IMG/VR virus record: IMGVR_UViG_2737471853_000012
Span: 1-21,314 of that record
From: a virus
Taxonomy: Duplodnaviria > Heunggongvirae > Uroviricota > Caudoviricetes
Reading direction: 5' to 3' (one strand)
Length of the DNA stretch: 21,314 nt
In this document: one piece after another, positions 1 through 21,314 of the stretch
How the letters are laid out: the number at the start of each line of letters is the position of its first letter
Position numbering within the stretch: the stretch's first letter is position 1
Position numbers and translations under genes: made by a program
Notes under the pieces: model-generated
The model's input: the letters and a program-made list of their open reading frames with translations, nothing else
Databases searched by the model: none
Told to the model about the DNA's origin: nothing

Positions 1-270
1 TCAACCCTTACGGGTCCAGTTGTCCCGCAGCTCGCGATCAACATCGTTATCAGGCAAGTGGTTAACAGTCTGCTGTACATTGCTGGCCTCTTTCGTTGCT
101 TCTACCCGGCGTTCGGCTACTGCTTCAGTCGCTGCGGCCTTTTCTTCGGTTCGCTGCTGGTCTGCTTTCGCTTCCGCTTTGCTGGTACCGCGTGAATGAC
201 CAATGCCAAAAGCACCAGCGATAGCCGCCATTATCAGGGCAGCAATACCGACTATTGTTTCTAATCCCAT
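1..270 (-). CDS. Small lysis-cassette protein with N-terminal transmembrane helix and charged C-terminal tail; putative spanin-like component
   Basis: Complete 89-aa ORF (ATG 268-270, TGA 1-3) directly downstream of the endolysin on the same strand; hydrophobic N-terminus IVGIAALIMAAIAGAFGI then K/E/A-rich segment. Function inferred from position only. Confidence 0.4.
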   Translation of the reverse strand: MGLETIVGIAALIMAAIAGAFGIGHSRGTSKAEAKADQQRTEEKAAATEAVAERRVEATKEASNVQQTVNHLPDNDVDRELRDNWTRKG

Positions 271-277
271 ATCAACC

Positions 278-904
278 TCACATCAGTACCGTTTTGGCCT
301 GACCGAAGCGAGCGCGACGATCTTCAAGTCCGTTCGTGCCGCCGTTGATAACCTTCGTCACATGTAGCAGGTTATCTGAATAGTTCAAACATCCCTTTGT
401 AACAAAGAACCATGCCGCGCTTCTGGCTGCATAAATGGGTTCGGCTAATAGCTCAGGCTGTTGCACCAGATCAACCTTCAGGGCATTGCCGCAGTCACGA
501 TAGTTATCCATGAACGTGATGCCAATGAGTCCACGCCCACGGTATTTCCATCCATCACCTGGCGCGTTGTTACCGTAGCGTTTGCTGTATACCAGGTTAG
601 CAATGGCACGCTGACGCTCAATTGGTAATGCTCGTTCATCAGGTCGGCGACCCAGCGTATTAGCCTGGTCCTGTGTGATTCGTCCAGCTCGAATGAAGTT
701 TGCCAACCCGACTACGCTGTAATTGAAGTTTTCCTGTAGCCGGGTGAATCCTGTCGACTCATGCCCAGCCTGCGCAATGAACATGGCCTGGTCTACCGGC
801 TTGGTGATGCCGAACTCTTTCATCGCATCACTTACTGGCTGAAACCAGAGCGCAGCTAACTCGGCGCTTAGCCCAGCCGCCTTTTGAAATTGTGATTGGT
901 TCAT
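278..904 (-). CDS. Phage endolysin, glycoside hydrolase family 19 (chitinase-like lysozyme)
   Basis: 208-aa ORF whose translation carries GH19-type endolysin motifs as recalled from memory ([41 protein letters not shown]); sits right after the holin genes; start ATG overlaps upstream stop (TAATG). Confidence 0.8.
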
Positions 905-1185
905 TAGTGCCTCAGTGCATCAACCAGGCGCGCTACATTTCCCCGAGCCCAGAGAACGGCAGCGCATATCAGGACGTTCACCAGCACCACAAACCAGTGT
1001 GGTTCATGGTACAGGCCAAACAGGTAACGGAAAGGGACGCTGGCGTATACCAGCACCGTGAAATAAGCCATCAGCGATATCAGTGGGCGATGTCTCGCCC
1101 CGCCGCGCTGGTAGAACATCAGTGCAATAACGATAACAGCAGAGATAATTGCGTTTGCCATCGCACTCGGATCACTTGTTACCAT
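904..1185 (-). CDS. Holin-like / lysis-associated membrane protein
   Basis: Hydrophobic multi-TM ORF between holin and endolysin. Start placed at internal ATG 1183-1185, preceded by GGAGGGG; the ORF-track start at 1224 is a TTG. Overlaps upstream holin stop by 14 nt. Confidence 0.5.
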
Positions 1186-1567
1186 TGCTGGCCCCTCCAC
1201 CACGTAAACGCGAGAGAATTCCAAACAGGCTACCCAAATCCTGGCTGTTAACGAACGTCAGCAGCTTAATAGCAATAGCGGCTACGATTACCGCACCCAG
1301 CGCATCAAGTGGCCTGTCGCTATACCCCGTCCATTTGGAGAAGTAAGAGCCAAGCAGTGGAGCGCCGATAACGCCGAAGATGAATGAGGTGATGAAGTAG
1401 CCTACCAGCTTAAGACGGCTGATATTAACCGCCGTAGCGACGTAGAACACCGCGCCAGCGAATGCGCCAAAAACCACACCGTAATCTATGCCGGTTGCCA
1501 GGCCGAACATGCTGGCACCCATCAGACCACCAGCCGCTACCGTAGTGCCAGAAACAGGATCGGACAT
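1172..1567 (-). CDS. Phage holin
   Basis: 131-aa ORF with Gly/Ala-rich transmembrane segments, first gene after the tR'-like terminator and ahead of the endolysin; RBS GAGGGGG 5 nt upstream of ATG. Confidence 0.6.
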   Translation of the reverse strand: MSDPVSGTTVAAGGLMGASMFGLATGIDYGVVFGAFAGAVFYVATAVNISRLKLVGYFITSFIFGVIGAPLLGSYFSKWTGYSDRPLDALGAVIVAAIAIKLLTFVNSQDLGSLFGILSRLRGGGASNGNK

Positions 1568-1610
1568 TTAGCCCCCTCTTATTGCTGTGAGTCCTCTCAG
1601 AGTGAGGGGA

Positions 1611-1635
1611 AACAAAAAAGCCCCCAGTTGGGGGC
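1611..1635 (-). terminator. Intrinsic terminator on minus strand, candidate tR' (late-operon terminator read through by Q)
   Basis: On the minus strand: GCCCCC-AACT-GGGGGC hairpin (1620-1635) followed by TTTTTTGTTT (1611-1619), about 45 nt upstream of the holin start. Confidence 0.55.
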
Positions 1636-1821
1636 CATATGAAATGATAGTTTTATGTATTCATACCCTTCGAAATGCTTAAGCACATGTCTAAATCACA
1701 ACTCTTAGCATAGTAAGATAAAAAATGCGGACCGCGTTACTTTTTTTTGCTATGATGGAAGAACTCACATCATCTATGGCATGGGCTATCAAATTCAACT
1801 AAAACATCGAGATATAAATCA

Positions 1822-2118
1822 ATGAAATCAGTAATCTACGTAGAAAATTCTGATGAGGTTGAAGTTATTGGTAATTTTTCTAATATTGAAGCGCCATTAC
1901 TCGTAGCAAAAAATATAAAAAAACTCACCGCACAAAAAAACATTTGCACCAGTAATTCAACGCATTACGAAGTTGAAGATTGCGGAGAACTTATAGCTGA
2001 GAGTAATGTGGATTTAAAAAAACATAAAAACAAGAGGGTTAGTTTAACTGATGCCACACCTCGCTTTAAAGCGTCGATAGTTTATATATTAGTAATGAGA
2101 GCCATATATGGAAAATAA
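1822..2118 (+). CDS. Hypothetical protein in AT-rich island (moron candidate)
   Basis: 98-aa ORF in a markedly AT-rich segment (about 1640-2440) on the strand opposite to the flanking Q and lysis genes; no strong RBS seen. Confidence 0.4.
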   Translation: MKSVIYVENSDEVEVIGNFSNIEAPLLVAKNIKKLTAQKNICTSNSTHYEVEDCGELIAESNVDLKKHKNKRVSLTDATPRFKASIVYILVMRAIYGK

Positions 2119-2392
2119 TGACAAACCAATGTTTAAACTAAAGAATATTGACAAGGTCAATTTAAACAAAAACTCAACAACATCTAACACTCTTGCTAAC
2201 GCAGAAAACATTAAAGAATTTACTGCAAAAAATAATCAGGCAGGCTCAAATAGAAACGAAGACAAAAATAAAGACATTTCAAAAACCAGAAAAATTTATA
2301 ACTTCATTCTTAAAAACTCATGGACTATCTGCATTGCAGTTATAAGTGCAATTATAGTGGCGATAATAAAAACAAAACTTAATATCCCGTGA
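2108..2392 (+). CDS. Hypothetical Asn/Lys-rich protein with C-terminal transmembrane anchor (moron candidate)
   Basis: 94-aa ORF overlapping the previous ORF by 11 nt; C-terminal hydrophobic stretch WTICIAVISAIIVAIIKT; same AT-rich island. Confidence 0.4.
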   Translation: MENNDKPMFKLKNIDKVNLNKNSTTSNTLANAENIKEFTAKNNQAGSNRNEDKNKDISKTRKIYNFILKNSWTICIAVISAIIVAIIKTKLNIP

Positions 2393-2439
2393 CATCTTAA
2401 TAAAGCGGCGCTCATTAATAATTAGCACCGCTTCTTCTA

Positions 2440-2802
2440 TCAATCCATATTTAGTTTAATATCAAGCATTGAAAGGCAGCCATCAATAAACCCTTCTGCC
2501 ATCTGTATCTCAATGCGTATCAGCTTCTCGTCCTTCTTTCGCGCTTTGGCTATTTTCCGCTTCGAGATTCCAAAGAGATAGTGTGCAACCAAGAGCGAAT
2601 GTTCATATGGCTTTCGTTTTTGAAGTCGAGCTAAACACCCTTCGATAATCAGAGCGTCGTCGTCAGTGCAAGAAAGTCGGGATTTACTTGTTTGAGGAAG
2701 AAGCCCTTTGAAACCAGCCGCGATTGGTGAGTAATCCACGCCAGAGCTATCGCTCGCGGCCCATCCCCCCCAACGCTCTAACACCATCTGAATATCACGC
2801 AT
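2440..2802 (-). CDS. Late-gene antitermination protein Q (phage 82 / QuuD type)
   Basis: 120-aa ORF starting MRDIQMVLERWGGWAA, with AAGFKGLL and HYLFGISKRKIAKARKK segments matching the 82-type Q family as recalled; lies just before the tR'/lysis cassette. Confidence 0.8.
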   Translation of the reverse strand: MRDIQMVLERWGGWAASDSSGVDYSPIAAGFKGLLPQTSKSRLSCTDDDALIIEGCLARLQKRKPYEHSLLVAHYLFGISKRKIAKARKKDEKLIRIEIQMAEGFIDGCLSMLDIKLNMD

Positions 2803-2819
2803 ATATTTTCTCCATACAA

Positions 2820-3881
2820 TTATGCTTTTGTTATTACGCCGATCGCCAGCGCTCGATTCATAAACCGGAATAGCAGCTCCAGCTGGGTACCGTGTTTTTT
2901 CTCGAACGCTGCAACATCAGCATGTAATTTGTCGTGACACTCTCTGCACAGAGGGATCACAAACAAATCGTGGGCTTTAGTGGCGGTACCGCCCATGCCG
3001 TGACCAATGACATGGTGTGGATCATCCGCTGGCCGCCGGCAACCTTCACAGGGCTGGGTTTTAACCCACCGGGTATAGTCCTCATTCACCCACCTGCGGT
3101 GTTTTGGGCGCAACATGTAGGATTCAGGGGATTCAGGATCCGCATGCAGAGCCAGAACCTTTGGCTGTTCATAGGCTACTTCCTGATTTGCTCCATGCTT
3201 TAATTTCGCAGCCGTGACCGCAGGGGTGACCTTCTTCTGCAAAATTCTTTTTGCCGGGGGCATCGGCACAATGTCACTTTCTCGATATACGGATAAAAAC
3301 GGCTCATCAGGTAAGCGAAGCGCATGCTGGGCCATCCTTTCCGTGATTGCATCAGCAATGCCTGAATAAACGGCCCACCAGCACAACTCACCGAGGGATA
3401 GTTCACGCTCGTTGTTGTAGCCAAGCGAAGACAGGATGGAACTGATCAGCCAGTTAATGAGATTACGCCGGGCCAGTTCTGCCAGCGCCGCGGTGGTTTG
3501 CTCGCGCAGCTGGTTATCGCAATGCCAACAGAGCATCATTGATCCAGGGGGATGTCGCATCGTTACCAGCTCATGATGGTGATAATCAGTGTGCGGGTAC
3601 TGGCATTCCTTCACGTTACGCTCTAACCAGGATTCCAGCGCGGTCAAACCGCCTGCTGCACGGATAACTCTCTCGTCGGTGAAAAATCCCTCGAGGGACT
3701 TATCTTCTGCCAGCGGCTGCCTGGCATCAGGGACGAGCCCCGACGGAAGCCCGGCCATGCTTTTCGGCTGAGGCTCCACCAGCACACGCCCCTGTTGAAA
3801 CAGAGACATCAGTTCGCTACCCGGCTTTAACACCACAAGCCCAAGGCGCGGAACAGTCTCGGCAGTAAACAGTCCTCTCAC
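2820..3881 (-). CDS. DUF968 (YdfU-like) lambdoid protein with C-terminal HNH-like Cys/His motif
   Basis: 353-aa ORF; C-terminus CEGCRRPADDPHHVIGHGMGGTATKAHDLFVIPLCRECHDKLH resembles YdfU/NinG-type zinc-binding HNH-like region; GTG start overlapping upstream stop. Confidence 0.6.
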   Translation of the reverse strand: MRGLFTAETVPRLGLVVLKPGSELMSLFQQGRVLVEPQPKSMAGLPSGLVPDARQPLAEDKSLEGFFTDERVIRAAGGLTALESWLERNVKECQYPHTDYHHHELVTMRHPPGSMMLCWHCDNQLREQTTAALAELARRNLINWLISSILSSLGYNNERELSLGELCWWAVYSGIADAITERMAQHALRLPDEPFLSVYRESDIVPMPPAKRILQKKVTPAVTAAKLKHGANQEVAYEQPKVLALHADPESPESYMLRPKHRRWVNEDYTRWVKTQPCEGCRRPADDPHHVIGHGMGGTATKAHDLFVIPLCRECHDKLHADVAAFEKKHGTQLELLFRFMNRALAIGVITKA

Positions 3882-4534
3882 GCGGCATGCCCCTTAGCGA
3901 TGTGTGCCGTCCACATGCCGCCGATCCACTCGATGCCTTTGGGCGTAAAACGTGCCTGGCTAAAGGCGTAGTTTGTTTCGCTCGTGGTGCCAGTTTTCAC
4001 TTCAAACCGCCCGGCAGCAATGTGCTGGTGCTGATATACATACTTACCCGCCAGCTCTGCTTTCACGTCCTGTGCCGCCAGCCATATCAGTTTCTTCAGC
4101 CGCTCCATCGTCTTGCCGGCCACTTTCTTAGCGCCGAGTTGATCACGGAATTCTTCCCATGCCCACTGTGTTATCGCTACCTGATACTCAAAGCGGATAT
4201 TGTCGCTGTAGTTCCACAGCAACCAGGATTTCTGGTGGTCTTCCAGCGACAGGAGGGCGCGGCGCCAGCTGGCTGTCGAGTATTCAACGGGCAGAACGAG
4301 AGCGATTGAGGAACCCTTAGCGCGGGACTGGCTGCCGCTCATCGGCGGTCCATCCGGGTTAACCATTTTTTGCTTCACCTCGCTATACACCTTCTTCCGG
4401 CCACGGCTGCGCGCCGTAGCGGTAAATTGCGCGTTCTCTGCAAAAGCTACCAGTTGCCCTTTCGTCGCACCACTCAGATCGGCGGTGGCCACTATCAGCT
4501 GCTGGCGAACAAATTCCAAGTATTGAGCTGTCAT
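3878..4534 (-). CDS. Conserved lambdoid late-region protein; possibly antitermination-like (QuuQ/PF03589-type), function uncertain
   Basis: 218-aa ORF between the ylcG-like gene and the DUF968 gene, coupled at both ends by ATGA/GTGA overlaps. Family assignment is by recollection of synteny only. Confidence 0.4.
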   Translation of the reverse strand: MTAQYLEFVRQQLIVATADLSGATKGQLVAFAENAQFTATARSRGRKKVYSEVKQKMVNPDGPPMSGSQSRAKGSSIALVLPVEYSTASWRRALLSLEDHQKSWLLWNYSDNIRFEYQVAITQWAWEEFRDQLGAKKVAGKTMERLKKLIWLAAQDVKAELAGKYVYQHQHIAAGRFEVKTGTTSETNYAFSQARFTPKGIEWIGGMWTAHIAKGHAA

Positions 4535-4671
4535 GCTGCTTCTCCCAGGCGCTTATAGATACGGACGAAATTGCGTAATATTTTGTAGTCGACCAGCACG
4601 GTGCCGCGGCTACGCAGGAGGCGAAGCTTTTGCCAGCGGTCGCGGATGCGTTCGATAACGTCACGGCTCAT
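4531..4671 (-). CDS. YlcG-like small basic protein (46 aa)
   Basis: ORF below the track's 60-aa cut-off, hand-translated as [46 protein letters not shown]; ATGA overlaps with rusA stop upstream and with the next gene start; same size and position as ylcG in DLP12-like prophages. Confidence 0.45.
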
Positions 4672-5030
4672 GCGGACTCCATTTCAGTAATGGTTAGCTC
4701 AAGCCGCCCACCTTTGACGACAGGCATTCTCTTCACGCTGTAGTAGTCAACCTGCTGGTCATCGAGCCAGAAACCCGATTTCGTCAGGGCGTCGAATGCT
4801 GCCTTTTGCAGATTGTCCAGGTCACGGCGCCGGCGATCCGGCATGTGACACTCAATACGGATTTTCAATGGCGTGGCCAGGCCGATATCAAGCATCGAGT
4901 CTTTGATGATTCTGGCGACGCTGTCGCGGTATGCCTGCCCTTCCGCGCTGATGTGTGTGCGTCCCCGGTTGTGCCGGTAGTAGCGGTTGTTGCTTGGCGG
5001 CCAGGGTAATGAAATGCGATATTGGTTCAT
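4668..5030 (-). CDS. rusA: Crossover junction endodeoxyribonuclease RusA (Holliday junction resolvase)
   Basis: 120-aa product from internal ATG ([26 protein letters not shown]...[25 protein letters not shown]) is near-identical in motifs to E. coli RusA as recalled; the longer ORF-track start is rejected because this ATG overlaps the upstream stop (ATGA). Confidence 0.9.
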
Positions 5031-5317
5031 GCTTTTATCAACCCCTCTTTCATCCAGATAACCTGCGTTCTGGCCATTCCCTCCAGCGCGCACTCCTTCG
5101 CATACTCCGCATCTACCAGGCGCGTGCGGCGGTCTATTTCATCGTGACAGGATGAACAGGCGATAGCGGCGAGCAGATCAGGCGGCTTAATCCCCGTCCC
5201 GCACAATCCAGCAATGCGGATATGGGCCAATACCGTGGTTTCAGGGTTGCCGTTGCAGACGCCCGGGATGCGAACCTGGCATTCACGACCGCGAGCTGCT
5301 TTACGAAGATTGGCCAT
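5027..5317 (-). CDS. DUF1364 (YbcO-like) protein, putative nuclease
   Basis: 96-aa product from ATG 5315-5317 ([34 protein letters not shown]...), Cys-rich; RBS GGGGGTGAGC upstream; synteny with rusA as in DLP12. Confidence 0.6.
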
Positions 5318-5319
5318 GC

Positions 5320-5529
5320 TCACCCCCATATACGTTGACGAAGTGATCGCGGAGTATGCTCCGGGCGAACACAAACCGGCAGCCGGGCGCTGACCGTCCA
5401 ACTCAGATAATCCGCGTTAAGGCTTTTCTCTGTGACAATGCCTCGCGCCTGATATCTGGACACTAACTGTTCGGCCTGCTCGGTTGTGCAGTCGGGATGC
5501 TGGAACCATGAGTATTTCATCGCCATCAC
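5320..5529 (-). CDS. Hypothetical nin-region protein
   Basis: 69-aa ORF in an operon-like chain between the 198-aa gene and the ybcO-like gene; no recognised motif. Confidence 0.4.
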   Translation of the reverse strand: MMAMKYSWFQHPDCTTEQAEQLVSRYQARGIVTEKSLNADYLSWTVSARLPVCVRPEHTPRSLRQRIWG

Positions 5530-6122
5530 CCCGCAAAGCTCAGCAGCTGACTGGCGGCGTTTTCAGCCTCAGCCGGCGAGTGGAACTTGCGACGCAGAAT
5601 GTAGTTCCAAAGCACATTCAGCACTGATTTGTAGACGCCGTTAAACTGGCTGTCGTCCATGCTGGCGAAGGAGATCGACTTTGCGACACGACGACGGCTG
5701 CCGTCAGGCATCTGGTATTCGTCATAAAAGCCAGCCTGAATGGTTGCCCACTCGCGGAAGGATTCGAAGTGTTTCAGCAGCGCCATATCGCGGGAACGGG
5801 ATATACCGACCGAGGAGAGATACATCTCCGCGGCATTCTGGAGTGCAGCGCGCTGATCGAGGTCGGATGAGAGAAAGTCGATAAAACCGGATATGAGGGT
5901 ACGCTCCGCGGGCTCAATGAGACCACCGGAAGGCGTCCAGTAGTGATACCCGAGAGTCAGAAGTTTGAAGAACTTCTTGTGGAATGCGTAATTCCTGGGC
6001 TTGCGGAACTCACCGCAAAGCAGTTGCCCTACGGGGATAAGTTGCAGGTATTCGCTGGTTCCCGGCTCTGCGGGAATCAGTACGTTTTGATAACTTTTCT
6101 CAAATTGCAGTGTTTGCGCCAT
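5526..6122 (-). CDS. Conserved lambdoid nin-region protein (family not confidently identified)
   Basis: 198-aa ORF with normal GC content; stop overlaps next gene start. Confidence 0.5.
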   Translation of the reverse strand: MAQTLQFEKSYQNVLIPAEPGTSEYLQLIPVGQLLCGEFRKPRNYAFHKKFFKLLTLGYHYWTPSGGLIEPAERTLISGFIDFLSSDLDQRAALQNAAEMYLSSVGISRSRDMALLKHFESFREWATIQAGFYDEYQMPDGSRRRVAKSISFASMDDSQFNGVYKSVLNVLWNYILRRKFHSPAEAENAASQLLSFAG

Positions 6123-6212
6123 GTGTCCCCACTTGGCGCCGGGGTAAAGTTGTCAGTTGTCCAGACTGACCAAGTAATTATGGATGGCTGATGCTTATAA
6201 ATCAATGGACAA

Positions 6213-6491
6213 CTAATGGGTAAATTCCTTGGGAACAGGAGATATACCAGATAGAGAAATTAAATCAGGCAACTCATTGCCATGTAAAGTTCGCCCAACA
6301 CCAACCGCGTAGACTTTGCCATCTACTGGAATCAAATGAACATCATATGAACGATTGAATTGTGCGTTTGGCGGCCGATGACTACTGCCTACTGATGATT
6401 CAAAAATAGTCAACCTGCTTTTTAATTCTGTATCTTCATGGATTTCTCCATCACGCCCGTATCCTACTAGCAAATATTGAATTTTATTCAT
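6213..6491 (-). CDS. Small hypothetical protein, AT-rich, apparent paralog of the 6771-7019 product
   Basis: 92-aa product from ATG 6489-6491 preceded by GAGGGTGAA; the longer ORF-track start would overlap the upstream gene. Shares YxLL..G and DVH(L/I)..D.G..V segments with the 82-aa protein. Confidence 0.45.
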   Translation of the reverse strand: MNKIQYLLVGYGRDGEIHEDTELKSRLTIFESSVGSSHRPPNAQFNRSYDVHLIPVDGKVYAVGVGRTLHGNELPDLISLSGISPVPKEFTH

Positions 6492-6510
6492 TTCACCCTC
6501 GATTAATCGG

Positions 6511-6768
6511 CTATTTCTTAGAGTTCTGCTCGGCCATTTCAATATAGCGCGGATCGGATGCCTTGGGGAGTTGGATGCTCTGCTCGCGGTAGTAGCGGAC
6601 GCGCTCCATGAAATACTCACGTAGATGCTCAGGCTGCTCTCTGGCCACCACTTCGGCGACAACCGGCATGTTCAGGCGCTCTTTGTAAGCGACGCCGGAC
6701 GCTGCCAGGTCGACGTTGACCTTGTCCTGATCGTCTTTCGATTTGGCTGCAATGTTGAATTTACTCAT
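6511..6768 (-). CDS. Hypothetical protein
   Basis: 85-aa ORF tightly packed between the two paralogous small genes; charged, no recognised motif. Confidence 0.45.
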
Positions 6769-6770
6769 GA

Positions 6771-7019
6771 TTAATCATCTACATATCGCACATCCAGAAC
6801 CACGTTTCCATCAAGGTCCTTTCTCACAATATGAACATCTTCCTTAAATGGCGGCTTGGTTTGCTCGATAACAGTCACTGTAGCTGTGCCAATTTTGTTC
6901 TGATTCTCATCCAGGACAATGTAACTTCTATCTATGCGGCTTGCTAAATGCCCCCTCCTGACTGTTCCATCGTCCAAAAGAGTGTAGCCAGCTTCAAGGT
7001 TCATTTTTTCTTTAAACAT
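6771..7019 (-). CDS. Small hypothetical protein, AT-rich, apparent paralog of the 6213-6491 product
   Basis: 82-aa ORF with strong RBS GAGGGGGA 4-5 nt before ATG 7017-7019; preceded by an inverted repeat and a TATATAAT -10-like element. Confidence 0.5.
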
Positions 7020-7095
7020 AAATCCCCCTCAGGTTATGAAGGGGATTATATATCACTAACAGATTAGCTGCGCGGCTTTGCGTTCTGCGGGGGAT

Positions 7096-7218
7096 TTAGC
7101 CACGAATCGCACTCCACGCCAGATTGATTAATGACTCCCAGGCAATATAAACCCGGATACCAGCAACCAGGCCGAAGCCAATCACCATGGCATAAAGCAG
7201 AGCATTGCACTTGGTCAT
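7096..7218 (-). CDS. Small membrane peptide (40 aa)
   Basis: MTKCNALLYAMVIGFGLVAGIRVYIAWESLINLAWSAIRG; ATG 7216-7218 overlaps the upstream stop (TGATG) and is preceded by GGAGGTGA; single predicted TM helix. Confidence 0.4.
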   Translation of the reverse strand: MTKCNALLYAMVIGFGLVAGIRVYIAWESLINLAWSAIRG

Positions 7219-7685
7219 CACCTCACCTCCTGCGGCGCTGCTGGCAGCGGCATCCAGTGGGTGATTTTCTCTGGCTCCCAGCACTGCCAATGACCATACA
7301 TGGCATGATGAACTCGCTTATACATTCCGTCGAATGTGAGAACAGATACATCATTCTCCGGCATCCGCTCGCTTACCGGAATCCATTTACCCGGCACGGT
7401 GGCAGGGTCACTGCCGGGAGACTGCGGGGCGGCTGCGAGCTCACGAACAATGCGCTTAATGCTGTCGATACGGTCATCATCAACAGGGTCTACCGTTTCA
7501 ATCCGATCAAGCATCATCAGCGCTGCGTTTGCTTTATCGTTGCATGTCCAACCATCCGGAATCACCTGAGAGTTGCCAGCCTCATAAGCTACGCGCATCC
7601 AGTGATAAAAAGCTTCAGAGGTAACACAGCCGCAATCAACCTCAATGACGCCGTTTTGTTGCGATAACCATTCTTCGAATTTCAT
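7218..7685 (-). CDS. DUF551-like phage protein
   Basis: 155-aa ORF with Trp-rich C-terminus ending HWMPLPAAPQ, typical of DUF551 proteins in lambdoid nin regions as recalled. Confidence 0.5.
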   Translation of the reverse strand: MKFEEWLSQQNGVIEVDCGCVTSEAFYHWMRVAYEAGNSQVIPDGWTCNDKANAALMMLDRIETVDPVDDDRIDSIKRIVRELAAAPQSPGSDPATVPGKWIPVSERMPENDVSVLTFDGMYKRVHHAMYGHWQCWEPEKITHWMPLPAAPQEVR

Positions 7686-8257
7686 GACTTACCTCCGTTG
7701 AGCATGGCGGCGCGTAGAACCCGCGCAATGCGTTCACGAAGTTGCTGTGTCCCATGATATTCAATCGCAATATCGCGCAACTGATTAACCAGTTCGCGGA
7801 TTTGATGGTCTTTCGGCACTACCGTCGCTGGCTGCGCGTGGCGACAGAGAAGCACATCTCCCATCTCTTCGCGCTCAGGAGGCCACACATCGGCATCAGC
7901 ACCACTTAGGAGATAATCAAGGTTAGCCAGGTCAATTACCGCCACCGGCTCGCTGTCCGCTACCGGCTGCGCTGGCGGCATATCTGGACCTTTGCGAATA
8001 GCTTTTGCCAGCTCGATAGGGTCATCGTAAAGCCAGTCTCCGGTTTCAGGGTGGTTGGCTTCCGCCAGTTTGGCGGCCCACTCCAGACCGTCTTTGTGTC
8101 CCTGTAGGTAGTCGATAGGCAAACACTCAGACTCGCTGTCCATTGCGGCCAGAGCCATGCGGGCTAGTTCCTGCACCTCTTCGTGCGTACACTTCACCCA
8201 TGCGCCAGGATTTGCTATCTGAGCTATTCGCTCTCTGGTTATGGTTGATTTGGTCAT
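7682..8257 (-). CDS. Hypothetical phage protein
   Basis: 191-aa ORF, operon-embedded with 4-nt overlaps to both neighbours. Confidence 0.55.
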   Translation of the reverse strand: MTKSTITRERIAQIANPGAWVKCTHEEVQELARMALAAMDSESECLPIDYLQGHKDGLEWAAKLAEANHPETGDWLYDDPIELAKAIRKGPDMPPAQPVADSEPVAVIDLANLDYLLSGADADVWPPEREEMGDVLLCRHAQPATVVPKDHQIRELVNQLRDIAIEYHGTQQLRERIARVLRAAMLNGGKS

Positions 8258-8877
8258 TTGTCGGCCCCATCGCGCAGCTGCTGGGCGAATAATCTTGCTT
8301 GCTTAGCCGTGTATTTCAGCGTCTCAGAAGACTCCCCGTGATCGTAAAACTCCTCTTCATCACCAACTTTTTCTGTCATCGCTGCAAACTCTTCCACCCC
8401 ATCAGCCTTAATCCCGACTACGAAGCGATCTGTGGCGGGGGTTTCTACTGCTGTCAAATTAGCCCGGTGGTCATTCCATCCGCGCGCATATATCGGGTTT
8501 ATAGACATGCCGTCCTTCACGCAATACCGCTGTCCACCACGATTGATAACTTCAATTTCTTCCGCAACGGCTGCCTTCAGCGCCACATTCTCCGCAGACA
8601 GCTGCTCAACCTGAGACTTAAGCGCCTGAATTGCCGTATCCCGTAGAGCCCGCAACGAGCGAATTTCGTTGGCTACCGACGCAGGGCCATCCTCGCCGCA
8701 AGCTTCCATCATGGTCTTTTCCCATACAAGCTCTGCATTCAGCGCCGCATCACGCTCGCCAGCAACACGAATCGCCCAGCGCATAACGTCCAGATACTTC
8801 TGCTCTCTGATCGACAGCTCGCCTGCGCTCTCCAAGAAGGCGATGAGCTCGTTTACTGCCTGTAGTGTGATAGTCAT
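8254..8877 (-). CDS. Hypothetical phage protein with predicted coiled-coil region
   Basis: 207-aa product from internal ATG 8875-8877 (ATGA overlap with ren stop); heptad-like segment IRSLRALRDTAIQALKSQVEQLSAENVALKAAVAEE. Confidence 0.55.
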   Translation of the reverse strand: MTITLQAVNELIAFLESAGELSIREQKYLDVMRWAIRVAGERDAALNAELVWEKTMMEACGEDGPASVANEIRSLRALRDTAIQALKSQVEQLSAENVALKAAVAEEIEVINRGGQRYCVKDGMSINPIYARGWNDHRANLTAVETPATDRFVVGIKADGVEEFAAMTEKVGDEEEFYDHGESSETLKYTAKQARLFAQQLRDGADK

Positions 8878-9167
8878 GCTGATGTTCTCCCGTAAACAGC
8901 CAGTACCCGCTTCATCGCCGGGCTTTGCCGACACTCGTTAAAAATCTGATTGGTGCTCTTCCTGCCTGAAATTTCTTCTTCAGTGGCCAACCGGTAGTAA
9001 ACCGTACGCCACACCCGAGCTTCCGCTACCAGCACCCCCTGCTTTGCCAGGATATTTGCAGCCTGGTTGATGCAGGTATGCGTCATTCCTGAAGCCGCGG
9101 CGACATCTGGAGAGCTGCAGGTTTTATGCGTTTTCAGGTAGTTCAGAATTGCGTCTTTGCCTGTCAT
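8874..9167 (-). CDS. ren: Ren-like protein (lambda Ren family, associated with resistance to Rex exclusion)
   Basis: Product from ATG 9165-9167 (MTGKDAILNYLKTHKTCSSPDVAAASGMTHTCINQAANILAKQGVLVAEARVWRTVYYRLATEEE...ECRQSPAMKRVLAVYG) matches lambda Ren in pattern and lies immediately after the P-like gene, as in lambda. Identity is from memory, not a search. Confidence 0.6.
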   Translation of the reverse strand: MTGKDAILNYLKTHKTCSSPDVAAASGMTHTCINQAANILAKQGVLVAEARVWRTVYYRLATEEEISGRKSTNQIFNECRQSPAMKRVLAVYGRTSA

Positions 9168-9757
9168 CATTGCCACCTGTTCTCAAGAAGCGCCTGTCCG
9201 TTGCGAATGAGCTTGGCCTTGTCCTTCTCGCCAATCAGAAATGGCATTGGTTCGCGCAGGAATCCCGCGCGCATGTTCTGCGCATCATCCATGCCGATCA
9301 TCACCGTTTCGCACTTGCTGACGCCGGTTATCAGGTAAGAGCGGTAACGCTTTTCGAACTCGCGGGAACGGAACGGCAATTCCTCTTCGCTCATCCCGGC
9401 AAATTCAATCCACCCACCCATATCGGCAATGACCGCATGGATGATCGGATCATCAAACACAACGCTGTTGCGGCGCCCATAACTGCAGATTGCCCTGTAT
9501 GCTTTCGACCAGGCCATCAGCGCTTTGCCATCTTTGTTGCCTTCGATGTGACGAAGAAGATCCGCAGGCTTAGGGAAAAACTGGCCGTTGTCGGTATCGC
9601 GGGTATGCCCCTGGAAGGAGCGCATCACATCTTCAACCGGGTAAGGCTTGAGGGCATTCCAGTAAATACCCACCATCACCTCGGATATATCCTTTCCGTA
9701 AATCTCGCCGATCGCTGCCATGGACTGGGCGAACTTTGGTTTTTCAGAATCGTTCAT
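9167..9757 (-). CDS. Putative replication protein, P-like (helicase loader position)
   Basis: 196-aa ORF directly downstream of O with ATGA overlap; no Walker motif, so not DnaC-type. Assignment is positional. Confidence 0.45.
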   Translation of the reverse strand: MNDSEKPKFAQSMAAIGEIYGKDISEVMVGIYWNALKPYPVEDVMRSFQGHTRDTDNGQFFPKPADLLRHIEGNKDGKALMAWSKAYRAICSYGRRNSVVFDDPIIHAVIADMGGWIEFAGMSEEELPFRSREFEKRYRSYLITGVSKCETVMIGMDDAQNMRAGFLREPMPFLIGEKDKAKLIRNGQALLENRWQ

Positions 9758-10776
9758 CAGAAAAGTTCTCCTGAATCAGTGCCGCCAGCCCAGCGCTGGA
9801 GGGTTTCAAGGTTGCGAGCCGTTGTGGCTGAGTACTGGCCCTGAGCAATTGCCATTGCGTGAGCATCGCCGGCCATATCACGAAGTTTTTCGACCTGAGC
9901 AGCGTCTCGCAGGAGCGTCTCAATGCCGTCATAGCGCTTTCTGGAAGGGTTCTTTCCCATAAGCCACGGATCGCCTTTTGCGCCAGTTATGGCCCGGCAC
10001 AGCTCGTCCACAGTGAAGCCTTCCGCCAGTCGCGCCTTGATGCGCTTGCGGCGTTTGTCGTCGAGTTTTGCTGACGGGTGGTCATGTTCTTTCTGCCAGT
10101 GGGTGAAAACCAGTCTTACAGGGTCGGTCTTCGGCTGCTCCTGAATAACCGGATCGGGATCTGGTTTTCCACACTCGTCCCCAGCGGGGACTATAGGGGT
10201 TAGATCTGTTTTTATATTTGTCTTTGAAAGAATGTCTTTGGTGTTCCCTGTTTCCGGGGATACCTTTCCCTGTTTTTGGGGATGGTTATCCCTGTTTTCA
10301 GGGATGGTTGGCGCGGCTATTCTGCTATCCCTAATTTCAGGGATGGTGATAACCTGCGTTTCAACTTCAGCGACCGGAAAACTCACCGGACATTTAGGGC
10401 ATTTCGGTTTGGTATAAGCCCATGCATCCAGACAGGTGTTGATCCCGATGTATCGTGTTTGCCCAATCCTGCGAACCTTGATGATGTTGCGATAAGCAAG
10501 GCTGAGAACCGCTTCAGAAACGTGCTTAACCGCCAGCATGGTTTTGTCAGCGATGAGGCTGTTAGCGATCCGGTCTTCTTTTTTCGACCAGCCATACGTC
10601 AGGCGAACAATTGCATTCAGCACGCGAAATTCGCGCCCCGAAAGCTCCACTACACACAAGGCGTCCTGAATCTGGTTAGCAAGGCGCAGATAGCCATTGT
10701 CCAGATCAGCCATGCGACTCTCCTGCTGTACCTTTTCCGGCACAGGGAAATTGATTACTTCGGCAGTATTTGCCAT
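9757..10776 (-). CDS. O: Replication initiation protein O (replisome organiser) containing the origin iterons
   Basis: N-terminus MANTAEVINFPV...ADLDNGYLRLANQ resembles lambda O N-terminal domain; four iterons lie inside the coding region; AGGAG RBS. Confidence 0.8.
   Translation of the reverse strand: MANTAEVINFPVPEKVQQESRMADLDNGYLRLANQIQDALCVVELSGREFRVLNAIVRLTYGWSKKEDRIANSLIADKTMLAVKHVSEAVLSLAYRNIIKVRRIGQTRYIGINTCLDAWAYTKPKCPKCPVSFPVAEVETQVITIPEIRDSRIAAPTIPENRDNHPQKQGKVSPETGNTKDILSKTNIKTDLTPIVPAGDECGKPDPDPVIQEQPKTDPVRLVFTHWQKEHDHPSAKLDDKRRKRIKARLAEGFTVDELCRAITGAKGDPWLMGKNPSRKRYDGIETLLRDAAQVEKLRDMAGDAHAMAIAQGQYSATTARNLETLQRWAGGTDSGELF
10201..10343. repeat. Replication origin: four iterons plus adjacent AT-rich segment, inside the O gene
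   Basis: Palindromic iterons TCCCTGTTTCCGGGGA (10245-10260), TCCCTGTTTTTGGGGA (10267-10282), TCCCTGTTTTCAGGGA (10289-10304), TCCCTAATTTCAGGGA (10328-10343); first three at 22-bp spacing; AT-rich block at 10201-10240. Confidence 0.7.
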
Positions 10777-10861
10777 AATTACTCCTGTGAATTTGTTCAG
10801 TTAATTCGCGTAGAAAGCCGTTAGTGTTCCCGCACTGCGGCTTTCGCCCTTCTGTTTCCAC

Positions 10862-11083
10862 TCATGCTTCAAAATCACCTTTCTCTCCCGGCCTGTTAGA
10901 AATCAGGATGGCCAGCAGTAGCGACATGTTCGGCAGCAGACTTTCCCGCCAGCGACTCACCGTCGACTTATTCACTCCGGCCACTTTGGCGATATTCGTG
11001 GTTCCCAGTTCAGCTATCTGGCTGTGTAACCAGCTTTCTATCCTGCGAGCCTCCACTTTGTTGCGTGTCGTTGAACTCTCCAT
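10862..11083 (-). CDS. cII: Transcriptional activator CII
   Basis: 73-aa ORF with RIESWLHSQIAELGTTNIAKVAGVNKSTVSRWRES matching the lambda CII helix-turn-helix region as recalled; directly downstream of cro. Confidence 0.8.
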   Translation of the reverse strand: MESSTTRNKVEARRIESWLHSQIAELGTTNIAKVAGVNKSTVSRWRESLLPNMSLLLAILISNRPGEKGDFEA

Positions 11084-11114
11084 TTGTGATACTTCCTCTG
11101 GTGGTGTTTGGAAT

Positions 11115-11157
11115 GGCTGAATTACTCAGTCAGAACCCGCTGACTGCTCAATTCAGC
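11115..11157 (-). promoter_or_regulatory. Nested inverted repeat in the cro-cII intergenic region (candidate nutR/tR1-like RNA structure)
   Basis: GCTGAATT (11115-11122) pairs with AATTCAGC (11150-11157); inner CAGTCAG-aacccg-CTGACTG hairpin. No T-run follows on the minus strand, so not a classic intrinsic terminator. Confidence 0.3.
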
Positions 11158-11162
11158 TTTGT

Positions 11163-11354
11163 TTAATCAGGATTTCTGTTATGTGGGAAAGGCTTGATCT
11201 CCTCAGCCTTAATTTTTCCATCAGGCAGGGTGTTAACGAAAATCTTCCGCCCTACCCGGATAGCTTTACTAATTGCGGTCTGGTGAACGCCGATGGCATC
11301 AGCAGCTCTTGCCTGTCCAACTTCGTCAACGTATTCAGCTAAAGAAATTTTCAT
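11163..11354 (-). CDS. cro: Cro repressor
   Basis: 63-aa product from ATG 11352-11354 (MKISLAEYVDEVGQARAADAIGVHQTAISKAIRVGRKIFVNTLPDGKIKAEEIKPFP) aligns with lambda Cro as recalled; AGGAG RBS; divergent from cI. Confidence 0.85.
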   Translation of the reverse strand: MKISLAEYVDEVGQARAADAIGVHQTAISKAIRVGRKIFVNTLPDGKIKAEEIKPFPHNRNPD

Positions 11355-11383
11355 GTGGTTAGCTCCTATCAACTCATGAGTAA

Positions 11384-11452
11384 ACAATACCACAAGTATT
11401 AAACATTGCAATACCGCGAGTATTTTTAAAATAAGAACATTGGTATTACTAT
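11384..11452. promoter_or_regulatory. OR operator region with divergent PR and PRM promoters
   Basis: Two 15-bp palindromes AATACCACAAGTATT (11386-11400) and AATACCGCGAGTATT (11410-11424), plus a GGTATT half-site near 11442. Candidate PR on minus strand: -35 TTGCAA (11406-11411), -10 TATTGT (complement of 11384-11389). Candidate PRM -10 TACTAT (11447-11452) places the start at or near the cI ATG (leaderless). Confidence 0.6.
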
Positions 11453-11458
11453 TTGAAA

Positions 11459-12169
11459 ATGGAAAAGAAAAAGACACTGACATCGGCTCAGATCGCTGAC
11501 GCAGAAAGGCTGAAAGCCCTCTATGAAGCCAAGAAAAAAGAGCTTGGGATAACACAGCAATCAATAGCTGACATGCTAGACATATCTCAGGGGGGCGTTG
11601 GGCATTACTTGAATGGCAGGAATGCCCTTAATGCTGCCGTGGCTGCTGTTTTTGCCAGAGCCCTCCAGGTGGATGTCTCTGATTTTAGCCCCAGCCTTGC
11701 GAAAGAAATATCTGCAATGAGTGCTTCCGCTACATCGAATGCCAAGTATGCAGGCCAGTACACCCCAGGCATTAAATACCCTGTATTAAGCAAGATTCAG
11801 GCTGGGCATTGGTCGGAAGCGTGCGAGCCGTATGCACTTAAAGATATCGATCTATGGCTAGAATCAGACGCTCACATCCAGGGGGATGCGTTCTGGTTGT
11901 TGGTCGAGGGGGAATCCATGACTGCCCCGGTCGGGCTCAGCATACCAGAGGGTACCTACGTTTTGTTTGATACCGGCCGAGAGCCAGTAAATGGCAGCCT
12001 TGTGATCGCAAAGCTATCCGAATCAAACGAAGCGACATTCAAAAAGCTGATTATTGATGGGGGCCAGAAGTACCTGAAGGGCTTAAACCCTCAATGGCCA
12101 TTGGTTCCCATCAATGGGAATTGCCGGATCATTGGTGTGGCTGTAGAAACTAAGTTGAGACTTGTGTGA
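11459..12169 (+). CDS. cI: CI repressor (N-terminal HTH, C-terminal S24 LexA-like autocleavage domain)
   Basis: HTH segment QQSIADMLDISQGGVGHYLNGRN and S24-like C-terminus with GESMTAP and FKKL motifs; ATG at 11459 preferred over the TTG at 11453. Confidence 0.85.
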   Translation: MEKKKTLTSAQIADAERLKALYEAKKKELGITQQSIADMLDISQGGVGHYLNGRNALNAAVAAVFARALQVDVSDFSPSLAKEISAMSASATSNAKYAGQYTPGIKYPVLSKIQAGHWSEACEPYALKDIDLWLESDAHIQGDAFWLLVEGESMTAPVGLSIPEGTYVLFDTGREPVNGSLVIAKLSESNEATFKKLIIDGGQKYLKGLNPQWPLVPINGNCRIIGVAVETKLRLV

Positions 12170-12270
12170 TCAGCAGCATGCCGCGGACGTACAGGAAGCA
12201 TGGGTAGTCGGTAGTGGACTGACAAGGTGTTTGGGTGATGAGAAGATAGCAATAACTTAGAGGCTTAAAT

Positions 12271-13035
12271 GTGATCAGAATAGGAAGGTTACTACCTGGC
12301 GGCATTGCAATTGACGAAGGGCAACATCACCCGATAAAGGGCGTTGCTCTTTTGATAAAAGAAAATAGCGAACCAGAAGAGATTGTTGTTTTTGCAAAAG
12401 AAATATCTTCTAGGAGCATTTCTATAGAAATAACCTGCGCAGCCTTGGGAAGAGCTCTATCCCTGCCTATACCCGAGCCAGTACTACTGTTTGACAGCTC
12501 AAACAAAGCATTTTTTGGTAGTGTTGATGCTACCTATCCGAGTTTCATGAAGTATGTTTCTAACTCTTCAGATCAGGCCGTTTCTGATGCTTTGGCATCA
12601 TGGCCGTTATTGAAAAAAGCTAGCTATTTTGATGAGTGGATTGCGATGGATGACCGTCACAACGGAAATTTGCTTTTCAATGGTGATGGTTTCTTCCTGA
12701 TAGACCATGAATCGGCAATTCCCCAAGGTCTTGCCCCTGACCTTTTCGGGATAGATTATTACTCCAATCAATTGCTGCAGGTAGCAACTTACATACTCGA
12801 TAGAAGTAATGATATAGCCGTTCAGATGATGGCAAATGAGGCGAGAGCTTGGACCATGTCTTGCAAGAGTAACACCCTAACGCTATTAGATGGAGAGATA
12901 TCCGAAACAGTTCAAGGTAAAGAGAAAAATCAAATAATGTCTTTCCTTTCATCTAGAATTGAGTTACTAGGAGACATTCTTTATGATCAAATCAAGCCCC
13001 AACAAACACAGATGATATACGATGCTAAATCTTGA
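12271..13035 (+). CDS. HipA_C-like / kinase-fold protein in the cI (PRM) operon
   Basis: 254-aa ORF from GTG 12271 (RBS AGAGG 7 nt upstream; no in-frame ATG until residue 92). Catalytic-loop-like MDDRHNGNLLFNGDGFFLIDHESA matches the D-x-H-x-x-N ... D pattern of HipA_C/aminoglycoside-phosphotransferase-type kinases; AT-rich compared with cI. Confidence 0.6.
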   Translation: MIRIGRLLPGGIAIDEGQHHPIKGVALLIKENSEPEEIVVFAKEISSRSISIEITCAALGRALSLPIPEPVLLFDSSNKAFFGSVDATYPSFMKYVSNSSDQAVSDALASWPLLKKASYFDEWIAMDDRHNGNLLFNGDGFFLIDHESAIPQGLAPDLFGIDYYSNQLLQVATYILDRSNDIAVQMMANEARAWTMSCKSNTLTLLDGEISETVQGKEKNQIMSFLSSRIELLGDILYDQIKPQQTQMIYDAKS

Positions 13036-13903
13036 TCAGCTTCTTAAGTCAGCTCCTGCTATGCCTGCAACATCAGGGCGCTGGGCATCTGTTTATCTTG
13101 AACCAATGATCGGCTCAGGAGAGCGGCTCACGGTAGCAGTTGCCACGATAACATCATCTGGTGAAATTTTAGTTAAGCCGGCAATCAGAAAAGAAGTTAT
13201 AGAAGCTATGTATGGCTTCAAAGCACCAGCATTTATCAATGTGGTTGATCTGATTTTGTCGAGTTTGAAGTTGCATCTGGCTGCTAAGGGGGATTTCGTA
13301 TCATGGCATCCTCCAGTTACAGGCGTCACTATAAGCGCCGTAAGGAATGCTGCGTCATCAAGCCCTGTTGGCATACTCCGCCAAGCGGTATCATTGTCAT
13401 CGAGTTTGTCATCACTCCTTGAGGCTGAAGAAGATTCCGATGGGTTGCCAGCTAAGCAATCAAGAACTAAAGACAGGTGGCCAATTCAAATCTTTGATGC
13501 GGTTATCAGCGCTGACGGACGCAGGGATATTTTTTTCAATAGAAGCTTCACCTTTAGTGATGGACACAGACCGGCTAAAATTTTCTATCTAAGCGATCAT
13601 GCAGCTATCAACACCGGAAAACTGTTACCCCACAACTTGAATGAGCAGGTTAAGGATGGAAAAGCAAAAATATCTGACTTATCAATGATAAAAAGGCAAG
13701 GCGATATTTTTCCAAGAGAAACTCATCAAATGATTATCTACAAACCGGAAGATGATAGCCCTGCATACAATGATAGGCACATAGCATCAATAAATAGTGC
13801 GTACCTTTCTTTACAGGACTTGGCTAACACCTACGATGTATCAATCACTTCTGTAAGCACTGCCGAGCATGCAGCAAGGTTAATATTGCAAACTGCAGCA
13901 TAA
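13022..13903 (+). CDS. Hypothetical protein, partner of the kinase-fold protein
   Basis: 293-aa ORF whose ATG overlaps the last 14 nt of the upstream gene (translational coupling); Ser-rich middle segment; no motif recognised. Confidence 0.6.
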   Translation: MLNLDQLLKSAPAMPATSGRWASVYLEPMIGSGERLTVAVATITSSGEILVKPAIRKEVIEAMYGFKAPAFINVVDLILSSLKLHLAAKGDFVSWHPPVTGVTISAVRNAASSSPVGILRQAVSLSSSLSSLLEAEEDSDGLPAKQSRTKDRWPIQIFDAVISADGRRDIFFNRSFTFSDGHRPAKIFYLSDHAAINTGKLLPHNLNEQVKDGKAKISDLSMIKRQGDIFPRETHQMIIYKPEDDSPAYNDRHIASINSAYLSLQDLANTYDVSITSVSTAEHAARLILQTAA

Positions 13904-13910
13904 CTTTTGA

Positions 13911-13933
13911 TCCGGCCACCGCGCCGGGTTTTT
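13911..13933 (+). terminator. Intrinsic terminator closing the cI operon
   Basis: CCGGC (13912-13916) pairs with GCCGG (13923-13927) across a 6-nt loop, followed by TTTTT (13929-13933); 8 nt after the stop of the 293-aa gene. Confidence 0.5.
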
Positions 13934-13939
13934 ACTGCC

Positions 13940-14143
13940 CTACTCTTCCCTCAGCATCAGCACGTCCAGCGCCAACTCCACAGCCAGATCGACCTGGTCT
14001 TCCTGCCACAACACCTGAATCATCTCTATCAGCGCCTCTCTTGAGGGCTCGCGCTTCTCAACCAGCAGTTGCATAACCGCTATCCCGATGACCTGCGCTA
14101 TCTGCGGGTGCATTTCTGCGAAAAACTCATCCTCATTTGACAT
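13940..14143 (-). CDS. Small acidic hypothetical protein
   Basis: 67-aa ORF convergent on the cI operon, with RBS AAGGGGTG upstream of ATG 14141-14143; rich in Glu/Asp; lies between the module terminator and OL. Confidence 0.5.
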   Translation of the reverse strand: MSNEDEFFAEMHPQIAQVIGIAVMQLLVEKREPSREALIEMIQVLWQEDQVDLAVELALDVLMLREE

Positions 14144-14243
14144 GCCAACACCCCTTTATGATGTTTTTTTGAGCATAACAGCACTTTTTACAAAAATAAA
14201 TTAACTTTAAAATCATACCTTTAGTATTTTTATTAAACATAAT

Positions 14244-14285
14244 AATACTGGCGGTATTGATATAAAATAATACCAGGAGTATTAT
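14244..14285 (+). promoter_or_regulatory. OL operator pair overlapping the PL promoter
   Basis: Palindromes AATACTGGCGGTATT (14244-14258) and AATACCAGGAGTATT (14269-14283) share the AATAC-N5-GTATT pattern of the OR sites; -35 TTGATA (14257-14262), 17-bp spacer, -10 TATTAT (14280-14285), reading rightward. Confidence 0.65.
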
Positions 14286-14364
14286 CATCTCATCCAAACA
14301 ACACCGGCAACGCCGGGGTGAAGTCAAAACGTCCCGTTAGCCGCGATAAGGCAAAGGTGAAGAG

Positions 14365-14472
14365 ATGATCCGAGAACATGAGGTTCCTGCGTGGAACAGA
14401 TTCAAGGTGAAGGTGGCTCTGTTGTTGGCTTTGGTCGCATTCGTAAGCGTTCAGTGCTGGGGTGCGGTATGA
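14365..14472 (+). CDS. Small hydrophobic peptide (35 aa), first ORF of the PL operon
   Basis: Hand-translated MIREHEVPAWNRFKVKVALLLALVAFVSVQCWGAV; RBS AAAGGTGAAGAG before the ATG; stop overlaps next start (ATGA). Below the ORF-track size cut-off. Confidence 0.3.
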   Translation: MIREHEVPAWNRFKVKVALLLALVAFVSVQCWGAV

Positions 14473-14579
14473 GCAGAAACGGCATTCGCTCACTGGTTAT
14501 CGCGCTGGCCATTGGTGTGGTTTTCTGGGCTGGCCTGGCTGTCGAAATTATGCATTTCACGGGGGTGTTCAATGGTTAG
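14469..14579 (+). CDS. Small membrane peptide (36 aa)
   Basis: MSRNGIRSLVIALAIGVVFWAGLAVEIMHFTGVFNG; single TM helix; coupled to the upstream peptide. The alternative is a 62-aa ORF from GTG 14391 in the same frame. Confidence 0.35.
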   Translation: MSRNGIRSLVIALAIGVVFWAGLAVEIMHFTGVFNG

Positions 14580-14778
14580 TCATCATTACGGGACACAGAC
14601 TGTTAACCGCGGCGCCGTTCTCCCAGGGATGCTCGTTAAGCATCGGGAAAGCACCTGGACAGCATCAGCAAATAAACGCGGCCGCCTGTATCTGCATCGT
14701 GGGATTGAGCGGACTTACACAACCGACTTGCTGGTTGAAGTTTATCTGAACGGGTTGGGGCATGGACTCAGCCACTAG
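14572..14778 (+). CDS. Small early protein, possibly Kil-like (host-killing / division-inhibitor position as in Rac kilR)
   Basis: 68-aa product from ATG 14572 (MVSHHYGTQTVNRGAVLPGMLVKHRESTWTASANKRGRLYLHRG...), RBS GGGGGTG; lies just upstream of a zinc-ribbon gene and recE-like gene, as kilR does in Rac. KilR similarity is from uncertain recollection. Confidence 0.35.
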   Translation: MVSHHYGTQTVNRGAVLPGMLVKHRESTWTASANKRGRLYLHRGIERTYTTDLLVEVYLNGLGHGLSH

Positions 14779-14789
14779 CGGAGGATGTC

Positions 14790-14951
14790 ATGTTAGACAA
14801 GAAATGCGGATATTGCGGCAAGCCGGTTAAAACGGAGGAAGTAATCAAGAGCACCCTTCTCTATCGCAACGGCTCACAGCTGGCGCGCAAAGAAAAAGAG
14901 TATTGCTCCAAACGTTGCGCTTCGCACGACCAGATGGCTCACGAAGGCTAA
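14790..14951 (+). CDS. Small zinc-ribbon protein (53 aa, YdaE-like position)
   Basis: Hand-translated MLDKKCGYCGKPVKTEEVIKSTLLYRNGSQLARKEKEYCSKRCASHDQMAHEG with C-x2-C ... C-x3-C pattern; RBS GGAGG 5 nt upstream. Below the ORF-track size cut-off. Confidence 0.45.
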   Translation: MLDKKCGYCGKPVKTEEVIKSTLLYRNGSQLARKEKEYCSKRCASHDQMAHEG

Positions 14952-15090
14952 CGTAAAACCCGCGCAAGGCGGGATCTACGTCCGGTGGTACCGACCAAAG
15001 TTACACCGGAAACAACATTAAAACCAAAGTTAACCCAATGGGCGCTATCAATGGTCCGGGGATTCTAACACCCAAAAATGAGGATCTCAC

Positions 15091-18000
15091 ATGGAATTCT
15101 TTAATGTGGTTAAAGCCACTCAGAAATCCGGAAAGCAAGATGCAGTGGTCTGGTTCACTGCTAAAACCGAGGCTCGCGCCAATCTGATGCTGGATGTTGC
15201 GCTGGAAGATGCAGGTATCGAAACAGGTCGGGGTAAGGACTACGCCAAACCGATTCGCACTGATTTCCCAGTTGTCGACGGCCTGCCGAAAGAAGGTGAA
15301 GTTGATTTTACCTGGTGTGATCGCTACGAGCTTCAGGACGATGGGCGCACCTGGCTGCCAAAAGCCGCTGGTGTGTCTACTGGTTCCGTTGACGCCCCCT
15401 ACACACCTACTCCGACCGTAATCGTTGAAGATGCGACTGCGTCCGAAATTGTCCCGGTTGAAAACCGTACTCCAGCGGTCCGCTTTGCCGTCCATCTGAT
15501 GAACGATAAATACCAAACCCACGTCACTAAAGAGCAGCAGTTGGCTGCCAGCGAAATGTCACTAGATGAAGGCAATACATATCTCCATAGCCTGCTTGTG
15601 GCAAGGAACGATGTGCCCGCGACCGCCAAACTCAGCCTGAATGCTGAGTGGAAAATGATTCGGGCGGTTAAGGACATTTTCACACCAGACGAAGAGCACG
15701 AACCAAGATTGATCGCTGCATTCATGTCTGACTGGGTGAACACCGATGCCGGTGACCGCAATCAACTGGTAGAAGACTGGCGCAGTGGTAAGTTGCAGTT
15801 GCTCAAAACTGAAACCAGCAACGCTGCTGACGTTACAACGGGTCAAGATCTCACTGTTGAGGACGGTATCCAGACCGACGAGAACGGCCGGGCAGAAGGT
15901 GGCGTCGTTGATGGTGAAGTCGATACCGAAGAGCAATCCCAGCAGACACAGCAACCGAACCTGATCGTTGTTGCCACCCTGCCATTCCGCCAGCGCGTAC
16001 TGGCTCAGTTCATCGGTGATGGTGAATATCTCTATCACATCGACGCAGGGCAGAAAAATGAGATTGTCCGCCTTGAGATGGACACCGATGACGCGTACGT
16101 CCAGAACCTGCTGCTGGCAGCTGAGAATGTGGAAGCATTCAAAAAAGCCATTGAGCACGATATTCATAAAGTCGTGAATGCCGTTAAGAAAGTCTTCCCT
16201 GTCGATGGAAAAATCCCTGAACTCGCAACCTTAATCCAGTTTTTGAAATTGTGGTTCGCTACAGATCACATCGACCGCGGTATCCTCGTTCGCGAATGGG
16301 CCGCCGGTAATCGCATCAGTAGTGTGCAGCGTACTGATTCCGGCACTAATGCCGACGGCGGTTACGTCACTGACCGTGGACCTGACGCACACCACACACT
16401 GGACACTCTCGATTTAGAGATTGCGTGTGCCCTTCTGCCTATGGACTTCAACCACTTCGAGATCCCGGGCAGCATTCTTCGTCGCGCTAAAGAAATCGTG
16501 ACCAAAAAAGAAGAACCATGGAAATCATGGAGCAACATCCTGCGCAATCAGCCAGGCGTTCTGGGTGTTAACCGCACGGCTATTTTTAACCTGGTACGTA
16601 TCGCACCGGAAAATATTCATTTAACTCCTGTCGCTCACCTGGAATTTGTTAACCAGACCATGACAGCCGCGTTCAATTCCGCGGTCGAGTTATTGCCGTT
16701 GCATGAGACTGAACCCGCAGCACAGGAAATTCCCCAACCTGAAGGTAAGGAGTCTCCGCGCAAATCCTTCTGCACTCACGAAGAGAACCTGCAACGCGTG
16801 CGTGAAGAAGGAGCACGCCGCCGCGCAGAGGAAGCGGCAGCACAACCGCAGAAAGTCGAACAAGAACTGGTTAAAAATGTCGGCAACGGAATATTCGACG
16901 TTACGGCTTTGCTGCAGAACTCAGCAACTCATGGCACGAAAAAGGCTACGGAGACCACCAGCAATGTGCAGGTTCAAGAAACTGTCAGTGATGAAAAACA
17001 AGCTGGTGATGAAGTACAGCCAGGCGAAAGCAGTCTGGAGTCTGGTGAAGAGTCAGATACCAGCCAGAAGGACGATGTAGACCAGAATACGGATTCTGTC
17101 GCCAAAAATAGCGATTCTGTAAGCCAAACCGAACCAGTTGCAGCACAAACCGAGCCAGAAGCGCAATCTGACGAACCAGCTGTTGTTTATCCCGCTTATT
17201 TCGAGCCAGGCCGCTATGAAGGGCTGCCAAACGAGGTTTACCACGCCGCCAACGGCATCAGCTCAACCCAGGTGAAAGATGCGCGCGTTTCGCTGATGTA
17301 CTTCAATGCGCGCCACGTAGAGAAAACCATCGTCAAAGAGCGCTCAGCGGTGCTGGACATGGGCAACTTGGTGCATGCGCTGGCGTTGCAGCCTGAACTA
17401 CTGGACGCAGAATTCAGCGTTGAACCGGTGATCCCTGAAGGCGCATTCACAACGGCCGCGACCCTGCGCGCCTTTATCGATGAGCACAATGCCAGCCTGC
17501 CGGCGCTGCTGTCTGCCGACGACATCAAGGTGTTACTGGAAGAGTACAACGCCACCCTGCCGCCGCAGGTTCCGCTTGGCGCTAACCTGGAAGAAACGGC
17601 ACAGAACTATATGGCGCTGCCAGCTGACTTCCAGCGTATTGATGGTGACCAGAAGCAGACGGCGACGGCAATGAAGGCATGCATTAAAGAGTACAACGCC
17701 ACCCTGCCGCCGCCGGTTAAAACCAGCGGCAGCCGTGACGCGCTGCTGGAGCAGTTGGCAATCATCAACCCTGACCTTGTGGCTCAGGAAGCACAGAAAC
17801 CGGCACCACTGAAAGTGTCCGGTACCAAAGCAGACATGATCCAGGCCGTGAAGGCAGTCAAACCAGATGCCGTATTTGCCGACGAACTGCTGGATGCCTG
17901 GCGCGATAACCCGGAAGGAAAAGTGCTGGTCACCCGCCAGCAGCTGAGCACCGCGCTGAATATTCAAAAAGCGCTTCTGGCACACCCGACCGCCGGCATG

Positions 18001-18480
18001 CTGCTGACCCACCCTAGCCGAGCCGTTGAGGTGAGCTACTTTGGTTTTGACGAGGAGACGGGCTTGGAAGTTCGTGTGCGCCCTGACCTTGAGATCGACC
18101 TGGATGGCGTGCGTATAGGTGCAGACCTGAAAACCATCAGCATGTGGAATGTTAAGCAGGAAAGCCTGCGCGCCAGGCTACACCGGGAAATTATTGAACG
18201 TGATTATCACCTGAGCGCGGCTATGTACTGCGAAACCGCAGCGCTGGATCAGTTCTTCTGGATTTTCGTCAACAAAGACGAGAACTACCACTGGATCGCC
18301 ATCATCGAGGCATCCGCTGAACTACTGGAGCTGGGTATGCTCGAGTACCGCAAAGCGATGCGCAATATCGCAACCGGATTCGACACAGGTGAATGGCCAG
18401 CGCCAATCACTGCTGACTACACCGACGAACTGAACGACTTCGACCTGCGCCGCCTTGAAGCGCTGCGTACTCAGGCATAA
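15091..18480 (+). CDS. RecE-like exodeoxyribonuclease VIII (large N-terminal region of unknown function plus C-terminal nuclease domain)
   Basis: 1129-aa ORF immediately upstream of a RecT-family gene, as in the Rac recET module; C-terminal region carries acidic residues consistent with a PD-(D/E)xK-type nuclease (DLEIDLDGVRIGADLK); contains an acidic low-complexity linker and a repeated EYNATLPP motif. Confidence 0.6.
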   Translation: MEFFNVVKATQKSGKQDAVVWFTAKTEARANLMLDVALEDAGIETGRGKDYAKPIRTDFPVVDGLPKEGEVDFTWCDRYELQDDGRTWLPKAAGVSTGSVDAPYTPTPTVIVEDATASEIVPVENRTPAVRFAVHLMNDKYQTHVTKEQQLAASEMSLDEGNTYLHSLLVARNDVPATAKLSLNAEWKMIRAVKDIFTPDEEHEPRLIAAFMSDWVNTDAGDRNQLVEDWRSGKLQLLKTETSNAADVTTGQDLTVEDGIQTDENGRAEGGVVDGEVDTEEQSQQTQQPNLIVVATLPFRQRVLAQFIGDGEYLYHIDAGQKNEIVRLEMDTDDAYVQNLLLAAENVEAFKKAIEHDIHKVVNAVKKVFPVDGKIPELATLIQFLKLWFATDHIDRGILVREWAAGNRISSVQRTDSGTNADGGYVTDRGPDAHHTLDTLDLEIACALLPMDFNHFEIPGSILRRAKEIVTKKEEPWKSWSNILRNQPGVLGVNRTAIFNLVRIAPENIHLTPVAHLEFVNQTMTAAFNSAVELLPLHETEPAAQEIPQPEGKESPRKSFCTHEENLQRVREEGARRRAEEAAAQPQKVEQELVKNVGNGIFDVTALLQNSATHGTKKATETTSNVQVQETVSDEKQAGDEVQPGESSLESGEESDTSQKDDVDQNTDSVAKNSDSVSQTEPVAAQTEPEAQSDEPAVVYPAYFEPGRYEGLPNEVYHAANGISSTQVKDARVSLMYFNARHVEKTIVKERSAVLDMGNLVHALALQPELLDAEFSVEPVIPEGAFTTAATLRAFIDEHNASLPALLSADDIKVLLEEYNATLPPQVPLGANLEETAQNYMALPADFQRIDGDQKQTATAMKACIKEYNATLPPPVKTSGSRDALLEQLAIINPDLVAQEAQKPAPLKVSGTKADMIQAVKAVKPDAVFADELLDAWRDNPEGKVLVTRQQLSTALNIQKALLAHPTAGMLLTHPSRAVEVSYFGFDEETGLEVRVRPDLEIDLDGVRIGADLKTISMWNVKQESLRARLHREIIERDYHLSAAMYCETAALDQFFWIFVNKDENYHWIAIIEASAELLELGMLEYRKAMRNIATGFDTGEWPAPITADYTDELNDFDLRRLEALRTQA

Positions 18481-18485
18481 GGGGA

Positions 18486-19604
18486 ATGATGATGGAAAAC
18501 ACGAATATCGTAACCGCTGAACAGCAGACTCCAAACACGATCTCAGCCAGCAATGCCATTTTCAACGTGCAGGCTTTAACCCAGCTTCAGTCTGTCGCCG
18601 GGTTGATGGCACAGGCAGCCGTAACGGTGCCTGAGCACCTCCGCGGCAATCCGGCAGACTGCATGGCCATCATCATGCAGGCGATGCAGTGGGGTATGAA
18701 CCCTTACGCCGTGGCGCAAAAGACGCACCTGGTTAACGGTGTCCTGGGATACGAAGCGCAACTGGTTAATGCGGTGATCTCCAGCTCAAACGCCATCGTT
18801 GGCCGCTTTCACTATGAGTACGAGGGCGACTGGTCGAAATGTGCCAGCAGCCGCGAGATAACCGTTAAAAAGCCTGCGAAAGGTGGCGGGACGTACGACA
18901 AGAAAGAAATGGTACGCGGTTGGGAAAGTGCTGATGAACAAGGACTGTCGGTACGGGTAGGTGCCGTTATTCGCGGTGAAAGTGATATCACCTGGGGAGA
19001 GCCTGTTTTCCTCTCCAGCGTAATCACACGTAATTCTCCACTTTGGGTATCAAACCCGAAACAGCAGATCGCTTATCTGGCACTCAAATACTGGGCGCGC
19101 CTATATTGCCCTGCAGTTGTTCTTGGTGTGTACACCCCTGATGAGATTGAACAGCGCACAGAAAAAGAGATCAACCCAACGCCGCAACGCGTTAGCCTGG
19201 CTGATATCTCAGGTGACACCGTCACAACCACGCAAAGCGCACAGGAATCGTCGGTAAATGTCGACTCTCTTGCCGATGATTTCCGCGAACGCATCGAATC
19301 TGCTCAGGACGTGGATAGCGCCAAATCGCTGCGTGCCGACATTGAAACGGCGAAAGCTACGCTGGGATCCGCACTATTCACCGAGCTGAAAAACAAAGCC
19401 GTAAAGCGTTATTACCTAGTGGATGCACGCAACAAGGTTGAGGAGGCTATTAAATCCCTGCCCCAGCCCGACGAGCCGCATGCAGCCGAACGGTTCGCTG
19501 AAGCCGAGCGCATGCTTGCATCTTCAAAGCGTCACTTAGGCGATGAACTGCACGATCAATTCAGCATCACCCTGGCGGATATGAAACCGGAATACGTGGC
19601 CTGA
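18486..19604 (+). CDS. recT: RecT-family single-strand annealing recombinase
   Basis: 372-aa ORF; N-terminal half (AMQWGMNPYAVAQKTHLVNGVLGYEAQL..., ALKYWARLY) resembles the RecT family; RBS AAGGGG; directly follows the recE-like gene. Confidence 0.7.
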   Translation: MMMENTNIVTAEQQTPNTISASNAIFNVQALTQLQSVAGLMAQAAVTVPEHLRGNPADCMAIIMQAMQWGMNPYAVAQKTHLVNGVLGYEAQLVNAVISSSNAIVGRFHYEYEGDWSKCASSREITVKKPAKGGGTYDKKEMVRGWESADEQGLSVRVGAVIRGESDITWGEPVFLSSVITRNSPLWVSNPKQQIAYLALKYWARLYCPAVVLGVYTPDEIEQRTEKEINPTPQRVSLADISGDTVTTTQSAQESSVNVDSLADDFRERIESAQDVDSAKSLRADIETAKATLGSALFTELKNKAVKRYYLVDARNKVEEAIKSLPQPDEPHAAERFAEAERMLASSKRHLGDELHDQFSITLADMKPEYVA

Positions 19605-19642
19605 CGAGACCGGGAGGGGTAACCCTCCCTCAAGGAGATTAT

Positions 19643-19885
19643 ATGCGACTGATCAATCGAGGAAGTAAGCAATCACCTTTAGCTCGCCAAGCATGCGACA
19701 TCGCGCTGGCAGCTCACTTGCAAACATATGGCGACTATGGGCGAAGCAAGATGAAAGAGACTTATACGGTGAAGGTTGAAGGCGTGAAAGTCTGGGTGGA
19801 GGTGGTGAACCGAAAGGCGAGCTACGTGGCCACAGCGATGACCGGCATGCGCCGTCTCCGCTCCCTGCCCGGGCAGGTTGGTTGA
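19643..19885 (+). CDS. Hypothetical small early protein
   Basis: 80-aa ORF with AAGGAG 5 nt upstream of the ATG; between recT and xis; no motif recognised. Confidence 0.45.
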   Translation: MRLINRGSKQSPLARQACDIALAAHLQTYGDYGRSKMKETYTVKVEGVKVWVEVVNRKASYVATAMTGMRRLRSLPGQVG

Positions 19886-19926
19886 AAAAGATTTTGAATG
19901 GCCCGAACGGGCAACTGGAGAGAGCT

Positions 19927-20124
19927 ATGGATGATATTTTGGTAACGTCAGACCTGACCAGTCGCTACAAAATTTCACGCAAAACCCTTTGGTCATGGCA
20001 AAGTGCAGACACAATGCCTCGGGGCTTCGTATGCCCGTTCCCACCCCCTGACTGGCCCGGCAACCCTAACCGCTGGCGCTCTGAGTCAATCAAAGAGTGG
20101 GAGGATAAAAAGAAGATAAATTAA
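19927..20124 (+). CDS. xis: AlpA-family excisionase / transcriptional regulator
   Basis: 65-aa product from ATG 19927 (RBS GGAGAGAG); [23 protein letters not shown]...[12 protein letters not shown] matches the AlpA/Xis pattern; adjacent and convergent to the integrase. The ORF-track start at 19882 is a TTG. Confidence 0.7.
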
Positions 20125-21314
20125 CTGAAGGGCTCTCCGATGATCTCTTCAAGATGGCTCTGCCAAACGCGGAGCCAGTGTTTCTGATCATCGATATAGT
20201 CATGAAGGTTGTAATGCGCCATAACCCCCACCATCTGATGCCCGAGCAGCTTTTCAATTACGTGCGGCGGGCAACCTAACTCAGAGAGATTTGTGGCTAT
20301 CGTCCGCCTCATATCATGAAGCGACCACTCTGCCATACCTGTTCCATTCCAAATAGAACGGGCGTAATTGGATGCCACAGGTGAATGAACGGGCGAATCT
20401 TTGATCCCGCCATCAATTTTACGTTGTGAAGTCACCAGGTGATTGGTGTTTATTTTCTTGAGGTGATTTCTGACCAGGTTAACGGCGGCGTCTGAGAGTC
20501 CCCTTCTAATATGTACCCGAGTTTTATAACTGCCCGCAGGCACGACCCACTCATTATCATCCAATCGAAACCATGATCTCTCACTAAGTCGAATCTCAGC
20601 CGTACGGCATCCGGTAAGCATAATAAATTTCACCAGGAAAACGGACTCTATCGACATATGGCTTTTCAACCACTGATAGATTTTGCGCAGATCGTCATCG
20701 TCCATCCTGCGAGTTCTCTTTTTAGGCTTTTGCCCGACATCAGATGGCAGTAATCCCTCGAGTGGGTTTGAGGCGATCACACTTCTGTTAACGCAGAACC
20801 TAAACGCCCGTTTGCACAGCGAAAGCATGTAATGAGCCATCACCCTGCTTTCTATAGAATCGAAGACGTTGATCCAGTGCATTTTCGCTGTGTTATCGAC
20901 TTTGACATTCTTCATCGGTTCGGCGATATGTTTCTCAAACACCTGGCGATAGTAATCGACTTTAACTAGCCCGTTAGCGATACAGTGCCTTTCAATCCAG
21001 TAATTGAACGCTTCGGCAACGGACATCGCTTCCTGTCGGGTCTGCTTATCCAGCTTCACCTGCTCTCGCGGATCCAGTCCCTCAGTTAACCAGTTTCTGA
21101 ATTGTTGGCGACGCTCTCTTGCCTGGGTGATACTCATTGCAGGATAATCACCAACATTGAGTTTTACCGCTTTACCGGCCCAGCGATACCGATAGAAAAA
21201 TGATATTTTTCCGGCCTGGCTGATTCTGGCGTTGAGCCCGTGCGAATCAGAAATAATCTCGATATCATCTCTTTTCTTGCCGAGCGCCTTCCTGAGCTTT
21301 GTGTCGGTGATCAT
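20121..21314 (-). CDS. int: Tyrosine-type site-specific integrase (P4-like, with N-terminal arm-binding domain)
   Basis: 397-aa ORF; N-terminus [14 protein letters not shown]...[23 protein letters not shown] resembles P4-family integrases; C-terminus has the R...HxxR...Y catalytic pattern ([19 protein letters not shown]). The start codon lies on the last three bases of the window, so the true N-terminus could extend beyond it. Confidence 0.8.

Follow-up and report, generated by a model that had tools for sequence, protein, structure and literature searches.

Accessory genes of the moron type, described in lambdoid phages by Hendrix and colleagues and exemplified by HK97 gp15 and by lambda bor and lom, combine promoter-like and terminator-like signals with a deviant GC content, and are present in some phages and replaced or absent at the same position in other close relatives. 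One characterised gene, nmpC of the cryptic E. coli K-12 prophage DLP12, is encoded on the opposite strand and sits between quuD, a Q gene of family PF06530, and a PR'-type block upstream of the lysis genes, where a TAnnnT-G-n-TAAGAGTGGTTAC element is followed by CTTAA and a terminator. The lc porin gene of phage PA-2 is related to nmpC. Q proteins of the Q21/Q933W type have been assigned to PF06530 (10.1101/651190), and the Q proteins of Shiga toxin (Stx) phages belong to the same Pfam family as the one studied here. In the PR'/StxS/tR' region of these phages (Sp5 and the 933W-like phages, with Q933W), a 10-bp palindrome is followed after 10 bp by TAnnnT, then by G-n-TAAGAGTGG and a terminator; because the palindrome overlaps the stop codon of Q, there is no gap between Q and PR', and tRNA genes and stx lie downstream of PR' and depend on Q. 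The Q-binding element of phage 21 is built differently: TGAGCA occurs there twice, as direct repeats located from -25 to -12 (PMC6606751). Beyond the lambdoid phages, P2-like phages and P4-like satellites carry variable anti-phage hotspots, fixed positions flanked by conserved phage genes at which many mutually exclusive, low-GC cargos are found, a sizeable fraction of them matching defence models (PMC9122126).

The window analysed here, a stretch of 21,314 nucleotides of viral DNA, holds an AT-rich island that is a self-contained two-gene accessory cassette, a moron-type insertion in the interval from Q to the lysis genes (Table 1). A cassette of this type is ordinary for prophages. It shares with the lambdoid morons the deviant GC content and the replacement at the same position in close relatives, and its promoter-like and terminator-like signals are predicted from sequence; no described moron product is related to its two proteins, ORF1 and ORF2. 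As in DLP12, a PF06530 Q gene and a block of the same architecture flank a cargo encoded on the opposite strand; in DLP12 this cargo is a single gene for an unrelated outer-membrane porin, and the block carries the palindrome TACGTACGTA where the window has GCGGTCCGCA. Unlike the tRNA and stx genes of Stx phages, the cargo of the window occupies the other strand upstream of PR' and is predicted to be Q-independent. The resemblance to the P2 and P4 hotspots extends to fixed position, mutual exclusion, low GC and defence matches, but the phage group is another one, and the slot runs from an antiterminator gene to its target promoter. Very probably, positions ~1757-2436 form an autonomous plus-strand cassette between the stop codon of Q and the PR' on which Q acts.

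Table 1. Features of the Q-to-lysis region of the window.
Feature	Positions	Strand	Basis or detail
GH19 endolysin	278-904	-	
Holin_3_7	904-1224	-	
Phage_holin_8 (Holin_8), first late gene, starts the lysis cassette	1172-1567	-	PF16931, E 5e-39
tR'-type intrinsic terminator	1609-1636	-	terminator scan; GGCCCCC-AACT-GGGGGCT, then TTTTTTGTTT
PR', -10 and start region	1701-1715	-	conservation; -10 TACTAT 1715->1710, then GC, then TAAGAGT 1707->1701
PR', upstream part, candidate Q-binding element	1726-1748	-	A-tract 1748-1741, then TAACGCGGTCCGCA (1739->1726) with the palindrome GCGGTCCGC(A) inside it
Candidate cargo promoter, extended -10 TGcTATGAT	1748-1756	+	read from sequence; TG 1748-1749, TATGAT 1751-1756
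ORF1	1822-2118	+	98 aa
ORF2	2108-2392	+	94 aa, C-terminal membrane helix
Hairpin, ORF2 stop to Q stop	~2402-2434	both	folding energy against shuffles
Q, late-gene antiterminator, Q21/Q933W family	2440-2802	-	120 aa; PF06530, E 1e-54

Among related loci, the gap between Q and PR' holds at least 23 unrelated classes of cargo, with GC contents of 31-43% and nearly all on the opposite strand. The earlier note had proposed comparing the Q-S interval among related prophages; this did bring out a variable slot, with PR' beyond the island. At least nine of the ~23 classes match known or candidate anti-phage models in PADLOC, among them PDC-S42, PDC-S20/PifA-like KAP NTPase, HNH effector/PDC-M68A, the Aga REase N-domain, AriA/PtuA/Old-like ATPase, a TIR-like effector and, weakly, NYN and PDC-S54. 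A strong match was found in about 23 of the 77 loci, homologous classes being counted. No defence match was obtained for the commonest class, present in 19 loci, nor for most classes overall. Since the commonest class is without such a match, and since the characterised occupant nmpC, in this same slot of DLP12, encodes a porin, membership of the slot does not imply a role in defence. Several other cargos consist of a soluble protein and a small membrane protein. Exchange of cargos would proceed by recombination in the conserved flanks.

The gap downstream of this widespread Q family harbours dozens of cargos that are mutually exclusive and mostly uncharacterised. Its anchors are easily recognised, the Q gene on one side and an invariant 14-mer on the other, and these two clear anchors make the gap a cheap and well-defined place to mine prophages for accessory and defence genes, including pairs as small as this one. 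In the literature searched we found no description of the Q-PR' slot as a hotspot and nothing specific on the late promoter of DLP12.

Searches against Pfam, PADLOC and PHROG families returned nothing above noise for ORF1 or ORF2, no PADLOC-DB 2.0 defence model matched either at E <= 0.001, and profile searches of PDB sequences with both gave E values of at least 0.9; the two proteins appear to fall outside every described family. ORF1 is a soluble, beta-strand-rich protein with no transmembrane segment (19-residue hydropathy maximum 0.94), in which L27, A29, C54, D64, F82, S85, Y96 and G97 are invariant. Its ribosome-binding site is weak. An exhaustive profile search with ORF1 over 1.84 billion representatives gave four matches, three of them true homologues; a match (E 1.7e-4) to P0013, a repetitive protein of 2533 aa, was rejected because each of its repeats scores no more than 5 bits, with a bias of 15.9. 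A parallel beta-helix, suggested by a repeat-like pattern, was likewise dropped, Pfam beta-helix families being without a match.

ORF2 has a conserved, hydrophilic N-terminal domain of 65 aa (RPMFxIK...LxxNxTxS), a variable Asn/Lys-rich linker and a C-terminal transmembrane helix at residues ~71-91, with a 19-residue hydropathy maximum of 2.19 at residues 73-91. It lacks both a signal peptide and a lipobox, and its sequence predicts a tail-anchored membrane protein with the N-terminal domain in the cytoplasm. Its relatives amount to only seven clusters among 5.8 billion proteins. Structure prediction, which had been suggested for both proteins, yielded low-confidence AlphaFold models, with a pLDDT of 43 for ORF1 and 61.5 overall for ORF2, whose helix at residues 55-91 is modelled at 70-83. 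Residues 21-65 of ORF1 align with residues 3-46 of ORF2 (hhalign probability 77%, E 2e-5); a shared module of ~45 residues is thus moderately supported, and the similarity could partly reflect shared composition.

We propose that the cassette would comprise the extended -10 promoter, two translationally coupled genes and the hairpin as terminator, and that its expression would not depend on Q and would most plausibly occur in the lysogen, with the hairpin insulating cassette and Q from each other's transcription. ORF2 would be held in the inner membrane by its C-terminal helix, its N-terminal domain facing the cytoplasm, and would probably form a membrane-bound hetero-complex with ORF1 through the shared module. 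Such a complex could protect the lysogen against other phages as a minimal sensor and membrane-effector module acting by abortive infection or exclusion. The recurrence of PADLOC-matching cargos in the slot speaks for a defence role, and the lack of any PADLOC, Pfam, PHROG or PDB match to either protein speaks against it; we regard the assignment of the two proteins to a defence or exclusion module, tethered to the membrane and expressed in the lysogen, as tentative, with somewhat less than an even chance of being right. Anatomy, slot and defence function taken together, the reading stands for us at about even chances. That the locus would offer at once an undescribed two-protein anti-phage module of less than 200 aa, an unrecognised defence hotspot in the Q-PR' gap and, as its boundary element, a Q-subtype-specific palindrome ~10 bp upstream of the -10 that would bind Q with a geometry other than that of the phage 21 direct repeats is rather unlikely. 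Whatever the function, the island would be regulated separately from Q, and its phenotype is therefore to be sought in lysogens, not only after induction.

By analogy only, the two-component membrane abortive-infection system RexA/RexB of lambda is likewise a prophage-encoded soluble and membrane pair expressed independently of the lytic genes, as is predicted here, but there is no similarity in sequence or fold, RexB is a multi-pass protein whereas ORF2 has a single C-terminal helix, and both proteins of the window are shorter than 100 aa. Superinfection-exclusion proteins of the T4 Imm, HK97 gp15 and P22 SieA type are small proteins of the inner membrane expressed outside the late operon; the single C-terminal helix of ORF2 and a gene outside the late transcript would fit such a role, but the pair shows no Pfam or PHROG similarity to them, and the predicted cytoplasmic bulk domain of ORF2 would be atypical.

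The cassette could instead be a moron for host fitness or lysogenic conversion, acting on envelope or stress physiology as nmpC/lc, bor and lom do, and not on phage defence. The only characterised gene that we found in the exact slot is indeed the porin gene nmpC, most cargo classes show no defence match, and ORF2 is a membrane protein. A tail anchor, a cytoplasmic domain and the absence of a signal peptide or lipobox are, however, unlike surface-exposed conversion factors; the family of ORF1 and ORF2 is tiny and confined to the Q-PR' slot, and defence-like cargos are abundant there. We judge this alternative distinctly unlikely.

A toxin-antitoxin or addiction pair, or a modulator of lysis, in which ORF2 would be toxic or would act on holin timing and ORF1 would neutralise or regulate it, strikes us as decidedly improbable. 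It would suit two small, overlapping, co-conserved genes, one of them for a single-pass membrane protein, a probable physical interaction through the shared module, and a cassette that adjoins the lysis genes. Yet no toxin or antitoxin family matched. Type I membrane toxins are shorter than 60 aa, and a hydrophobic helix makes up most of the peptide, whereas ORF2 and its relatives measure 92-96 aa; and unlike the antisense RNAs of type I systems (Hok, Ldr, TisB), the partner ORF1 codes for a protein and evolves under purifying selection. The pair is absent from relatives that have the same lysis genes, and a cassette outside the late transcript would not be co-regulated with lysis.

Q matches PF06530 in full length (positions 1-117 of 118), is 52% identical to QuuD of DLP12 and resembles the phage 21 Q structures 6p1b/6jnx only weakly (E 0.0016). 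Leftward from the island we read an A-tract, the palindrome GCGGTCCGCA, the -10 element TACTAT and a predicted start near 1703 within TAAGAGT, then a leader of ~92 nt, tR' at 1636-1619 and the holin gene. The PR' core motif recurs 3' of the Q gene in 77 of 80 related viral contigs that carry this Q subtype, 37-2751 bp after Q, against a chance expectation that we estimate at ~0.02 per locus. The core lies 700 bp from the Q stop in the window. Of the 77 related loci, 76 show a separation of 692-2751 bp, and in the remaining one (L097) the block lies 37 bp from Q. Across 61 distinct block sequences the core is invariant and the alignment ungapped; TAnnnT-G-n-TAAGAGT is conserved, with variation at the three inner bases of the hexamer.

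Upstream of the -10, at ~-32 to -23, stands a palindrome of 9-10 bp that differs by Q subtype: at the same spacing, GCGGTCCGCA is replaced by TACGTACGTA in DLP12 (QuuD) and by TACGATCGTA in Sp5/VT2phi_272 (Q933W). Direct TGAGCA repeats of the phage 21 type were not found at the PR' of the window, which has the palindrome instead. Covariation of palindrome and Q subtype yields a testable prediction for promoter recognition by members of the Q21/Q933W family other than that of phage 21, and it covers the clinically relevant Q933W, the controller of Shiga toxin.

We anchored the start site by homology to Sp5, where the PR' start has been mapped by dRNA-seq and the distance from PR' to tR' is 258 nt (PMC7547250). 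In Sakai Sp5, 7 nt separate the homologous -10 element from the position further downstream that agrees with the published start and this distance; both place the +1 of Stx phages inside TAAGAGT (PMC7547250). The anchoring thus combines homology to Sp5 with the match to the 258-nt length. It uses a coordinate offset that we take to be 142 nt between genome versions. By this comparison we place PR' on the minus strand at 1739-1701, with the island on one side and the lysis genes on the other, which settles the position of the late transcription start for this locus. With PR' there, the island is upstream of it and outside the late transcript, and, lying between Q and PR', is not crossed by Q-modified polymerase.

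Two points of the earlier note are revised by this placement. It had called the position of the late promoter relative to the island unclear, while implying one next to Q, and the PR' block is instead 700 bp away; and it had described the two ORFs as antisense to the late operon, which is right as to strand, but not as to the late transcript, since they lie upstream of its promoter. The related view, that the island sits within the Q-dependent late transcription unit, with PR' directly after Q, the hairpin at 2403-2433 as tR' and the ORFs antisense to the leader, is very improbable. PR' does adjoin Q in lambda and in the Stx phages with Q933W, and a stable hairpin does follow Q in the window, but the homologue of the mapped Stx-phage PR' is the distant block, the segment 2393-2440 is cargo-specific and unlinked to Q, and neither inspection by eye nor a scan gave a -10/-35 pair from the Q stop to the hairpin.

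The tR'-type terminator (-14.6 kcal/mol) lies ~50 nt upstream of the holin start, and in allele C of the gene pair it keeps the same stem with a changed loop. A terminator-like hairpin stands 3' of the PR' block in six aligned loci and in most of the block sequences listed; in related loci the terminator after the block is followed by late genes of varying types. Conserved positions of the leader read GT..CT.cG.CAC....CTTAA, and no convincing TAnnnT-like hexamer of a sigma-dependent pause element was identified across the leader variants.

For the cassette's own promoter, the TATGAT that had been pointed out near 1750 is present and is extended by a TG just upstream, as read from the sequence; it is accompanied by a weak -35 (cGGACc at 1728-1733) at a 17-bp spacing, with a predicted start near 1763. 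A consensus promoter scan did not call this candidate because of the weak -35. The extended -10 is unchanged in alleles A and B and reads TGcTATGCT in C, and alleles D, E and F have the TG-associated -10-like hexamers TATAAT, TAGAGT and CATAAT in the equivalent stretch, so that in all six alleles such a hexamer lies within 75-88 nt or less 5' of ORF1.

At the other end, the folding energy of the hairpin is -17.5 kcal/mol for the Q strand and -12.4 kcal/mol for the plus strand (z ~-4.4 in both cases), none of 200 shuffles being equally stable, and ~5 T occur in the 8 nt past the stem on either strand. Nearly every cargo class and all six alleles of the pair have a different hairpin at the equivalent position. 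In one related locus (L005) Q is 100% identical to that of the window while the hairpin segment is only 81% and the island only 80% identical, and the segment therefore seems to travel with the cargo. The earlier note had suggested that this hairpin could end transcription right after Q; the hairpin itself is real, but is best read as probably the bidirectional terminator of the cargo cassette. A plus-strand 'terminator' called at 1724-1738 has only -4.6 kcal/mol (z -0.56); it coincides with the conserved PR' palindrome and A-tract, and is therefore probably not a terminator.

The other observations of the earlier note hold. The island at 1640-2440 has the lowest GC content of the window, 0.35 at 1601-2000 and 0.30 at 2001-2400 against 0.42-0.60 in all other 400-nt windows, and it carries two plus-strand ORFs that overlap by 11 nt, one of them Asn/Lys-rich with a C-terminal membrane anchor. 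Its reading as a moron-type insertion between Q and the lysis genes agrees with this deviant GC and with a -10-like element and hairpin of its own. When 1640-2440 was shuffled 2000 times with dinucleotides preserved, a single ORF of 94 aa or more arose in 35 cases, and a pair of them never did. Near-identical searches with the island DNA gave no match to the island itself in 5,426 complete E. coli genomes or 50,697 phage records and recovered the holin end alone; a search in distant mode recovered the 55-nt promoter block alone, and 1400-3000 contains no Rfam family.

Loss of the intact frames in related islands had been named beforehand as evidence against the two genes; in alleles A-F both frames are intact and the short overlap is kept, with proteins of ~98-102 and 92-96 aa, and each allele has its -10-like element and 3' hairpin, differing in sequence. 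Identity to the window ranges from 86 to 28% for ORF1 and from 84 to 36% for ORF2, and dN/dS is 0.33-0.46 and 0.20-0.48, respectively; on this comparative evidence both ORFs are real genes under purifying selection. That the frames are open merely by chance, in an AT-rich spacer without coding function such as H-NS-bound or curved DNA, has almost no probability: Asn/Lys-rich low complexity, absent family matches and poor structure models would fit it, but comparison of the alleles contradicts it, since both frames persist down to 28-36% identity at dN/dS 0.2-0.5 with motifs and transmembrane helix conserved, as do the shuffles. The AT-rich DNA of the cassette may be silenced by H-NS.

The late-control and lysis genes at the end of a lambdoid prophage occupy positions 1-6000 of the window, and every phage gene there lies on the minus strand. 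In the interval between the gene for the late antiterminator Q and the lysis genes, at about 1640-2440, GC content falls to 0.28-0.35, against 0.42-0.60 across the rest of the 21-kb window, and two plus-strand open reading frames, ORF1 and ORF2, overlap by 11 nt. The earlier note's account of an AT-rich island with two overlapping plus-strand ORFs holds as written: dinucleotide-preserving shuffles gave one ORF of at least 94 aa in 35/2000 cases and two such ORFs in 0/2000.

Features of the Q-to-lysis region (window coordinates; minus-strand signals are written 5' to 3')
Feature	Position	Strand	Remarks
Spanin-like ORF	1-270	minus	
GH19 endolysin	278-904	minus	
Holin-family gene Phage_holin_3_7	904-1224	minus	106 aa
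Holin-family gene Phage_holin_8	1172-1567	minus	131 aa
Holin start	1567	minus	
Terminator	1636-1619	minus	-14.6 kcal/mol
PR' leader		minus	~92 nt
Predicted PR' start	near 1703	minus	
PR' -10	1715-1710	minus	TACTAT
PR' palindrome	1735-1726	minus	
ORF1	1822-2118	plus	98 aa
ORF2	2108-2392	plus	94 aa
Antiterminator Q	2440-2802	minus	120 aa; Pfam PF06530, E 1e-54
DUF968 gene	2820-3881	minus	
Second antiterminator-family gene	3878-4534	minus	218 aa; PF06323 in identical genes of loci L005, L007, L010-L013
RusA	4668-5093	minus	

A word-indexed search of 5.8 billion proteins returned only a handful of relatives, all unnamed; among 1.84 billion representatives, searched exhaustively with a profile, there were three true ORF1 homologues. 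On the fetched contigs, which come from Escherichia coli and Enterobacter hormaechei prophages and gut metagenomes, every relative is a pair at the same site, with a PF06530 Q of 120 aa beside it on the other strand. Six alleles can be distinguished: A (the window and L010-L013), B (L001-L004, ~90% nucleotide identity), C (L005-L009, ~80%), D (L075), E (L099) and F (L103). The earlier note would have taken the lack of intact frames in related islands as a refutation; in all six alleles an ORF of ~98-102 aa overlaps one of 92-96 aa, with protein identity as low as 28% for ORF1 and 36% for ORF2 and dN/dS (Nei-Gojobori) of 0.33-0.46 and 0.20-0.48, respectively. Three parts of ORF2 persist throughout: the motif RPMFxIK...LxxNxTxS at the N-terminus, a hydrophilic linker that varies, and a hydrophobic helix at the C-terminus whose hydropathy over 19 residues is 1.9-2.3; a hydropathy search for a segment of this type in ORF1 found none. 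Judged by this comparison, ORF1 and ORF2 are real, co-inherited protein-coding genes. That the island is non-coding DNA is very improbable: both frames persist in every allele, and none of the shuffles gave two such ORFs.

The earlier note had left as a question where PR', the Q-dependent late promoter, lies relative to the island, and comparison places it between the island and the lysis genes. A non-coding block of 55-70 nt (1698-1752) is more conserved among the alleles than the ORFs are, and it is also found in phages cdtI, mEp390 and SfIV and in one E. coli prophage, where it sits between wholly different opposite-strand genes and the late genes. The comparison took in 80 viral contigs whose Q shares at least 73% identity with that of the window; in 77 of them the core TAACGCGGTCCGCA (at most two mismatches) lies downstream of Q, with a chance expectation that we estimate at ~0.02 per locus. 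Two of the three contigs without it have less than 2 kb of downstream sequence. The 61 distinct versions of the block align ungapped as an A-tract, TaaCGCGGTCCGCA, 10 variable bp, TAnnnT, G, n and TAAGAGTgGT..CT.cG.CAC....CTTAA. In the hexamer, T, A and T are fixed and the three bases between them change freely, a pattern characteristic of sigma-70 -10 elements. Next to the block on the Q strand, in six aligned loci and most of the versions listed, comes a terminator-like hairpin, with late genes of differing types beyond it.

Matches to the block's downstream half occur in 205 phage records, among them phage 434 and over 100 Stx1a/Stx2a-converting phages. In VT2phi_272 and Sakai prophage Sp5 (L106), the block begins at the Q933W stop codon and runs TACGATCGTA (overlapping that stop), 10 bp, TATCAT, GA, TAAGAGTGG... 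In Sp5, the PR' start mapped by dRNA-seq and the StxS 3' end mapped by Term-seq, at the second terminator (1274-1305 in L106), are 258 nt apart (Sy et al., PMC7547250). The A of TAAG-A-GT, 7 nt after TATCAT, lies 257 nt before the U-tract of that terminator. The presumed 142-nt coordinate offset between genome versions agrees with the stx2A coordinates. Because the mapped Sp5 start falls inside the homologous element, we identify the block as PR'. By this homology the island lies upstream of PR' and Q-modified polymerase is not expected to cross it, which leaves little room for the layout that the earlier note implied, with the island antisense to the late operon. A good hairpin with a U-tract also lies only ~25-50 nt after the Sp5 PR' start (L106 1071-1094); since StxS ends at the second terminator, the first hairpin beyond the block need not be the one that works as tR'. 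The window has a single terminator between the PR' start and the holin gene.

Ten base pairs lying 10 bp upstream of the PR' -10 read GCGGTCCGCA with the window's Q subtype, TACGTACGTA with QuuD, a 52% identical Q, in DLP12 (L104, ~6226-6235), and TACGATCGTA with Q933W (L106, 1015-1024). All three are palindromic and identically spaced, and the -10, start region and leader remain homologous. The Q-binding elements of lambda and phage 21 lie between -35 and -10 (PMC6606751). As the palindrome covaries with the Q protein at this position, we propose it as a candidate, Q-subtype-specific Q-binding element, one that bears on Q933W and Shiga-toxin control. It differs from the element of phage 21, which has two direct TGAGCA repeats. 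A plus-strand terminator call at 1724-1748 (-4.6 kcal/mol, z -0.56) consists of this palindrome and the complement of the A-tract and is probably incidental.

The earlier note had proposed comparing this interval among related prophages; the 77 inserts between Q and PR' fall into at least 23 unrelated classes (GC 31-43%) at the same position, with genes nearly always opposite Q. PADLOC matches among these cargos are PDC-S42 (E 2e-27), a PDC-S20/PifA-like KAP NTPase (E 1e-177), an HNH effector/PDC-M68A (E 8e-27), an Argonaute-associated REase N-domain (E 6e-28), an AriA/PtuA/Old-like ATPase (E 4e-17), a TIR-like effector (E 5e-8) and, weakly, NYN and PDC-S54; no Pfam domain was found in most other classes. 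Several abundant classes (L019, L029, L028, L023, L026) combine an unknown soluble protein with a small multi-pass membrane protein, and in E. coli K-12 the DLP12 porin pseudogene nmpC occupies the slot. This mixture of PADLOC-matching, domain-less and nmpC cargo argues that the slot is a general accessory hotspot whose defence flavour is strong, not exclusive. The commonest cargo (L025 class, 19/77 loci; e.g. L025 insert 32-874) encodes a protein of 280 aa for which neither PADLOC nor Pfam gave a match above threshold. The Q-to-core distance is 692-2751 bp except in L097, where it is 37 bp; in this sole locus with the block directly after Q (L097 2393-2900), the DNA downstream of the block is AT-rich and has an ORF of 85 aa on the opposite strand, so cargo in this phage group can also sit after PR'.

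The moron reading was broadly right, but the layout departs from the classic stx or bor picture: here the cargo lies between Q and Q's promoter, its predicted transcription points away from the late operon, and a probable terminator of its own would insulate it. As a moron or prophage hotspot, with nmpC in DLP12 the closest precedent, the kind of element is already known; the gene pair is an uncharacterised, very narrowly distributed family. A moron here will not surprise a specialist; useful leads that can be tested are the hypervariable slot, with its firm anchors, and the palindrome specific to the Q subtype.

Locus L005 shares a 100% identical Q gene with the window, but between the Q stop and the promoter A-tract identity is only ~80%, a step that delimits an exchange unit of ~1757-2436, including a hairpin at 2402-2434. 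This hairpin (-17.5 and -12.4 kcal/mol on the two strands, z ~-4.4) has T-rich tails on both sides; all six alleles have a hairpin here, and nearly every other cargo class has a GC-rich hairpin of different sequence, flanked by A-/T-runs, at the same position. Read earlier as a possible terminator after Q, it is indeed stable, but it travels with the cargo and would insulate the cassette as the cassette's own terminator. The -10 previously suggested near 1750 (TATGAT) is kept in extended form, TGcTATGAT, upstream of ORF1 in alleles A and B (1748-1756 in the window), altered to TGcTATGCT in C and replaced by other TG-associated -10-like hexamers in D-F. The window's -10 is matched by a weak -35, cGGACc (1728-1733), that lies inside the PR' palindrome, so the cargo promoter and PR' would stand back-to-back, their predicted starts ~60 bp apart. 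The two might interfere with each other, or bound Q might repress the cargo promoter, though this is speculative. Within the predicted ORF1 5' leader, a short ORF, MAWAIKFN* (1776-1802, plus strand), has the counterpart MKRTIKFN* in allele B and a longer one in allele C, with a stop that runs into the start codon of ORF1. A leader peptide, translational coupling and chance are all conceivable explanations.

Neither ORF had a match in Pfam, PADLOC, PHROGs or PDB sequences. AlphaFold models from shallow alignments give ORF1 four beta strands in residues 4-59 (pLDDT 43), and ORF2 four short strands followed by a helix at 55-91 (pLDDT 61.5 overall, 70-83 in the helix). Profile-profile comparison aligns ORF1 21-65 with ORF2 3-46 (probability 77%, E 2e-5, 36% identity), which suggests a common module of ~45 residues and, through it, a hetero-complex. 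A signal peptide is absent from ORF2, K/R residues are more numerous ahead of its helix than behind it, and only 3-7 residues follow the helix; from this we infer a cytoplasmic N-terminal domain. Our best mechanistic guess, a tentative one that we would not bet on, is that ORF1 is a soluble partner and ORF2 a tail-anchored membrane partner of one complex, which would be expressed in the lysogen and interfere with infecting phages by abortive infection or exclusion. Beyond two co-conserved proteins, one membrane-anchored, each functional step here is inference. A moron serving host fitness would also suit a slot that can hold nmpC, if less readily the defence matches among its cargos. A toxin-antitoxin pair or a lysis modulator would suit two small overlapping genes beside the lysis cassette; a place outside the late transcript fits the latter poorly.

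Two antiterminator-family genes stand in tandem in this prophage, the 218-aa gene upstream and the PF06530 Q after it. PF06530 is the Q21/Q933W family (Yin et al., 10.1101/651190). The 218-aa gene overlaps the DUF968 start by 4 nt, leaving no room for a separate promoter and terminator of its own. We take its family, PF06323, to be the Q82 type. At the head of the lysis cassette, the Phage_holin_8 and Phage_holin_3_7 genes overlap (904-1567, minus strand), a two-holin layout also present in mEp390 and in Klebsiella and Enterobacter prophages with other Q types (DUF1133-type in L014, PF06323-type in L015).

What the first reader, a model, noticed from the sequence alone, without database searches (positions are those of the whole stretch)
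6213..7060. AT-rich insertion in the nin region carrying two diverged paralogous small proteins flanking an 85-aa gene
The 92-aa and 82-aa products share recognisable segments (YxLL..G.....S.L.I and PP...DVH(L/I)...D.G..V..V), suggesting an ancient tandem duplication. Both are AT-rich while the 85-aa gene between them has normal GC. The cluster has its own strong RBSs and is preceded on the minus strand by an inverted repeat (AAATCCCCC 7020-7028 / GGGGGATTT 7083-7091) and a TATATAAT -10-like element near 7050, so it may be independently transcribed. Small accessory gene sets in nin regions are frequent carriers of anti-defence or host-takeover functions.
Basis: seen in the sequence. Interest (0 to 1): 0.55.

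Follow-up and report, generated by a model that had tools for sequence, protein, structure and literature searches.

The report
Phage theta gene with two orphan neighbours
The 85-aa gene is a prophage copy of the theta subunit of the host DNA polymerase III (like phage P1 Hot), and the two AT-rich small genes beside it are not duplicates of each other but unrelated, independently swappable genes of unknown function, one of which belongs to a family that is repeatedly found next to phage theta genes.

Summary
The three minus-strand genes are real: C 6213-6491 (92 aa), B 6511-6768 (85 aa), A 6771-7019 (82 aa). A and C are AT-rich (GC3 41% and 28%; B 70%).

The paralogy claim fails.

B is a Hot-like DNA polymerase III theta homologue (PF06440 E=3.6e-35; PDB 1SE7 E=1.6e-33).

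The segment is mosaic. Only 5 of 5426 complete E. coli genomes carry the whole cluster. Among 80 viral contigs with theta at least 87% identical, 5 carry A, about 11 carry a C-family gene, and 2 carry both.

A is a narrow orphan family (phrog_28488). It is predicted to be all-beta, always abuts the theta start, and has a conserved hairpin covering its ribosome-binding site and start codon.

C belongs to a wider uncharacterised Enterobacterales family (phrog_23640). In 10 of 14 lineages it lies within one gene (about 1 kb at most) of a theta gene or remnant, in both nin-type and integrase-proximal regions. C identity does not track theta identity.

No sigma-70 promoter is called at 7020-7095. 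Overall this is an ordinary phage accessory hotspot around a known gene, with one modest new lead: the theta-C linkage.

The parts
6213..6491 (-). Gene C, 92 aa. Member of an uncharacterised Enterobacterales phage family (phrog_23640) with the motifs YLLIGxGxDGEI ... YAVG ... EIxxLIxSSGVxPIP. AT-rich (GC 39%, GC3 28%) with its own SD (GAGGGTGA).
   Evidence: ORF. phrog_23640 E=1e-58, and all 13 aligned members hit it. No Pfam, NCBIfam or PADLOC hit. Distant homologues found by exhaustive HMM search and alignments A3/A7. Linkage to theta genes. The AF2 model is low confidence, pLDDT 49.6.
6511..6768 (-). Gene B, 85 aa: phage-encoded homologue of the DNA polymerase III theta subunit (HolE), closest to phage P1 Hot. 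Normal GC (54%, GC3 70%). It starts 2 nt after the stop of gene A and has no strong SD of its own.
   Evidence: PF06440 E=3.6e-35, 120 bits against a cut-off of 34.6. NF008207 106.1 bits against a cut-off of 97. PDB 1SE7/2IDO (Hot) E=1.6e-33 over residues 3-76; E. coli theta 1DU2 E=5.3e-20. 88-90% DNA identity to theta genes in loci whose flanking genes differ.
6771..7019 (-). Gene A, 82 aa, acidic (pI 5.3). Narrow orphan family (phrog_28488) seen in Klebsiella, Raoultella and E. coli prophages. Predicted all-beta (six strands). Always sits directly upstream of theta.
7021..7047 (-). Hairpin in the leader of gene A (AAUCCCCUUCA-UAACC-UGAGGGGGAUU, extended by GAUAUA/UAUGUU). It pairs the Shine-Dalgarno sequence and start codon of gene A. 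It also scores as terminator-like (stem followed by UUAUGUUUAAA).
   Evidence: Inverted repeat I7. Terminator-like hit. RNA fold -29.5 kcal/mol, z=-3.2. The same hairpin is predicted in all five A-bearing loci at -9.9 to -26.3 kcal/mol, whereas the start regions of C and theta are unstructured. The leader is conserved while upstream genes differ.
7068..7098 (-). Conserved junction sequence at the upstream edge of the A cassette. It is shared with loci that lack gene A.
   Evidence: BLAST boundaries at 7068 in L002, L003 and L004. Inverted repeat I1 and direct repeat D2.
6757..7067 (.). Mosaic cassette carrying gene A and its leader. Replaced by unrelated small genes in relatives, for example a basic phrog_16632/14068 protein and a 65-aa phrog_38858 protein in L002 and L003.
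6182..6504 (.). Mosaic cassette carrying gene C. Replaced by 42 nt in L003, by tiny ORFs in phage RothC (L004), and by a 28%-identical C-family allele in L002.
6177..6205 (-). Sigma-70-like element TTGATT-17-CATAAT between gene C and the DUF1367 gene. Both hexamers and the spacing are kept in L002, L003 and L004 although the spacer sequence differs.
   Evidence: The number of promoter-like hits in the region is not above chance (2 found against 2.9 expected).
7096..7218 (-). Neighbouring 40-aa hydrophobic ORF (MTKCNALLYAMVIGFGLVAGIRVYIAWESLINLAWSAIRG), upstream of the cluster and part of the conserved right flank.
   Evidence: Annotated as WP_001548460.1 in L001. A similar ORF is annotated in L002. 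No family hit.

Best explanation
The region is a mosaic accessory segment of the early-right operon of a lambdoid, Klebsiella-type prophage living in E. coli. It lies between the replication/ren/DUF551 block and the DUF1367-YbcO-RusA-Q block. It is built around a conserved Hot-like theta gene.

By homology to P1 Hot and E. coli HolE, the theta protein binds and stabilises the epsilon (DnaQ) proofreading subunit of the host Pol III core, which lambdoid phages use for their own replication.

The two AT-rich genes beside it are two unrelated, separately exchangeable cassettes, not paralogues.
- Gene A is a narrow orphan all-beta protein. Its translation start is buried in a conserved hairpin. Its stop codon lies 2 nt before the theta start, so theta is probably translated by coupling to whatever gene sits upstream.
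- Gene C is one allele of a very diverse small-protein family that travels preferentially with theta genes, on either side and in two kinds of phage region. It also exists without theta and does not co-vary with it.

Inferred, not shown: all three genes are expressed as passengers of the antiterminated early transcript, and A and C are small non-enzymatic binding proteins. For C, the linkage points to host DNA replication or repair as the likeliest sphere of action. Theta, DinI, Dam methylases, Lar and TraR-like genes share these slots.
For: - Theta identity. Hot function as reported in PMC7556043, which cites Chikova & Schaaper 2005 and 2007. Theta stabilises epsilon (PMC13220808).
- Prophage context and gene order.
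- Not paralogues. Different predicted secondary structure.
- Mosaic boundaries at about 6182, 6504, 6757 and 7068.
- Rarity of the full cluster (5 of 5426 genomes).
- Independent assortment in 80 theta loci (A in 5, C family in about 11, both in 2).
- More than 15 unrelated small-gene families occupy the two slots.
- C family found without reference to theta. Theta or a theta remnant lies within one gene (about 1 kb at most) in 10 of 14 lineages. These sit in nin-type regions (window, L002, L113) and in integrase-proximal regions (L012/13, L016/19, L110; L024 is also outside a nin-type region, among Dam and Lar genes).
- C-family genes are AT-rich relative to the adjoining theta in all nine theta-C loci measured (eight lineages).
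- No co-variation between theta and C (Spearman -0.03).
- Hairpin over the translation start of gene A.
Against: - No experiment and no informative fold match exists for A or C. Their roles are therefore inferred from context only.
- Most theta genes (about 85% of the 80 loci) have no C-family neighbour. 4 of 14 C lineages showed no theta (L020, L022, L023, L115). The same C allele occurs with and without theta (L110 vs L108; L113 vs L114).
- The theta-C linkage could therefore be co-residence in a small recombination hotspot rather than shared function.
- The 80 theta loci are the closest relatives only and are not phylogenetically independent.
- The hairpin could be an intrinsic terminator of the tR2 type rather than a translational control element.
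Confidence: 0.8

Rival explanations
1. One reading: A and C are ancient tandem paralogues that flank an inserted 85-aa gene, and together they form one AT-rich, independently transcribed anti-defence or host-takeover cassette.
For: Both are small, AT-rich and have strong SD sequences. They share the tripeptide DVH followed by L/I. A -10-like TATAAT is conserved upstream of A.
Against: No significant similarity by BLASTP, Smith-Waterman shuffles or hhalign. The motifs do not match as written. DVH is not conserved within the C family. A is all-beta while C is predicted beta-beta-alpha-beta-beta-alpha. A and C occur separately in most loci. The promoter scan is negative at 7020-7095.
Confidence: 0.03
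2. Gene C is a dedicated functional partner of phage theta. For example, it could bind epsilon, the theta-epsilon complex or another replisome part, so that theta plus C form a two-protein module that re-tunes the host Pol III for phage replication.
For: 10 of 14 C lineages lie within one gene (about 1 kb at most) of theta or a theta remnant. This holds in two different kinds of phage neighbourhood and in both orders. In six of the pairs the theta-C gap is a tight 11-19 nt.
Against: Theta pairs that are 91-96% identical carry C proteins only 24-43% identical, so there is no co-variation. About 85% of close theta genes lack C. C occurs without theta, and the same C allele occurs with theta or with a pyocin cassette in its place. 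Intergenic sequences between theta and C are not conserved.
Confidence: 0.2
3. A and/or C are fast-evolving anti-defence or superinfection-exclusion proteins that merely occupy the same hotspot as theta. Their diversity would reflect an arms race with variable host or competitor targets.
For: Extreme allelic diversity of C beside a conserved theta. Low GC typical of exchanged accessory genes. Slot neighbours include Lar, Dam, toxin-antitoxin and pyocin genes. Patchy distribution.
Against: No match to any defence-related model in PADLOC, which does not cover anti-defence. No literature on these proteins. The model does not by itself explain why C stays beside theta when the pair sits in a different genome region.
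Confidence: 0.3
4. A and C are non-functional or spurious ORFs in AT-rich filler DNA.
For: No known domains. The C model has low confidence.
Against: Both families keep intact full-length reading frames. C homologues go down to 17-30% identity with conserved motifs. Both have strong SD sequences, both have PHROG families, and A gives a confident beta-sheet model.
Confidence: 0.03

Closest known systems
Bacteriophage P1 Hot (homologue of theta; PDB 1SE7, complex with epsilon186 2IDO)
   Same: Gene B aligns over residues 3-76 at E=1.6e-33 and has the same length class (85 vs 83 aa). It is phage-encoded. The expected mode of action is the same: binding and stabilising the host DnaQ proofreading subunit.
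   Different: It sits in the early-right (nin-type) operon of a lambdoid prophage rather than among P1 late genes. It is flanked by exchangeable orphan genes. Epsilon binding has not been tested for this protein.
E. coli HolE (theta subunit of the Pol III core; PDB 1DU2, 2AE9, 2AXD)
   Same: Same Pfam family PF06440 and NCBIfam NF008207. E=5.3e-20 to 1DU2.
   Different: Closer to Hot than to HolE. It has the longer C-terminal tail typical of the phage forms ([19 protein letters not shown]).
Lambda/P22 nin-region accessory genes and phage 'morons'
   Same: Small genes of deviant base composition inserted between conserved early genes. They are patchily distributed and exchanged at conserved junctions.
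   Different: Classical morons carry their own promoter and terminator. No promoter is called here, and the genes are co-oriented with the operon. None of NinB-NinH matches A or C.
PHROG families phrog_23640 (gene C) and phrog_28488 (gene A)
   Same: Full-length matches, E=1e-58 and 4e-58.
   Different: Both families are annotated 'unknown function'. The theta linkage of phrog_23640 is not recorded there, and no paper in the searched library mentions these families or the accession numbers tried.

Membership tests
DNA polymerase III theta / Hot family (gene B) | Match to Pfam PF06440 above the gathering score | tested here: met
   120 bits against 34.6, E=3.6e-35, profile positions 1-68 of 70
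DNA polymerase III theta / Hot family (gene B) | Match to NCBIfam NF008207 above the curated cut-off | tested here: met
   106.1 bits against 97
DNA polymerase III theta / Hot family (gene B) | Near full-length sequence similarity to solved Hot and theta structures | tested here: met
   1SE7/2IDO E=1.6e-33 (residues 3-76); 1DU2 E=5.3e-20
DNA polymerase III theta / Hot family (gene B) | Binds the epsilon (DnaQ) N-terminal domain; substitutes for holE in vivo | not testable with these tools
   Needs a binding or complementation assay. Reported for P1 Hot in the literature cited by PMC7556043.
Paralogous pair (A and C from one duplication) | Pairwise sequence similarity above chance | tested here: not met
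   BLASTP finds no alignment at E<=100. Smith-Waterman p=0.24, or 0.08 with soft gaps.
Paralogous pair (A and C from one duplication) | Profile-profile similarity of the two families | tested here: not met
   hhalign probability 0.13% (A1 vs A2) and 0.10% (A3 vs A1), with 4-7 aligned columns
Paralogous pair (A and C from one duplication) | Same fold | tested here: inconclusive
   A is all-beta, pLDDT 74.7. C is beta-beta-alpha-beta-beta-alpha but pLDDT is only 49.6. The models differ, but the C model is unreliable.
Paralogous pair (A and C from one duplication) | Co-occurrence as a pair in relatives | tested here: not met
   Both are present in only 2 of 80 theta loci. A occurs alone in 3, and a C-family gene occurs without A in about 9.
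phrog_23640 (gene C family) | Full-length HMM match | tested here: met
   E=1e-58 over positions 1-92 of 92. All 13 members of alignment A3 match.
phrog_28488 (gene A family) | Full-length HMM match | tested here: met
   E=4e-58 over positions 1-82 of 82
Phage moron (autonomous accessory cassette) | Base composition different from the neighbours | tested here: met
   GC3 is 28% (C) and 41% (A), against 70% (theta) and 65% (DUF1367)
Phage moron (autonomous accessory cassette) | Own promoter | tested here: not met
   No sigma-70-like site is called at 7020-7095. Only a -10-like TATAAT is present, with no -35. A consensus scan is not a functional test.
Phage moron (autonomous accessory cassette) | Own terminator | tested here: inconclusive
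   The only terminator-like hairpins are one before the start of gene A (7047-7021) and a weak one inside gene C (6281-6268)
Known anti-phage defence systems (PADLOC) | Match to a defence-protein model | tested here: not met
   No hit for A, C or the 40-aa ORF. Theta gives only a chance-level GajA hit, E=0.029.
Known anti-defence proteins | Homology to a characterised anti-defence protein, or activity against a defence system | not testable with these tools
   No anti-defence library is available. There is no Pfam or NCBIfam hit and no literature hit.

The most novel reading that the evidence does not exclude
The phrog_23640 family (gene C) is a previously unrecognised companion of phage-encoded theta subunits. 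It would be a small protein that acts on the host Pol III core or replisome together with, or downstream of, Hot-like theta. This would give temperate enterobacterial phages a two-component handle on host replication fidelity or processivity. Its extreme allelic diversity would reflect adaptation to phage-specific replication proteins or to host countermeasures.
Probability: 0.15. Interest if true: 0.6.

Novelty: new member of a known kind. Interest (0 to 1): 0.3.

Why it matters
Why phages carry a copy of the non-essential theta subunit has been an open question since P1 Hot was described. This locus shows that in lambdoid prophages of Klebsiella and E. coli the theta gene is a conserved anchor inside a hotspot of exchangeable small genes. 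It also shows that one uncharacterised family (phrog_23640) follows theta into different genome regions. If that family proves to act on the replisome, it would offer an experimental way into what phage theta is for. If it does not, the region is simply a well-delimited example of cassette exchange in a nin-type region. The practical lesson is that short shared motifs read by eye were not evidence of paralogy.

Tried and rejected
- Paralogy of A and C was tested four ways (BLASTP, Smith-Waterman with shuffles, two hhalign runs, literal motif regexes). All were negative.
- A profile search of the C family against PDB sequences gave only weak hits to designed armadillo repeats in which no matched stretch passes on its own. 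I treat them as spurious.
- Pfam, NCBIfam and PADLOC gave nothing for A or C. Rfam gave nothing in the window.
- The search for related loci with the C-family alignment failed because no stretch was conserved enough. tblastn of two C proteins against isolated phage genomes gave one hit and none. P0028 gave no viral contig.
- The repeat-protein hits P0021 and P0031-33 in the exhaustive search match only parts of the C profile, as many short stretches. I judged them unrelated.
- Literature searches for the accession numbers, the PHROG ids, and theta plus anti-defence found nothing. The two Chikova & Schaaper papers are not held and are cited second-hand.
- Theta-C co-variation was tested and not found. 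The theta-C intergenic sequence is not conserved.

Full report
**1. What is there**

The window is part of a lambdoid prophage. Read on the minus strand, the order is:
- cI/cro/cII, replication genes and ren;
- DUF551-type genes and a 40-aa hydrophobic ORF (7096-7218);
- the cluster in question;
- DUF1367 (5526-6122), DUF1364/YbcO, RusA, YlcG, Q and lysis genes.

A 99.9% identical copy is annotated in five complete E. coli genomes, for example NZ_CP029242. The cluster consists of three minus-strand genes: A (6771-7019, 82 aa), B (6511-6768, 85 aa) and C (6213-6491, 92 aa).

The compositional claim holds. GC/GC3 are 42%/41% for A, 54%/70% for B and 39%/28% for C, against 51% for the window.

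A and C have strong Shine-Dalgarno sequences. B starts 2 nt after the stop of A and has none of its own (sequence).

**2. The middle gene**

B is a homologue of the DNA polymerase III theta subunit:
- Pfam PF06440 at 120 bits against a cut-off of 34.6;
- NCBIfam NF008207 at 106 bits against a cut-off of 97;
- closest solved structure is phage P1 Hot, 1SE7/2IDO, E=1.6e-33, ahead of E. coli theta, E=5.3e-20.

Theta stabilises the epsilon proofreading subunit (PMC13220808). P1 Hot is reported to substitute for theta and to be expressed in lysogeny and lytic growth (Chikova & Schaaper 2005 and 2007, as cited in PMC7556043).

**3. The paralogy claim**

It fails every test I could run:
- BLASTP gives no alignment at E<=100.
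- The Smith-Waterman score is 27 against 24.1 +/- 4.2 for shuffles, p=0.24. With soft gap penalties p=0.08.
- hhalign of the two family profiles gives 0.13% probability, and 0.10% with a much deeper C profile.
- The two motif strings match neither protein as written. What is shared is three tripeptides, and 78% of shuffles do as well.
- 'DVH' is not conserved within the C family.
- A is predicted as six beta strands (pLDDT 74.7). C is predicted as beta-beta-alpha-beta-beta-alpha (pLDDT 49.6, unreliable).

**4. Mosaic structure and variable cargo**

Comparison with other prophages shows four features:
- a conserved left flank, up to about 6181-6186;
- a conserved theta gene, about 6505-6756, at 88-90% DNA identity;
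- a conserved right flank, from 7068;
- unrelated DNA in 6182-6504 (C cassette) and 6757-7067 (A cassette).

In L003 the C cassette is replaced by 42 nt. In phage RothC it is replaced by tiny ORFs. In L002 it is replaced by an 86-aa gene.

Only 5 of 5426 E. coli genomes hold the whole cluster, while 214 match part of it.

I then took the 80 IMG/VR contigs whose theta is at least 87% identical. A occurs in 5, always abutting the theta start. A C-family gene occurs in about 11. Both occur in only 2. More than 15 unrelated small-gene families fill the two slots. 'Variable cargo' is therefore right, but it is two independent cargos.

**5. Gene A**

- It is a narrow family. All homologues in a 5.8-billion-cluster database are at least 74% identical, and they come from Klebsiella and Raoultella. 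One viral contig (L093) carries a more divergent copy. The family is phrog_28488, function unknown.
- Fold searches return only generic beta-sheet matches.
- Its roughly 80-nt leader is conserved in all five A-bearing loci, even though the upstream genes differ.
- The leader folds into a hairpin (7047-7021) that pairs the SD and the AUG. The window leader folds at -29.5 kcal/mol, z=-3.2. The same architecture is predicted in all five loci, while the starts of C and theta are open.
- The same hairpin also scores as terminator-like.
That arm lies in the junction sequence shared with loci that lack A.
- TATATAAT is conserved, but there is no -35 and no promoter call.

**6. Gene C**

The word-indexed search found only three close clusters. 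An exhaustive profile search then found 87-97-aa relatives down to 28% identity. Further variants came from the loci themselves and from a second indexed search.

All are 'hypothetical' proteins of Enterobacterales. They have no Pfam domain, and all belong to phrog_23640.

The striking feature is context. Of 14 lineages whose neighbourhood I could read, 10 have a theta gene or theta remnant within one gene (about 1 kb at most):

| Lineage | Locus | Position relative to theta |
|---|---|---|
| Window type | window | adjacent |
| L002 type | L002 | adjacent |
| P0020 | L015 | adjacent |
| P0024 | L012, L013 | adjacent |
| P0030 | L024 | adjacent |
| P0023 type | L110 | adjacent |
| P0022 | L016-L019 | one gene between |
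| P0045 | L113 | one gene between |
| P0019 | L005 | about 900 bp downstream of a decayed theta |
| Klebsiella phage ST974-OXA48phi18.2 | L014 | C upstream of a truncated theta |

The pairs occur in nin-type regions. They also occur in regions next to integrase, xis or Dam genes.

Against a tight functional coupling:
- About 85% of close theta genes lack C.
- Four C lineages showed no theta.
- The same C allele occurs with and without theta (L110 vs L108; L113 vs L114, where a pyocin/immunity cassette takes the place of theta).
- The intergenic sequences are not conserved.
- Theta identity and C identity are uncorrelated, Spearman -0.03. Theta pairs that are 91-96% identical carry C proteins 24-43% identical.
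- C-family genes are AT-rich relative to the adjoining theta in all nine theta-C loci measured, which represent eight lineages.

**7. Interpretation**

Shown:
- B is a Hot-like theta.
- A and C are unrelated to each other.
- The segment is a mosaic hotspot with two independently exchanged cassettes.
- C belongs to a diverse family linked to theta.
- The leader of A has a conserved hairpin that occludes its translation start.

Inferred:
- The genes are expressed from the early-right transcript.
- Theta translation is coupled to the upstream gene.
- A and C are small binding proteins.

For C, I rate a role in the DNA replication/repair sphere as the likeliest direction. A dedicated theta-partner role gets about 0.2, and an anti-defence or exclusion role about 0.3. 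Neither is testable here.

**8. Novelty and score**

Phage theta homologues are known. The two flanking families are already catalogued as unknown-function PHROGs. The mosaic pattern is typical of nin-type regions. What is new is modest: the recurrent theta/phrog_23640 linkage, and the occluded start of gene A. Overall interest is 0.3.

Noticed in passing
window 6177-6205 (minus strand): A sigma-70-like element TTGATT-17-CATAAT sits between the stop of gene C and the start of DUF1367. Both hexamers and the 17-nt spacing are kept in L002, L003 and L004 although the spacer sequence differs. It is followed by a conserved GTCAG...CTGAC inverted repeat. It may be an internal promoter for the DUF1367/NinB-Q block.
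   Followed up: partly
L002 3188-3370; L110 2553-2759; 9 of the 80 IMG/VR theta loci (e.g. L042): A basic small-protein family (phrog_16632 / phrog_14068, C-terminus ...RGRTAD, function unknown) occupies the slot of gene A in many theta loci. In L002 and L110 its stop codon overlaps the theta start. It looks like a second theta-linked family, possibly translationally coupled.
   Followed up: partly
L114 1-2041 versus L113 1812-2069: Two Klebsiella aerogenes prophages share the same C-family gene, a 61-aa gene and NinB-RusA-Q. One has theta. The other has a pyocin-S-type toxin plus a colicin/pyocin immunity gene in its place.
   Followed up: no
L005 2978-4000 (Citrobacter braakii prophage): A theta pseudogene (in-frame stops and a frameshift, then truncation) is followed by about 900 bp without credible ORFs. 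The C homologue and DinI come next. The nature of the 900-bp insert is unknown.
   Followed up: partly
L014 3329-3787 (Klebsiella phage ST974-OXA48phi18.2): The CDS annotated as 'DNA polymerase III subunit theta' has only the first ~28 residues of theta. These are fused to an unrelated C-terminal part (152 aa in all). It is probably a recombination product and is mis-annotated.
   Followed up: no
window 7096-7218 (minus strand): A 40-aa hydrophobic ORF (predicted single membrane helix) lies directly upstream of the cluster. It is annotated in RefSeq, a similar ORF is annotated in L002, and it has no family assignment.
   Followed up: no
L023 2501-2785: One C-family member (P0029, 94 aa, GC 54%) sits alone in what looks like a non-phage chromosomal neighbourhood (TehB-like, DUF1869, metallo-beta-lactamase-fold, FrmR/RcnR-type repressor). 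This suggests a stranded or domesticated copy.
   Followed up: no
window 7218-8934 versus L001 9119-10778: RefSeq marks the DUF551-region genes of the identical E. coli prophage as partial pseudogenes. The window nevertheless shows three intact overlapping ORFs (7218-7685, 7682-8257, 8254-8934). The annotation is probably over-fragmented.
   Followed up: no

What the first reader, a model, noticed from the sequence alone, without database searches (positions are those of the whole stretch)
12256..13933. Two-gene kinase-fold module occupying the rexAB slot downstream of cI: candidate undescribed exclusion/abortive-infection system
In lambda the genes transcribed with cI from PRM are rexA-rexB, a lysogen-expressed exclusion system, and this slot is a known hotspot for prophage-encoded defence. 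Here it holds an AT-rich two-gene operon instead: a 254-aa protein that is essentially a stand-alone HipA_C-like kinase domain (MDDRHNGNLLFNGDGFFLIDHESA) and a 293-aa partner with no motif I recognise. The two are translationally coupled by a 14-nt overlap and are followed by an intrinsic terminator. The lower GC than the flanking cI points to horizontal acquisition. A minimal HipA-like kinase with an unknown partner, expressed in the lysogen, would plausibly act by phosphorylating a host or phage target on superinfection. Neither protein resembles RexA, RexB or SieB.
Basis: partly seen in the sequence, partly recalled or inferred. Interest (0 to 1): 0.88.

Follow-up and report, generated by a model that had tools for sequence, protein, structure and literature searches.

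The report
Prophage kinase–partner defence cassette beside cI
Just downstream of the repressor gene of a lambda-like prophage sits a two-gene cassette (a small HipA-like kinase plus an uncharacterised partner) that is a divergent, currently unannotated relative of the recently validated HipAD/DS-6 anti-phage system, so it is an interesting variant rather than a new kind of system.

Summary
Two overlapping genes, 12271-13035 (254 aa) and 13022-13903 (293 aa), lie between cI and the left operator of a lambdoid prophage. This is the slot that holds rexA-rexB in a related Klebsiella phage with the same junction sequences.

- **Kinase.** The first protein has a protein-kinase-like fold of the HipA/CtkA/PI3-4K type, with invariant catalytic residues.
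- **Partner.** The second has two α/β domains, one resembling a restriction-endonuclease fold. It matches no Pfam or PADLOC model and belongs to a family of at least 718 clusters.
- **Pairing.** The two genes are coupled in 40 of 42 further loci; in the other two one of the genes is cut short.

The system is not undescribed in kind. A HipA_2 kinase plus a DUF3037/DUF1829 partner (PDC-M66, DS-6, "HipAD") was validated as a kinase-dependent, toxin-antitoxin-like phage defence in 2025-2026. That system occupies the same cI-downstream slot, in one case between the same junctions.

The window's kinase is a distant homologue of DS-6A (hhalign 97.7%). Homology between the partner and DUF3037 is inconclusive.

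My best reading is a lysogen-expressed, HipAD-like kinase/antitoxin defence cassette, and a new variant of a known kind. Function is inferred, not tested.

The parts
11163..11354 (-). cro gene, divergent from cI
   Evidence: Pfam Cro PF09048, E 7.8e-23. The RefSeq annotation of the identical prophage places the Cro/CI regulator here (L001 coordinate minus 745).
11386..11424 (.). Right operator (OR): two ATAC-N5-GTATT palindromic sites between cro and cI. PRM and PR are presumed to lie here.
   Evidence: Repeat search and pattern search. There are 10 strand-matches in the window, all at OR or OL; 0 of 100 shuffles reach 10.
11459..12169 (+). cI-type repressor (HTH_3 + Peptidase_S24). The longest ORF starts at 11453 (TTG); RefSeq calls the start at 11459.
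   Evidence: Pfam Peptidase_S24 E 2.7e-22 and HTH_3 E 1.2e-8. It is 44% identical to the cI of an E. coli lambdoid prophage that carries HipA_2+DUF3037.
12166..12206 (.). Conserved left junction: the end of cI plus 37 nt
   Evidence: blastn shows it is shared with the sister prophage L065 (homology ends at 12206), with the rexAB phage L064, and with the HipA_2+DUF3037 prophage L060.
12207..13911 (+). The exchangeable cargo cassette (1705 bp, low GC)
   Evidence: Homology with the sister prophage L065 (same cro-cI, 99.7% identity) breaks at 12206 and resumes at 13912. GC is 42.4% and GC3 is 37%.
12260..12263 (+). Shine-Dalgarno GAGG, with 7 nt between it and the GTG start
   Evidence: Read directly from the sequence.
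12271..13035 (+). Minimal HipA_2-like kinase (254 aa). Candidate catalytic residues are K43, E53, D128, N133, D145 and H146.
   Evidence: - **Sequence models:** Pfam HipA_2 25.5 bits; PADLOC PDC-M66A E 2e-6.
- **Conservation:** the named residues are invariant in 48 homologues.
- **Structure:** AF2 pLDDT 86. Foldseek against the PDB finds CtkA at 8.8e-8, then VPS34/PI4K and HipA at about 1e-5.
- **Link to DS-6A:** hhalign of the family profile gives 97.7%, E 1.7e-12.
13022..13903 (+). Partner protein (293 aa): N-terminal α/β domain (about 1-126) with a conserved E27-P28-x3-S32-G33-E34-R35 motif, a disordered acidic linker (130-148), and a C-terminal α/β domain (about 153-293).
   Evidence: - **No sequence match:** nothing in Pfam, PADLOC, NCBIfam or PDB sequences. 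phrog_21150 (unknown function) matches at 2e-139.
- **Conservation:**
- **Linkage:** a full-length partner follows the kinase in 40 of 42 further loci.
13909..13933 (+). Terminator-like hairpin (8-bp stem, 6-nt loop) with a U5 run. It is part of the conserved right flank.
   Evidence: RNA fold -13.2 kcal/mol, z -2.1. It was not listed by the consensus scan. The flank homology shared with L064, L065 and L060 starts at 13912.
13940..14143 (-). Convergent 67-aa gene of unknown function, a conserved flank marker
   Evidence: phrog_3946 E 1e-39. It is about 91% identical at the DNA level to Klebsiella phage sequences. It lies next to rexB in phage ST101-KPC2phi6.1 and is a pseudogene in the sister E. 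coli prophages.
14214..14283 (.). Left operator (OL): three ATAC-N5-GTATT sites in an AT-rich intergenic region. PL is presumed to lie here.
   Evidence: The region is 37% GC. Downstream + strand genes run into recE/recT.

Best explanation
The cassette at window 12207-13911 is most likely a prophage-encoded, kinase-based anti-phage system of the toxin-antitoxin type. It is a divergent branch of the HipA_2-kinase + two-domain-partner systems known as PDC-M66, DS-6 or HipAD.

**Proposed working**
1. In the lysogen the two genes are read through from cI (PRM), as rexAB is in lambda, and translated as a coupled pair.
2. The partner binds the 254-aa kinase and holds it inactive, acting as antitoxin and sensor.
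3. Infection by another phage disturbs the complex.
4. The freed kinase phosphorylates an essential host or phage protein. D128 would act as the base, and N133 and D145 would bind Mg-ATP.
5. Growth or phage development stops (abortive infection or exclusion).

**Shown here**
- the genes, their coupling and their kinase fold
- the invariant catalytic residues
- the strict kinase-partner linkage
- the position inside the immunity region
- the allelic exchange of this cassette with rexAB and with HipA_2+DUF3037 cassettes

**Inferred**
- co-transcription with cI
- binding of the kinase by the partner
- toxicity, the trigger, the target, and any defence phenotype
For: **Kinase**
- AF2 model with pLDDT 86. 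Best PDB matches are CtkA, VPS34/PI4K and HipA.
- K43, E53, D128, R129, N133, D145 and H146 are invariant in 48 homologues down to 26% identity.
- The family profile matches DS-6A at 97.7% probability, E 1.7e-12, over 165 columns. It also matches PADLOC PDC-M66A at 2e-6.

**Same architecture as DS-6**
- DS-6 has the kinase first (249 aa), then a 275-aa two-domain partner, with a 4-nt overlap. The window has 254 aa, then 293 aa, with a 14-nt overlap.
- The DS-6B C-terminus is DUF1829-like by the authors' HHpred. The window partner has a restriction-endonuclease-like domain and matches a viral DUF1828-domain protein by Foldseek (E 4e-4).

**Experimental basis for the kind (taken from papers)**
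- Deleting the kinase abolishes defence, and deleting the DUF3037 gene is toxic (PMC12548924).
- DS-6A D139A loses defence (PMC13092281).

**Position**
- The module lies between cI and OL.
- HipA_2+DUF3037 pairs sit directly after cI in Klebsiella and E. coli lambdoid prophages. L060 shares both junction sequences with the window.
- The same junctions enclose rexA-rexB in Klebsiella phage ST101-KPC2phi6.1. They enclose a DUF6932 + 305-aa pair in E. coli prophages with the same cro-cI.
- 37 complete E. coli genomes carry this cro-cI, but only 4 carry this cassette.

**Linkage and mobility**
- In 40 of 42 further loci the kinase is directly followed, on the same strand, by a full-length partner-family gene, overlapping or within a few nt; in the other two one of the genes is cut short.
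- A cI/Xre gene lies directly upstream in at least 17 distinct loci.
- The pair also occurs in tail-region moron slots (Kluyvera; Acinetobacter phage) and in Alteromonas phage P24 after an HTH gene.

**Transcription and composition**
- No terminator or significant structure lies in the cI-kinase spacer.
- The low GC and GC3 mark the cassette as foreign.
Against: - **No experiment.** Nothing has been tested on this cassette. Neither WP_001548450/449 nor the peptide strings occur in the held DefensePredictor supplements, some of which were cut when stored.
- **Partner not shown to be homologous to DS-6B/DUF3037.**
  - hmmscan finds nothing.
  - PADLOC PDC-M66B finds nothing, including for distant family members.
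  - hhalign family against family gives 1.2% probability, E 0.042. A block-shuffle control reaches that score in 3 of 60 trials.
- **Kinase is far from DS-6A.** It scores 25.5 bits on HipA_2 against 258 bits for DS-6A. BLASTP aligns only 53 residues at 34% identity. Target and regulation may therefore differ.
- **Expression not measured.** Co-transcription with cI is inferred from layout only.
- **Non-phage contexts.** About half of the distant loci are flanked by housekeeping genes with no obvious prophage.
- **Substrate unknown.** The protein substrate is assumed. The fold class also includes lipid and small-molecule kinases.
Confidence: 0.68

Rival explanations
1. The partner is the effector and the kinase is the sensor or regulator. 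The partner's restriction-endonuclease-like domain would cut nucleic acid once it is phosphorylated, for example on the Ser-rich SLSSSLSSL segment before the acidic linker.
For: - S128 and L129 are invariant in the close family, next to a disordered linker.
Against: - No D...(D/E)xK-type set of acidic and lysine residues is conserved on the central strands across 96 family members.
- The best-conserved polar residues of the C-domain are K214, K216, D219 and position 236. Position 236 is E in 78% of members but Q in the window protein.
- The top hit, the ERCC1 central domain, is itself a non-catalytic nuclease fold (established knowledge).
- In the related Sda1 system, deleting the DUF3037 gene is toxic and deleting the kinase abolishes defence. 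That makes the kinase the toxin.
Confidence: 0.1
2. The pair is a plain addiction (toxin-antitoxin) module, or a persistence module. It would stabilise the prophage or slow host growth under stress, with no role against other phages.
For: - Canonical HipA kinases are toxins of TA modules linked to persistence (PMC8262856).
- The architecture is a tightly coupled pair.
- Many distant loci lie between housekeeping genes with no visible prophage.
Against: - The slot holds rexAB and the validated HipAD type in sister phages.
- The related HipA_2 systems defend against phage in two independent studies.
- The cassette also appears in other moron slots of phages.
Confidence: 0.1
3. The kinase acts on a non-protein substrate (a lipid, nucleotide or other small molecule), or it serves the prophage's own biology, such as tuning induction or lysogenic conversion. 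It would not be a defence toxin.
For: - The structural neighbours include PI3K/PI4K lipid kinases as strongly as HipA.
- One source names a Pseudomonas homologue 'phosphatidylinositol 4-kinase'.
- The substrate of the whole HipA_2 family is not stated in the papers I read.
Against: - The closest structural match, CtkA, and the sequence-profile relatives HipA_2/DS-6A and RIO-type kinases are protein kinases.
- Strict coupling to a non-enzymatic-looking partner, plus allelic exchange with known defence cassettes, fits a defence module better.
Confidence: 0.07

Closest known systems
HipAD / DS-6 / PADLOC candidate PDC-M66 (HipA_2 kinase + DUF3037-DUF1829 protein). Sources: DeWeirdt, Mahoney & Laub, Science 2026 (PMC13092281), which cites Brenes & Laub, Cell Host Microbe 2025 for HipAD; and the Retron-Sda1 operon study, PLoS Biol 2025 (PMC12548924).
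   Same: - **Kinase:** small (about 250 aa), single-domain and homologous (hhalign 97.7%; PDC-M66A E 2e-6).
- **Gene layout:** the kinase gene comes first and overlaps a partner gene of about 280 aa.
- **Partner architecture:** two domains, with a nuclease-fold-like C-terminal half.
- **Position:** directly after cI in lambdoid prophages, in one case between the same junction sequences as the window.
   Different: - **Kinase divergence:** 25.5 bits on HipA_2 against 258 bits for DS-6A.
- **Partner:** it does not match DUF3037, PDC-M66B or the DS-6B family with any significance. It forms its own family of at least 718 clusters, none of the 96 scanned members matching DUF3037.
- **Detection:** PADLOC v2 models match the kinase only weakly and the partner not at all.
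- **Testing:** this branch has not been tested experimentally.
Lambda RexA-RexB (lysogen-expressed exclusion system co-transcribed with cI)
   Same: - It occupies the same slot and orientation: cI, then two genes, then a terminator, then OL/PL.
- A Klebsiella phage with the same junctions carries rexA-rexB there.
- Both are presumed to be expressed in the lysogen and to act on superinfecting phage.
   Different: - There is no sequence or family match to RexA or RexB.
- Rex works through a sensor and a membrane ion channel (established knowledge). This cassette has a soluble kinase and no predicted membrane protein.
Canonical HipBA, HipBST and the short Hip kinases with downstream HipS/HipN-type antitoxins (Gerdes et al., mBio 2021, PMC8262856)
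   Same: - The kinase fold is HipA-like, with a catalytic D...N and a Mg-binding D.
- In some short-kinase families the putative antitoxin is also encoded downstream.
- Those authors also proposed abortive infection by kinase activation for such modules.
   Different: - It is shorter than the short Hip kinases (279-321 aa), and no HipA N-terminal family matches.
- No HipB belongs to the cassette; the upstream HTH protein is the phage repressor.
- The partner shows no match to any Pfam family, so no HipS or HIRAN domain was detected.
- By sequence the kinase is nearer to HipA_2 than to any other Pfam family, HipA_C included.
Stk of phage 933W (prophage tyrosine kinase next to cI that aborts HK97 infection; Friedman et al. 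2011, recalled from memory, not read here)
   Same: It is a prophage kinase encoded beside the repressor, expressed in the lysogen, activated by a superinfecting phage, and leads to self-inflicted abortive infection. This is the same logic as proposed here.
   Different: - Stk is a single eukaryotic-type kinase without a dedicated partner.
- The window kinase gives no Pkinase-family Pfam match and is always paired.

Membership tests
HipA_2 kinase family (Pfam PF20613) | Score at or above the Pfam gathering threshold on the HipA_2 model | tested here: inconclusive
   25.5 bits against a cut-off of 27, covering only profile positions 27-157 of 240. The database's precomputed annotation with PF20613.5 does assign the identical protein P0001 and most homologues. 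DS-6A scores 258 bits.
HipA_2 kinase family (Pfam PF20613) | Kinase fold with the catalytic-loop D-x4-N, the Mg-binding D (IDH) and the Lys/Glu pair conserved | tested here: met
   K43, E53, D128, N133, D145 and H146 are invariant. AF2 plus Foldseek finds CtkA, PI3/4K and HipA. hhalign to DS-6A gives 97.7%.
HipAD / DS-6 / PDC-M66 defence system | Partner protein with a DUF3037 domain (PDC-M66B) | tested here: inconclusive
   - There is no Pfam DUF3037 hit for the window protein or for 96 family members.
- There is no PDC-M66B hit.
- hhalign family against family gives 1.2% probability, E 0.042. The alignment is co-linear over 236 columns, and a shuffle control reaches the score in 3 of 60 trials.
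HipAD / DS-6 / PDC-M66 defence system | Two-gene operon with the kinase first and the partner second, tightly coupled | tested here: met
   The window has a 14-nt overlap. The same order and coupling hold in 40 of 42 further loci. DS-6 has a 4-nt overlap in the same order.
HipAD / DS-6 / PDC-M66 defence system | Kinase-dependent protection against phage, and toxicity of the kinase without the partner | not testable with these tools
   This was shown only for DS-6 and the Sda1-linked system.
Lambda RexAB | RexA and RexB protein families | tested here: not met
   No RexA or RexB Pfam match at E <= 1. Only the genomic slot is shared.
Canonical HipBA toxin-antitoxin | HipA N-terminal subdomains, plus a HipB HTH antitoxin encoded by the module | tested here: not met
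   The protein is 254 aa, and HipA_2 is its only Pfam hit at E <= 1. The upstream HTH protein is the prophage cI, with an S24 domain and a divergent cro. The exchangeable cassette starts after cI.
PD-(D/E)xK nucleases (partner C-terminal domain) | Conserved acidic residues and lysine on the core strands | tested here: not met

The most novel reading that the evidence does not exclude
The partner family is not a diverged DUF3037 protein but an independent sensor/antitoxin that a distinct clade of HipA_2-like kinases recruited. It has at least 718 clusters and a near-invariant E-P-x3-S-G-E-R motif. If so, this would be a separate kinase-partner defence system with its own trigger, possibly with an enzymatic antitoxin that uses the conserved Glu/Ser/Glu site. 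It is widespread in Proteobacteria and missed by current defence finders.
Probability: 0.25. Interest if true: 0.6.

Novelty: new variant of a known kind. Interest (0 to 1): 0.45.

Why it matters
- **Missed by current tools.** If the cassette defends, a large and strictly paired family is being overlooked: a kinase clade plus a partner family of at least 718 clusters, spread across Gamma- and Betaproteobacteria and one Verrucomicrobiota genome. In the PADLOC v2 models searched here the kinase matches only weakly and the partner not at all, and in the 2025 Pfam copy used here the kinase scores just below threshold and the partner not at all.
- **A natural experiment.** The same cI-downstream junctions carry four different two-gene cargoes: rexAB, HipA_2+DUF3037, a DUF6932 pair, and this cassette. 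Isogenic prophages differing only in cargo could be compared directly.
- **A test of what the partner does.** Comparing this partner with DUF3037 partners could show which parts sense phage and which restrain the kinase.
- **The limit.** The mechanism class, a kinase toxin restrained by a partner, is already established for the sister system. The gain is breadth and specificity, not a new principle.

Tried and rejected
- **Sequence routes to the partner's function.** Pfam, NCBIfam and PADLOC found nothing, PHROGs matched only an unknown-function family, and PDB searches with three profiles found nothing.
- **Pfam scan of distant partner relatives.** Of 96 members scanned, only two stray single-member hits appeared.
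- **Foldseek against AFDB50.** The library was not available. I used BFVD instead, which mostly returned unnamed proteins.
- **The search for related loci with the broad partner alignment.** I used the kinase alignment instead.
- **Brenes & Laub 2025 (HipAD).** The paper is not held by PubMed id or DOI, so details of HipAD come only from papers that cite it.
- **Canonical nuclease idea for the partner.** Rejected because no catalytic residues are conserved.
- **Own promoter or terminator between cI and the kinase.** No site was predicted there and no significant fold was found.
- **Terminator as part of the acquired cassette.** Rejected, because flank homology starts at 13912.
- **Splitting the partner into halves for hhalign.** This gave only weak co-linear signals: N against N E 0.09, C against C E 0.005, and worse for the cross pairs.
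Full report
**1. What is in the sequence**

The window is a lambdoid prophage. The region of interest is 100% identical over 12256-13933 to a prophage of E. coli ECCRA-119 integrated next to kch/cls. Identical proteins are also recorded from Klebsiella.

The gene order around the finding is as follows:
- replication O (9757-10776, minus strand)
- cII (10862-11083, minus)
- cro (11163-11354, minus)
- cI-type repressor with HTH_3 and Peptidase_S24 domains (11459-12169, plus)
- ORF A (12271-13035, plus; 254 aa; GTG start preceded by GAGG)
- ORF B (13022-13903, plus; 293 aa)
- a hairpin with a U-run (13909-13933)
- a convergent 67-aa gene (13940-14143, minus)
- an AT-rich intergenic region
- plus-strand early genes running into recE/recT

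ORF A and ORF B overlap by 14 nt. The quoted peptide is at residues 126-149 of A.

The module is 42.4% GC (GC3 37%), against 49.2% (GC3 52%) for cI and 50.6% for the window.

**2. The module lies inside the immunity region, in a cargo hotspot**

A 14-nt palindrome, ATAC-N5-GTATT, occurs twice between cro and cI (11386-11424). It occurs three times in the AT-rich region at 14214-14283, and nowhere else in the window. None of 100 shuffles reaches that count. These are the right and left operators, so A and B lie between cI and OL, as rexA-rexB do in lambda.

blastn against related elements fixes the cassette boundaries. A sister E. coli prophage (L065) has the same cro-cI at 99.7% identity. It is homologous to the window up to 12206 and again from 13912. 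Between those points it carries a DUF6932-family gene and a 305-aa gene instead.

| Element | Cargo between the junctions (12166-12206 / 13912 onward) |
|---|---|
| Window prophage | kinase + partner |
| E. coli SUISSEKPC3NDM5 and strain 98202 | DUF6932 protein + 305-aa protein |
| Klebsiella phage ST101-KPC2phi6.1 | rexA + rexB |
| Klebsiella prophage L060 | HipA_2 kinase + DUF3037 protein |

Thirty-seven complete E. coli genomes carry this cro-cI, but only four carry the A-B cassette.

The hairpin terminator starts at the point where flank homology resumes. It therefore belongs to the conserved flank, not to the cassette.

Between cI and A there is no predicted terminator, no promoter-like site and no significant RNA structure. 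Read-through from the cI promoter is plausible but was not shown.

**3. Protein A is a minimal kinase**

- **Sequence models.** Pfam gives only HipA_2 (PF20613) at 25.5 bits, just under the cut-off of 27. PADLOC gives PDC-M66A at 2e-6.
- **Conservation.** A 48-member alignment reaching 26% identity keeps K43, E53, D128, R129, N133, D145 and H146 invariant. This is the Lys/Glu pair, the catalytic loop D-x4-N and the Mg-binding Asp of protein-kinase-like enzymes.
- **Structure.** The AlphaFold2 model is confident (pLDDT 86). Its best PDB matches are H. pylori CtkA (8.8e-8), VPS34/PI4K and HipA (about 1e-5).
- **Size.** At 254 aa it is shorter than the short Hip kinases described by Gerdes et al. 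(279-321 aa). It has no HipA N-terminal domain.

**4. Protein B is an uncharacterised two-domain protein, always paired with A**

B matches nothing in Pfam, NCBIfam, PADLOC or PDB sequences. Its only match is an unknown-function PHROG.

A profile search finds 718 clusters at 50% identity. Nearly all of the 150 best-scoring ones listed are about 290 aa long and match over their full length. None of the 96 scanned members matches DUF3037 or any other family in more than one member.

Across that family the near-invariant residues are E27, P28, S32, G33 and E34 (with R35), plus W95 and the position of S105, which is Gly in 92% of members, all in the N-domain. F172 and L220 are also near-invariant. 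No nuclease-type acidic/lysine set is conserved, and position 236, usually Glu, is Gln in the window protein. B therefore looks non-catalytic, at least as a nuclease.

In 40 of 42 further loci (14 from lookups of homologues, 28 of the 43 from a scan of species-representative genomes) the kinase gene is directly followed, on the same strand, by a full-length partner-family gene. The two genes overlap or lie within a few nucleotides of each other. In the other two loci one of the genes is cut short.

**5. Where the pair occurs**

The pair sits directly after a cI/Xre-type gene in several settings:
- prophages of Pseudomonas syringae, Morganella, Shewanella and Methylocucumis
- Alteromonas phage P24
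- at least 17 distinct loci overall

In Morganella a DUF3024 gene is inserted before the pair and gene N follows it. The pair also sits in the tail-gene moron slot of a Kluyvera prophage, and in the tail region of an Acinetobacter phage with its own Arc-like regulators. Many distant copies lie between housekeeping genes. This is the distribution of a mobile accessory cassette.

**6. Comparison with what is known**

Full-text search led to two papers.

*PMC12548924.* This paper reports that HipA-like kinase + DUF3037 pairs are PADLOC candidate PDC-M66. In the Retron-Sda1 operon, deleting the kinase abolishes defence against phage Bas51, and deleting the DUF3037 gene is toxic.

*PMC13092281 (DefensePredictor).* This paper validated DS-6, which its authors had also found in E. 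coli prophages and renamed HipAD. DS-6A is a 249-aa HipA-family kinase. DS-6B is 275 aa, with DUF3037 and, more weakly, DUF1829. The D139A mutant loses defence, and AF3 predicts an A-B complex. The paper's supplements gave me both sequences.

Tests against the window proteins:

| Comparison | Result |
|---|---|
| Kinase family profile vs DS-6A (hhalign) | 97.7% probability, E 1.7e-12, 165 columns |
| Kinase vs DS-6A (BLASTP) | only the catalytic core aligns: 53 aa, 34% identity |
| HipA_2 Pfam score | DS-6A 258 bits; window kinase 25.5 bits |
| Partner vs DS-6B (BLASTP) | nothing |
| Partner family profile vs single DS-6B sequence | nothing |
| Partner family vs a 42-member DS-6B family alignment | 1.2% probability, E 0.042; co-linear over 236 columns, pairing Y-x-E-P-x3-S-G-E-R with R-F-x-P-x3-T-E-E-F |
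| Block-shuffle control of that score | reached in 3 of 60 trials |
| Domain halves | N vs N E 0.09; C vs C E 0.005; cross pairs worse |
| PADLOC PDC-M66B | hits DS-6B (4e-16) but none of five partner-family members |

Homology of the two partner families is therefore possible but not shown.

HipA_2+DUF3037 pairs occupy the same cI-downstream position in Klebsiella and E. coli lambdoid prophages. One of them lies between the same junctions as the window cassette.

**7. Most likely function and mechanism**

The cassette is best read as a divergent branch of the HipAD-type systems.
1. It would be expressed in the lysogen together with cI.
2. The partner would restrain the kinase.
3. A superinfecting phage would release the kinase.
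4. Phosphorylation of an essential host or phage protein would then stop the infection.

What is shown is the anatomy: the fold, the catalytic residues, the strict pairing, the slot and the allelic exchange with known defence cargo. Expression, interaction, toxicity, trigger, target and phenotype are all inferred by analogy.

I put about 0.68 on a kinase-dependent anti-phage role. The rivals are:
- the partner as a nuclease effector, weakened by the missing catalytic residues and by the Sda1 genetics
- a pure addiction or persistence module
- a non-protein substrate, or a role in the prophage's own biology

**8. Novelty and verdict**

The system is not undescribed in kind. It is a new variant of a known kind, for three reasons:
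- the kinase is a distant homologue
- the partner belongs to a large family that no curated model recognises
- the PADLOC v2 models match the kinase only weakly and the partner not at all

Interest is moderate. The cassette is a good, cheap target for validation, and the four-cargo hotspot is a useful natural experiment, but the principle is already established.

Noticed in passing
window 13940-14143 (- strand): A 67-aa gene (phrog_3946, unknown function) lies convergent to the cassette, between the terminator and OL. It is conserved next to whatever cargo fills the slot, including rexB in Klebsiella phage ST101-KPC2phi6.1. It is a pseudogene (internal stop) in the sister E. coli prophages.
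   Followed up: partly
window 1600-2440: A strongly AT-rich island (GC 31-39%) lies between the Q antiterminator gene (2440-2802, -) and a holin gene (1172-1567, -). It holds two overlapping + strand ORFs (1822-2118, 98 aa; 2108-2392, 94 aa) with no Pfam match. This looks like a second moron slot, in the position where Stx phages carry toxin genes. The ECCRA-119 prophage appears to differ from the window here: its annotated genes, shifted into window coordinates, do not match the window's ORFs. I did not align the two.
   Followed up: partly
L065 5831-7332 (E. coli SUISSEKPC3NDM5) and L066: Sister prophages with the same cro-cI carry a different overlapping two-gene cargo in the slot: a DUF6932-family protein (195 aa) and a 305-aa hypothetical protein. 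By position this is another candidate defence pair.
   Followed up: no
L005 7633-8974 (Methylocucumis oryzae prophage): Here the kinase-partner pair is followed, on the same strand and with almost no gap, by two extra genes: a 324-aa protein with no Pfam match and a 126-aa DUF4325 (STAS-like) protein. This may be a four-gene version of the module.
   Followed up: no
L008-L010 4632-4973 (Morganella morganii prophages): A DUF3024 gene (113 aa) is inserted between cI and the kinase. The antiterminator N gene follows the partner, which reproduces the lambda order cI, cargo, N.
   Followed up: no
window 11386-11424 and 14214-14283: The operator consensus ATAC-N5-GTATT was found twice at OR and three times at OL. 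A third OR site, if present, is too degenerate for a search allowing one mismatch.
   Followed up: partly
window 13397-13435 (partner residues ~126-138): A Ser/Leu-rich stretch (SLSSSLSSL) lies just before the disordered acidic linker. S128 and L129 are invariant in the close family and about 75% conserved in the broad family. It could be a phosphorylation site or a degron.
   Followed up: no

What the first reader, a model, noticed from the sequence alone, without database searches (positions are those of the whole stretch)
13940..14143. Small acidic ORF convergent on the cI-module operon, wedged between its terminator and OL
Lambda has no gene between rexB and OL/PL. Here a 67-aa Glu/Asp-rich protein with a good RBS is encoded on the opposite strand, immediately after the module terminator and beside the AT-rich OL region. 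Its acidity and size are compatible with a DNA-mimic, anti-restriction or antitoxin-like role, or a regulator of the adjacent module, but this is speculative.
Basis: inference. Interest (0 to 1): 0.5.

Follow-up and report, generated by a model that had tools for sequence, protein, structure and literature searches.

The report
Conserved small acidic prophage gene beside OL
The 67-residue acidic ORF is a real, selectively maintained but uncharacterised phage gene with its own expression signals that sits as a fixed landmark next to the left operator in many Klebsiella, E. coli and Salmonella lambda-like prophages, and it is not tied to the kinase module next to it.

Summary
Window 13940-14143 (-) encodes a 67-aa protein with pI 4.1 and net charge -11, preceded by a Shine-Dalgarno sequence. 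It lies between the cI-operon terminator and three OL operators.

It is a real gene. It matches phrog_3946 (unknown function) over its full length, and dN/dS is 0.05-0.14. A 67-aa frame is kept in 87 of 94 loci from Klebsiella, E. coli and Salmonella P22-like phages.

- The ORF lies next to 44 different cargo sequences, and in one lineage directly next to cI with no cargo.
- The kinase and its 293-aa partner occur in 10 phage loci that lack the ORF.

The ORF travels as a cassette: a predicted extended -10 promoter outside the CI operators, an A-rich leader, a Shine-Dalgarno sequence, the ORF, then the cI-operon terminator hairpin. Cargo sequence varies just past the hairpin, and immunity type varies just upstream of the promoter.

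The gene is dispensable, since some Klebsiella phages keep only a 3' remnant. The predicted fold is a generic four-helix bundle. Homology to chromosomal YdhZ/FumD (DUF2767) is weak and unproven.

The function is unknown. My best guess is a self-transcribed accessory protein that acts by binding another protein. Interest is modest.

The parts
13940..14143 (-). ORF67 coding sequence (67 aa plus stop). Acidic protein predicted to form four helices; member of phrog_3946.
14151..14156 (-). Shine-Dalgarno sequence AAGGGG, 7 nt upstream of the ATG. A purine-rich SD is kept in all allele types although the sequence changes.
14161..14171 (-). Conserved A-rich leader CAAAAAAAC, with the predicted transcription start near 14165.
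   Evidence: conservation; the start position is inferred from the -10 spacing
14172..14180 (-). Predicted extended -10 element TGtTATGCT. The TGn plus nAnnnT pattern is kept across the divergent Klebsiella, Salmonella and L010 types as TGGTAAGCT, TGCCATACT, TGCGATACT and TGAGATACT.
14192..14201 (-). Invariant ATTTATTTTT block. It holds the weak -35-like TTTATT at 14200-14195, 17 nt from the -10. It could instead belong to the distal OL/PL region, because a similar AAAATAAATT is present in a locus without the ORF.
13909..13934 (+). Intrinsic terminator of the cI/cargo operon (8-bp stem plus U5). It is conserved with the ORF across loci and is also present in loci lacking the ORF. It has no U-tract in the ORF67 direction.
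14214..14283 (.). OL3, OL2 and OL1 operators (AATACnnnnnGTATT). The OL3 centre is about 56 bp upstream of the predicted ORF67 transcription start, so it lies outside the core promoter.
14257..14285 (+). PL promoter TTGATA-17-TATTAT, divergent from the ORF67 promoter.
12271..13903 (+). Cargo of this particular prophage: a HipA_2-like kinase-fold gene (12271-13035) plus its 293-aa phrog_21150 partner (13022-13903). This is context only and is not functionally linked to ORF67.

Best explanation
ORF67 is a genuine accessory protein gene that carries its own expression signals.

The cassette has five parts: a sigma-70 extended -10 promoter just outside the CI-bound OL operators, a short A-rich leader, a Shine-Dalgarno sequence, the 67-codon ORF, and the hairpin that terminates the oncoming cI/cargo operon. 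This cassette is a fixed landmark between two of the most mosaic parts of lambdoid genomes: the cargo slot downstream of cI and the immunity-specific operator region.

The core promoter is not covered by an operator. I therefore infer that the gene is transcribed in the lysogen as well as early after infection.

The product is a soluble, strongly acidic four-helix protein that cannot bind DNA. It most likely acts in trans by binding another protein, of host or phage origin. It does not act on the neighbouring cargo.

A secondary cis effect is possible. Transcription from this promoter runs head-on into the end of the cI operon. That could back up the terminator in keeping read-through out of the PL operon, which here encodes a Kil-like protein.

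Shown: it is a real coding gene under purifying selection, the cassette structure is conserved, it is independent of cargo and immunity type, and it is dispensable.
Inferred: promoter activity and timing, protein binding as the mode of action, and the insulation effect. The binding partner is unknown.
For: Coding status:
- dN/dS is 0.05-0.07 between the window allele and the Salmonella alleles, where synonymous sites are saturated. It is 0.14 pooled over 68 Klebsiella-type alleles.
- Of the 94 oriented loci, 87 keep a 67-aa frame; 4 have premature stops, 2 read through the stop and 1 is 66 aa.
- The match to phrog_3946 is full length.

Cassette:
- The extended -10 pattern, the CAAAAAAAC leader and the SD are kept, with compensating sequence change, across at least 9 operator types.
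- Sequences shared with OR end upstream of the ATTTATTTTT block.
- OL3 is centred about 56 bp upstream of the predicted start.

Landmark role:
- The hairpin is conserved, and sequences diverge into 44 clusters immediately after it.
- The position is the same in Klebsiella phages with RexAB, ParA-like or IS1 cargo and in Salmonella SPN9CC, S107 and ST104.
- It lies directly beside cI in L008-L010.
- The cI-N interval is described as a hotspot of mosaic diversity in PMC8585504.

Protein:
- The AlphaFold2 model has pLDDT 82 and four helices.
- Net charge is -11 and is about -6 to -11 in divergent phage members by my count from the alignment.
- No helix-turn-helix or other domain was found.

Head-on geometry: the terminator has a U-tract only on the cI-operon strand.
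Against: - There is no transcript, transcription-start or proteomic evidence. The promoter is a consensus-level prediction with a weak -35 (3 of 6), and the generic scanner did not list it.
- The ATTTATTTTT block may belong to the OL/PL region, because a similar motif is present in L102, which has no ORF.
- CI bound at OL3 or looped OL-OR complexes could still modulate the promoter.
- No partner was identified, and fold searches are uninformative.
- The gene is truncated or absent in viable relatives, so any function is non-essential.
- Four of 94 loci carry premature stop codons.
Confidence: 0.5

Rival explanations
1. Antitoxin, neutraliser or regulator of the adjacent HipA-like kinase module. 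The acidic protein would bind and silence the kinase or its partner.
For: It lies next to a HipA_2-like gene. Many antitoxins are small and acidic (general knowledge).
Against: The two genes dissociate in both directions. ORF67 occurs with 43 other cargo types and with none. The kinase pair is present in only 7 of 94 ORF67 loci. The kinase and its partner occur at 65-69% identity in 10 loci with no ORF67. The orientation is convergent, with a separate promoter. The kinase's constant companion is the overlapping 293-aa phrog_21150 gene.
Confidence: 0.03
2. DNA-mimic or other anti-defence protein, made early on entry to blunt host restriction or another nucleic-acid-targeting defence.
For: pI is 4.1 and net charge -11. 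The acidity is kept in the divergent phage members but not in the near-neutral chromosomal YdhZ/FumD proteins (residue counts). The promoter is independent of N and apparently of CI.
Against: There is no sequence or structural similarity to Ocr, ArdA, Gam, anti-CRISPR or other mimics. GRAVY is +0.12, with many conserved hydrophobic positions, which suggests a packed bundle or a binding interface rather than a phosphate-mimicking surface. The location in the immunity region and the convergent orientation are atypical for known anti-restriction genes.
Confidence: 0.15
3. The element acts mainly in cis. The promoter fires into the 3' end of the cI/cargo operon, giving transcriptional interference, antisense RNA or insulation of PL, and the peptide is incidental.
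For: There is no U-tract terminator in the ORF direction, so transcripts may read antisense into the cargo. The position at the operon boundary is invariant.
Against: Selection at the protein level is strong while synonymous sites are saturated. This rules out constraint at the nucleotide level alone. The SD, start codon and 67-codon length are conserved.
Confidence: 0.1
4. Phage-borne YdhZ/FumD-like (DUF2767) protein with a metabolic role, such as the fumarase activity reported for E. coli YdhZ.
For: - UniRef names the identical protein 'DUF2767 domain-containing protein'.
- Family members give weak hits to PF10965 (E=0.032) and to NF007630 FumD (E=0.064).
- hhalign gives E=0.009 over the N-terminal half.
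- Cross-family HMM scores exceed reversed and shuffled decoys in both directions, with p about 0.01-0.02.
- The AlphaFold2 helix boundaries match: 3-27, 34-44 and 51-63 against 2-27, 34-46 and 54-66, with an 'EP' loop motif in register.
- The chromosomal paralogue P0157 lies about 630 bp from a true fumD gene.
Against: The window protein itself gives no Pfam or NCBIfam hit. The hhalign probability is only 4.5%. The residues invariant in FumD (C15, R16, K20, R26, H34, R42) are not kept in ORF67. The fumarase assignment of a 69-aa protein comes from one in vitro screen, which I cite from memory and did not read here.
Confidence: 0.07
5. Chance ORF or non-coding spacer.
For: Short ORFs are abundant in this region.
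Against: Searches show family membership, conserved length and purifying selection.
Confidence: 0.01

Closest known systems
PHROG family phrog_3946 (unknown function)
   Same: The profile match is full length: 67 of 67 positions, E=1e-39. Divergent members P0146, P0156 and P0157 also match.
   Different: There is nothing to contrast, because the family has no assigned function, structure or literature (one search found no paper).
YdhZ/FumD, Pfam DUF2767 (PF10965), NCBIfam NF007630
   Same: The size is the same (about 67-71 aa) and it is also restricted to enterobacteria. The predicted helix boundaries match. The N-terminal motif D/E-D/E-E-L/F-Y/F-x-E-M...V-V/I-G and the 'EP' loop are shared. 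Statistical signals are weak but reciprocal.
   Different: All scores are below the curated cut-offs. The phage family is strongly acidic whereas FumD is about neutral. FumD's invariant Cys, Arg, Lys and His residues are not conserved. FumD is a single-copy chromosomal gene, not a prophage immunity-region gene.
Lambdoid 'morons' and cI-distal accessory genes (lambda rexAB, BTP1 bstA, 933W stk)
   Same: It is an accessory, non-essential gene in the cI-N interval, with signals for expression independent of the lytic operons. That interval is a recognised mosaic hotspot (PMC8585504).
   Different: rexAB, bstA and stk are co-oriented with cI and transcribed with it, and they vary between phages. 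ORF67 is convergent to cI and has its own promoter. It is the conserved element next to the variable slot, and it has no canonical terminator of its own.
Small acidic DNA-mimic anti-defence proteins (Ocr, ArdA, lambda Gam, several anti-CRISPRs)
   Same: It is small, of phage origin, and has a large net negative charge.
   Different: There is no detectable sequence or fold similarity, and the genomic location is different.
Type II antitoxins of HipA-family kinases (HipB-like)
   Same: It is a small protein encoded next to a HipA-like kinase-fold gene in this window.
   Different: It has no helix-turn-helix, is not co-transcribed with the kinase and does not co-occur with it.

Membership tests
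phrog_3946 | Significant full-length match to the family profile | tested here: met
   E=9.9e-40, residues 1-67 on profile positions 1-67 of 67
DUF2767 / YdhZ (FumD) | Score above the Pfam gathering or NCBIfam cut-off | tested here: not met
   The window protein gives no PF10965 or NF007630 hit at E<=1. The best family members give E=0.032 and E=0.064, 13 bits against a cut-off of 82.
DUF2767 / YdhZ (FumD) | Remote homology by profile-profile comparison and shared fold topology | tested here: inconclusive
   hhalign gives E=0.0089 and probability 4.5%. Cross-HMM scores are 3.7-4.5 bits against -0.1 to -3.1 for decoys. Predicted helix boundaries match. UniRef labels the identical sequence DUF2767.
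DUF2767 / YdhZ (FumD) | Fumarate hydratase activity | not testable with these tools
   This needs an enzyme assay.
Antitoxin or regulator of the HipA-like kinase module | Consistent co-occurrence and co-transcription with the toxin gene | tested here: not met
   7 of 94 ORF67 loci have the kinase. 10 kinase loci lack ORF67. The orientation is convergent.
Antitoxin or regulator of the HipA-like kinase module | DNA-binding (HTH or RHH) domain for autoregulation | tested here: not met
   No domain hit was found. Net charge is -11.
DNA-mimic anti-restriction or anti-defence proteins | Strong net negative charge | tested here: met
   pI is 4.14 and charge -11.4. This is necessary for membership but far from sufficient.
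DNA-mimic anti-restriction or anti-defence proteins | Sequence or structural similarity to a known mimic, or a charge pattern mimicking B-DNA | tested here: not met
Moron (autonomous promoter-gene-terminator unit expressed from the prophage) | Own promoter | tested here: inconclusive
   A conserved extended -10 pattern lies outside the operators. This is a prediction only.
Moron (autonomous promoter-gene-terminator unit expressed from the prophage) | Own intrinsic terminator | tested here: not met
   The hairpin has no U-tract in the ORF direction, and the sequence after the stem varies between loci.
Moron (autonomous promoter-gene-terminator unit expressed from the prophage) | Expression in the lysogen | not testable with these tools
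   No transcriptome is available for a carrier strain. The Salmonella prophage transcriptome paper (PMC7067206) covers five prophages and was searched only for the STnc6030 lead; no tblastn match to a BTP1 record was listed, and the other four were not checked.

The most novel reading that the evidence does not exclude
ORF67 is a general 'gatekeeper' of the cI-distal defence hotspot. In this reading it is a constitutively made acidic protein, helped by its head-on transcription. It would either protect the prophage's own lytic programme from whatever abortive-infection cargo sits next door, or it would be a new class of anti-defence or host-modulating factor derived from the chromosomal YdhZ fold. 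This would explain why it is kept as the one constant gene beside dozens of interchangeable defence cargos.
Probability: 0.1. Interest if true: 0.6.

Novelty: new member of a known kind. Interest (0 to 1): 0.3.

Why it matters
The interval between cI and PL is a recognised hotspot where lambdoid prophages carry defence and exclusion genes such as rexAB, bstA and stk. In a large set of Klebsiella, E. coli and Salmonella prophages, this work finds a conserved, self-contained small gene plus the cI-operon terminator forming the fixed edge of that slot.

This gives a practical anchor. Searching for phrog_3946 or the hairpin and reading the sequence between it and cI yielded 44 distinct cargo sequences in 91 loci.

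It also flags a widespread uncharacterised small protein. The exact sequence was seen on hundreds of contigs, and there are 543 clusters of homologues at 90% identity. Its expression and binding partner can be tested directly.

Finally, it removes a tempting but wrong toxin-antitoxin reading of this locus.

Tried and rejected
1. Kinase-antitoxin link: rejected by dissociation in both directions.
2. Domain searches: Pfam, NCBIfam and PADLOC gave nothing for the window protein. A PDB sequence search with the family profile gave only E of about 1 to Syo1.
4. Rfam: no RNA family in 13500-14900.
5. Literature: there are no papers on phrog_3946, WP_001548448 or DUF2767. STnc6030 of BTP1 turned out to be an antisense RNA in the tailspike region and is unrelated. 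The ydhZ papers were uninformative on function.
6. Alternative promoter using TATTTT inside the invariant block as the -10, which would put OL3 over the -35 and make it CI-repressible. No immunity type has a -35 scoring above 3 of 6 at 16-18 nt, so the extended -10 model is preferred.
7. The scanner's minus-strand hit, TTTATA-16-TATTAT at 14266-14239 inside OL2, lies in immunity-specific sequence that is not conserved with the ORF.
8. A search with the chromosomal paralogue P0157 to bridge to FumD found only two sequences.
9. Co-variation of ORF67 alleles with immunity type was checked by eye only. The same 5'UTR/allele class occurs with three operator types, which argues against a CI-specific partner.

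Full report
**The observation**

The window carries a lambdoid immunity region in inverted lambda orientation. The order is cII-like and cro-like genes on the minus strand, then cI on the plus strand. PGAP starts cI at 11459, and it has HTH_3 plus Peptidase_S24 domains. Next come a two-gene cargo (12271-13035 and 13022-13903), a hairpin terminator, the ORF in question, OL/PL, and a Rac-like early-left operon. That operon holds a 62-aa ORF, a Kil-like gene (phrog_294), YdaE, RecE and RecT.

It has 15 acidic and 4 basic residues, pI 4.14 and net charge -11. AAGGGG lies 7 nt before the ATG.

Six copies of AATACnnnnnGTATT define OR (11386-11447) and OL (14214-14283). PL is TTGATA-17-TATTAT at 14257-14285.

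The hairpin at 13909-13934 is a canonical intrinsic terminator only on the cI-operon strand. There it has an 8-bp stem and a U5 tail, with z=-2.3. On the ORF strand it has no U-tract and z=-0.8.

The window is identical in this region to a prophage inserted next to kch in E. coli ECCRA-119. There PGAP calls the ORF a hypothetical protein, WP_001548448.1.

**Is it a gene?**

Yes. Four lines of evidence agree.
- It matches phrog_3946 over its whole length at E=1e-39.
- It has 543 clusters of homologues at 90% identity, mostly in Klebsiella.
- It has only 48 representatives at 50% identity among 1.8 billion proteins, so the family is narrow and enterobacterial.
- In 94 oriented loci I found 74 distinct alleles. 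The loci were the window, annotated phages, 80 IMG/VR contigs and metagenome contigs. Of these, 87 keep a 67-aa frame; 4 have premature stops, 2 read through the stop and 1 is 66 aa.

Nei-Gojobori estimates give dN/dS of 0.05-0.07 between the window allele and the Salmonella P22-like alleles. Synonymous sites there are saturated (dS above 2) while dN is about 0.16. The pooled value over 68 Klebsiella-type alleles is 0.14. The constraint is therefore on the protein, not on the DNA or RNA.

**Context across relatives**

The gene always sits between OL/PL and the 3' end of the cI transcription unit, convergent to cI. What lies between it and cI is not constant:
- RexA/RexB, a ParA-like gene, or IS1 in three Klebsiella phages.
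- Unrelated genes in Salmonella phages SPN9CC, S107 and ST104.
- Nothing at all in a 40%-identical lineage, where it abuts cI and an N-peptide gene lies on the other side.

Quantitatively, the 600 bp beyond the hairpin fall into 44 sequence clusters in 91 loci. The window's kinase gene and its partner are present in 7 of 94 loci.

Conversely, a scan for the kinase found 10 further phage loci, 65-69% identical, that carry the kinase and the 293-aa partner but no ORF67 homologue. One of them (L102) has the same kind of terminator followed directly by operators.

The kinase's obligate companion is therefore the overlapping phrog_21150 gene, not ORF67.

**The conserved cassette**

Listing the upstream sequences of all loci gave 71 distinct versions, and representatives were compared. 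Immunity-specific operator sequences of at least nine kinds give way to a block common to the Klebsiella, Salmonella and L010-type loci. Sequences shared with each phage's own OR were mapped.

The common block reads ATTTATTTTT, then 11-12 nt, then TGn plus a -10 hexamer, then CAAAAAAAC, a purine-rich SD and the start codon. The hexamer is TATGCT, TAAGCT, CATACT or GATACT. The TG and the A2/T6 positions of the hexamer are kept while other bases change, as expected for a functional extended -10 promoter.

In the window this places the -10 at 14177-14172, the TG at 14180-14179 and a weak -35-like TTTATT at 14200-14195 with a 17-nt spacer. The predicted start is near 14165, about 22 nt before the ATG.

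OL3 (14214-14228) is then centred near -56. It is outside the core promoter and is not at the -42 position from which CI activates PRM. In this window, OR2 is about 42 bp and OR3 about 19 bp upstream of the cI ATG, which I take as the PRM start if cI is leaderless as in lambda.

An alternative promoter using TATTTT as the -10, which OL3 would repress, has no acceptable -35 in any immunity type.

I therefore infer, without proof, that the gene is transcribed independently of CI. One caveat applies. A similar AAAATAAATT is present next to the operators in L102, which lacks the ORF. The invariant A/T block may therefore belong to the distal OL/PL region rather than to this promoter.

Downstream, the stop codon is followed in most loci by AAAAACCCGGCGCGGTGGCCGGG, and homology ends right after it. 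This hairpin is the cI-operon terminator. In the ORF's own direction the bases after the stem vary and are usually not U-rich. ORF67 transcripts may therefore run antisense into the cargo.

In three loci a second small gene (58 aa, phrog_33538) follows on the same strand.

**Dispensability**

Klebsiella phages 2 LV-2017 and ST15-VIM1phi2.1 keep the terminator and only the last ~55 nt of the ORF. This remnant is fused to a different operator region. The gene is therefore accessory.

**The protein**

AlphaFold2 with a 15-sequence alignment gives a confident small bundle, with pLDDT 82 and helices at 3-9, 12-27, 34-44 and 51-63.

Fold and sequence searches gave no informative match:
- Foldseek against viral models and PDB gives nothing below E=0.2.
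- No PDB sequence relative was found.
- No defence-system model matches.

The only named lead is DUF2767/YdhZ (FumD). The supporting signals are:
- UniRef labels the identical sequence 'DUF2767 domain-containing'.
- A family member hits PF10965 at E=0.032.
- The chromosomal paralogue P0157 hits the FumD model at E=0.064. It lies about 630 bp from a true fumD gene.
- hhalign of the two family alignments gives E=0.009 but a probability of only 4.5%.
- Reciprocal HMM scores exceed reversed and shuffled decoys, with p about 0.01-0.02.
- An AlphaFold2 model of FumD has the same helix boundaries, with an 'EP' loop motif in register.

Against this, the window protein itself scores nothing against either model. 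FumD's invariant polar residues are not kept.

I rate the homology as plausible but unproven. It carries little functional information.

**Mechanism**

The points shown are:
- It is a selected protein-coding gene.
- It sits in a conserved expression cassette.
- Its position is fixed between two hypervariable segments.
- It is independent of cargo and immunity type.
- It is not essential.

The points inferred are:
- Transcription comes from its own promoter in lysogens and on infection.
- Action is in trans by protein-protein binding. Net charge of -11 and the lack of any DNA-binding motif make DNA binding implausible. A conserved hydrophobic face suggests an interface.
- Head-on transcription may reinforce the terminator that shields the PL operon.

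Rivals are ranked in the report sections. The DNA-mimic or anti-defence reading remains open at about 0.15. A purely cis role is unlikely given the dN/dS values. The antitoxin reading is refuted.

**Verdict**

The gene belongs to a catalogued but uncharacterised phage family. Its value lies in being a conserved anchor of the cI-distal cargo hotspot and a widespread small protein of unknown function. Interest is modest at 0.3.

Noticed in passing
window 12271-13903 (+): A HipA_2-like kinase-fold gene (PF20613 E=1e-5, below the gathering score; PADLOC PDC-M66A E=2e-6) overlaps a 293-aa phrog_21150 gene by 14 nt. The two always travel together. They occur behind cI in several immunity types, and at 65-69% identity in 10 other phage loci. 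This is a candidate two-gene defence or abortive-infection cargo.
   Followed up: partly
window 14290-18480 (+): The PL operon has no recognisable N gene. It encodes a 62-aa ORF (14391-14579), a Kil-like protein (14572-14778, phrog_294), YdaE (14790-14951) and an 1129-aa RecE-family exonuclease (15091-18480), followed by RecT in the matching E. coli record. This is a Rac-like early-left region.
   Followed up: partly
window 14304-14316: The hairpin CCGGCAACGCCGG lies about 12 nt after the predicted PL start. The same leader (…GATGAG…CCGGCGTTGCCGG on the other strand) is kept in Klebsiella-type loci with different operator types. It may be a nut- or put-like or pausing element, and the scanner flags it as terminator-like on the minus strand.
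   Followed up: no
L040, L051 and L080, about 30 nt after the ORF67 stop, same strand: A 58-aa helical gene (MRPPITKEEVELLMQDMEMLAEQ…, phrog_33538, unknown function) with a strong AAGGAGG ribosome-binding site follows ORF67 in a few loci. This makes a two-gene unit that replaces the usual hairpin.
   Followed up: partly
L094 ~3047-3105 and L093 ~3027-3080: Klebsiella phages 2 LV-2017 and ST15-VIM1phi2.1 retain only the 3' ~55 nt of ORF67, joined to a different OL region. This is a mosaic junction inside the gene.
   Followed up: yes
L007 5001-6048: A chromosomal, non-prophage-looking homologue (P0157, 43% identity) lies near icd in a Cedecea-like genome. It is about 630 bp from a bona fide fumD/ydhZ (DUF2767) gene. 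This suggests that the phage family and YdhZ are old paralogues.
   Followed up: partly
window 11433-11461: OR3 ends 11 nt before the cI ATG (11459), and there is no Shine-Dalgarno sequence. The PRM transcript is therefore probably leaderless, as in lambda. OR2 lies about 42 bp and OR3 about 19 bp upstream of that start.
   Followed up: no
L001-L092, hairpin after the ORF67 stop; also L102 5645-5668: The tImm-like terminator CCCGGCCACCGCGCCGGGTTTTT is conserved more widely than ORF67 and marks the exact point where cargo sequences diverge. It can serve as a search anchor for the cI-distal hotspot.
   Followed up: partly
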